Shown here: positions 1 to 64,000 of the stretch, in pieces
How positions within the stretch are numbered: position 1 is the first letter of the stretch
Layout of the letters: each line of letters opens with the position of its first letter
Source of the DNA: Geosiphon pyriformis uo1
Lineage: Eukaryota; Fungi; Glomeromycota
DNA length: 64,000 bases
Reading direction: 5' to 3'
NCBI GenBank assembly: GCA_016748015.1
Contig: JAAOMT010000312.1
Span: 17,935 to 81,934, forward strand
Made by a program: the position numbers and the translations under genes
The notes under the pieces: generated by a model
Told to the model about the DNA's origin: nothing
Databases searched by the model: none
The model's input: only the letters and a program-made list of their open reading frames with translations

Positions 1-3000
1 AAAAAAAAAGTATTTTTTAAGAAAATTAACTTTTATTTTGAAATATATATATGAAAAATTTTATTATTAACTTATAATAATGGTTAAAAATTTGATAAAT
101 TTAAAAAAAACCCCATTAATCTCGCAAAAATCATTAATAAAAAAACAAAAATAAGAAATATTAATTAAATATATATTATATATATAAAATATCAAAGTGA
201 AAGCATATAATATATATATATACATTTATTAAAAATAAAACAATTAACAAACAAGTTTAAAATTTTGTAAAAATTATACCAGTTAAGCTTTTACAAAATT
301 ATTAAAAATAAAAATAAAAAAGAAAAAGATTTAAGTTTCATGTTTTGAATAAATTTTTATTTTAATCAAAATTTAAGATTAAAATACATTTACATATTAT
401 TATGTAATATTCGCAATTATTGTAGATTTAAAATTTGATTTTCAGAATATTTATGTTTTTGTTGTAAAATTTTAATTATTTTTGATAGTCTGTTTTTCAG
501 ATCTTAAATTGAACAATAATATATATGTGCATATCTATTTCTCAACCATTTTTTGCAAAATTTTCTACACTTAAACATTAAGTGCTAATAAGTAAAAAAA
601 AATTATTGATAATTGTTTCTAGACTGGAATTTAATACTAATTTCAATAAGATTAATAGTTAATCAATTTTACAATTATTAGATTTTATAAAAAATAATTT
701 GACAACTAAAGCTTTAAATAAATAAAATAAACTTTTCAAATGTTAAATACAATTAAATTATTTTGTTTCAATAAATTATTCTTGTTACTGTTTGTTCTTT
801 GTAAAAAGGTTTTTTCTTCAATTATAATAGTTTTGATGTTGAAAATTTATTTTTAACTAATTTTTAGTCTTCTAATTAAATAGATGGATTTTCGATTATT
901 GGAATAAATAAAACTAGTTTTAAATTTATTGTTAAAAGAAATTAATTGTATTAATATTTAGCACTTAAATTATGTCACTAAAAAATTTTGGAATTGTTGA
1001 TAATATATTATCATATAATTATCAAATAAATTGATTTTTTTTTGATTTCTTATTTTAAAAATTTGTAAAAACAAATTTAACAGATTTTTTCCAGTTCTGG
1101 TTTAATTAATTCAAAAATAGATAAAATTAAAAAATTAAAAAAGAGTAGTATTTAGCAATAAATTATAACCAAAATAATTAATAAATAAAAATATAATTTT
1201 TTTATTGATTTTAAATAAAGTTGAATTAAAAAAATACATAAAATAAAAAATATATTTAATTAAATATTTAATTTCTAAAATTGTGAAATTAACTACTAAA
1301 TAAAAAAAGTATTTAAAAATTTTTCAATATAAAAAACAAAATATGCTTTGATTTTTATAATAAAATTTATAATTATTAAACAATAAGTAATAAAATAGAT
1401 TTTAATAATCTCACAAAAAGCATTATTTTTATGTTTTAAGTTAGAATAAAAAGTAATAAATAACAAAAAAATAGGAATAAATAAGTTATATAATTTTATT
1501 AACTAATATATAATTAAATTAAATATAAATATCAAATGTAAAAACTTTTATTAAAGCAGTTATAATAGTTTTTAAGTCAAAAACAATGAAACTTTGCATA
1601 TAAAAAGTTTAACAAATCAAAAATTTTAGTTAGAATCATTTTAATTAATTAGATAAAATTAATTATATTGTAAAAAATATAATATTAGTTTTAAATTTCT
1701 AAATTACCAAGTTAATAATCATATTGTTCTTGGTTAAAAATGTAATTATGATTTTGTATTACTTTTAAAAACTTAAAACACATTAAAATTATAAATTATT
1801 TTTTAATTTAAATAAAATTTAAATATTAAATTTATTAATATAAATTTATTTCTAATAATTAAACCATTCTTTTTATTTTTGTTTTTGTTGTTTTAAAATT
1901 TTTAATAATTTATTATATATTTTTTAAAAATAACTTCTTTTTTATAGTTGTATAAATATTAATATTAATATTTGTGTTATAATTATATATAAAATTTTTA
2001 AATTTGTTGCAATTTTAATACAAATTGCATATTTATTTTTATTTGTTTTTTTTTTTAAAAATACAGTTTGTAAAACAGTTGTAAAAAATTTGTTAATATA
2101 AAAAAAAGATATTAAAATAATTTCAAAACAACTTTTTATTGTTAAATTTAAATAAGTAATTTGTTAAGTTTATTTATTTAATTTATTTTTATAACTAAAT
2201 ATAAATATAAAAATATAATAAAATTTTTAGTGTATTTTTATTAAAACTAAAATGTTTGCTTTAATTTTAAATATATTATTTAATAAATTAATATTATTAT
2301 TATTCTAAAAAGATTTAAACTTTAATAAAAAAATTATAAAATAATTAATCATAAATTCTTTTTTCAATTGTATATTTATTTATTATTATTAATTAAATTT
2401 CTAATAACTTTTACTAAAAAACCAATAATATAAAACATTATTATTAAATCAATTAAATACTAATTGTTATTTATTTTTAATTTTATTATACTAATTAATA
2501 TACAATATTTTTAAAAAAATATTAATTTTAAATGAAATATTCTTTATAATAAATTAATAAATGAATATAATAAATATTTTAATTAAAAAAATTCAGATTA
2601 TAAAACATAATTCTTTAAATATAATAAACAGTAAAATAAATATATATTAAAAAATAATATTAATATAAATTTAATTTACACTAATTTTTTATCTTTAGCC
2701 AAATACACTATTTTTTTATAAAATAAAATAAATTGATTTAAATTTTTAATATATACATAATAATAAAATCAATTAATCACTTTTAATATAAATAAACTAA
2801 TTCTTAAAAAAATCAACTTAAAATACAACTTACATAAATTGCTTTTAGCTAATTTTTATCTTTTTTATTATTATTTTTAAATAATTTTTTAATGTATTAT
2901 ATTTTAAATTTATGTCATGTATTTAATTCTTTAAACTATATTATTTTAAAACTCTTAACTTTAAATTTTTTATTTGTAAACTCTTTATTTGTAAATTTCT

Positions 3001-4176
3001 TATCTAAATATTTTTTATATATATTGTAAAGTTTTTGCAACTTTTTAAGCATTAAATAATTTTTATCTTTAATATTTTAATATTTTACTTATTTAACAAT
3101 TGAAAATAGAATAAAATAAAAAAATAAATTTGTTTAAATTTTAAATCTATATTTTGTGCAATTTATAATTTATTTTTTCAATTTATTAATAAAAATTTGT
3201 TGATAAATATTTTTGGATGTTTATATATTTAGCAAACTTTATTATAATTTTATACTCAAATCTTTTAGAATGTTTTATAATTTTATAAATTAAACATATA
3301 TTATTAAAGTTTTTACTTTTAATAAACATGAATTTTTTAATATTTAATTATTAATACAGTATAAAAAAGTAAATAGATAATATGCAATAAATAAATATAA
3401 ATTATACCAAATTTTTTTTAATAATTTATTAATATTTGACAAATGTTTTTGTAAAATCTAAAAATAATAATTCAAACTATATTTACTATAAACTACATTT
3501 TTAATTATTTTATGAATTTTATTATTATTACTTAAAAAATTATAGTAAAGTTTTCAAAAAATATAAATTAACATACTCTATAATTATTATTATTATTATT
3601 GTTGTTTAAATATTTTTTTAATATTGTAAATATTATTGTAATTATAAGCTTTTAAAAAAAATTCAATTTTTTTGTTTTTTATAATGTGAATAAGTGCAAA
3701 TTAAAAATAAAAAGTAAATAAATTATTATTCAAAAAAGACTTTTTAGAAACTTCAATTAATAGTAGATTTAAAAGTAATTTTAAATAGAAAAAGTTTATA
3801 TTTATATTGTTTCTCTATATTCATATAGATTAACAAATCAATTAATAAAATCAGCATATTAATAATGCTTATATAATCAATTCAGTTGAATTTCAAATAA
3901 GAACATAATTATAAATTTATATTTATTAAATAATTTTATCACATAAATATTAAAACTCTAAATAAAAATTAATATAGTTATCAAAAACATTTGAGAAGTT
4001 AAAATGTTTTCAATGCATAAAAAATCTTTTAGAAATTTTTTATTTTGAAAACAAATTTCTATTTTTTCTCTTAAACTTTAACAATAATCTTGTAACTTTA
4101 ATAAAAAATTGTATATTTTATTAATGATTAACCTAATGTTTTTATAATTAAATTAAGTTATTTGGTCTTTTTATAA

Positions 4177-4335
4177 TTTTTTTCTATCATTACAGTTTAT
4201 CTAATACCGAAACAGAGAAGTTCTTGTTTTTTTTTTAGCTTTCAGTTTCTATTTAAACTACCGATATAAAACCAAAAAATTTTATGATAGACACAGTTCA
4301 CGCTTTTTTTCCATGTGACCAGCCACCCGAAAAAT
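4177..4335 (-). mobile_element. 5'-truncated LINE 3'-end remnant
   Basis: A T-run (poly-A on - strand) is followed by sequence ending in catgtgaccagccac, the same 3'-UTR motif seen at the 3' ends of the LINEs at ~13910 (tatgtgaccagccac) and ~30291 (catgtgatcaattac). Confidence 0.5.
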
Positions 4336-7300
4336 AAATATTAAAATTTACGCATAATAATTATTTTTTATTAAAAATCACAATTTATTTTACTATATAA
4401 AATTAAAAGATAAAATTATTTGATATAATTTATTAAGACTTTGTTTTTGCATAATAATTGTATTAAAATCTTCTAAAAGCTGTTTTAGTTTGCTTTTAAA
4501 AATTACATTGTAAATTTTAGAGTAAAAAAAACTATAATATTTTTTAAATTGATTAATTCTTACATTATTTTAAATAAAATAATAATGATATATTTATCAT
4601 AAATATATTGGTAAATATTATAAAAATCAATTTTATACATTTGACTATTAATTAATATACTTTGTTTTAATAATATTTTTAAAATTTGTTTTGATGTGTT
4701 AAGTTTTTTACATTTTGAAATTAGAAGTTGAAAATATTAAATGTAAATAAAAAATAAAGTTTTTTTGTTTTTAAGATATTAAAATTTCGATAAAATAGCA
4801 AAAAAACAATGCTTATATGTAATTTTTTAATTAAAAATAAATAGTATTTTTATACAATTTTCAAGCTGTATTATAATGGTAGTTATATTTTAATTTAAAA
4901 TTTTTCATCAATTGATCTTATAAATTTTTTTTTGGTATTAACAATGAATGATAAAAATTTGTTATGCATCAAAAAAGAATTTTGTTAGCAAATGAAATCA
5001 AACTTTATTATAGAGCATATTAAATTAAAATATATTTCTTCAAATGTTTATTTATTTTTATATGTTTCATAATTGCGTCTATTTCAAGTGGTTCTCCTTG
5101 GAATTTTTATGAGCAGAGGGATAAGTTTGGGTTGAATGTGGATAAATGGGAGATTTAGTGAAATCAGTGGTTAATAAGATTAACATTTACACGTTGGTTT
5201 TTTTTGGAATTTAGAAATGCGATAAATTTTGATAATAGTATTGCCCCTATTACTTTCCGCTAAGACTGTAATTTATTTAAATTTTTGAGAAAATAAATTA
5301 AGTTGCTGGAAAGTTTAGACTTAACAAAAGCATTTCAAATATAGTAAATTACTTACATAATTAACTTTAAGTAATTTTCGATTTTATAATAATTTATATT
5401 ATTCAAATCAAATTTAAATATAAATTCTTATTTAAAAGATATTGGTATTGTTTTTATTTAAAGATATATTCGAATTTAATTTTAGTTTAAAATATGATTT
5501 ATAAATAAATTGGATTAAAATTATACCTTGTAAATATCTTGATTTGATTTTAAATTAACTTCACATTAAAATTAATGATTATTTATGCACTTTAAATTAA
5601 GTTTTAAAAAAAGTTTAATGAACTTTAATTGATTAAATTAAACAATCAGATCCCAAATCAATTCAAACAACAAATAATTGAATAAAATTGGAAAACTACT
5701 TTATATTCTACTTAATGATAAATATAAAAACTATTATGGTAAAGTAGTGTATTATTCTTAGATTCCAAAAGTGTTTAAAAGAAATTCGATATAATTTATT
5801 GTGATTTACATTTGAACAACGTTTTACATAAAAGAAAATACTATTTATAATATATTAATATTTAAACTTTGTAACTATTATATTATTAAAGTTCTTTTAT
5901 AGTAAAAGATTATAAAAAACTCTAATAATATAATAATATGAAAAGATCAACTAACTAATAAAATTAATTTATTAAGAATCATTTAATTCTAATAAGAAAT
6001 AAAAATAATATATTAAACAAAAACATAAATTTAATTAAGAATTTAATTTCTTACTTTTAAGTATATAAACTAATTTTTTTATAAAATTAAATAAAATTTT
6101 AATTTACTGTAATAATAATTATCAATAAAATTATAATAATCACTTAATTTAATTTAATATTATCTATTTAAGTTATTAATTAATAATATCAAGTTTTAAC
6201 AGATAAAAACAATTTTTTTTTCATAATAAATATAATATTCAATAATTTATTATTCTATAAAACCAGTAAAATATATTTATATAATTATATAATTATATTA
6301 TAGAATTTAGATTTTTTAAAAAATTAAAAATAATAATCATATACTATAATTACTAAGATAAATCAAGAAAATAAGAAATAAAATAAATATAACTATAAAT
6401 TTAAGAGACTAATTTACTAATTTTAAAGACTATACCACCAAAAAAAATTAATTAATTTGGTTCTAAAAACATTACAAAAGACAATAATTTTTCTTTAATT
6501 AATAATAATAAAAATTTTGATATCATTTTTATTTACAAAAACTAATTAGCAAGTAAAAAAAGGTATGACTATATTAAAAAACTTAAAATAAATAACAATA
6601 AATTTTAATATAATTTATATTTTTAAGTATATTCTATATGTAAATTTAAAAACCATCGAAAATTTGACAATTTTAAAAATAAAAAAAAACAAAACTAGCA
6701 AGTCTAATTAAAAAATAGCATTTAAAAAAACTTAAAAAGCAAACTTTATATAAAAAAATTTTATATTTTTAATTCTAATTTTGTATTAATAAAACTATAT
6801 ACAAACTAGAAAACAGCTTTATAAAACCAATTTAATTTTAAAAAAAGCATTAAGCATTAAAGTAAAAATTACTTAAAATTTTTTGATAATTAGTAATTGT
6901 TTGCTAAATATTATTAAAAACAATATTATTAAAAAACAAAAAAAAGTAGTTTAAGTTTTTATTTAATTAATTTAATTTTTAAAATCAAATAATTTAATAA
7001 ATTATTAATTAAAAATACATATAAAAACATAATTTGTTTTGTTTTTAAAACTAATAATAATTGATTAAAATATAATATATTAAGTAATTTAAAAAAAATT
7101 GTTTTTTGTTATTTAAACTAATATAAAAAATAATAATAAAAGAAAATAGCTTAACTATTAGTTTATTTTTAAAAGTTTTAAGACTTTTTATAATAATAAT
7201 GAACTAATTTTAATTAGCTTTTTAAAAAAAAAATTATTTAAAATCAAAAATAGTATTTTAGAATCAATAAAAGATTAGTTTACTATTGTTTTACTTAAAT

Positions 7301-8679
7301 AAAATATTTTTATAAAATATTATTAAACATTTTTAATGGTTGTAAGTACTTTATTAATAAAAATAGTATTAAATTTTTAAAAAACAAAAAAATTATAAAA
7401 ATATTAACAAAAAATTAAATAATCTAATATAAAAAAAATTTAAAAGCATATATGTTTAAAAAATTTGTTTAAATTAAAAGTTTTAATAAGTTAAATTAAA
7501 TTAAATTTTGGTTTAATTTAGATTTAATTTGAAAAATATTTTTAAAAAATTTGGTAATTTATAATTTAATTTAACTTGTAAAAATTTTATTTTATATTTT
7601 AATTATTAAAAATTTATTAATAAATAGGCTAAAGAAATAATAAATAATTAATAAAAACATAATTTTATAATTAAAAATACTTATTTATAAAAATTATATT
7701 AGCTTTTTTATTGTTAAATTATTTATAAAAATTTTAAACATATGTTCTTTTTTTTTAATTATAATAACAATAGTGTTTATTTTAGTATTACTATTAAACA
7801 TATTATTTTTAAAAACAAATATATTATTTTGATTATTTGTTATTTTTCAAGTTAAAAAAAACTAAATTAGAATTTAATTTACTTATATAAAAAACTTAAA
7901 AAATTGAGTTAAATTATAAAATTTTGATTTGTATTAATTCCAAATTAAAATATTTATAATTTAAACTTGATTTTTATAAATTAAATATCAAGTCAAAAAA
8001 ATTGATTCAACTTTTTTAAAGCTTTAGTTTAAGTTTAATTAAAAAATAAAATAATTATAATACAGATTATTGTTATTAAACAAAAAAAATTTATAATATT
8101 AAATATTTAAGTTCTCTTTATATTAAGTATAAAAAAGCTAAATTAATAATATAATTATTAAACCAAATATTATGATTTAAATAGTTAAATCATATAATTA
8201 ATAACTTTAAAATTAGGTAAAATCTTATTAAGTTGTTATTCTTAAATAAAATTTTCAAAGCAACTTTATATAATTTTGGCTAAAAGATTTGTGTTAAAAA
8301 ATAAATATAATAAAATATTAAAGATTTTTGGATTTATAAAATTAATTATTAGCAAAATTTTAAAATTTGTAAAATTATTTACAAAAAAATATATAACTGT
8401 TAACTACCAAATATAAAAGAAAGAATTTAATTAAAAAAGCAGATTATATAATAGCCAACTAAAAATTTATCTGAAATCAGTTTTTTCTTAAACGTCTATT
8501 TATTAATTAGTCATATGTTTATTAACGGTAATCTAGTTAGAAATCTAGAATTAGTGTATAGCATTGTCTTGGATTATACATAAAAAAAATACCGTGATTT
8601 GCCGCATAAAAAGACCCGGGGTCTATTACATTTCACCAGATTTGCAATATGGTACGATTGTTTACGTAAAAACTTTTTG

Positions 8680-9030
8680 GTGGCGTGACAGAAATCTAGA
8701 AGGTTTCTGTCATTCAAGTCTAAAAGGCGAGCCACGAAGCTAATGTTAGGGCCCAGGTAATCTAGAAGGTTGTCTGGAGTTCAAGGCTAAAAGCTGACCT
8801 AACCTTGGCCCCACAAGGCACGGCCATCTAGAAGGTGGTCTGACGTTAAGGCAAGAAGCTGAAACTGTGGGATGAATAAAAAGCCAGAGATGTCGGCTGT
8901 TTATCCCAAAAAACGTGGGGTAAATGTATTTGAAGCTGCGGCCGACCACAGGTTGGGCTTCAGGACAATCTTTAGCAATATGCTTTAGGGATATGGCATC
9001 TCCATGGAGCGCTGTCCTGGGCATACAACC
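8680..9030 (+). ncRNA. Candidate structured RNA of unknown family: three tandem three-way-junction units plus a downstream folded domain
   Basis: The loop TCTAGAAGG recurs at 8695, 8761 and 8827, each closed by a different but complementary stem. Many G-U pairs work only on the + strand. The region is GC-rich, retains CpG and has no credible ORF. Confidence 0.7.
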
Positions 9031-10763
9031 GCTTGCACACTTGAAATGATGTCTTAAGACGTAGCATTTGGGGCTATGGAACTGAAACTTATTTCTCTTT
9101 ATTCTTTTCAATTTAAGAAAAAGGTCTCCAAAGCAGTTTGCGATTGGTGGGGGTCCTTACAATAACGAGAGCAGCAGCGATCTCTAAAGGAGCAAAAGAT
9201 GATAGTTATGATGGAGGTGTCATTGGCACAGGTAAGTTGAAGCATGAAAAGAATTTGAGCAGCTTAGAAAGCATTCACTCGGAATGAAAATTTTCTGAAA
9301 CAGGTCAAATGGACTGCTGTTCGCAATGAAAAAAACACGAGAGACTTTCAGAGGTAGATAATAATAAGTTTCATCCAAACTATTATTTCGTCTTATTAAA
9401 CACCGAAAGGCAAGGCTTTGAAGTATTCAGAAATTCGATCATCAGTTTTGTTGTTGAATTGGATCGCCGAGCATCATTAGTTAATTCTGATTACATTATA
9501 TAGAAAAATAAAATCGGCTAGGACACAATATATTGCAGATAGAGGATTGCTTTATTTTAAAACTACCTTTTGCCGTTGATTCCTTCCCAATAAAAAGTCA
9601 ATGTGTTCGCAGAACAACCAAGGAAGAATCTCAAATTCTCAATTTTGCCCCAACAAACTACAATGTAGCCTCTTGACCCTTACCAAATCTTGGTTTACCT
9701 TAATTTTCCAATATGGGGCTGCAATATTAATCTTCCTCATTTACGCCAAAACTTCCTTAGCTCCTAGTATGACCTCAACCCTTTCATCAATTTACCAAGT
9801 CAATTATATCTCAGCTTTCCTCAATGCAATTACTTCTTAACTTCTCGGTCAGGTTTCTCCTCTTTTGACTTCATAAATTACTACCTAAATCTCAATTCGT
9901 TATGTGTCACCCTAGTATATGTCATACTTGTGAAAATCATGGCTAATTTCATATTATACTTTCTAAAAAGTATATGGCCGAAGTGGTAAAGGTGTCTTCA
10001 GCTCAAGTGCTGAAGCAAGCTTAGATGACCGGCAACTCCTCATAAATATGGAAAATAAGTACAAAAAGATGATTTTCAAAGAACAATAAGGTGGTGCCGA
10101 TATGTCATTGGATTAAAGGCTGGCTTTTTCGAAATTTACATTCCTCTCAAAATATACTCATATGCTTCCAATCTTTTGGGTAAAAAATGACTACAAGGAA
10201 ATATATTTTATTACCAAAACTACAGGCCATGAAGAGGCGACTGGGTAATATACGGAGATAAACTTTATAAGAAGTGACCCGAAGCGATCGCAAAAGAAAT
10301 GCCTGGCCTGATAGAAAGTTCCAAACTTATATATGGGACCAACCGACTTGAATTTTAGGGTCATATAATTTATCAATAACTTTATATCGCCAAAGACATT
10401 GAGCCTTAATATTAGTTTAGTTATGGTTAAATAGTTTTAGAATTCTAAATGCACATTTGCTTAAAGTTTATTGGCTTACTTTTTTCTCAACTTTATTGAG
10501 CTATAAAATTTGTCGAGCTTACAGTACACATTTTACAAAGAATTATGCAAGCTTACTCTTTCATACTTTGTTCAGCGTTGATCGGTGTTTCTTGTTTCAC
10601 CTTTTTAGATTTCATTTTTATTTTCAATCGGAATTAGCTCTTTAATTTTGGAGCCAATAGAAAGATTATGGTATTAATAATTGAAAAAGTTAAGATGACG
10701 ATATTTATAATTAAAATAAGCTCTATACGCAAATAGGAAAATCTATTCAAGCATTTGATTTAT

Positions 10764-11415
10764 TCACGATGGATTCTCCTCAGCAATAGAATCAGCGGGC
10801 ACAACACCTTGGTTTTCAGTAAGACTTCCTTCAACTATATAAGTATAAGGACCAGTCTTTCGTTTTGGGGTTACCTCATAGGCAAGAAAAAGATTACATC
10901 GGGGACAATGAAGCCTGTATTGTTTCTCAAACGCTTGAGGTCTACAAAATAACGAAATTATCATTTCAAAAGCAAGTTTAATTTTAAATTTTGCAAGATC
11001 AAATTGTATAAAGAAAATATGTATATATGTACCTTTGCAGAACTATTGGATTGTTCGAAGGTTCAATGGCGTTCAGTTTATAGATTCTCTTACCATTTGC
11101 GATGATATAAGCATTATCTGTTTTTCGCCTTGGTAATCGATCTAATTTTGCATCTTGGTAAGATTGGACAAAGATCCGGAATTATAGTTTTTTAAAAATA
11201 AAATTCTTTGAAGTTAATTTTTGAACTCATCATATTGGCAGCAAACAGTACAGATATAACTCAAAATCCTTTACTCTGATAAAATTTTATATCATATTAC
11301 CAATGACCAGAATAAATTCACTACACAAGCAATAATAAACGTGTAGATGCTGTTCTGGACGTGCATTAATTTGTTCTGAGGAAGAGACTGTTGAACTTGA
11401 TACGATTTTGGGCAT
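10764..11415 (-). CDS. STEEP1: STEEP1/CXorf56 (UPF0428) homologue, 137 aa; exons 11415-11301, 11153-11033, 10941-10764
   Basis: Spliced GT-AG translation MPKIVSSSTVSSSEQ...LHVYYCLCSEFILVIDAKLDRLPRRKTDNAYII...RPQAFEKQYRLHCPRCNLFLAY...YIVEGSL matches the recalled family motifs (MPKVVS, LHVYYCLC, LPxR, ExQYRxxCxxC). Exon lengths sum to 414 nt in frame. Confidence 0.9.
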
Positions 11416-11586
11416 TTTTTTTGATTTGTAAGATACAAAATTGTTGGCAAGGTGCTCACTGGATGATATATTATATATGCAACGAACGCGCCACAACGGG
11501 CTATAACGCGCCACATTCAAACCACTGGCCAAAGCTGTTGATATTTTGGCACTCACTTTCAGCATATTCCTAGAATTATTTCGATA
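11416..11586. promoter_or_regulatory. Bidirectional promoter between STEEP1 and UBC9 with two AACGCGCCACA direct repeats (11485-11495, 11505-11515)
   Basis: Only 171 nt separate the two divergent ATGs. An exact 11-mer is repeated with 20-nt spacing, and a TATA-like run lies at ~11466-11478. Confidence 0.7.
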
Positions 11587-12821
11587 ATGTCAGGCATCTG
11601 TAGAGCAAGACTTACTGAAGAACGGAAACAGTGGAGAAAAGACCATCCCTATGTAGGCTCACCTGTCGGTCATCTATTTTTTAGAACGATTAATTGATCA
11701 AAAAGTTTTCCACTTTTCCCTATTGGTAGGGGTTTTATGCTCGCCCTACTAAGACTGAGAATGGCCTGGACTTGATGAACTGGGAAGTTGGAATACCTGG
11801 GAAGTTAGGAGTATGTATTTTCTCCTTGACAACCTTGTCTTTTTACAAAGGAGAATCATCAATGGCATAAAATTATATATTACTCTTTACTTATTTTTTC
11901 TGAGTGAATATCTTCATCTATTCTTATTTACGGAAAGTATACTCTTTTCATTTTTCTGTGATTAATCAGACACCCTGGGAAGGAGGTGTTTACAAAATTC
12001 ACATGATCTTCCCTGAAGGTAAAATCATGTACATATTTTTCTTTTGGGCTACATACTCTTCATTCCGGGACTTCATCCTATTCTCGCTTTAAACCTTTTA
12101 AATCTTTTTCAGATTATCCTAGCAAACCACCAAAATGTAAGGGCTATTATGTAGTGTTATCATTTCTTCTCATTATTATCTAAAATTACTTTTTCTTTTT
12201 TTTTCGTTTGAAAATTAGGTAAATTTACACCTCCTCTTTTTCATCCTAACGTCTACCCATCTGGTACCGTATGCCTTTCAATTCTGAACGAAGAAGAGGC
12301 CTGGAAGCCTGCTATCACAATCAAACAGGTAAATAAATGCTTTATGCTTTTCGGATTCCTAATCAAACAGCCGTCAAATCCATAATGATTATTTTCGCTG
12401 ACAATATCACGTAATGGCAAATGAAGCTTTTACTTGCCAGGATGAGATATTGTCAGCGAGTTCCTTCCCGTTATTGAGTGTAATTGGACATCATGATTTA
12501 CAAGATATCATAACTGACTACTCAGTTTCAATGACATGATATACTGGGACGGAGGCGGTTGTTGATGGTTCCGAAATTGTCCGATACTAACTTTTACTCT
12601 TAGATATTATTGGGCATCCAAGATTTGCTCAATGATCCAAATCCTGATAGTCCGGCCCAATCCGATGCATACATGCTATACAAGTGGGTTTCTATTATAT
12701 TTTTATATCTAATTTGATAATAAGCTATTCATTGATCTCTATTTTACTCACTTCTAGAAAAGATCGTAAAGAATACGAGCTGAGGGTTAGGAGAATAGCA
12801 AAGGAAAATGCACCCCAATAG
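11587..12821 (+). CDS. UBC9: SUMO-conjugating enzyme Ubc9, 157 aa; exons 11587-11652, 11730-11810, 11970-12018, 12113-12136, 12219-12328, 12604-12683, 12758-12821
   Basis: Spliced translation [28 protein letters not shown]...[16 protein letters not shown]...[64 protein letters not shown]. The WRKDHP and [15 protein letters not shown] motifs are diagnostic. All introns are GT-AG and the exons total 474 nt. Confidence 0.97.
12349..12576 (+). ncRNA. Candidate intronic structured RNA (snoRNA-like or regulatory fold) in UBC9 intron 5
   Basis: Perfect 14-bp inverted repeat 12395-12408/12446-12459. Closing stems at 12349-12355/12570-12576 and 12368-12375/12554-12561. The intron is 275 nt versus 74-159 nt for the other introns. 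Confidence 0.55.
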
Positions 12822-15800
12822 GTAAAAAAAAATTTATTTCAATAATGCATAAAAACCTTAAGCTTTGGTGTTAAAAATAGTTTTCTTTTGCTCACAATGG
12901 CTCTTTTTTGTGATTTCCACTTACTATTGTACATCATATTATTTCTTGGAATATCATTTATTAATAATAAAGAACCATTTAGTATTGGCCTTTTTGTTTG
13001 ATTAATTATTTTAGTTTTCAATTTATAATTATTTAATGATATTTTATTTGATCTTGCACAAAACAAAGCATAAAAAATCCATCACAACAATAAGAAAAAA
13101 ACTTTATTTTAATTAAAACCATTTAATATTAATTAATTTGTTTTGCAATTATAATAAACTGTTAACATATTTTAATTTTTTACAAACTTTTTTTAAAAAA
13201 CAGCCAACCAATAAAGTTATAAGTTTTTTGTCTGTTTTGGAAGATTATTTTTTTATTTTTTTAAAGCATTTTTAATAATTAAACTATACAAAAATAAGTA
13301 TTTGTATAAATATATTTATCAATATTAAAAAATTGTTTTCTTTTAACATATTTTTTTATTTATAAAAATATAATTAATAAAAATTTTTAACAATAACTTT
13401 TTTATAGTTTTAATAAATTATTTTTTTTTTTGTTAAATTTTTAATAATTTAAAATACTTAATTATTGTATTATATTAGATATTAATTAGATCTTACTTAT
13501 AACATAAATAAATAAATTTTTTAATCATTAAAAAAATAAAAAAACTTAAAAAATATCTTAATATCTTTTTTTTCCAATTTTTGTTTTAAGCTATTTTTTT
13601 AATATATATTTTGTTTATAAATTTAAATACAGTAGACTAATATAATTAAAAAAAATTAGTAAAAAAATTTATTTTAGTACAATAATATATTTTTAAATAT
13701 ATTTTTGATAAAATAAACAAAAAAGTTATAAAGCTTAATATTAAAACAAAATCTTTAATTTGTTTTTAAAACATTAAAGTTAAAAGTTTTTATATTAATA
13801 AAAAATTAAATTTTTTTTTTATACAATTTAACAAGTGAGGTCCAAATACTGTCTAGTACAATATATTATACAAGTAATCTAAACTAGATGTGAATCATGT
13901 ATTTTCTATATGTGACCAGCCACTCAGACTAGTTAGGACAACACTAGGCACTTATATGTACTAAAACCATGTTACCTATATCTGAAAAAATAAACAAAAC
14001 TTATGAAACTCAAAATTAATACCAAATACATCAGCAATATCCAACAACCTAATCATACTGGCCGAAAGCACTGAAAGAAGACCAGAGACTGAAACAGAAA
14101 CAGAACTATCATGTGGGATCATGCCACCTTTCTCCATAATAGTCTGGTGCTTAGCATGCACCAGCTAAACATCATTACAAAATACAAGACAAAACTCATG
14201 CACAAAGGCCACAATATTCTGAGCCACAACCTTAGGGTCTTTAAAAACAGCAACAGATTCATGATATCATTTCTTGAAAACAAAGCTCTTATATAGAACT
14301 GCACCAATAGCAACATCAGAGATGTAAGTAGAAAGCTACCACAAAACACATAAAAAAGAGTGAGATAAATCCGAGCATGCCTTCCAAGCAGATACATGAA
14401 CTTCTACCAACTGAGCATAATCAGCAGCATCAAATAGACAAGAAAACACATGGTCTGAGACCTCAACATTGCTGCAGAATAAACAAATTACACTGGGGTA
14501 ACTCCTATTATAAAGACACTTATGCATAGCAATTAGAAGATGATGATACAATGCCTTTATAAAATACATCCAAAAGCCAACAGTTTGAGTACTAGTAAAA
14601 CCAGCAGCCAAATGAAAGTCTGAATGCCACACCAAAAAAGATCTAAACCAATCAACATCAGTACACAAACTATCTACCAAGACCCGGAAACCAGAACCAA
14701 CCTCTCAGCATGCACAGTAAACAGATCAGAAAACACCATGAACAAAATGTCTAGAATTATTAGACACTACAGTATCACCAGTCCTGAGAAAATGTTCATT
14801 GATCATGTGAGGAAGATGCATATCAGAGAATGCAACAGCTCTAGCAAAAGCATCAGCACACTCATTGTCCAAGATACCAGAGTGACCTCTAACTTTAATC
14901 CAATTAACATCCAAATTTTTGTGACAAATGACATTAGCAATGTGGCAATGCTTGATCCAACACTGATTCCTGAAATCTGGATGAGTCAACATGGATTCTG
15001 ATTTGCATGCATCCAAAGCAGCTTGGCTGTCTGAAAACAAGTTGACTGAACAAGAAGGAGGAACACACTTGAAAGCCAGAGCAATAACCTACAACTCCAC
15101 CATAGTAAAAGAAACCAATCCGGACACTCCCACACCCAAACTCAAATCAATGTTCTCAAAAAAAAACAGCAGCACCAGCTTTCATACCAAAAGTATCCAG
15201 CCCACTTAGAAAACCATCCATAAACAAAAAAAATGATCAGAATCCACCTTCAACAGACAACTGTACACAACCTCAAACTTACAAGACTCAAGAATATTAG
15301 ACAAACCAACATCTGGCAACAGAAAGTTGCAAACAAAAGATGGCCCAGAATTATTCAGAAAGTGAACAGAAACATCAAACCAATGAGGAACCAGACTCCG
15401 AAGGTCTAATCTCTTCCACTGCTTGAAAGTCTTCTATTTGAAAACAGAACCAGTATGATTGCAAAACTGCTTAACAAAGACAATTCTATAACACCAAAGT
15501 GAAAAGAAACATTTATAAAAGGTGGGCTCACCAAGAACAACAGACATAGAGGTTCTGTTTTAAAAACAAAAAGCATTAGTCACAAGATCACTCAGAGAAA
15601 GGTCACACTCTGAAAATATCTGGACAATGCCAGCCAAAAAATTATTCAAAGAATTGATATTAATATGAGAAAGAAAAAGCAGAGGGTGGCAAGAGCACCA
15701 GCTGAGAACTTACAAGTTATGTGATCTATGCGCAAACAAACAGCCCAAAATACCAACAGAATTGGCAAAACTAACAACAAAAGCTGACTTGCCTTTAGCC

Positions 15801-17216
15801 TAAACCTGTTCAAAAGACTTCAAATCATACAAAGAAAGATGGTGAATAGCATCATTGGGAAAGTTGAGCAGCAAACCAGATTTGGATTTTAAACCCTTGC
15901 AAATCATTGTGTCCCACTTTGCACACACATTAATAGAAACAAAACTGAACTGAGTCCTATAAACAATAATGGGGTAAAAAACTGCCAACACTAAATATAA
16001 GAACTGTTTGTTAGAGATAGCCTTTCTCAACACAAGATTGGCAAAAAACTGGACATTCAGATAAGCTCTAGCCAAGCTAGACTTCAACAAACTTTCAGTA
16101 AACAGAAAAATGTCTAGGTACTGATGAAACTCCCCCTTTTTGGCTATTAAAATAGGCAAACCACTAATTAGCAAACAAGAGTCAGAAACTCTGCAATTAA
16201 TGAAAATGACCACTGTTTTGTCATTATTGATTGAAATGTCATTAATCCAAAAAAATTCACTAACAACATTGAGAATATGTTGCATAGCAGTCTGGCTGCT
16301 ACCAACCCAAATTATGTTATCAACAAAAGCACCAGCAATGAGAAAAGAAGTCAAACCAGCTTAAAATTCAGAGTGACCAGTTCTGGTTACAAAACAAGAA
16401 TCCAACCTGTATCCATACACACTTTCTTGTCTTTTGACTTCACACAAAAGAAGATCATAAAATATGCGCCAAAAAAGAGAAGAAAACACTTCCCTTTGGT
16501 TCAAGCCATCATGCACCTGATACCCATCAGTCAACCCAAAATCTGTTATAACTTTGTTGACCTGACTATTGTGGATACCACCAAAAAATCGAATAAATTT
16601 GTCACACATCTTTATCCTGACCAAACTCTTTCTCAGATGCTCCCAGCCAACAGAATCATAAGCCTTCCATATGTCTTGCAAGACCAGTCACAGCTTACGG
16701 TTCTTTTTTAAAGCATCTTTAATGACTAATCCAATAGCAAAAATAGAAAACTGTGTGGTTGTACCTTTTAAAATAGAAAAATTATCCTCTCTGAGAACAT
16801 TAAACTTACTGCATGCAAAAAAAATCCTGTCCAAAAGAATCTTGAAAAGAATTTTGTGAACTGTCTCAATCAAAGCAATAGGATGAGTGTTCGTAAGAAC
16901 ACCCTCCCACTCATATGGTTTGGGAATCATCAACATCCAAGCCTCTTTCCAAGGCCTAGGCACAGATTTACAATCCAAACAAAAGTTCAAAAGCATTAAA
17001 AGCATATCTAAAACCAAACTGTCACAATGTTTCCATAACTCATTTGAAATACCAGAGAGACCAGCCACTTTTCTATTAGGCAGATTTGAGATGACACCAG
17101 ACATCTCATTGAAGTCAATTGAGCACATCACACCAAAAAAAGTGTTATTAAAAATGTACTCCAATGGCTGATATTGGTGACACCATACATCAGAGACAAC
17201 AGAAACCACATTGCAC

Positions 17217-18057
17217 TGTTACTTATAGAATATAGAAAAATATAGTATTAGTAGTCAATAGATATTAGCCAATCAGAGGTAGACATAGTAAATGTGAAAT
17301 TCCAGGATTCCTTTCAGAGGAATTGCAAGATTTCAGGAATTTCAGAATTCTCTGACAAAAAATTGCAGGATTCCAGAATTCCAGGATTCCTCTCATCAGG
17401 AATCGCAGGATTCCAGAAATTCCAGGATTCCTGTCACAAGGAATTGAGGAATCTCAAATATGTATATATAGCAGTAGTGTTAAAAACAGAAAAGACAGAA
17501 TCAATACCACAAAATCCTTAGCCTAGAAACACAATCATCAAATAAATAATTATTTCATATCTCAATTCACTCTCCACTATCAACACTTCATGTTGATAGT
17601 AATTGATACTTAACCATGCTGAAACAATAGCTCTTGATCACAGCTATTGATGGAATACCAATCTGCAAATCGCCTTGGCTTATTTTTTTAAATTTCTTTA
17701 TTTTCTTTATTTTTCTGTGATTTTGTTATTGTACACTAATCAATTGATTGAAAGCACTGATTACTGACATCAAGGATTGCCTGGTAAAAGACTCCTGCAA
17801 GAGGGTAGGACCCATACAGAAAATATGGATTACTTACCAGAAGATTGCCAGCCACCAAGCCGAGAAAAAAATTGACAGACTTGTGAGTCTGGGAAGCTAT
17901 AGATAAAACAACTATTGAACCTCTGTCTATTATACAAAGAACTCCATCAAAACCTTCAGATACAACACTTTCAGAACATCATCAACAGAAATAGCTTTTG
18001 AGCACCAAGTTACGAGTTTGTTATTTGATTTGAGACTCCAAATAATCACCTGTAACA
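17217..18057 (+). repeat. 5' LTR of element A
   Basis: TG...CA ends, direct repeat of 26474-27304, CCAAT at ~17269, TATA at ~17463, AATAAA at 17541. Confidence 0.95.
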
Positions 18058-18119
18058 TTTGGTGCTTCCTGTGAGGTATAATCCTACAGAGAACCAGCAC
18101 TGACAACACCAAACCAAAA

Positions 18120-20400
18120 GTGGCAGAATCAGAAAACATAGGAGCAAACCATTTAGGATTTGCAAAATTCCTATTTCAACACTATTGTCAACACTTGAGA
18201 TTAAACCACAATTATATATCTGCCGAATTAGTCTTTAATTTCTACGTCAATGAAAAGATTTCTTCTTTGTTAGGAACACCAGTAAATACTGAATCAGCCA
18301 GAGAAACTTTCTACAGAGAATTAATTCAAAATACCAATCTGCCAACAAATCACAATTTTGCCTCCATTATTACTGAGATCAACAAAGAAATTGAACATCA
18401 CACCCAACAAAAATATTCAATTACTTATGCCAGTAAAGACAAAGGAAAACTACAAACACCAGCGATAACACCCAAAAAAATACAACCACCCACTTGGAAG
18501 AAAACAAGAGTTGAATCACCAACTGCTTCATCCTATTACTACACACTGGGAAGCACCATCAATATAACATCAGCAAGCGCATCCACATCAAACGCAATAT
18601 CAACATTCAGACAATTTCCATTCCAAAGTAAACAAAGGAAAACAGATCTATTAGGACCATATGGCGAATATTTTGAGGGATTTAAATTGCGATCACCAAC
18701 TCCATCAGGAATTTAATTATTGCTGCCTCAACTGGACTTTGAAACCACTACCCCATGGGAACTATCTGAAGAAAAAGAGGAAGAAGAATCGGAAGATCAA
18801 GAATTTACTTACCAAAACCCAATCACTGAAAACCCAGAAGTTGAAACCCCAAATCTTCAAGCTCAGCAAAATTTAAATCTAGAAAATTCAGAAATCGAAA
18901 CTCCGAATCATCAAAGGCAGAACAATCCAAATCCCGAATTAATTAATCAGCAAAACTTACTTCTAGTAATCTTTATTGATCAACTGCTGATTAATCCAGT
19001 AGCCGAACCCATACAACAGTCATTTCAACTACCATCCCAACAACCAGTACAACAACAACCACTTCAACAGCCACCACAACAACCCAACTTAGATCCAATG
19101 GCCTATGTACCAATCACAAAACTTGACAACTTTACCAGTGAAGAAGACAATGCGCAAGTATGGCTGAATGATGTAGAGAAAGCCATCACTGCAAATGGAT
19201 AGAATGACACCTGAGCACTTCAAACCATCTCATACTTTCTAAGAGACACCACGGATGCATGGTATCAAAGTTTAGCTGTCAAACCCCAAATTTTCAATGA
19301 CTTCAAGACAGAATTTGTAAGATATTTTAGCAACAATAATAGCATCAACAAGTTAGCCAACCTCTTTACCACCATCAAACAAGGAGATACTGAAGCAGTC
19401 ACCACTTACTTGGGACACTTCCATAGAAACCTGGACCAGATCCAAGCAATTCAAGCTGACTATTTTACAGTACCACAGATTTTGAACCAATTTATTAGAG
19501 GTTTGCGCAGTAACCTCCTCCAGCAAGTATGTTTAATGCATCTAGTTGACCTCCCTACTGCAGTTACACACACCAGAGATTTTGAAGCAGCTGAGTTAGA
19601 AGCCAACCATGCCCAAGCAGTAAACCTAGTAATGAATAGATCATCTAAATTGGATTCCAAATTAAAACAGTTCAGCAAGTTAATTAATCAGAAATTAGAG
19701 GGATACTTAGCTGACAATTACGCCATATATCAACCACCACAATGACACAATAATTCAGGAAACATAAATTGTTTCCAAAATCAATCATGTCCATCATCCT
19801 CAATAGCACCTAGTCTGCTGTGGCAGCCAAAAACGCGTGTCTGCCACAACTGTGGTAAACAAGGCCATATTCAAGTTAATTGCCATACTTATAGCAACCA
19901 ATGATCGAGAAATCAACACAGAAACCCCGATTGTCAGTTCCAAACTTCAAATCATTATCCAAATCAAGATCAAGACCAATATCAAAATACTTACCTGCCA
20001 ATAATGCAGCAACCAATCTATCAACTGTCAGTATATCAACCTCCAGTTTATTAACCGCAGCCACTGGCAATTTATTAACAGCAGCCTCCAGTAATTTATC
20101 AGCCATAGCCCCAAATAATTTATCAGTCTCAACCATCAATTCAAACACCACTCCAAAACTCAGCTATGATGACATCAAGAAACCCAAGACCCAGAATTGC
20201 TCAAAATTGGAGATCGGCAATGGTTGTTCATCAACTGATCTCCAGCTTCTCTTACCAAAGCTCAGGACTTTGTTCTCGGAATTCAGATACAGGTGCCACC
20301 TAAAACCCGAATTCCCAAAACTATTTAAGTCTTCTGGTTACTCCAGAAAATGCCACACCCAACAACCAGGAACTTAAACAAACACCTACCAGCAACATTC
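18120..20400 (+). pseudogene. Gag of element A (capsid-like region, CCHC knuckle), interrupted by stops
   Basis: ORF fragments 18120-18716, 18720-19202, 19410-19745. Capsid-like KLDNFTSEEDNAQVWLNDVEKA and knuckle CHNCGKQGHIQVNC at ~19841. Confidence 0.85.
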
Positions 20401-20414
20401 TACCTGCTACAATC

Positions 20415-23400
20415 ATGGAAAACAAATCTCTGGACACCATTTTTCCATTTGAACTCAAGGAACTGTCAACCATGCCATTATTCAGTGAAGCCGCACTGGA
20501 AGAAAAGCCAATTACTGCCATGTATACTGATGTGAAAATTGATGGCCATCCCATCAAACTAATTCTTGACAGTAGTGCAGCAGGCAGCATCATCACATGA
20601 CAACTTATGGATCAATTAGGTTGCCAAGTTGATCGAACTGCTAGCGCCAGAATCATCACAGCTGATAGAGTAACCAAGACTCCAATCAGTGAAATCAATG
20701 ACTTACCAATTGAAATTAACGGCATCATAATCCCAATCAAAGTACTTATCATAGAAGCCACCCAATACCAAGCTCTAGTTGGTAATAATTGGCTGTCCAA
20801 GACAAATGCCACTCTGAACTGGAATACACAAGAGCTTCAACTTAGCCAAAACAGATAACACATGCAAGTACCAGCAACGTGTGGCCACTTCAAGACTACC
20901 AACACCATGGCACCACTAATCGACTTCGAGGAAGAGAAACCAAAACCTACTTGGGAAGCCTACTAAGCATTGTGGGCTGACAAAAAGCACAACAAGCTGC
21001 CACCAATACTCTCTTGGGACAACAACGGGAAAGGAAAGCAAACAAACAAACTTACCTGGAAAACTAACAATCTGACTTGGACTGACAACAAACAAAAAGA
21101 AGTCTCCAGTTGGGAATGGAATGAAAATAAGGAAAAAAGAAAAGAAAAGGAAGAAGAAATGCCACCAACCACCACCATTTGTAATTCTTACACCCACCAC
21201 ACTTCACAACAATCTAATTATCAATGACCAAGGCTTGTATACATTGATTGCAGCAAGAAACTGTTGTCAATGGGCACATGCTGTGGTGATGATGAGGAAT
21301 ACCACACCACAACAAAGTTCTACTGTTGTCCATGCTTACTCGAATGTTTTGGATGACCAAAGAGGCAAAGAAAATAGGATAACCAATCTTGTCTTGCTTG
21401 TGGGGAGACCCTGCTAGATGAAGGGATGTGGAATGACATCCTAAAACATAGAGGAACGTGCAACGTGTCATGTCAATACACAATTTTAATAAGCAACTGG
21501 GTAAGGAAAGAAACCCCAATAGAAGCAGCCTGGAGAAGAGCCGTGCAGTAACTGGACAGTTGTCCACATGACGACAACAAAATTTGGAGAATGGCAATTA
21601 CCAAAATAGAAGAAGCAACACCCAAAAAGATCAGAAAAATTAAGAACAATCCCTCAGAGCCCATAGAACTTGACTGGGACCCAGAACCAGTCATAAATCT
21701 TTTAGATTCAGAGCAATTCCACAAACATTACCAGGAATTAGCACTTACAAGGGAGAAACAGAAGCAACACTTGGAAGAAATAAACACCAGATTATGTGAC
21801 CACTGTTTAATTCCATGTGACTTCCAATATTGTAATGAGTGTGATCTCATCTACAATCTATCACCACACATGATTTACATGATCCCCAAGGAAGAGGAAC
21901 CAATCAACAGCTGTGTATTGGAATCAGAATTAGTTTACAATCCTGATTCAAACTCTGACAATGACAACAATAAAAACACTGGTTCCAGCTCCACGCAATA
22001 TGGCAACAAAAATATCAATGATTCAGACTCCAATTCTAACTACGAATAATATATCGCCCTATCAGATCTTTCCAAAAAACAGGAGTTGAAATGGTACAGT
22101 GACAATGGCAAAGGCATCATGCCAAAACGAGCGCATAATACTGATGCAGGGTTTGATCTAAGATATCCTGGAAAAGATGTTATCAAATTGAAACCACATT
22201 TGTGCACTTGTATTGATCTGAAAATAGTGCTGGAAATCTCAGCAACAACAATAGTTCAACTAGCATCCCAGAGTAGTTTAGCAAAAAGAAGGATTAATAT
22301 AAAAGGAGGAATAATTGATATGAGATATGTAGGAAATATTATCACTATGCTACAAAATGACTCAAACAAGGCCTATATAATAGAGCCAAATGAAAAGATA
22401 GCACAGGCAATATTTTTACCATTGGTTAAGATAGCTCAGTTAGTACTAGTAAGAAATAGGGAAGAGTTAGGAATAACAGCAAGAAGAATACAGGGATTTG
22501 GGTTAATGAGTAGAATAGATATACTAGTTAATATGGCAAAGGAAGAAATTGTTGGCCAAGGAGAAATTATCTCAACCAGTCAAGCTATTTCCATTCCACC
22601 ATATAGCCAGTACATGCTAGCAATAGAAAGGAAGGAAAAAGAGCAAGAACAGATTTTTGAAGCTGAAGCAAACCTTTGTGAATTGGGAGAGATTGGGCTG
22701 ATAAATTTCCACATACCAGCTAAAAGCTATAGCCACATAAAAATTCTCATCTACAACAACACTGACAATGTTATCAACATACCAGAAGGAACCACCATCG
22801 GATATTTAACCACAAAAATAGAAGACCAACTACCAAACCCCATTCCAGACTTTTCACAACTTTGTGGATATGTTGACATCACATCACAAACAATCTATAG
22901 ATGAGATGAATGTTATTTGCTCCAACCAGAACAATTGGAACAAATGAACATGAGAAACTTAGATCCACTCTAATGTATACAGCTCAAGATGTTGCTCAAC
23001 AATTTCAATGACATTTTTGCCAGCAAAAATGAGTTTGGCCGAACTGACATCATCCAGCATCAGATCAAGACTGGAGATGCAATGCCAATCAAACAAAGAG
23101 CATACAGAGTGCCGCCAGCCAGCCATGAGATCATTTATCAAGAGATAAACCAAATGCTTGACAATGGGCTAATTCAACCATTAATGAGCCCATGGTCATT
23201 ACCAGTGGTACTTGTCCATAAAAAAAATGGGAAAATCCAATTTTGTGTAAACTACAAAAAACTCAACAGTATAACTCGTGGAGACAGCTATCCAACTCCA
23301 CGAATACAGAAATTATTCAATGCTTTTGGTGGAAACAAATGGTTCTCAATATTAGACTTGGATAGTGGTTATTGGCAAGTAGCCATGAATCCAGCTGACA

Positions 23401-25700
23401 AAAAGAAGACAGCATTTACCATTAGAGAAGAGAATTTCGAATTTGAAGTGATGTTATTTGGCTTAACCACTCCAGCCACTTTCCAATGGCTAATGGAAAT
23501 CGTTTATACTGGCTTATTATAGAAATCAATAGTTGTATACTTGGACAACACCAATGTATTCTCAAAAACATTTGATGATCATCTTCATTATCTTCAACAA
23601 GTATTCAAAAGACTAAGAAGAGCAGAACTAAAGTTAAATACAACAAAGTGCTTTTTCGGCAAGACAGAGAACTAAAATTTTTGGAACACATAGTCAGCAA
23701 AGATGGCATTAAAACAGATCCAAAGAAAATAGAGATAGTAAAGAACTTTCCAGCGCCAACCAATATGACAGTACTAAAATCATTTTTGGGATTCGCCAGC
23801 TACTATTGACATTTTATTAAGAACTTTTTCAAGATAGCACAGCCACTCAACCAACTGCAAACCAAGAATACAAAATATAAATGGACAGAAAATCAACAAG
23901 AAGCTTTTGATATTCTGAGAAAAAAGCTCATTCAAGCTCCAATACTGATCTATCCAGATCACAGTAAACTATTCATCATTACCACCAATGCATCCAGTCA
24001 AACATTGGGAGCAGTACTATCTCAGAGAGAACCAGACAGCAAGAAACATCCAGTAACATATGCTAGCAGAGGTTTAACACCAGCCAAAAAGAACTATGAA
24101 ACACCAGAACAAGAACACTTAGCAATATACTGGGCAGTCATAAAATGGAAAGAATACTTGAGCCAGAAGTTTGAAGTATACACAGATCACAAAGAATTAA
24201 CATCACTTTAAAAACAAGAATTTGGAGATAGAAGACAGTCAAGATGGAAAATGGCACTCGCACCATATAATTATACTATACATTATAAAAAAGGAAAAGA
24301 CAATGGAAATGCTGACAGTTTGTCATGAATGAGACAAATCTAAGAACATTTCAACCCAAAAAATATAACAAAACCAGAATAATACCAACAAAAAATATAA
24401 CAAAAGATGAACATACAAAAATATCAACAACTGCTATATTATATAAACACTCAACAGTTCAAGGAGAATTTATTTCAAATGGAATGAAAAAGTATTAAAC
24501 AACAATCAAAATATTTTATCACTCACCAAAATATACTTTATCAGAAAAATAGAAAGGATCCAGATCAACCAACCAGAGTAATTACAGAGCCAGAAAAAAA
24601 GACCATATTATTTAACATACACTCAAATCCAACAGCAGGACATTTTCACAAAGAAGCAACCATAGAAAAAACCAGAAAGAGATACTATTGGCCATCAATG
24701 TACCCAGACATCATTCAATATGTTCAAAATTGTGATGCTTGTTAGTGAAGAAGAGGAACAAGACCCAGTAAACCATTAAAACCAATCAAAGTGGGACAAC
24801 CATTTGACTGTATTGGAATTGATTTAATCGGACCATTAACAATTACCAGCAGAGGAAACAGATACATAACAGTAGCTATGAACTATCTCACTAAATGGCC
24901 AGAGGCAAAAGCAATTCAAAGAGCGGATGCAGAATCCGTTGCCAAATTTGTTCATCAGGATTTGATTTGTCGACATGGATGTCCAAAAGAATTATTATCA
25001 GACCAAGGAACTCATTTTGTGAACAAAACATTAACAGAATTGAGCCAAAGATTCGAAATTAAGAGACCATTATCATCACCATACCATCCACAAACCAATA
25101 GATTAGTTGAAAGATTCAACAGAACATTGTGTGAAGCAATAGCTAAGCTCAGCCAAGAAAACCAGAATGATTGGGATTTGTTCATACCATCAGTACTATT
25201 TGCTTATTGGACAATGAAACAAGATACTACACAAGCAACACCATTTGAATTAGTGTATGAGAGAACAGCAACATTACCAATAGAGAGAGAAATTAATACA
25301 TATCCAGCTGAACCAATAACAGAAGAAAATTTTCAAGAAACATTGCTGAGAAGAACATATGACTTAATAGAAACATTGGAAAACAAATGAAAAAGAGCAG
25401 CTGATAATATTCAAAAGTCACAAGAAAAACAGAAAAAAAGACACGATAGTTAACTACCAGACAAACCAGTTGAATTCAAGATTAGAAACAAAGTATTACT
25501 ACATCATACCAAAGCAAAAAAACAATGGAGTAGAAAATTCGACCCCAAATGGGATGGACCATTTTACATAGAAGAAATTCTAAGAAATAGAGCTTACAAA
25601 TTAAGACTGGACAACAGAATCTTAGCCAAAGCAGCACATGGTGATTGACTGAAACCATATCACTAGATAGCATCAGCATCTACCAATAATATTCTACAAT
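20415..25700 (+). pseudogene. Pol of element A: aspartic protease, Cys-rich domain, dUTPase, RT, RNase H, integrase
   Basis: Protease LILDSSAAGS; dUTPase AGFDL / GGIID..Y.G / IAQ / QGFG; RT PWSLPVVLVHKKNG, LDLDSGYWQV, YLDN; RNase H GAVLSQ, VYTDHK; integrase GHFH..YYWP..CDAC, GIDLIGP, SDQG, ERFNRTL, KWDGPFY. Confidence 0.92.
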
Positions 25701-25800
25701 TGGGAGTACAGAGAATACTAGTCCAACCAGATGAGATTTTACAAAATCTATCATCGACAACAACACATCCAATTAATTGACAAAAGAATATATAAAAAAC

Positions 25801-26460
25801 ATGGTTGATGTGACAGAAGAGATCAGAAAAATGGAAATTACAGACAATATCTATTCACTAGCCCAACAAATTTTTCAATTAATCCAACACCAGAAAATAG
25901 AAATTACAATCAATTAACAAACCATTCATTACAAAAATATGGCAAAAATACCACAACACAAAGTACAGAAAAGACTTGAAAATGTTGTTGACAAGATTAT
26001 AACCAAGATAAAATTGGTCATAAAAGAACAACAAATAGTCAAACTACACCAAAAACTTATTAGAGAAAATTGGACTTGGTGGATGCAACAATTTCCAAAA
26101 AACTATTGTCATTTCTACTTGGAACAACACGTAAATATCCAGAATTTGTACACTGATAAAACAAAACAATTATTCGACACAACAATACTGAGACAACTGA
26201 AATAATTTGTGGGAAAGAACAATCTAACCACACAAGCTTAAGCCATTTACTGGTTATATATAGAATTTCAAGACTGACCAGAAATCTTACTTAACACAGC
26301 AATGGACACAGTTACGAGCAATTAATTGGGAAAAATAACCAACACCCAATTTGAAAAATTACAAATTCAAATAACACAAGTAATACTTGAAAAAAAAGTT
26401 CAAGAAATAATTTAAGAGGGAGAATTAAAGGAATTAGATTTTGATGGAGCTCAATATTAA
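25801..26460 (+). pseudogene. Extra ORF3 of element A (about 220 codons, in-frame stops), function unknown
   Basis: ATG at 25801 reads in one frame up to the PPT. Homologous text is present in elements C (from 52124) and B (~56155-56830). Confidence 0.7.
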
Positions 26461-26473
26461 AAGGAGAGAATAA

Positions 26474-27304
26474 TGTTACTCATAGAATATAAGAAAATAT
26501 AGTATTAGTAGTTAGTAGATATTAGCCAATCAGAGGTAGACGTAGTAAATGTGGAATTCCAGGATTCCTCTCAGAGAAATTGCAGGATTCCAGGAATTTC
26601 AGGATTCCCTGACAAGGAATCACAGAATTTCAGAATTCCAAGATTCTTTTCATTAGGAATCACAGGATTCCTGTCGCAAGGATTGAGAAATTGAGGAATC
26701 TCAAATATGTATATATAGCAGTAGTGTTAGAAACAGAAAAAACAGAATTGATACCACAAAATCCTTAGCCTAAAAACACAATCATTAAATAAATAATTAT
26801 TTTATATCTCAATCCACTCTCCATTATCAACACTTTATGTTGATAGTAATTGATATTTAACCACGCTGGAACAATAGCTCTTGATCATGGCTATTGACGG
26901 GATACCAATCTGCAAATTGTCTTGGCTTATTTCTTTAGATTTCTTTATTTTCTTTATTTTTCTGTAATTTTGTTATTGTGCACTAACCAATTGATTGAAA
27001 GCGCTGATTACTGACATCAAGAATTGCCTGGTAAAAAACCCTTGTGAGAGGGTAGAACATGTACAGAAGATACAGATTACTTACCAGAGGATTGCCGGCC
27101 ACCAAGCCAAGAAAAAAATTGACAGACTTATGAGTCTGGGAAGCTATAGATAAAACAACTATTGAATCTCTGTCCATTATACAAAGAACTCCATCAAAAC
27201 CTTCAGATACAACACTTTCAGAATATCATCAATGGAAATAGCTTTTGAGCACCAAGTTACGAGTTTGTTATTTGATTCGAGACCCCAAATAATTACCTGT
27301 AACA
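26474..27304 (+). repeat. 3' LTR of element A
   Basis: Follows the PPT and is a direct repeat of 17217-18057. Confidence 0.95.
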
Positions 27305-30195
27305 GTGCTTTCTAGTCCATTCTTCCATGATTACATCTACTTTGGTTCTAATCAGATTAGGTTCCAAAACCAATTCATCATTCACAACCAGATGATCCAA
27401 AGTTACTTTGCAAAAGAGACGTTCTAGCATACTCCTAATAATATAACTTTTATTCAATTTGAAACTTTTCATTCTCTTATCTATTGCCAACCTGATTCTA
27501 AATTCCCTAACATGTTCCACTTCTGACATTTTGGAGAAGCAATACAACTTTCTAACCTTGGACAAAACTGACTGAATGGCATCAAAAGGGAAATCTGACA
27601 GAAAAAAAAACTTCACCACAGAAGCATTAGCTGAATTCAGACTTTCCCACTTGTCAAGCAAGAATGTAAAATCTCCAAAAGAATCTAAATAAGACACCTT
27701 AACTAACTTTGACACTAAGAGCTCCAGCTTGTAAAACTTGGATAACTTCTTAACAAAAACGTGATCATAGTCTTTGAACTATTTTTTCTTAAAAACTGCC
27801 TCAGCAGACAAACATAACACTTTATAGAGAGCAATCCATATTGCATCCAAGTCTGAATACACTCTGGCTACAAGAAAATTGTCATAAAACATAGCAGCAT
27901 TTGCCACTGTATTATCCTTAAATTTGGCCCATTTAATATTATTCACACTTTTGCAATTGTATTTCCAATGATTCTTATTTGCTTGCTTGTAAACAGAATT
28001 TAATCAGACATCAAGCAAACTACCTAAACCCACCAACACTAAGACAGCCTAATGGTCAGTATCAAAGTATTCCTCAACACCAAACATGCCACGACCCACC
28101 ACTGTATTGACCAAGTTTAAAGAAATGAGCACATAATCAATTGTCTTAACAATGCCTTGAGAATTGGACTATGTTAGTGACTTTCCACAAGAGCTCCCAC
28201 CCAAGGCATTAACCAAACCAAAATCCAGGCATTTTTTGAAACTTGCACACTTACAAAAATTGTCTTCATTAAAATCACTTCTGAGAATGACAAAAGAAGA
28301 TTTATTGACAGCCTTTGCAATAAGAGAGTTGATATCACCAGCCTGAGAAAACCGAACCACCAAAAAGGTGCCAGCATAAAGCCCCAAAATTGACACTGAA
28401 AGTTTATTTTTGAAAAGCAATTTGATAGACAAGAACTGCCCAGGCACTTCTGAAATTTTGCATACATGTCTTGCCAAAGAAGAGTTCATAACAACCACAA
28501 TATCAGCACCCATATAACCAAATTCTAAACCAGAGGTAAACATCCATACACCATCAAATTTGTTGACAATCCAGGGGTGAACCTTTCCTTTTAACTTTGA
28601 TTCTGTGAAAATAAAAACTAAATTGTCTTTTTCCTTATGCCAATGAATGATATCATTCTGTTTTGCAGGATTGTTTATTTTTTTAACATTACAAATCGCA
28701 ACTTTCCAGATCTTATCACTCATTGAAAAAAAAAGGGGTAAAACCAAACCAGCATTGTTTATTTTAGCCAAAAAACTCATAACTGTGATTAAAAGATTGT
28801 TTAATATTTCCTCCATCTTCAAGATAACTGTAGGATTAAAAACCACTCCTGCAATAGTCTCATCACCAGTAACCACACCCAAACCTTCACTCATCACTAT
28901 ATCTACCCCTTGATTCTGTGATGAAAGAGTCACCAATGGCTGACATCCAGAGCTAAGCTGAGAAACCATTGGCTCAGGTGTGTCCAACCTCTTAGTCAGC
29001 TTGTCAACACACTCTGTGAGGCTGGCAAGACTGTGCTCAAGAGTGGCAAACCTATCATTCAATTCCAAAAACACCAGCAGAGTAGGCTTCATCTTCAAAG
29101 AAGAGCCAGCTTTTAACAAAATATTCCAAACAGGAGGAGGAGAGAAAGAAGACCCACCAGCAATTTGTGCCCATAAAACACTACCAAAAGAAACAGGACA
29201 AGCAATTGGAGCTAAGCATTTGACGTATATGGTAGTCAGTCTACTTTTATCCAAGTCTGAGAAAGTTTTCCATAATGAAGCACCAAAAAAAACATTCTTT
29301 TTCTTACCAGCAGGACAAGCCAATGATGTATGGCCCAATTTCTTATACCCAACACACTTGGCCAAAACAAGACAAGACCAGTACAGAATGGCCTCTTTTA
29401 GAACAGATGTGGTCTTTATGACAGCATCCAATGACTCAGCAGAATCAAAACAAACAGTAGTGCATTTGGCCTGAATATAAGAAACCAAATAACAGTTAAT
29501 TACACAAGTTTTCCCACCCACTAAAGCAACATAATCTCAAATATCATGTGCATTAATTCTTATTAGCAAAGTGTACAAAAGAGCTTTGTAAACATCTCAT
29601 GCATTCCACAATTCTTTGTCCACATCAGATCTAGCAACACACATTGCATCTTTTCCAATCAGAATAAACCATTTTGTCACGACCAAATTAGCATGATCAA
29701 TCTGTTTAAATTCAACCACTGCTTTTTGCCACCAGAACCTTCTTCTAAAACACCACTCCTCCTTTTTTTTCTTAAAAGAACAGATCTGAAGCCATCACTA
29801 AAACTATAAACTTTAGCAGCTTTCTTTATAACAGCAATACTACAGTTAACAGTGGCTTCATAGTTAAAAATAAAAAGTTTAGATTTGTCATACTGAATTA
29901 TAAAAAACTTTTGACTCTTTTTAGGGATTTTTGGACGAAAGAGAGAAAGAAGTTTTCCAAAATTAAATATTAAAAACATAAAAAAGTATTATATTAAAAA
30001 AACAGTTTTATAAATATTTTTAAAACAATAAATAATATAATATTTTAAGATATTTATATTAAGTTTTTTTATTAAAAAAGCTTATTAAACAGTTTGATTT
30101 TAATATTATAAAAAAGAATAATAATTTTTATTTTTTTGTTTTTTTGTTTAAGAAAATATAAAAAAAAATTGTGTTTGTTTTTGTAAAATTTTATG

Positions 30196-33100
30196 TTTTT
30201 TTTTTAATTATTAATAAATATAGTCTAATTACTATCTAATACAAAAAAACAAACTAAAACTCTTTAATTAAATATAACTCACATTTTTTACATGTGATCA
30301 ATTACTTAAACTAATTAAGATTATATTACATATTTATTTAAATCACAATATTAATATTCAAACCAGAATAAAACAAATACTGTTTCTAAAAATCAAAACT
30401 AACTTTAAATACTTTATTAATTTAAATAAACAAATGATACTGTTTAACAACCAAAATAACACAAAGTGTGACAATACTAAAACTACTCTTATATTACTTA
30501 TCTGACTATTGCTTTTTATATTTGTTCTGAATTTAGATCTAAAATTCTATACTATTATTCTATAATATTTAATAAATTTGCAAACAGATTTTACTATTAT
30601 TAAAGCAGCTTTTTTCTTATTTTTAAACATCAATACTGTTTTTTTAAACCAGTTATAACAAAATTTTTATTAATAATCTTATACAAAATTAATATTTAAC
30701 AAATTTAATAAAAAATTTTAAACAACTACTAATGCTAAAAAAATACCAGAACTGATCAAGAACTTCTAACATAAAACTATCTTTTGTACTATATTTTTAT
30801 GCAAACCAATATTACTTTAGCATATAAATACATAATTAGAGAATTCTATTTTACTATACATCAAACATAAAACACCAAAATAATATTTGTTGTAAAGTTT
30901 TTTCTTAACAGCAACTGACAACCTTTTGTAAACTGTCTTTATAAAATATATATGTAAATTTAAAGATATTTTGTTAATAAACTCAGTATATATATGAAAG
31001 TCTAAATGTTAAAACAAAAACTGTACACAATTAATTAATATAGTGAACAAATAATCTGGTCACAATATTTGTATCAGAATCTGTTTTTTAGTTAATATAA
31101 TTAACTAATTTATAAATATCATACATAAAATAACAAACATTATTTGATACTGTTTGGCCATTAGCTAAGATAAATTTTTTTTAAATATAATGTTCAAGAA
31201 ACAAATATGAATAAGCAGCAATATTAACAAATACATCTGTTTTATTATTGCTCATATTACTTAAATAATCTTTAACTTTTACTTACCTAATTAAAATATT
31301 CTTATTTTTAACTAAATTAACAATATGTTTCTATTTTAATTAACAAATATTGTGAAAATCTGGTTATTGTAATTCTAAATTTAAAGTACATATATTAATT
31401 ATTGCTTGGTTGTCTAAATGTATAATCATAAAACAAAACAAAAAAACACACTTCAAAGCCAATATAACTGTCTGTGATTCTACTATTGTAGATAATACCA
31501 AATCTTGAATTTCTACTCCAATATTCATATTAATATCTAAAAAATAAACTGTTACTCCATAAATTATAAACAAAAAACTTATATTTATTAAAGACTTATT
31601 AATATAAATAACAAAACTTCTAGACCAAACTTAATGTAAATAGTTCTAAACAGTTATAAAATTATCAGAATTCAAAACTTTAAAAAAATTGTAAACAGAA
31701 AGTACATGTAAAGACTCAAAACAAAAATCAACCATAAATTTAAAAACTACTTTAAACTATTAAAAAACTGAATCTTTTGGATTCAATTTTTTTTACTAAC
31801 AAAATATTTTCTAATTTATAACTGTCTTATGCTATCTAAAAGCTTATTACCAAAAGTGATACCAAAGCACTTTAAAAAATTAATTACACTATAATAACAA
31901 GAATTTTCCAAAATAGCCAACATAGAAAACTTGCTAAGATTATAGAAAATACTAAGTAAATTATTAGTTAATAAAATTCTATTGTTCAAAAAATTTTCAT
32001 CATACTTACAAAAAAATTGTTTACTGAGCTAATTTTTAACTTTACAGAAAATTATAAAAGATTTATAAGTGTTTACTCCAAAACTTAAAGATCTAAGAAT
32101 TGATAATTAAATAAATATTTAAAAATACCATCAGCATTAGAAAAATTAATTACTAAGACAGTCTTATCTTTTGTTTGCAATTGTTTAAAAAATTTTAGTT
32201 TATATAAGAATAAATAGTATAAAGACTTATTAGAAAAGTCTCTAAGTAAATTAGTCATGGTTTTGAGCCTTTTTTTTATCAAGACATTCTATTTACAACA
32301 CATATTCTTTAAGACAAAACTAAACTGTATCTTATAATCAACAATTAGCTATAATACTGCTAACATCAAATAAGAAATTTTTTATTTGTTAAAGTTTTTC
32401 TTAAAACCATATTGAAAAAAAATCAAACATTTGAATATATTTTAGTCAAAATTGGCTTAAATATATTCTTAGTTAACAAAAAAATTTCTAAATACTTGTG
32501 TAATTTACACTTATATGTTATTACAATTAGTATTCTGCCAATAAACAAAGAAGCAACTTTGATTTTTTAATTAATTGGAACAGCCACTGTTTTTTTATTG
32601 TTAATTAAAACATTATTAACAGGAAAAAATTCACTAATAATATTCAAAATATATTGTCTAGATACATGACTACTTTTTATTTAAATTGTATTATTAATAA
32701 AAACACTAGCTACAAAAAAAATGTTCTATCTGAACTAGCTTTCACTTTTTTTGACTTGGTAACAAACTTGGTATTAATACAATATTCACACAAATGCTTA
32801 TGTCTCTTGATCTTACACAAAAAAAAATTATAACATATTTTCTAAAGCAACAGTAAAAAAACTTTATCTTAGTCTAACCTATTGTGCATTTTGTATTTAT
32901 TTAAAAATCCAAAATTTGTTATTATCTTATTAATTCTATTTTTATGCCAAAAAACCCAATAAAATTTTTGTACATTTTTATTTGCTTAAATTTTATTACA
33001 AATAGATTCAGCCAACAGAATTATAAGTCTTATACATGTTTTGTAGTACTATTTACAACTTTTTATTCTTTTCTAGAGCATTTTTGACAACTGAATTCAC

Positions 33101-34870
33101 TATAAAAATAGGATTCTAAGTAGAAGTGTTCTTAAGCACAGAAAAATTGTTTTTATAAAACATGCTAAACTTACTATAAACAAAAAAAATATGATTTGAC
33201 AGAATTTTTGACAAAATTTTTTTTACCTTTTTAATTAAAACAATAAACTTAATATTAATTAATACTTTTTTCTAATTATATGGTTTTAAAATTATAAAAA
33301 TTTAAGCTCTTTTTTAAAACTCAGAAACTGCTTTCAAAACCAAATACTTATTTAACAAATTCAAAAGACATCTCAAAACATTATTATTATAATGCTTTTA
33401 CAACTCATTTGAAATACTAGAAAAACTAACAGTTTTTTTATCTAAAAGACAACCAACTATCTGTTTTAACTTATTAAATCCAATTTTTTTTATTACTTTA
33501 GAAAATACATTATTATTTATATAATTTAAAAGTACATATTAGTAAAACCAGAGATTAAACATGTTTTTTAGCATTAAATACTTCTTTATTTAGTTTTTCA
33601 TAATATTGTCTATTCTATACTTTATTTTATCTGACTTTAAAACTAATTTATTGCCAATTACCAAATAATTCAGTACTATCTTTTAAAAAAGCTTTTTTAT
33701 TCTTTTATTTATAGTCTTTTTAATAGCTAATGTTTTAATTATTTTTGATCCATAAAACTTAAACTTGTAATATTTTTTTCTAGTTCTAAATAGATAGCCA
33801 AAATTTTTTTTGGATTTTACTCTATATTTAATTAAAAACTGGGTATTAGAAGTTTTAATATTATTAACTTTTGACCAAACTTTCATGAAATATTCAAAAT
33901 CAGAAGCATTTTTAAAAGCAAAAGTCTTAACAATCTTAGAAACTAAAATTTCTAACTTAAAAAATTTTGAAAATTGTTTGTTTCTTAAAGTATTAAATTT
34001 ATTAAACCAATGTTTTAAAAATATTTTATTCATAGAATTCACTATTATTTTATGTAAATACTTTCACATTATATCTAAATTATCTTGCTTTTTTGCATTC
34101 TAAAATATATATTGAATTAAACACATGTTCAAAAATAAACATTTCTTAAAATGTTTCTACTATAATTTATTAATGTTTTTTATTTCAAACTTCTAACAGT
34201 TATAATTGACCTGCTTATACATAGTATTTAAACAAATATTCAAAAATTATTTAAGCCAAAAAAAACTAATACAGTTTTGTAATTAATATTAAAATATTTA
34301 AACACATTAGAAATCTCACAACTAATAACTATTAATAAAAAATATTTATTAACAAAGATATAATTAATAGTTTTCTTAACTTTTTTTAAGTTACTTTATA
34401 TTAGTGTTTTGGTTGCAGGATTTCTAAAGAGTGAATTATGTAAACCCAAACTAAAACATTTCTTAAAACTAATACTTTTAATCATATTATCTTGATTAAA
34501 ATTATTTTTAAGCATTGTATAAAAACCAGAACTAACTGTTCTAATAATAAAAAAGATTACTTTATTAGCCTAACCAAAACAAATATTTATTAAAACACCA
34601 GCATAAATTTCTAAGATTATGATTAAAAAATTATTACCAAATAAAAAGCAAATTAATAGAAAATAATTTAGAATATTTAATACTTTATACATATGCTAAG
34701 CAAATATATTATTTATTATAATTGTTATATTTAAACCCAAATAACTAGAATTCAAATTAGACACAAAAACTTTCAAACCAGAAAATTTGTTTTTTATTTA
34801 TGCTCTGTATTGTTTTTTTAGCTTTATCTTAGTCACAAAAAAAACCAAATTGTTAAATTTTTTATGTCAT
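30196..34870 (-). mobile_element. LINE B: older, heavily AT-shifted relative of LINE A
   Basis: Poly-A at 30196-30205 and the shared 3'-UTR motif at ~30291. RNase H-like remnant at 31364-31573 (STIVESQTVILALKCV..HLDNQA), RT-like remnants at 32085-33050 (KTYNSVG) and an APE-like remnant near 34200-34870. Confidence 0.75.
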
Positions 34871-36060
34871 TATTACTTAAAAAAAATTAAAAAAAATTAA
34901 AAATAATAATATTATATTATATTAACCAATTATTAAATAACAGTATAAATAGTATAAATTAATAAATAAAATTAGAAAATATAATATGTACATAATAACA
35001 TATAAAACATACACAAATGTACTCAATTTAATATAATTATAAACAAATAAGCTAAGAAGCATTTACAGTCAAACAAAAGGCCCAATAACTTAGCAATTAT
35101 TCATTAATTAGTTTAAATAAATACAATTATGTATAATTCAAAATATGTATATATACAATAGCTTTCTAACTAAAAAAAAACAAACAGAAAAAGAATAAAA
35201 AAAAAAGTCAATTAAACAAAATTAACAAAAAAAATTAGAAAAATTAGATTATAATTTCAAAAAAAGTTAAAAAGTGTGTTCTTTAAGCTTTGTATTATAA
35301 TATCTACTGATACTAAAATCAGTAAAATTAAAGATTTTTTTTCTTTATAATCTAGTTCCTTACAAATAACCCAAAAAGCCATTATTTTCTTTTACTATTA
35401 CCTTTCTATTAATAAAAACAATAGTGAAAATATTTAATACATTAATAAAAACACAAATAAGATCCAACCTTAACAAGATTAAAAACACATTAAAAAAATA
35501 TTAATTACATAAAATTACTTAGAAACTATTTATAATAATACCTTGTTCAAAATTAACAATTAATTTAAAAATCTAAAATAAATTTTTTGTATTTAAAAAA
35601 AATAATCTTTAATTAAGATTATTTTATAAATACTAATTTTGTTAATTTTTATTTTTTATTTTTAATTCTCTTTAAATTTATTAAAAATAAGATACTATTT
35701 TACTATAAACAAAAAAATACAGATATTTAATATTAAAGTGAGATAAAAAAAGTATCTTCATAAAAGTTTTAAAGAAAGACACAATTGAAAATATAGAAAT
35801 ACAACAGAAATTCTTCTTAAAAAACTAATATAGTAACAGCTATTAACAATAATTTTGACAAAAACATTATATCATATACCAAATTTAATAACAAAAACAT
35901 TTATTAAAAATAATTATTCAATACCTGCTAAAAAATTAAGAAAAACTTATCAAGCTAATCTTCAAATTCTTAAATAAAAATAATAATAATAATCTATTAA
36001 ACAGAAATTTAGCATAAATTAAAATTGATACTAATTGAGACTAATATACTTATCCTTATA
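34871..36060 (+). repeat. Old LTR (family G), + orientation, solo or 5' LTR of a deleted element
   Basis: Colinear with the reverse complement of 57884-59081 along its whole length. Decayed TGTTAC start (tattac) and TATA at ~35147. No convincing TSD. Confidence 0.7.
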
Positions 36061-36087
36061 TGGTTATAGATTATTTTTTCTTAGTGG

Positions 36088-37059
36088 TGTTACCAGTAGA
36101 ATTTAGCTATTAATTAGTATGAAATTACTCTCATAATTCCTATTATTAATTAGCATACATTATTATTTATTTCAATTATCACTTATTATTTAATCAAATT
36201 ATCAAATATTATTACTCAATTAATAATCCGATTTGTATTCTAGAAATTAAGATAATCAAATTACACAATACCCTGAACTATTTAACATAGTCAAAATTCG
36301 CCGAAATCAATAGAAATTGGCCGAAATAATCAATAGTTCAGTAAAATAACTTGTAGTTTGCCAAAATGTATCTTTAGTTCACCCAAATTGTAGCAAAGAG
36401 AAAAGTGCAAATTCAAAGACTAGTACTACAGCAAGTTGTATAAAAGAAGAGCTTCTCTCTTCAAGAAAATGTATTTTCTCATAGTATCTTATCATAGTAC
36501 TTTACTTTAGATATCTTAATTGAAACAAATCATCTTTTTACACATTCAAATAAAAATAAAAATATTCGAAAACCAAATCCTTAAATTATTACACTTGAAA
36601 TTCCTTCAACACAACTAACGTTTTGAAATTGATTAGCTACCAATTTCAATAATCTGTTAATAATTCCAGGCCTAAATAAAAAACGTTTCTCTTGACACAA
36701 TTCTATTTTTTTTCATTTTTTTTATTTTTTTTTTATTTTTTTATTATAATCATTAGGGTAGCCTACAGATGAGATTCCTGTAGAAGAGTTAACTTTCACA
36801 GCAAAGTAACTATACATTTTTAGTGAGCTTTCAGACAAGCAATTCCTGGAAAAGAGTTGACATTTACTACAACGTAATTACACAAAGTAACTGGTGAGGA
36901 ATTGGCTATTCCACTTATAAGTCCAGCAGTTCAAATTATAGAAGATAATTTGGAGATAAATTCAGTTACTGGAGGTCTAATTACTTCCTGAGAACGTGAA
37001 TTCACAGCAAATCAACATTAACAACATTCAAGAAAAGAGACCAAAAACCTCCAGTAACA
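36088..37059 (+). repeat. 5' LTR of element B
   Basis: 972-nt direct repeat of 56840-57812, followed by the PBS. Confidence 0.95.
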
Positions 37060-40000
37060 TTTGGTGCTCTCCCATAGAAATAACATAGCAACAACAAATT
37101 CAAAGTGGCAACCATACCAGACACAACAACTCTAGAGTATTATCAGTTAATTTACACTCACTGCAAGCAAAAATTCAACATTCCAGACGGAATTGAAGTT
37201 GTCAAGAAATCAGTATACCAATACATTGAAAACTGCATCAACAATTATCTTTTTAGAAACTACAACATTTTAGAAGTTAGAAGCAACCTCTACAATAATT
37301 TGGTGCACTATTCACAATTGGAAACAGAAGACCTGAACAGTAAAACACTTGCCATTTACTTCCAAGAACTTAATTTCAACATTATTGAGTATTGTAAAGA
37401 AAAATACCCAGTACAGTCCAAATACTCACTTAACTTTGAATTAGAAACAGAAATAAGCAACAAAGGCAAACAAAAAGTGAAACAATATTCAAGAACCACT
37501 CCAAACACTCCAACACTACCAAAAACAACTGTCAAACACCTGCAAACACCTGAGCAAAGAACCAGTGTCAAATTACCACTTTCTATTACACCATTTCCAA
37601 TTTCACTTGCTCAACCACAAACACCAAATTCACTACTTAACTGTTTTTCAAGACCAGAAAATTTTCAGTTATCCAAAAGTCCTATTCAACAGCAGGAACC
37701 CATATCAACCAGCACCAATATTATTGATTACCTACAAAAAAACAAAAGTGATCATTCAGAGAACTTGGAAAGTAAGGAAACTAAATTAGAACAAGAAGAA
37801 ACTACAGAAAATAAAAAAAAAATGACAACTGCTTATATTGTAAAAATCCCAGAATTCACTGATAAAAACAATGATACCAGCCCTCAAGAATGGCTTGATA
37901 AAGTACAGAAAGCAGGAAATACAAATGGTTGGAATGCAGCAAGAATGCTCAAAGCAATCTTATACTTTCTCCAAGAAACTACAGAGGAATAGTTTGAAAA
38001 CTTAGAAAAATCATTTGGAAACTAGCAAGCATTCAAAGATGCTTTTTTATAACAATTTACTGACAATAACACCTCTATTACTCTCCACAATTGCTTTTAC
38101 AATATCAAACAAAAAACATCTAAAACTGTTATGACTTATCTTAGAAGATTCAATAAACTTCTTAAACAAATTTAACAATTGGAAACCAATGACTACTATT
38201 CCAATGCCCAGATTCTGGATCAATTTATAGCAGAATTAAAAGACAAACTCATTAAAAAAGTCCATCCACATGCTCCAGAAAACCTAACCACTGCTATTAG
38301 ACATGCAAAAAACTATAAAATAGCAATAGAAGAAGCAAATTACACCAAACTTGTCAATTTAGATATTGGAGAAACCAGCTCAACAGTTGAAGAGAAAATA
38401 AACCAACTCACAAAAAAAGGTTGAAAACTATTTCACAAACCAACAACAACAGCAGCAATAACCACAAAGATATCAACTACTACAATGATACAATCAAAAC
38501 AATTTTGGATCACCATCCAACAACTAATCTTAAAATTGTCATTATTGTGGAATCTCAGAACATTAGAAACAAAATTGCAGAAAATTGCAAAGAGACCAAC
38601 AAAACAGGAGTAATTAATATTACTCTTCACTACAACAATTTTATTACCAACCACTATTACCAACTTATTATTTACCAAGACCACAAAATCAAAACAGTTA
38701 CTATCAACCAGCTCCACAATCAATGCAGCAACAATATCAACAACTTTTATCAATTCAGCAGTATCAGACACCACCCACTTAACAATATCAAGTACTAGCC
38801 AGAAGATTGGTTCAACATAACCAATTCACACCCCAAAATCAATTCAGAATAACAACAACAGAATCAACCCAAATAACCAGTTGGTTCTCCGAAATTCTGG
38901 TTAGCAAAGACCCAATTACTATCACACTCAACCCAGTTATTTTATAATGCCTAAAAAATCGGATTTTCAACAACCTGCTCTTTCTGAAGATGAAATTGTA
39001 GCACCAAAATCAAACTCTTCTAACAATACTATTCTACCAACCCAAATTGCCCAAAATGCCAACCTTTCAGATATATTCCCATTTGAATTTGAAGCAAATA
39101 AATCACCATTTTTGCTTAGCAATGCAATAATCAATGAGCAAAAAGCCATTACTGCTATGTATACTGAAGTTATAGTAAAAGAAAAGCCCATCTGATTAAT
39201 TCTAGACAGTGGATCTGCTGGAAATATTATTACATACCAATTAATGCAACAACTTAATTGAAATGTTGACAGACCAGCCCAAACAGTGATTGTTACAGCA
39301 GATGGTATAAAAAAGACACCAGTAGAAAAAATTGACAACTTTTTATTCACCATTGATGGAATCACCATTCCAGTCAAAGTTTTAGTTATGGATGCACTCT
39401 AATACCAAGTTCTTGTTGGAAATAATTGGCTTTTTAAGGCAAATGCAAACTTGAACTGGGAAACTCAAGAACTAAAAATCTCATATCAAGAACAATACAT
39501 CATAGTACTTGCTACTTGTAATACTTTCAACAAACAATCAAAAAAAGCCCCAGTATTCGAATTTGAGAAAAAGAAAGAAATACCACTTATTAAAACCTAT
39601 ATGGCTCTTGGATTAACATCCAATTGGGCTGAAAAAACAAAACAAAAATTTTTTGAAGAAACCAGAGAATGGAAGAAGATTTGGTATTTTACATTAGAAT
39701 CATGAAAAAAACCATCATACATTCCACTAAAATGCAAAGATTGCAAAAAAAAGCTTTCATCTATGGGAGCCTGTATTTCACCAGAAGAAAAATATGAAAC
39801 TCGCATTTGCTACTTCTGCAAAGCATGACATAAAAAATGATTTGGATTCCCAAAAAGAAGTGGAAAATGGGACAACACATTTTATCTTACATGTGGAGAT
39901 ATGTTACCAAAAGAATACAACTGAATTGATGTTACAATGAGAAGAAGAGTATGTAATCAAACCTGTCAATATGCTCTATCAATTTCGGAAAAAGTTAGAA

Positions 40001-43000
40001 GAGGAACCCCATTCAATGCAGTATACAACAGTGCTCTTAACAAACTGTATCACTATCCTTATGATGCTGAAATGATTTTTGAGTTAGCAATGGCATTAAT
40101 CAATAGAGCCACCCAAGAAGATATCCACCAAATGAAAGAAGCTGAATACATTGAGTATACTATGGAATTAGCTGGATTTGATTATGAAGATGAAGTAGAA
40201 ACTTATTACCAAATTGCAAGTTATACATATCCAACCAAAAAAGCTCAAATTCAACAATTAGAGCAAATGAACATTTAATTATGTAAAAAATGTGTTATGC
40301 TTTGTAATAACCAATGGTGTTTAGAATGCTATGCTCTTAGTATTCCCCTGCCAGATGAAAATAATGAAAATGAAATCGAATTTGGAGTATCTGAACTGGT
40401 AGAAAAACTACCAATCACTCCCATCTATTTTCTTGAAAATCAACTATCTCTACAACTTAAATATTTCAACAACCATGGCCAAGAAATAAAACCAGAAAAA
40501 GCCCATGAAATTGACACAGGATATAACCTCAGATATTCTGGCAAAGACACTTTGGTTTTCCAATCAAAGTCCTTGACAAAAATTAACCTTAAAATTGCTC
40601 TTAAAATTCTACCTAAAGCAATGGTTCAAATTGCATTCAGATCATTATTGGAAAGCAAAGGAATTAATGTTAGAGGAGAAGTTATAGATGCAGGATATAT
40701 TAGAGACATTACTATTATACTACAGAATGAAACAGATAAACCATTCAGTATAGAACATGCTAAAAAAATTACCCAAGCAATTTACCTACTCTTAATCAAC
40801 ATTTCAGGTTTACAATCAGTTAACAACAGAGAAAAATTGAGAAAAAGTGAGAGAAAAATGCAAGGTTTTGGTTCAACTGGACAATTTACAGTACTAGTAA
40901 ACATAGCTCTCAATGCACAGAATGAATCTCACCAGATTCTTCAACTTCTCTAACCAATCACTATTTCATCTTTTGAAGAACATCACGAAATTTACACTTG
41001 CTCAAAACCTACCACTATCCAACAAATTTTTGAATTCAATGAACAAATCTGTTTAAAGCATAAAATCTCAATCCCAAATGTTTATATTCCCAAAGGAATG
41101 AAAAAATTTTGAGTTACATTCTATAACCCCAATAACTATCTTATTGTCTTATTGAACAAATTAGAAATTGGAATTATATACAGTAACATTTTTCAAGATG
41201 AAAACCCTCAAATTGTCTCTAATTTCATCGAAATTATAAAACATATACTACTTCCAAATCCAAACATCATTCTTACTACTGAAAACTATTACCTGTAAGA
41301 AAAAAAACTCTCTCAAATCAACATAGGTCTCTTAGAATCCCAACAACAAAGACAATTAGGACAACTAATAACTGAATTTGCAAATATATTTGCAAGAGAC
41401 AACAATGACCTTGGAAAAACTAATATTGTCCAATACCAGATCCACACAGGAGATGCTCTACCAAAACATCAACAAGCTTATTGAGTGCTATCTGCCAGCC
41501 ACCAATTCATTAGGAAAGAAGTTCAGAGAATGCTCAATAATAGATTGATTCAACCATCAAGAAGTTCTTGGGCCTCATCAGTAGTCCTGGTTAAGAAGAA
41601 AAATGGAAAAATCAGATTTTGTGTTGACTACTGCCAACTGAACAGTATAATAATTGGAGATGCCTATCCTTTTTCAAAAATTGACGACATGCTAGATGCT
41701 TTAGGAAAAGCCAAGTTCTTCTTAACTTTAGACTTAGAAAGTGGATATTGACAAGTCGAAATAGACCCAAAAAATCGGCCCAAAACAGCATTTACTATTC
41801 AAAGAGGAAACTATGAGTTTAATTTTATGCTTTTTGGACTCTGCAATGCACTAACAATATTCCAATGACTCATGAATGTTGTATATAAAAAACTTTTGTG
41901 GCAATCAATAGTTGTCTATTTTGATAACACTAATGTGTACTCACCAAGCTTTAAAGCTTATCTTATTCACCTGCAAGAAGTTTTTCAATGATTACAAAAA
42001 GCAGGATTAAATTTAAACATTGAGAAATATTACTTTAAAAAAACAAATTTAATCTTTCTTGGACACATTGTTAGCAAAAATGGAGTTAAACCAAATCCTG
42101 GAACAATTAGTGCTGTTAAAAACTTTTAAACATCCAGAAATACCACAGAGCTATAAGAATTTGTAGGATTAGCCTCTTACTATCAGAAATTCATAAAAGA
42201 ATTTTCAAAGATTGCCAAACCACTCAAATATTTTACCAACAAAAATGTGCCATATTAATGGACTGAAAAACAACAGAAAGCCTTTGATACTCTTAAGACA
42301 AAATTAACAACAGCCCCAGTTCTTGCTTACTCAGATTTCAACAAACGATTTCAACTAGCTACTGATGCTTCACACATAGCATTTGGTGCCATCCTATCAC
42401 AATTAGATGAAAATGGCCAGGAGCAAGTCATTGCTTATGCTAATAGAACACTCAAACCAACAGAACTCAAATATAGCACAACTGAATTAGAAGCTTCCAC
42501 AGTCATTTGGGCTATTAAACATTTTCAGCAATACCTGAAAAATGGAAAAAAATTTGACATTATAACTGACAATATTGGCCTTAAATGGCTCAATAAAAAA
42601 AAAACTAAACAAAGTACCAAACAGTCTCGATGGAATGACTTTCTAGCAGACTACAAATATATTATATACTGTTATTTATAGAATATAGGAAGTATATTAG
42701 CATATGAATTAGCCAATCAAAAGTAGCTGTAGTAAATGTGGAATTCCAAAATTTCTCTCAAGAGGAATTGCAAGATTCTAGGAATTTCAGAATTTTTGTA
42801 CAAAAAATCGCAAGATTCCAGAATTTCAGGATTTTTTTCAAGAGAAATTGCAGAATTCCAGGAATTCCAGAATTCCTAGTGTAAAGAATTAAGAAATCTC
42901 AATTATATATATATAGCAGTAGTGCTAAAAGCAAAAAGAGACAGAATTCTTTAGTTAGAAATCTCTCAGTTTAGATTTGATCTAAGTAACTTTCTACATT

Positions 43001-44883
43001 ACAAATATCAATAAATAATTATTCACTATCTCAATTCACTTTCCTTTATCAACACTTCATGTTGATAGTAATTTATACTTAACTACACTGGAACAATAGC
43101 TCTTGATCATGGCTATTGATAAGATACTAACTTGCAAATGCCTTGGCTTAATTTTTTTTATCTTTTTTTTATTTTTTTTATTTTTCTTTTCTGTGTTTTG
43201 TTGTGTTTACTAATCGATTAAGAATTAAGTGCTGAATTATTGATGTTAAAGATTGCCTGGTAAAAGATCCCTGTGAGTGGATAGAGCACATAAAAGAATT
43301 ACAGATTACTTACTAGAGGATTGCCAGCCACCAAGCCAAGAAAAAAATTGACAAAATTGCAATTCCAAGAGACTACTGAAAACAACTATTAAATCTCTGT
43401 TCATTATATAAAGAACTCCAACTCAAAACCTTCAGATCACCAACCCAACAGAAACTATTATCAAGAAATTGATTGAGCACCAAGTTACGGATTTGTTATT
43501 TGCTTTGAGACCCCAAATAATTACCTATAACATTTAGTGCTTTCTATAAGGTATAATTCTACAGAGAACCAGCACCAACAGCAATTATTCAAAAGTGGCA
43601 GAACCAGAAAACATAGGAGCAAACCATTTATGATTTGCCAAATCTTTGTTTCAATAGTACAGCTAACAATTAGGATTAAACAATAACCATTTCCCAGCAG
43701 AATCAGTCTTCAATTTTTATGTCAACAATAAAATTACAGACTGTTTAAGAGGAACAGTTAACATCAAATCAGCAAGAGAAACCTTTTATACAGAATTATT
43801 TCAACATACCAGCTTACTAAAAAACCACAGCTTTGTACCAATCATTAAGGAAATCAACCAAACCATTAAAAGATACACTCAACAACAATTCTCTATTACC
43901 TACACAGACAAAGACAAAGAAAGATTACAAATACCAGCAGTAATGCTTAAAAGAATACAGCTACCAACATAGAAAAAAACAAGAATAAAATTACCAACAA
44001 ATCCATCATATCACTATACACCAAGAAACACCATCAACATTTCAGCAACAGATGCATCCACATCAACCACAACATCAACATTTAGACAATTTCTATTTCA
44101 GAGTAAACAAAGAAAAGAAGATTTTTTAGGACCATATGGCGTGTATTTTGAAGGATTTAAGTTATAATTGCTAATGCCATCAGGACTTTGATCTCTGCCA
44201 TCCCAACCAAATTTCAAAACTGCGAGTTCTTGGAAAATAATGGAATTGGAAGGAGAACAGGAAGAAGAGAAAAAAAAATCTGAAGATTAAGAATTTACTT
44301 ACCAGAACCCAATCTCCAAAAACCCAGAAGTTGAAACTCCAAACCTTCAAACTCAGAAAAATCTAAACTTGGAAAATTCGGAAATCAGAACTCCAAATAT
44401 TCAAACACCACCAAATCAAAACAATCCAAACTCTGAGTTAATTAATCAACAACACTTATCTCCAGTAATCATCATTGATCAACCACCAGTTAAACCAATT
44501 CAATAGCAACAAATACCACTACAGCAACTATTACAACAGCCATTTCAACTACCACAACAACCCAACTTAGATCCAATAGCATACACACCAATTGTAAAAC
44601 TTGAAAAATTTACTGGTAAAAAAGATAATACTCAAGTGTAGCTAAATAATGTGGAAAAAGCCATCGCAGCCAATGGATGGAATGATGACAGAGCTATGCA
44701 AGCTATCCTATACTTTCTTCAAGATACTGCTGACTCATGGTATCAAAGCTTGATCAACAAGCCTGTCACCTTTAATGTGTTCAAAACAGAGTTTTTAAGA
44801 TACTTTAGCAACAACAATAGCATTAATTGATTAGCCAATACCTTTATCACTATTAAACAAGAAGAGACTAAAGCTGTCACCAT

Positions 44884-45757
44884 TGTTACAGGTGATTATT
44901 TCTGCTGTCAAATTAAATAACAAACCCATAACTTGGTGCTCAAAGCTAATTGCAGTTGATATTGATCTGAAGGTTTAGTATCTGAAGGTTTTGGTTGAGT
45001 CCTTTGTATAATGAACAGAGATTCAATGGTGTCAATAGTAGATGTGTCTTTCCAAGAGTTTTCCCAATTTTTTTCTCAGCATGGTGGCTGGATTTAGTCT
45101 GGCAGTCGTGCTCTTCTGGTAAGTTATCCAATAATATATATAAAATCCTACCCTTATTTCTGGGTCTTTTACCAAACTATTCTTGACATCAATAACTCAG
45201 CGCTTAATCTTTTAATCAATTAGTATACAACAACAAAATTAAAGAATAAAAGAAAATACAATAAAGAAAAATAAAAGTAAAGAAAGTAAAGAAAATAAGC
45301 CAAGACAATTTGGTCCGTTAGTATCTCATCAATAGCCGTGATCAAGAGCTATTGTTCCAGCATGGTTAAGTATCAATTACTATCAACATAAAGTGTTGAT
45401 AGTGAAGAGTGGATTAAGATATGGAATGATTATTTATTTAATGATTAGTTTCTTGGCTAAGGATTCTGTGATATCGATTCTGTCTTTTCTGTTTCTAATA
45501 CTACTGCTATATATACATAATTGAGATTCCTCAATTCCTTGATTCTTTATAACAGGAATCCTAGAATTCCTGGAATCCTGCAATTCTTTTGAGAGGAATC
45601 CTGGAATTCTGGAATCCTGTAATTCCTCATTGAAAATCCTGAAATTCCTAGAATTCTGCAATTTCTGAGAGAAATTCTGGAATTCCACATTTACTACACT
45701 TACTTCTGATTGGCTAATAATTATGCTAATATAATTCCTATATTTCTATGAGTAACA
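44884..45757 (-). mobile_element. Solo LTR E (A/C-related) inserted antisense in gag of C
   Basis: Reverse-complement LTR with intact TGTTAC/GTAACA ends and 4-bp flanks ccat/tcat. Gag resumes afterwards (VT|MYLECFHRNL). Confidence 0.9.
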
Positions 45758-48700
45758 TCATGTACCTAGAATGCTTCCACAGAAACTTGCACCAAATTCA
45801 GGCTATTCAAGTTGACTATTTTATAGCACCACAAATTTTGAATCAGTTTATTAGAGGATTGCACAGTAGTATCTTCCAATGCATACATCTATTACACCCA
45901 ACAGACCTCCAAGCTGCAGTCAACAATGCCAGAGACTTTGAAGCCACTGAACTCAAAGCTAACCATTCCCAAGCCATTAACCTGGTCATAAATAAATCAT
46001 TTGAATTGGATTCCAAATTGAAGCAATTCAGTGATTCAATCAATCAGTAATTATAGGAATACTTAGCTGACAATCGCACAATTTATCAGCCACTACAGCA
46101 ACACCATAATTTAGGAAATGCGACTTGTTTCCAAAATCAGTAGTGTCTACTATCATCATCAAATCACCCATGGCAGCCTAAGATGCATGTCTGCCACAAC
46201 TGTAGTAAACAAGACCATATCTGAATCAACTGCCATTCTTATAGCAACCCACAATCAGGAAATCAATACAAAAACCCCGATCACAGATTTCAGACCCCAA
46301 ACTATTACCCAAATCAAGATCAATATCAACCCACTTATCTGCCAATAACGCAGCAGCCAATCTATCAACCACCAGTATATCAAGCTCCAATTTATCAGCT
46401 GCAGTCACAAGTAATATATCAATTACCACCATCAGTAATCTATTAACCCCAACAAATTCAAACACCATCTCAGAACTTACCTCAAAACAGAACCCACAGA
46501 CCAAGAATGACACAATAAAGTTGAAGATTGGCAATGGTAATTTACCAACCAATCCCCAGTCTATCCAACCAATCTTTGGGATCATGTCAGCAAAGTACAA
46601 AAACCGGATATAACCAAAACCTGAGTTCTCAGAACTATTTAAGTTTTCTAATTATCCCAGAAAATGCCTCATCCAACAACTTGGAAACAAACCAGAAATC
46701 TCTTACCAACAATATCCCACCAGCCACTGTCACCAATGACAAATTACTCACAGCTATCTTTCTATTTGAATTTGAAAAACTGTCATTCACACTGTTATTC
46801 AGTAGAGCTGTGTTTGAAGAAAAACCAATTACCATTATGTATACTGATGCTAAAATTAATGGCCATTCCATCAAACTGATCTTAGACAGTAAATCAACTG
46901 GCAGCATGATTACAAAACAGTTTATGGACTAATTACATTGCTGAGTTGATCAAACTGCCAATGCAAAGATAATTACAGCTGATGGAACCACTAAGACTCC
47001 AATTGGTAAAATAGATAATCTTCCTATAGAAATCAATGGCATTATTGTACTCATCAAAGTTCTTGTGATGGAAGCAACCCAGTACCAAGCACTTGTTGGT
47101 AATGACTGGCTAGTCAAAACAAATGCTGTACTTGACTAGAACATATAAGAATTACAGCTGAGTCAGAACGGTTGACACATACAGATACTTGCTATGTGTG
47201 GACACTTCAAACTCATCATCATGCCATCAGCCCCACTTATCAAAGTCAAAAAAGAAAAAAAGAAATCTACCTGGGAAGCCTATTAAGTGTTCTGGGCTAA
47301 TAAAGACTCAAATAGCAATGGAGCATTTGGTATCGACAATGAGCTATCACTGATACTCTTTTGGAATGACAAGAGAAAAAAAACACAAAAAGAAGAACCT
47401 ACCTGGAATGCCAACCAAGCCTGGGTAACTGATAATGATCAGGACAAAATAACAACTTGGAAGTGGAAAGAAGATAACAATAAGAAAAAAGAGAAAGAAA
47501 AGGATAAAGGTCCAACACTAATCACCACTTATAGCCCATATGCTTACTCTTCACCACTGCCATCTAACTATCACTGACTGAAATTAGTATGCATAGATTG
47601 TGGCAAGAAATTGTTGTTAATGAGCACATGCTGTGGCAATGATAAGAAATACTCCACAGCAACAAAATTCTATTGTTGCCCATGCATCATAGAATGGTTT
47701 GGATGCCCAAAAAGACAAAAAAAATGGAATAATGAACCTTGTCTTGCATGTGAAACTATTTTGTCTAATAAAAGAATGTGGAATAACATTCCTGGGCAAG
47801 GAGGAACATGTAACAAGACATGCCAGTATATTATCCTGATAAATAACTGGGTATGCAAAGAAACTCCAATTGACAATGCCTAAAAAAGAGTGTTGTAACA
47901 GTTAGAAAAATATCCACATGATGAACATAAAATCTGGAGAATGGTGAGTGCAAAAGCAAAAGACATCACTACCAGAGAGTTATTAGAAATTAAGAATAAC
48001 TCACTCTCACTGCCTGAATCCGAATATGTCCTCACTCTTGACGTCTTTGGTAACATAGAAAATGATCCAAAAGAATTCCATAAATATTACCAGCAATTAG
48101 CACCCACTAGAGAAGAGCAAGAGCAGTATTTGAAGCAGTTGAATACTCGATTATGTCAACACTGCTTAATCCTATGTAACTTTCAATATTGTAATGAGTG
48201 TGATCTCATTTACAATCCACCCACACACATAATCTACACAATCTCAGAAGAAAAAGAACTAGTCAGCAGCTGCACATCAGAATTGAAATTAATTTTCAAT
48301 TCCAATTCAAACTTTGACAATAATGATGACAAAAACAACAGTTCCAGCTCTGCTCAATGTGGCAATGAAAAATATAGCAAGTCAAACTCTGATTCAAACC
48401 CCAAAACATATATTGTACTTCTTGATCTCACCAAAGAACAAAAACTCAGATGGTTTAGTGATAATAATGAAGATATCATACCAGAACACATACATAATAC
48501 TAATGCAGGGTTTGATTTGAGATATTCAGAAAAAAATCCCATCAAATTAAAACCCCATTTATGCACTTGTATTGATCTCAAAATGGCACTGGAAATTCTA
48601 GCAACAATAATGGTTCAGTTAGCATCTAGAAGTAGCTTAGCCAAAAAGGGAATCAACATCAGAGAAGGAATAATTGATGCAGAATACATAGGAAATATCA

Positions 48701-51700
48701 TTGCTATATTACAAAATGACTCGAAAAAGACATATATTATAGATTCAAATGAAAAAATAGCACAAGCAATATTTCTACCTTTAGTAAAAATAGCTCAATT
48801 AGTATCAGTGAGAAACAGAGAAGAATTAGGAATAACAGCAAGAGGAATACAAAAATTCGGATCAACAGATAGAATAGATGTACCAATTAATATGGCAGAA
48901 AAAAAAATTATTAACAAGGGAGAAATTATCTCCGCCCATCAACCAATTTCCATTCCACCATATGACCAGTACATATTAGTTATAAAGAGAAAAGTAAAGA
49001 ATCAAGTTCAGATTTTTGAGGCAGAATCAATACTTTGTGAATCAAGAGAAATTGAATTGGTCAATTTATACATACCAGCAAAGAATCATAGTCACATCAA
49101 AATTCTCATTTACAACAACATGGAAAATATTATCGAAATACCAAAAGGAATCATTATTGGACATTTAACTACTGAAATTGAAAATCAACTGTCAGATACT
49201 ATTCCAGACTTTCCACAACTATGTGAATATGTGGATATCACATCTCAAACCATATATGGATGAGAAGAATGTTATTTGCTCCAGTCAGAACAATTGGAAT
49301 AAATAAACATAAGAAACTTAGATCCACTACAATGTATGCAGCTCAAAATGTTACTCAACAATTTTAATGACATTTTTGCCAGCAAAAACGAATTTGGCAG
49401 AACTGACATCATCCAACATTAAATCAAGATTGGAGATGCAATGCCAATTAAACAGAGAGCATACAAAGTACCACCAGCCAGTCATGAGATCATTTGTTAA
49501 GAAATCAATTGAATGCTTGACAATGGACTAATTCAGCCATCAATGAGCCCATGGTCATTACCAGTGGTACTAATCTGAAAAAAAAATGGAAAAATTTGCT
49601 TTTGTGTAAATGAAGTGACCAAAGGAGATAACTATCTAACACCAAAGATTCAAGAACTGTTTGATGCTTTTGGAGGAAAGAAATGATTCTCGATGCTAAA
49701 CTTAGACAGCGGTTACTGACAAGTAGCCATGAAACCAGAAGACAAAGAGAAAATGGCTTTTACAACTCAAGAAAGAAACTTTGAATTTGAAGTAATGCCA
49801 TTTGGCTTGATGAATGCACCAGCAACATTCCAATAGCTAATGGAAATTGTATATATCAGACTACTATAGAAATCAGTAATTATATACTTGGATGATATCA
49901 ATGTGTTTTCAAAAACATTTGATGATCATCTGCATCATCTCCAACAAGTGTTTGAAAGATTAAAAAGAGCCAGACTAAAGCTAAATATGACCAAATGTTT
50001 CTTTGAAAAAACTGAACTCAAGTTTTTGGGATATGTGGTGAGCAAAGATGGAATCAAAACAAATTCAGACAAGATTAAGATTGTTAAGAACTTTCCAGTA
50101 CTAAATAATTTCACAGAATTGAGAGCATTCTTGTGATTTGCTGGATACTACTGCCACTTTATTAAGAATTTTTTCAAAATAGCTTAACCACTACACCAAC
50201 TCCAAACAAAGAACACCAATATGAATAGACAGAAATACAGCAAAAAGCTTTTGATATATTAAGAAAAAAGCTTATTCAAGCTCCAATACTAATCTATTCG
50301 GATCATAGCAAGCCATTCATAATTACAATTAATACATCTGATTAAGCATTGGGAGCAATACTATCACAGAAAAAACCAGATGGAAGAGAACATTCAGTAG
50401 CATATGCCAGCCAAAGCTTGAGTTCAGCTGAAAAGAACTATGGAACACCAGCATTAGAACACTTAGCAATCTATTGAGCAGTTATGAAATGGAAAAAATA
50501 CTTGAGCCAAAAGTTTGAAATATATATGAATCACAAAGAATTGACTTCAATCCAAAAGCAAAAATTTGAAGACAATTGTCATGCCAGATAGAAAATAAAA
50601 CTTTCACTATTCAATTATATGGTACATTATAAAAAGAAAAAAACAATGGAAATGCTGACAAATTGTCGTGAATAAGACAAATCTAAAAACATTTCAAACC
50701 CAAAAATATAACAAAAGATGAATATACAAAAATACCAACAACTCCAACATTATATAAATACCCAATTGTTCAAAAAAAAATTATCTCAAAAAAAACAAAA
50801 CAACATAAAACAGCAATCAAAACATTTTATTAACCATCAAAATATACTTTACCAGAAAAACAAAAGAAATTCAGATCAACCAACCAGAGTAATCACAGAA
50901 CTGGAGAAAGAGACAATACTATTCAACATATATTCAGATTCAATAGCAGGACATTTTCACAAAAAAGCAACCATGAAAAGAACCAAAAAAAATACTATTG
51001 GCCATCAATATATCCAAACATTATTCAATACATTCAAAGTTGTGATGTTTGTCAAAAAAGAGATAGAGCAAAACTCAATGGACTATTGAGACTGATTAAA
51101 GTGAGACAACCATTCGACCATATCAGAATTGACTTAGTCGGACCATTAACAATCACCAGCAAAAGCAACAGATATATTGCAGTAGCCATAGATAATCTCA
51201 CAAAATGGCCAGAAGCAAAAGCCATTCAAAGAGCAAATGCAGAATCCGTTACTGAATTTGTTCATCAAAAATTGATCTGTTGACACAAATATTCAAAAGA
51301 ACTATTATCAGATCAAAGAACCCACTTTGTGAACAGAACATTGACAGAATTAAGTCAAAGATTTGGAATTAAAAGACCATTGTTATTACCATACCATCTA
51401 CAAACTAATGAATTAGTTGAAAGATTTAACAGAACACTGTGTGAAGCAATTGCCAAGATCAGTTAAAAAAACCAGAACAAGTGGAACTTGTTTATACCAT
51501 CAGTATTATTTGCTTATTGAACAATGAAACAAGACACTACACAAGCAACACCATTTGAATTAGTATACGGTAGAACAGCAACATTACCAGTTGAAATAGA
51601 AGTCAATACTTATTCAGCAGAACCAATAACTGAAGACAATTTTCAGAAAACATTACTAAGAAGAACATATGACTTGATGGAAACATTAGAAAACAAACAG

Positions 51701-53338
51701 CAAAAAGCAGCAGATAACATCCAAAAGTCACAAGAAAAACAAAAAAAAAGACATAATGACCAACTACCAAAGAAACCAGTTAAATTCAAAATTGAAAACA
51801 AAGTACTTCTACATTGTACCAAAGCAGAAAAACAATGAAGTGGAAAATTTGATCCCAAATGGGATAGACCATTTTACATAAAAGAAATTCTTGGAAATGG
51901 AGCTTATAAATTAAGATGGAACAACAAAATCTTAGCCAAAGCAGCACATAGTGATTAACTGAAACCATATTACTATATAGTGTCATCATCCACCAGTAGT
52001 ATTCCACAATTAGGAGTACAGAGAATACTAGTCCAATCAGATAAGATTCCACAAGATCTGGAACCAATCATAATTATTAAAACAAACACGTAAAATTGAA
52101 CAATAAAAAGAGGATATAAAGACATGGTAGACACAACAGAGAACTTCAGAAAAATGAAAATTACCAACAATATTTGCTCACTAGCACAACAAATTTTTCA
52201 ACTGATCCAACAACAAAATATAGAAATTATTATCAATCAACAAATTATTTAATACTGAAATACCAGAAAGATACCCAAATACAAAAGTCAAAAAAAAACA
52301 GAAAACACTATTGACAAAATGGTTCTAAAAATAAAATTAGCAATAGAAGAACCAACAAGTGTCACCACATATCAAAAGTTGACCAGAGAAATGTGAAAAT
52401 GGTGAATACATAAATTTTCAAGAAACTTTTGTTATTTCCACTTGGAACGACACTTGAATATTCAGAATTTATATACAGATAAAACAAAATGATTATTTGA
52501 TACAACAATACTGCAACAACTGGAAAATTTTGTGAGAAAAAACAATCTAACAATACAAGCAAGAGTCATCTATTGATTGCATGCTGGATTCCAAGACAGA
52601 CCAGAAATTTTACTTAATCCGAAAATGGATTCTATTACCCAATTTAAAGAATTACAGAACAAAATAACTCAAGTAATTCTTGAAAAAGAAGTTCAAAAAA
52701 TACTCAAAGACAGAGAATTAGAGTTAGGAGATTTGGGAGATCTCAATGGAGCTTAATATTAAAAAGAAAGGAATAATATTACTCATAGAATATAGAAAGT
52801 ATATTAGCATATGAATTAGCCAATCAGAAGTAGCCATAGTAAATATGGAATTCCAGAATTTTTCTCAAGAGAAATCACAAGATTCCAGAAATTTTAGGAT
52901 TCTTGTATAAGGAATCACAGGATTCCAGAATTCCAGGATTCTCTTCAAAAGAAATTGCAGAATTCCAGGAATTCCAGAATTTCTAGTGTGAAGAATTGAG
53001 AAATCTCAATTATGTATATATAGCAGTAGTGCTAGAAGCAGAAAAAGACAGAATTCTTTAGTTAGAGATCTCTCAGTTTAGATTTGATCTAAGCAACTTT
53101 CCACATCACAAATATCAATAAATAATTATTTACTATCTCAATCCACTTTCCTTTATCAACACTTCATGTTGATAGTAATTCATACTTAACTACACTGGAA
53201 CAATAGCTTTTGATTACAGCTATTGATGGAATACTAACTTGCAAATGCCTTGGCTTAATTTTTTTTATCTTCTTTTTATTTTCTTTAATTTTTTTTCTGT
53301 GTTTTGTTGTGTTTACTAATCAATTAAGGATTAAGTGC

Positions 53339-54195
53339 TGTTACTCATAAAATATAAGAAGTATATTAGCATATAAATTAGCCAATTAGAAGTAGCCATA
53401 GTAAATGTGGAATTCCAGGATTCCTCTTAAGAAAAATTGCAAGATTCCAGGAATTTCAGGATTTCCATACAAGAAATTGCAGAATTCCAGAATTCCAAGA
53501 TTCCTCTTAAAAGAAATTGCAGGATTCTAAGAATTCTAGGATTCCTGGTGTAAAAAATTGAGGAATTGAGAAATCTTAATTATGTATATATAGCAGTAGT
53601 ATTGGAAGCAGAAAGAGACAGAATCTTTTAGTTAGAGACCTCTTGGTTTAGATTTGATCTAAGCAATCTTCCATTTACAAATATCAATAAATAAATATTC
53701 ACTATCTTCACTATCAATCCTTCATGTTAATAGTAATTGATACTTAACCATACTAGAACAATAGCTCTTGATTACGGCTATTGACAGAATACTACCTTGC
53801 AATTGCTTTTACTTGTTTCTTTATTTTCTTTTATTTTCTTTTTATTTCTTTGTTATTTCTTTGGTTTTTACTAAATTGATTAAGGATTAAGCACTAAGAT
53901 ACAGACATCATAGGGACTGGTAAAAGACCCATAAAACAAGGGTAAAACATTCATAGATTTAAGGATAGCTTACCAGGAAGATTACTGGCCATCACACTGA
54001 AAAAAAAATTTGATGGAATTGCAATTCTGGAAGACTACTAAAAACAACTATTAAATCTCTGTCCATTATACAAAAAACTCCACAATAAAACCTTCAGATC
54101 AACAAAATCTTTAGATATTAACACCAAAATACCAACCAAGCACCAAGTTACAGATCTGTTATTTGCTTTGAGACCCCAAATAATTATCTGTAACA
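53339..54195 (+). mobile_element. Solo LTR D inserted in the 3' LTR of C
   Basis: Complete LTR with an exact 4-bp TSD gtgc (53335-53338 / 54196-54199). Removing it restores ttaagtgctgaa, as in the 5' LTR of C. Confidence 0.92.
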
Positions 54196-56839
54196 GTGCT
54201 GAAGTATTGACATCAAGAATTGCCTGGTAAAAGACCCCTGTGAGTGGATAGAGCACATAAAAAAATTACAGATTACTTACTAGAGGATTGCCAGTCACCA
54301 AGCCAAGAAAAAAAATTGATAGAATTGTGATTCTGAGAGACTACTAAAAACAACTATTAAATCTCTGTTCATTATACAAGAACTCCAACTCAAAATCTTC
54401 AGATTACCAACTCAACAGAAACTATTATCAAGAGATTGATTGAGCACCAAATTACAGATTTGTTATTTGCTTTGAGACCCCAAATAATTACTTGTAACAA
54501 CACCACAAACCAGGAAAACTACACACCAATATTAATAGTCTTTCAAGAATGAAACAAGATTAACACCACCAACAATTCCACTACAATTTACCACTACCAA
54601 CAAAACAACAAAACAACAATGGATCCCAGAAATTATAACAACCTTAAAAACTATTTGGAGACTCTTACCATACCAAAAAATTGGTCTCCAAGTGAAAAAC
54701 ATCAATTACAACACCAATTCAAACAATATTTTATACATTACAACAAAATCTATTATAAAAATTGTAAAAACCCAAACCAACCACTCAAACTAGTATAAAA
54801 AAATGAAAAAGAAACAATCCTATACAACATGCATACAGATTTATCTTCAGCACACTTGGGAAGAGATAGAACAATTCAAAAAACTCTTGAACATTATTTT
54901 TGGCCTCACATACAAAAAAACATTTGACAATATGTAGAATCTTGTGATAGTTGTCAAAGAAGAGAAGGAACTTGTCCCACAGAATCTTTAAATCCAATCA
55001 AAGTTGGACAACCTTTTGACAGAGTTGGAATTGATTTAGTCGAATCATTACCTATTACAACCCAAGGAAATTGTTATATTATAGTGGCAGTAGATTATCT
55101 CACCAAATGGCCTGAAGCTAGAACCATCCAAAGAACAGATACAAAATCAATAACAAATTTCATCTATAAAGACATTATTTGTAGGCATAAATGCCCAATT
55201 GAACTTTTATTTGATCAAGGAACACATTTTGTGAACAATTTGATACAAAAAATTTGTGAACAATTCAATATCAAAAGACTTTTATCATCACTTTATCACC
55301 TCTAAACAAATGGACTTGTAGAATGTTTTAACAAAACATTGTGTGAATCTTTAGCCAAAGTCTCAACAGATTTTGAGCAGGAATGGGATATCTTTATTTT
55401 ATCAGTATTACTAGTATACAAAACACTAAATCAAGATACTATGAAACACATACCATTTGATTTTACTTATAGAAGAACAGCAACATTACCAATTAATTTC
55501 ACAGTGAAAACATATTTAGTACAACCAATCAATGAAGAAAACTTCCAAGAAACACTCTAAAAAAGAGCCTACACTCTTCTTAATATATTAGAAGGAAAGA
55601 AACACATAGCAGTCACTCATATTGAACACTCTCAAACCCTACAAAAAGAAAGACATGACAACAAATTGCCACCAGTTACCAACGAATTTAAAGTTGGAAA
55701 CAAAGTTCTCTTACACAGAACTAAGGCTGAAAAACAATAGAGTAGAAAATTTGAACATAAATGGAATGGACCATTTTATATTTACAAAATTCTAGGCAAT
55801 AGATTATACAAGTTAAGACTTGATGACAAAGTACTGGCAAAAGTTGCACATGGAGATAGACTAAAACACTATCATTTCAAAAACAATCCTGAACCATTAA
55901 TTCTACAAATTGGTACATATTTCTTTTTAGTTAATCCTGAAGATATTCTCCAAAATTTAGAACCAATAGTTATAATAGAACAACAATCAAACTTGAACAC
56001 TTAATTTAACATTTTTAATAAAATCTCTTCTAAAAATACAAACATAAAAACAAAAATAGTAAATAATTACAAGAAACACTCAAACCCAAAAACAAATAAA
56101 AACCCTATACCCAAAAATAATTTCTTTATTCTTTTTATTTAGTTAATTTTATTATGATTATTCTCCAAAATATCCAACAAATATTCCAAAAATTAATGTT
56201 AGCCTTGAAAACACTTTCTAACTTATCCATAACAATTAATGGAAGTCAAATTAATTACATTTAGAAAAAAACCACAGCCCTAGTAGTAAATAATTCTCAG
56301 AACTATTACTCCTATAAAAAAAACAAGAGGTCACTCTGAAAATAGGTTACCAGAACTTTTGAAGCAAGCACTGAAAAAAAACCTTCTAATTGCTCCTATC
56401 AACATTCTACCAAATATCACAATTTAACAAAAACTTCTACTATTCCTTAATGAACAAAACAATAAACATACTCTTATATATAGATATTTTCATATTGGAA
56501 AAACACTTTATGAACGAAAACTGGAACTTGAAGCAACCAACATTACTCCTGAGACTATACAAAAACAAATTTACAATGAATTCAAGACAGCAGCTGGACT
56601 AACAAACACTCACTACAAACTTAAAACAGCATTTAGACTCTATAATTTATTCAATACTTGTGAAAACATCCTACAAAATCCAATACTCCATCCAATAAAG
56701 ATTCAATACATTAGAAAACTTACAGAACTGAAATTTCAACAATTTTCAAACCAGATTACTTCAATTATCTTGGACTACTATCTTAACATTACAGATAGTA
56801 CTTGAACTTCAATAGAGCTCAGTCTTAAGGAGAAGATTA

Positions 56840-57812
56840 TGTTACCAGTAGAATTTAGCTATTAATTAACATGAAATTACCCTCATAATTCCTATTATTA
56901 ATTAGCATACATTATTATTTATTTTAATTATCACTTATTATTTAATCAAATTATCAAATATCATTACTCAATTAATAATCTGATTTGTACTCTAGAAATT
57001 AAGATGATCAAATTACACAATATCTTGAACCATTTAACATAGTTAAAATTCGCCGAAATCAATGGAAATTGGCCAAAATAATTAATAGTTCAGTAAAATA
57101 ACTTGTAGTTTGCCAAAATGTATCTTTAGTTCACCCAAATTGTAACAAAGAGAAAAGTGCAAGTTCAAAGTCTAGTACTACAGCAAGTTGTATAAAAAAA
57201 AAGCTTCTCTCTTTAAAAAAATGTATTTTCTCATAGTATCTTATCATAGTACTTTACTTTAGATATCTTAATTGAAACAAATCACTTTTTTATACATTCA
57301 AATAAAAATTAAAATATTTAAAAACCAAATCCTTAAATTATTACACTTGAAATTTCCTCAACACAACTAATATTTTAAAATTTATTAGCTACCAATTTCA
57401 ATAATCTGTTAGTGATTCCAGGTCTGGATAAAAAACGTTTCTCTTAACACAATTCTATTTCTTTTACATTTCTTTTATTTTTTTTTTATTTTCTTATTAT
57501 AATCATTAGGGTAGCCTACAGACGAGATTCCTGTAGAAGAGTTGACTTTCACAGCAAAGTAACTATACATTTTTAGTGAACTTCCAGACAAGCAATTTCT
57601 GAGAAAGAGTTAACATTTACTACAATATAATTATACAAAGTAACTGGCAAGAAATTGGCCATTTTACTTATAAGTCCAGCAATTCAAATTATAGGAGATA
57701 ATTTAGAGATAATTTTAGTTACTGGAGGTTCAACTACTTCTTGAAAATGTGAATTCACAGCAAATCAACATTAACAACATTCAAGAAAAGAGACCAAAAA
57801 CCTCTGGTAACA
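56840..57812 (+). repeat. 3' LTR of element B
   Basis: Follows the PPT and is a direct repeat of 36088-37059. Confidence 0.95.
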
Positions 57813-57883
57813 ATAGTTATACTATAATTAATTTTTACAGTTTTTTAGATTAAGCAATAATATAAAAAATTCTTTAATTTTAA

Positions 57884-60800
57884 TGTAAAGATAAGTATAT
57901 TAGTCTTAATTAACATTAATTTTGATTTATGTTAAATTTTTGTTTAATAAATTATTACTATTTTCTTATTTAAAAATCTAAAGATTAGCTTAGTGAGTTT
58001 TTCTTAACTTCTTAGTAAGTATTAAATAATTTTCTTTGGTAAATGTTTTTGTTATTGGATTTAATATGTGGCATAATGTTTTTGTAAAAATTATTGTTAG
58101 TAGTTGCTACTATACTAATCTTTCAAGAAAAATTTTTGTTGTATTTTTATACTTCCAATTGTGTTTTTTCTTGAAGCTCTTACAAAGATATATTTTTTAT
58201 TTTATGCTAATATCAGATGTCTGTATTTTTTTGTTTGTAATAAAACAGTACCCTATTTCTAATAAATTCAAAGAGAATTAAAAATAAAAAATAGAATTCA
58301 ACAAAATTAAAATTCATAAAATAATCCTGATTAAAGATTATTTTCCAAAGATATAGAGAGATTATTCTGAATTTTTAAGTTAATTAATGATTTTGGTTAA
58401 GATATTATTACAAGTAATTTCTAAATAATTTTATGTACTTAATATTTTTTTAATGTGTTTTCAATTTTGTTAAGCTTGAGTCTTGTTTATGTTTTTGTTG
58501 ATATATTAAATATTTTTACTATTGTTTTTATTTATAAAAAAACAATGATAAAAAAAGATAGTGGTCTTTTAAATTATTTGTGGAGGATCAAATTATAAAG
58601 AAAAAAGATCTTCATTTCTATTAATCTTAATATCACTAGATATTATAATACAAAGTTTAAAGAGCACACTTTTCAGTTTTTCTTGGATTTATAATTCAAT
58701 TCTTCTAACTTTTTTTTATTTATTTTGTCTAATTAACTTTTTTTTGTTTTTTATTATTTTTTTTTGTCTGTTTTTTTATTGGTTAGAAAGCTATTATATA
58801 TATACATATTTTGAGTTATATATGATTATGTTTATTTTAATTAATTAGTAAATAATTACTAAGTTATTAAATTTTTTATTTGACTGTAAGTGCTTTTTGG
58901 CTTATTTGTTTGTAATTATATTAAATTGGATGTATTTGTATATGTTTTGCACACTATTATGTACATGTTATGTTTTTTAATTTTATTTGTTAATCTGTAT
59001 TATTTATACTATTATTTAATAATTGGTTAATATATTATAATATTATTATTTTTGATTTTTGTTAATTTTTATTGGATAATATTATTTTTCTTTTAAGATT
59101 AAGCTCTATTAAAATTAATATGCATTTTTTCAATTTTAATATTTAATATACAGATCTGTATACTTATTTGAATTATTTATTCTTATAAGTCTTAAAATTT
59201 GTTGTTTATAAGTCTTTTAATTTTATTAAGAATATGTTTATTTTATTTGTTAACAATACTTTTTAACAGTATTAAAACAGCATATAAAATTAATATGTTG
59301 TTCTAAAATGGTGCTTAAAGTTGTTTTTTGTTTTGTTAATTTTCTTGCTATTTTTTTTGGTATAGATTGTTTAAAGGTCTAATTGTGCAGTTATTATAAA
59401 GTATATATAACAAAAAAAAGCAATTAAGTTTTTTTTTTTTGAGTGTTGTATTTTTTAATAAGCTAGAATGTTTTTATAATTTTATTAATTAATGTGTTAG
59501 TGTTTTTTTATTTTTTGCAGTAAAAGTTAACATAATTTGTGTTTGAGTTATTTTTTTGCATGGCTGAATTTCTTTTTTTATATAATATTTTAGAATTATT
59601 AAAAGTAATTTTTAATAAAAAATTATTTTATATAGTAACTGAAATAAAAGTTAAGTATTTATAATATCTTCAAATATATTTATAATAAAATAAATAAATA
59701 AATATTAAATTAAATTATTTTTATATATAAAATTAAAAAAATTATTTAATAATTTGATGTTTCTGATTTTTCTACTATTTTTGAAATTGTTTTTGTTTTT
59801 TTTAAATATTAATAATAATAATCCAAATATAATTAATTGGATTAATTGTTTTTTAAGTAATGTTTGATAATTACTATTGGCTTTAAGTCTTGTAAAATTT
59901 GATTAAAAAATACAATTGATATATATATTTCTAATTTGAGTGTTAATAGATCAAATAATTATTGTTAATAGTAAATTTTTAATTGGTTATTGTGTACAAT
60001 TTTCTTCAAAATTTTATTTCTTAAACATAACTTATATGCTTTATTACTCAAAATATTATAGACATAAAAAGATTTATCTTATTTGTTATTAAATTTTCTA
60101 CTCTATTGTTTTTCTGCTTTTGTTTAATATAATAAAACTTTGTTTCTTATTTTGTAGACAATAAGTTGTTCTAAAAGTTTGTTATTATGTTAGATTTTTT
60201 GTTGTTCTTAAGAATACTTAATATTATTAGTTGTGTATTGATGATTGTTTTTTAGTTTATTTAGCAGTTTGTAAATCTGTCTTTTAATAGTTTCTTATAA
60301 ATTGTTCTTGTTTATTGGTTCTGTTAGATAGATGTTTATTATTAGTTTTATAGGTAATATAACATTTTTTTTACATATTAATTCAAATGGTATAAATTTT
60401 GAAGTGTTATGTTTTAGTATTCAATAAGCCAATAAAATTAAGAAAATAAATAAATCTTATTTTTGTTCTATTTTATTGCTTATTTTTGCCAATAATTTGT
60501 ATAATGTTTTATTAAATATTCTACCAATTCATTTGTTTATGGATGGTAAAATAACAAAAAAAATTGTTTTATCCTAAAACATTGACTGATTTCAACAAAC
60601 AAATTGTTTACAAAGTGGGTTTTTTGATTTAAAAATAGCTTTTTTAGATAACTATATTTACAAATTAAATTTTTATATATAAAATTAGCAACTAATTTAG
60701 TGTCTATAGTTTTAATGGCCCTTGCTTTTGGCTATTTTGTTAAATAATTCATAATAACTGCAATGTATTGATTCCCTCTACTAGTAATAGTTAGTAATTC

Positions 60801-62961
60801 TACTAAATTAATTCTTATTATATCAAGTAGTTTTCCTATTTTAATAGATTATAATAGTTTGGTTATTTTTAATCCTCTCCTTTTTTAATATATATTGCAA
60901 TTATAAACATATTAAATAATATTAATATGCATTTTTAATCATTAGTACAGACTAGTTGTCTATTGAATTGTGATTTTTTTTGCAAAGTGTTTTGTATTTG
61001 GATCTGTATGTATGTTGCAAAAAATAATTTTTTTTTTAGTTTTGGTAATTATTCGGAATAAATTATATTGGTAATATTAATATAGTATATTGTTTTCAAT
61101 CAAATAATATTTAATTTGTTTTAAATTTTTGTTTGTTCTTTCAATAATAATTTTATTGGTAATTAAAGAATTGTAAAATAATATATTAGGTGTTGATATG
61201 TTTTGGTGTTTATTTTGATTGGATGATAAATAATTCTTGGTGGTTGTGTATTTTTTATTTGAAATAAACAGTTTGTGTTTATGTTTTTGGTGCTCTTTTT
61301 ATAAATAATGTTATATGTGTAGAATTGTAAAATAATAACCCATCTGGTATAAAGTTTTTCCAAAAAAGTTTTTGTTTATCAACCAAGTAAGTTTTTTGTG
61401 ATCTGTAATAATATTAAATAGATCATGTATTAAATATTGTCTAAAATATTTTATGGCTCATATAATTACAAAATATTCTATTTTATAAGCTGTGTAGCTT
61501 TTTTTAGCTATGTTTAGAATTTTGGTAATATATGTAAATATGTGTTTTTTTTATCTTGTTGTGATAATACAGTACCTAGACTTGTTTTAGAGACATCAGT
61601 TGTAAGTACAAATTTTTTGGTAAAATCGGAATATACTAAGATGAGAACTTTAATAAGCTTTTATTTTAAGTAATTAAATATTTATTCTTGTTTTTTACTT
61701 TATTTTTGTTTTGTATTTTTAGCTAATAATTGATTTAATAGTTAAGCTACTATTGAAAAGTTTTTGATGAACCTTCAGTAATATAAGACAAGTCTTAATA
61801 ATTCTCAAAGTTCAGTCAAATTCTAAGGACAAGAAAAATTTTTAACTCTCTTAATTTTTACAGAGTTGGGTTTTATTCTATTTTTTTAATAATATGCCTT
61901 AAAAAAATGAATTGTGATTTTCTAAAAAAGCATTTTTCGAGATTAAGTTTCAGTTTAACAGCCCAAAGTTTTTTAAAAACTTGTTGTAAATATTTAAGAT
62001 GCTTCTTAAATATTGGCAAAAACATATTTATGTTGTTTAAATAAACCATTATAGATTTTTACAAAATTCCAGAATAAACAACATTTATTAATTATTGAAA
62101 TGTTACAAAGTATTGGGTAATCTAAATAGCATTATATTAAATTTGTAATTGCTATTTTGAATTGTAAAAGTAGTTTTTTTTCAATTGTTAAGATTCTTAA
62201 CTATTTGCCAATATCTACTAGCAAAATTTAGAGTTAAGAACTATTTAAATTTTTTTAGAGTATCTAAAATTTTATTAATTTATAGTAAGAAATAAATATT
62301 TTTTTAATAACATTATTAAGTTTCTTATAGTTGATACAAAATTAGATTTTCTTATTTTTTTTTATACTAAAACAACAAATAAAAACTATAAGCTTATAAA
62401 AAATTGTATAAATCTGTTTTTTAATATTCAATTAACTTTTTTTTTTATAAAATTATGTTTGGATAGTAGTACTTAGTAGGCATATTGTTTAATAGATAAT
62501 CTATTTTTTGTATAAATCTAATAATAAACCAAGTTGGTTCATTCAAACTTATTTTTTTTGGCCAAAATGTCGAAGTATTTTAAGATAAGTGTTTTTAATT
62601 GTTTTTGTTATAAAGAGTCTAATAATCTAAAATTGAGCTTAATTAACTCTTTACTAATTATTTGGTAGTATTCAATACTTGGTTTTAACAAAATTAATTT
62701 AGTTTTATAATATAACACTAACTGAAGAAAGTTAAAGATTTCTTGGGATTTATATTAATTAATAATATCTGTGCTCAAATATTTTAGGACCATATTCTTA
62801 GGTAAGTATATTGTTTGTTTGAATAAGTTGTGAATAGGTATTTTAATTTACAGATAATTATAACATAATATATACAAATTAGTAAGATTAATTGGAAATT
62901 ATTCACAAAAAAAAGCATGTGGTTCAAATAAAAGATCTTTTTTTGTTGCTTTTTTGTATGT
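57884..62961 (-). mobile_element. Ty3/Gypsy element G, - strand, heavily decayed (3' LTR 57884-59081; IN, RH and RT remnants)
   Basis: On - strand: PPT context agagcttaatcttaaaagaaaaataa|tatta matches A and B. Integrase LTITSRGNQYIAVIMNYLTK*PKARAIK at ~60710-60800, RNase H VLTTDVSKTSLGTVLS at ~61560-61610, pre-RT YFDILAKKNKFE at ~62540-62585. Confidence 0.8.
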
Positions 62962-63408
62962 TGTTACTCATAGAAATTAAAAATTATAATAAACAGATAA
63001 AATAGCCAATCAGAAATAGGTATAGTAAAAAAAAAATTAAAAGATTTTAAAGAATTTTATATAACATAAATTATATATATATAATGAAAGTATTAAAAAC
63101 AGAAAAAGTATAAAAAAAAAGATAATTCAGTTCAGAACAACACTATTTTTCTCTTCAAAAAATAGTTTTTTATAACTTAAAGTAAAATTATACTTATATT
63201 AATAAAACATCTATTATTATCCAAATCCATATTACTATTATTTAATTAAAAAAATATTAATTTATTTTACACTATTAACACTCCATGTTGATAAATCCAA
63301 TATTTAATTACACTGAACCAATAATTCTTAATTACAGCTATTAATAAAATACTAATTTATTTTTTTATTTTTTTATTTTATTTTATTTTATTTTTTTGTT
63401 GTTTATGA
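62962..63408 (+). repeat. Decayed LTR F (A/C-related), interrupted
   Basis: Starts tgttactcatagaa...agccaatcaga, then a TATA and degenerate copies of the two LTR hairpins. Confidence 0.8.
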
Positions 63409-64000
63409 TGTTACAAGTAATTATTTGGGGTGTTGATACAAATAACAAACTCATAACTTAATGCTTAATAGCTGGATAATATTGGTAATATCTAAAAATT
63501 TGGTAATTTGAAGGTTTTGGTTAAGTTTTTTGTATAATAAACAGAGATTCAATGGTTGTTTTAATAGTCTTCCAGAATAGTTATTTTGTCAAATTTTTTT
63601 CTTTAGTGTGATAACTGGTTTATTTTGGCAGTTATGCCCTTTTGATAAGTTATTTTCAGTTTTTGAATTCTTTACCCTTATTTCTAGATCTTTTATGAAG
63701 CTATTCTTGATGTCAAAATACTCAATATTTAATTCTTGTAATCAATTTAGTAAACAGCAAAGAAATAAAACAAAGAAAATAAAAAAAATTAGTATCCTAT
63801 CAATAGTTATGATCAAAAGTTATTGGTCTAATGTAGTTAAGTATTAGATTCTATTAACATGAAGTGTTGATAGAATAAAGATGATTAATATTCTTTAATT
63901 AAATAATGATAACATAAATTCAAGTGATAATTGATATTTTATTAATGTGTAATTTGATTCCACTACAAATTGTAAAAAACTATATTTTAAAGGAAAGAGT
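63409..64000 (-). repeat. LTR H (A/C-related), antisense, inserted in F; runs off the window
   Basis: tgttacaagtaattatttgggg is the reverse complement of the LTR 3' end. Hairpin motifs at ~63800-63875. Confidence 0.8.

What the first reader, a model, noticed from the sequence alone, without database searches (positions are those of the whole stretch)
8680..8871. Three tandem three-way-junction RNA modules with an invariant loop and exact 66-nt period
Seen: each unit reads P1-P2-[UCUAGAAGG]-P2'-UYAA-P3(3 bp, 5-nt A-rich loop)-GA-P1'. Unit 1: GUGGC/GCCAC, GUGACAGAAA/UUUCUGUCAU, GUC-UAAAA-GGC. Unit 2: GUUAGG/CCUAAC, CCAGGUAA/UUGUCUGG, GGC-UAAAA-GCU. Unit 3: CCCACA/UGUGGG, GGCCA/UGGUC, GGC-AAGAA-GCU. 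The loops start at 8695, 8761 and 8827. Stem sequences have fully diverged between copies while pairing is kept, and loops and junctions are conserved, which is the covariation signature of selection on RNA structure. G-U pairs fix the + strand. I cannot match it to any spliceosomal RNA, SRP, RNase P/MRP, TPP riboswitch or small self-cleaving ribozyme core I know. Inference: an undescribed multivalent fungal ncRNA, such as a protein sponge or scaffold, a tandem aptamer, or a new ribozyme. The AA/GA flanking P3 may form a kink-turn-like junction.
Basis: partly seen in the sequence, partly recalled or inferred. Interest (0 to 1): 0.92.

Follow-up and report, generated by a model that had tools for sequence, protein, structure and literature searches.

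The report
Tandem three-way-junction RNA array, fungal
The three 66-base repeats are real, transcribed, folded RNA modules belonging to an undescribed RNA family that sits in the first intron of a nuclease-like gene family across arbuscular-mycorrhizal fungi, and its two hairpin loops per module carry the same gene-specific sequence, which suggests a binding platform for a matching partner.

Summary
Window 8680-8871 holds three 66-nt units. Each folds as P1, a long P2, UCAA, a 3-bp P3, GA and P1'. Only the + strand folds well (z -4.0 against -0.45).

It is not a lone ncRNA gene. A covariance model finds 73 units at about 39 loci in this genome, which is Geosiphon pyriformis. In intact copies the array lies in intron 1 of a gene family with a conserved N-terminal helical domain, usually behind a weak GC 5' splice site. 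One modelled member has a restriction-endonuclease-like C-terminal domain. All eight homologues I fetched from seven other Glomeromycotina species carry the same array.

Covariation supports all three helices (19 of 21 pairs change on both sides). There is no Rfam match.

The new result is that the P2 and P3 pentaloops of a unit share their sequence, which differs between genes (56/72 positions against 27 expected).

The window copy is a 5'-truncated pseudogene. Spliced RNA contigs show the array kept in exon 1 of an ORF-less + strand transcript.

The best reading is a multivalent, gene-specific protein-binding platform. That mechanism is inferred, not shown.

The scan noted this stretch before (s1-516124). 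It also noted an analogous module in another intron (s1-513356).

The parts
8600..8951 (+). Exon 1 of a spliced + strand transcript. It contains the whole array. The 5' end is at or before about 8600.
   Evidence: RNA-derived contigs X2 #9 (8600-8951) and X3 #14 (8687-8949, joined to 9116). No coverage in 7500-8600.
8680..8735 (+). Unit 1. P1 GUGGC/GCCAC. P2 8685-8713 with pentaloop UAGAA at 8697-8701. Junction UCAA 8714-8717. P3 8718-8728 with loop UAAAA at 8721-8725. Junction GA 8729-8730.
   Evidence: (z -5.8).
8737..8809 (+). Unit 2. Outer helix GCUAA/UUGGC plus P1 GUUAGG/CCUAAC (8745-8750 with 8798-8803). P2 pentaloop UAGAA at 8763-8767. P3 loop UAAAA at 8788-8792.
   Evidence: Best window hit of model R1, 71.3 bits.
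8810..8871 (+). Unit 3. P1 CCCACA/UGUGGG. P2 pentaloop UAGAA at 8829-8833. P3 loop AAGAA at 8853-8857. The junction strand is lengthened to GAAAC.
   Evidence: z -2.7; 34.3 bits.
8890..9080 (+). GC-rich stretch of about 190 nt, absent from the sister copy L003 and found nowhere else in the genome. It supplies the 5' splice site used here (GT at 8952).
   Evidence: (L003 lacks it).
8952..9117 (+). Intron 1 of the window transcript (GT..AG, 166 nt). Its acceptor appears to be the family's intron-1 acceptor, because the exon-2 homologue starts right after it.
   Evidence: joint 8949>9116 (cut +2) in X3 and X2. One search gives the splice dinucleotides. An unspliced X2 contig (8922-9145) is also present.
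9118..9231 (+). Exon 2. It is a degenerate homologue of the family's exon 2 (xRPDRQxAKDW...) and has stop codons in every frame.
9304..10404 (+). Further exons of the same transcript: 9304-9409, 9504-10090 and 10198 to at least 10404. The introns are 9232-9303 GT..AG, 9410-9503 GC..AG and 10091-10197 GT..AG. The longest ORF is about 79 aa.
   Evidence: tblastn finds no similarity to family proteins.

Best explanation
What it is (shown). The window holds one copy of a previously undescribed, structured RNA element that is specific to arbuscular-mycorrhizal fungi.
- It is a tandem array, mostly of 2-3 three-way-junction modules of about 66 nt.
- Each module stacks P1 on a 12-bp P2 and branches a 3-bp P3 from a nearly invariant core (G.U / UCAA / GA).
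- Each module ends in two C-G-closed pentaloops.
- In intact genes the array lies about 30 nt into intron 1, usually behind a weak GC 5' splice site.
- The host family encodes a conserved N-terminal helical domain. The one member I modelled also has a restriction-endonuclease-like C-terminal domain, and 19 full-length members share its GRKxD core motif.

How it works (inferred).
- The constant junction is a scaffold. The two identical, gene-specific pentaloops per module (4-6 per array) are the recognition elements.
- They would bind several copies, or an oligomer, of a partner whose specificity travels with the gene. The likeliest partner is the gene's own product.
- Binding would then feed back on removal of the weak intron 1 or on the fate of the intron-containing RNA.

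In the window. The coding exon 1 is lost, and the array is retained in exon 1 of a spliced, ORF-less transcript with high contig depth. There it would act as a free decoy or scaffold copy of the same platform.
For: Structure on the RNA:
- Helices are 82-83% paired, against 28-45% when the partners are slid.
- 17 of 21 pairs (MAFFT alignment) and 19 of 21 pairs (model-fitted alignment) change on both sides. The covariation score is 0.47-0.53 against 0.26-0.30, with 0 of 500 shuffles as high.
- G.U/U.G cells outnumber A.C/C.A cells 201 to 59, and a G.U pair at the base of P2 is kept in 39 of 54 units.
- Folding is strand-asymmetric.

Family and context:
- 73 units at about 39 loci.
- The exon-1 peptide lies directly upstream in many loci.
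- The annotated product P0001 joins ...LLFDRYRK|DTRPDRQ... across the array.
- All 8 homologues fetched from Gigaspora, Rhizophagus (2 species), Dentiscutata, Diversispora and Funneliformis have the array right after exon 1.

Selection on the array itself:
- Window against L002: the array is 85% identical over 205 nt, while the flanks cannot be aligned.
- Window against L003: unit 1 is 93% identical, against 75% downstream.

Loops as specificity elements:
- The P2 and P3 pentaloops of a unit share 3.1 of 4 variable positions, against 1.3 between clades.
- Sampling one unit per clade over 18 clades gives 56/72 against 27 +/- 4.1, with 0 of 20000 permutations as high.
- The same holds in other species: UUCGA x4, UGCUA x3, and UUUUA/UUUUA next to UUCUA/UUCUA within one gene.
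- Two genes with the unusual tip UC[AAYUA]GU also have the most similar N-domains (64.6%) but different C-termini.

Expression:
- Spliced + strand contigs from two runs cover the array. Their k-mer depth is 141, against 44 for the neighbouring UBC9-like gene.
Against: - No binding partner is identified.
- The N-domain model has no informative fold match (best Z 5.5, an L27 domain), so nothing shows that it binds RNA.
- All three copies with UAGAA loops (window, L002, L003) look pseudogenised. No intact cognate protein for these loops was found in this genome.
- An analogous twin-tip module sits in the intron of an unrelated gene. That fits a general reader better than a gene-specific one.
- Gene conversion among units could add to loop uniformity within a gene.
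- Whether intron 1 of intact genes is retained or accumulates was not measured.
- Contig depth is a poor measure of expression.
Confidence: 0.45

Rival explanations
1. Trans-acting stable RNA. The array is excised or retained as a long-lived RNA, either a stable intronic RNA from intact genes or the lncRNA in the window. It works away from its gene as a sponge or scaffold for a general RNA-binding factor. The host gene would be only a carrier, as for intronic snoRNAs.
For: - The window copy is expressed without any coding capacity, and its contig depth is high.
- The array is conserved far better than its flanks in pseudogenised loci.
- Closed P1 helices would protect the units from exonucleases.
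- An analogous module occurs in an unrelated gene's intron.
Against: - A general factor should hold the loops constant, yet they differ between genes and stay the same within a gene.
- The array has kept strict linkage to one N-terminal exon across the three Glomeromycotina orders sampled.
- No processing signals or discrete small-RNA ends are known.
Confidence: 0.22
2. Purely architectural splicing element. The closed junction modules compact an unusually long intron 1 and bring the weak GC donor close to the branch point. No specific reader is involved.
For: - Intron 1 is about 290-350 nt and most of it lies inside closed helices.
- The donor is GC in roughly two thirds of the members I read by eye.
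- Intron-end 'zipper' structures are known in yeast introns (PMC12350175, title and abstract only).
Against: - Compaction does not need a nearly invariant junction (U, UCAA and GA at 76-98%).
- It does not need C-G-closed pentaloops of fixed size.
- It does not need identical P2 and P3 loop sequences.
- In the window the array is exonic and still conserved.
Confidence: 0.12
3. DNA-level iteron array. The repeated 7-mers C-NNNNN-G, spaced 24-25 and 41-42 bp apart, are binding sites on double-stranded or extruded DNA for a sequence-specific DNA-binding or nuclease protein, such as the family's endonuclease-like product. They would be comparable to plasmid or geminivirus iterons.
For: - The modelled C-terminal domain has a restriction-endonuclease-like fold: Z 10.4, rmsd 3.0 A over 140 residues to the DrdV nuclease, and Z 9.6 to BpuSI.
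- The motif is gene-specific and directly repeated 4-6 times.
Against: - G.U exceeds A.C by 201 to 59, and a G.U pair is conserved.
- Only the sense strand folds well.
- Compensatory changes occur in three helices that a double-stranded-DNA site would not need.
- The motif always sits exactly in a hairpin loop.
Confidence: 0.08
4. Translational recoding signal or coding repeat. The array would either stimulate -1 frameshifting or readthrough at the end of the exon-1 ORF, or encode a 22-residue peptide repeat.
For: - Heptamers such as G_UUU_UUA (L004) and G_UUA_AAG (L002) lie 4-7 nt before the array in the exon-1 frame.
- The 66-nt period equals 22 codons.
- Some database ORFs run into the array.
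Against: - Canonical donor, branch point (TACTAAT) and acceptor signals flank the array.
- The annotation splices the array out.
- Unit lengths vary (65, 67 and 69 nt in L004).
- All three frames of the window array contain stops.
- The heptamers are not conserved.
- Substitutions follow base pairing, not codons.
Confidence: 0.03

Closest known systems
U1A polyadenylation-inhibition element and yeast ribosomal-protein intron operators (RPL30, RPS14B). Conserved fungal intron structures are surveyed in PMC8216456.
   Same: These are cis RNA structures in the regulator's own pre-mRNA. The U1A element presents two copies of the same loop sequence to two protein molecules. The yeast elements sit at or near an intron and control its splicing. 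This rests on my own knowledge of these systems; the paper was seen by title and abstract only.
   Different: - Those elements are single hairpins or internal loops, not tandem three-way junctions.
- Their loop sequence is fixed by a universal primary target (U1 snRNA or rRNA). Here the loops differ between paralogues.
- No binding protein is known here.
Multivalent hairpin-loop sponge RNAs (CsrB/RsmZ with GGA loops) and the ToxI antitoxin RNA of type III toxin-antitoxin systems
   Same: These are tandem repeats of a small structured unit that each bind one protein. ToxI repeats are cognate-specific and are encoded next to the nuclease gene they neutralise. Here the array lies inside a gene for a restriction-endonuclease-like protein. 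This rests on my own knowledge.
   Different: - Those systems are bacterial, and their units are 36 nt or simple hairpins.
- ToxI forms pseudoknots and is cut by its toxin.
- Nothing here shows toxicity, RNA cleavage or inhibition.
- This array is intronic in a eukaryote.
Three-way-junction RNAs of similar size and topology: type III hammerhead, SRP Alu domain, flavivirus xrRNA tandems
   Same: They share the order P1, hairpin, junction, hairpin, P1' in 55-75 nt. xrRNAs and Alu arms also occur in tandem.
   Different: - No Rfam model matches at E <= 1.
- The hammerhead core (CUGANGA ... GAAA) is absent.
- The junction here is 0 / UCAA / GA.
- The Alu loops pair with each other, whereas these loops are identical rather than complementary.
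The module noted as s1-513356 (G000 C637:722601-722701)
   Same: It is intronic, has two three-way-junction modules, shows four identical hairpin tips (CGGUUGUCGGUCG), and has the same 25 + 42 nt tip spacing.
   Different: - The host gene is different.
- It has no UCAA/GA junction and its tips are longer.
- Model R1 did not report it in the own-genome search. It may be a distant relative or a convergent design.

Membership tests
Any Rfam 15 family (including hammerhead, SRP, RNase P/MRP, snRNAs, riboswitches, xrRNA) | Covariance-model match at or near the family's gathering score | tested here: not met
   cmscan with permissive filters found 0 matches at E <= 1 in window 6000-12000 and in four paralogous loci.
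tRNA or tRNA-like | Cloverleaf detectable by ARAGORN, with a 7-nt anticodon loop and a T-loop | tested here: not met
   ARAGORN found 0 genes in 8000-9600. The loops are 5 nt and there are no D or T arms. UUCAA resembles a T-loop sequence, but it is a junction strand here.
Hammerhead ribozyme (type III topology) | Core CUGANGA between stems I and II, and GAAA between stems II and III | tested here: not met
   The junction strands are 0 nt, UCAA and GA. CUGAUG occurs in some units but is followed by UUCAA, not GA plus stem II. No Rfam hit.
   GA before P1' is 82% and 96% conserved, but there is no matching bulge plus GA on the P1 5' strand, because P2 follows P1 directly. This needs structure probing or 3D modelling.
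New family defined here (Glomeromycotina intron-1 three-way-junction array) | P1 (5-12 bp), P2 (about 12 bp, starting with G.U), UCAA, P3 (3 bp), GA; two C-G-closed pentaloops; tandem units with a period of about 66 nt | tested here: met
   The window units score 71.3, 68.3 and 34.3 bits with model R1. The structure is reproduced by free-energy folding.
New family defined here | Location in intron 1, between the exon encoding the KYFxRKxxxWNIxxFLNEC... domain and the exon encoding xRPDRQxAKDW... | tested here: not met
   The window lacks exon 1 apart from a weak remnant near 8627-8692 (E 0.008). RNA contigs show the array inside exon 1 of the local transcript. The window is a derived, pseudogenised member.
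PD-(D/E)XK (restriction-endonuclease-like) proteins, for the host gene family | An alpha-beta-beta-beta-alpha-beta core carrying a D...(D/E)xK motif | tested here: inconclusive
   The AF2 model of P0142 has pLDDT of about 85-93 in residues 211-550. VIA-align gives Z 11.5 to mitoribosomal chains (which I take to be mL37-type, degenerate endonuclease-like-fold proteins), 10.4 to the DrdV nuclease and 9.6 to BpuSI. Foldseek E-values are only >= 0.014. No Pfam hit. GRKxD is conserved, but the ExK part is variable.

The most novel reading that the evidence does not exclude
The array is the RNA half of a cognate RNA-protein pair. On a constant three-way-junction scaffold, each gene displays 4-6 copies of its own pentaloop 'address'. 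Its own endonuclease-like protein reads that address. The reading could serve as a self-marking or neutralising RNA, a eukaryotic intron-borne analogue of type III toxin-antitoxin RNA repeats. It could instead be a paralogue-insulated autoregulatory code. On this reading, orphan arrays such as the window lncRNA would persist as free antidote or decoy copies. The second twin-tip family (s1-513356) would then point to a general, programmable 'twin-loop display' RNA class in Glomeromycotina.
Probability: 0.2. Interest if true: 0.92.

Novelty: new variant of a known kind. Interest (0 to 1): 0.78.

Why it matters
- It defines a new, deeply conserved structured RNA family. The family is found in Archaeosporales, Diversisporales and Glomerales, which by general knowledge split hundreds of millions of years ago. 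Almost no RNA biology is known for this lineage.
- It shows an unusual evolutionary signal. Two loops covary by identity rather than by complementarity, and they differ between paralogues. That points to a recognition code that can be tested directly with loop swaps.
- It links the RNA to a large, unannotated gene family with a restriction-endonuclease-like domain. It also gives annotators a marker for intron 1 that current gene models often translate through.
- For genome scans, it shows that a 'lone ncRNA island' can be the surviving, still-expressed RNA part of a decayed gene.

Tried and rejected
- Known RNA families. Rfam at E <= 1 on the window and on four paralogues gave nothing. ARAGORN gave nothing.
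- Repeat finder. Tandem Repeats Finder misses the array.
- Frameshift or readthrough stimulator. This was my first idea on seeing ORFs run up to the array with slippery-like heptamers. I dropped it after finding splice signals, the annotated splice junction, unit lengths that are not multiples of three, and stops in all frames.
- Coding repeat. Rejected for the same reasons.
- Loops pairing with a nearby antisense target. Exact complements of the 7-9-mers were sought in 10 kb around five loci. Only one isolated hit appeared, at the L010 exon-2 end, and it was not reproduced elsewhere. The second family showed none either.
- Kissing-loop dimerisation through the UCUAGA palindrome (note s1-516124). 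By my reading of the loop table, the palindrome exists only in the window/L002/L003 lineage. Other members have non-palindromic loops.
- Telomerase RNA. The CCUAAC/GUUAGG in unit 2 is simply P1, and it covaries in paralogues (GGUAGG/CCUGCC).
- Fold of the N-terminal domain. It is a four-helix model whose best match is an L27 domain at Z 5.5, so no assignment is possible.
- Pfam on six full-length proteins and on single exons gave no domain.
- Literature searches for Rhizophagus or Glomeromycotina with three-way junction, covariation or intron structure found no description.
- Complex prediction was not used, because it does not take RNA.

Full report
**1. The observation**

It holds three head-to-tail units with TCTAGAAGG at 8695, 8761 and 8827, and 29 columns are invariant between units. 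The array lies in a 45-48% GC island (about 8560-9100). The intergenic DNA upstream is 8-14% GC and the coding DNA downstream is about 35%.

Unit 1 folds exactly as proposed (-23.1 kcal/mol, z -5.8). With correct boundaries, units 2 and 3 do too. The 200-nt array folds into three closed three-way junctions on the + strand (-73.5 kcal/mol, z -4.0, 0 of 200 shuffles as good). The - strand does not (z -0.45). Rfam has no match at E <= 1, ARAGORN finds no tRNA, and no ORF longer than 59 aa covers the array.

**2. It is a family, and its home is an intron**

BLAST of the island against the window's own genome found four more arrays. Reading them showed an ORF ending just upstream and coding sequence resuming downstream. 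The upstream peptide (consensus ...KYFxRKxxxWNIxxFLNECxxEPFxxKIDxYLKSLExI...LLDRYxK) has 19 tblastn hits in the genome.

In these loci the peptide is followed by:
- a donor site;
- about 30 nt of spacer;
- an array of 2-3 units;
- about 80 nt containing a TACTAAT-type branch point;
- an acceptor;
- an exon starting xRPDRQ(I/L)AKDW....

The deposited gene model for one member (P0001) joins ...LLFDRYRK|DTRPDRQIAKDWDK..., so it splices out the 292-nt intron that holds the array. By my reading of the printed sequences, roughly two thirds of members have a GC donor (G|GCAAGU) rather than GU. That is far above the usual share of GC-AG introns, by general knowledge, and suggests a deliberately weak donor.

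**3. Census and structure**

I built a covariance model (R1) from 27 units. It finds 73 units at E <= 0.01, at about 39 loci by my grouping. This is a lower bound, because only 150 of 18,652 candidates were scored. Arrays have one to four or more units, and many loci are decayed pseudogenes.

| Measure | MAFFT alignment A3 (not fitted to structure), | Model-fitted alignment A4 (55 units), |
|---|---|---|
| Cells that form a standard pair | 82.4% | 82.7% |
| Same, with the 3' partner slid | 28-44% | 31-45% |
| Pairs with a change on both sides | 17 of 21 | 19 of 21 |
| Covariation score (observed / shuffled) | 0.469 / 0.261 | 0.525 / 0.301 |
| Shuffles reaching the observed score | 0 of 500 | 0 of 500 |

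G.U/U.G cells outnumber A.C/C.A cells 201 to 59. The first pair of P2 is G.U in 39 of 54 units. The structure is therefore selected on the sense RNA strand, not on duplex DNA.

The consensus unit is:
- P1 (5-12 bp) stacked directly on P2;
- P2 of about 12 bp, often with one bulged nucleotide on the 3' strand;
- a pentaloop closed by C-G;
- junction UCAA;
- P3 of 3 bp with a pentaloop closed by C-G;
- junction GA;
- P1'.

The junction is the most conserved part. U, U, C, A, A are 93, 96, 76, 98 and 96% conserved, and GA is 82 and 96%.

**4. The loops**

Across the family the pentaloops vary. Examples are UAGAA, UCUAA, UCUUC, UGCUG, CGCUC, UACUC, UGUUA, UUCGA and AAYUA. Within a unit, however, the P2 loop and the P3 loop carry nearly the same sequence.
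- They share 3.1 of the 4 variable positions, against 1.3 between clades.
- Sampling one unit from each of 18 clades gives 56 of 72 identical positions, against 27 +/- 4.1 under permutation (0 of 20000).

Other species show the same pattern:

| Species | Loops seen |
|---|---|
| Funneliformis caledonium | UUCGA four times |
| Rhizophagus irregularis | UGCUA three times plus UGUUA |
| Diversispora eburnea (gene 1) | UUUUA/UUUUA in unit 1, UUCUA/UUCUA in unit 2 |
| D. eburnea (gene 2) and F. caledonium (gene 2) | both UC[AAYUA]GU |

That last pair have the most similar N-terminal domains in my set (64.6% identity). Their C-terminal parts are unrelated: P0070 is closest to P0128, and P0088 to P0142 and P0093. 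The N-terminal exon and the array therefore travel together.

This is covariation by identity, not by complementarity. Short-tract gene conversion is unlikely, because the sequences flanking the two loops are not homologous. I found no complementary sequence near the genes. The simplest reading is a common reader of both loops whose specificity differs between gene lineages.

**5. Taxonomic range and host protein**

P0001 is annotated as a Geosiphon pyriformis protein, and its contig length equals that of contig C654 of the window's genome. The window is therefore from G. pyriformis.

A profile of the exon-1 domain finds 370 cluster representatives at E <= 1e-3 among 1.84 billion proteins. The named ones come from Rhizophagus irregularis, R. 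clarus, Funneliformis caledonium, Diversispora eburnea, Gigaspora rosea, Dentiscutata heterogama, D. erythropus and Scutellospora calospora (PMC7732545 gives the G. rosea assembly accession). All eight genes I fetched from seven of these species carry the array right after exon 1.

The proteins have no Pfam domain. An AlphaFold model of P0142 is confident for residues 1-84 and 211-550. The C-terminal domain aligns with restriction-endonuclease-like folds:
- Z 11.5 to mitoribosomal chains, which I take to be mL37-type;
- Z 10.4, rmsd 3.0 A over 140 residues, to the DrdV nuclease domain;
- Z 9.6 to BpuSI.

Foldseek E-values for these matches are weak (>= 0.014). A GRKxD...E...K core is conserved across 19 full-length members. 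The N-terminal four-helix domain has no informative match (best Z 5.5). The 156-aa C-terminal exon of one Geosiphon member has only three other matches in the genome. This fits a picture of different C-termini behind a shared N-terminal module.

**6. What the window copy is**

Upstream of 8680 there is no exon 1. Only a faint remnant remains near 8627-8692. The exon-2 homologue (9118-9231) has stops in every frame.

Two public runs behave as RNA, because their contigs are spliced at GT..AG sites and also cover the neighbouring UBC9-like gene. They contain a transcript running 8600/8687-8951 | 9118-9231 | 9304-9409 | 9504-10090 | 10198 to at least 10404, all on the + strand (splice dinucleotides). 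The donor at 8952 lies in a roughly 190-nt GC-rich stretch that the sister copy L003 lacks and that occurs nowhere else in the genome.

The spliced RNA has no ORF longer than about 79 aa and no similarity to family proteins beyond the array. Its contig depth is 141, against 44 for the UBC9-like gene's contig. The tool warns that depth is a poor measure of expression.

The array itself is kept much better than its surroundings:
- Window against L002: 85% identity over 205 nt, with flanks that cannot be aligned.
- Window against L003: unit 1 is 93% identical, against 75% (with many gaps) downstream.

The locus is thus a decayed gene whose RNA element survives, is transcribed, and has moved from intron to exon.

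**7. Mechanism**

Shown:
- a folded sense-strand RNA, with selection on three helices and on the junction;
- intronic placement behind a mostly GC donor;
- gene-specific loops that are identical within a unit;
- transcription of the window copy.

Inferred:
- The junction is a constant scaffold.
- The loops are recognition elements for a multivalent partner linked to the gene, most simply its own protein.
- Binding would affect removal of intron 1 or the fate of the RNA that contains it.
- The window RNA would be a free copy of the platform.

The report sections list the rivals: a trans-acting stable RNA, an architectural splicing aid, DNA iterons, and recoding or a coding repeat. The weakest point is that no reader is identified and that no intact gene with UAGAA loops was found in this genome.

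**8. Relation to earlier notes of the scan**

Note s1-516124 covers the same stretch and proposes kissing loops. By my reading, the UCUAGA palindrome is confined to this lineage, so I do not support kissing loops as a family feature.

Note s1-513356 is a different intron (C637:722601-722701). It has two junction modules, four identical CGGUUGUCGGUCG tips and the same 25 + 42 nt spacing, but no UCAA/GA junction. R1 did not report it in the own-genome search. It may be a distant relative. If so, twin-loop display modules are a wider class in this genome.

**9. Limits**

- The reads tools allowed one call each, so the splicing of intact paralogues was not observed. It rests on one deposited gene model and on sequence signals.
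- Clade assignments for the permutation test were made by eye from sequence similarity.
- The model-fitted alignment A4 leans towards the model's structure. The MAFFT-based alignment A3 gives the same answer.
Exons were searched by reference only.

Noticed in passing
G000 C637:722601-722701 (L089:1480-1625): A second kind of intronic module in an unrelated gene. It has two three-way junctions with four identical tips (CGGUUGUCGGUCG), spaced 25, 42 and 25 nt apart as in the family studied here. There is no UCAA/GA junction, and no complement of the tip within 1.5 kb. This is the stretch noted as s1-513356.
   Followed up: partly
Family intron 1 donors, e.g. L004, L011, L013, L035, L063, L080, L081, L083, L084, L085, L086: About two thirds of family members use a GC donor (G|GCAAGU) for the array-containing intron, in several genera. 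This is a conserved weak splice site. The window transcript has a GC..AG intron of its own at 9410-9503.
   Followed up: partly
L016, L021, L067, L069, L072, L074, L013:55-129: Some family copies are decayed to 13-22% GC, yet they remain alignable to the array or exon 1. It looks as if G and C were systematically lost (C-to-T type decay) in silenced copies.
   Followed up: no
G000 C701:1147672-1147813 (-) and C701:1151824-1152033 (+); L009 and L043: Two family copies lie about 4 kb apart on opposite strands. Their sequence downstream of the array is nearly identical. One has 2 units and the other 3, which illustrates gain or loss of units by unequal exchange.
   Followed up: no
G000 C737:575573-575864 (L039): A locus where the array itself is duplicated in tandem. 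There are at least four full units plus a partial one, with a second unit-1-type module in the middle.
   Followed up: no
Database proteins P0088, P0016 and many short entries (P0002, P0012, P0020, P0026, P0037, P0055, P0065): Deposited gene models and ORF calls often translate through the array, giving peptides such as ...WWRGRDLQDLCHSSL... These are annotation artefacts. The array is a useful marker for correcting intron 1 in this family.
   Followed up: partly
window 10675-11301 (- strand) and 11652-12758 (+ strand): The neighbouring genes are confirmed as spliced transcripts in the same RNA-derived contigs: a minus-strand gene with CT..AC joints, and a UBC9-like plus-strand gene with five or more GT..AG introns. 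Neither shows any link to the array.
   Followed up: no
window 8890-9080: A GC-rich stretch unique in the genome that folds stably within the 8560-9100 island (z -3.1 for the island). Its origin is unknown. It provides the donor site that made the array exonic.
   Followed up: partly
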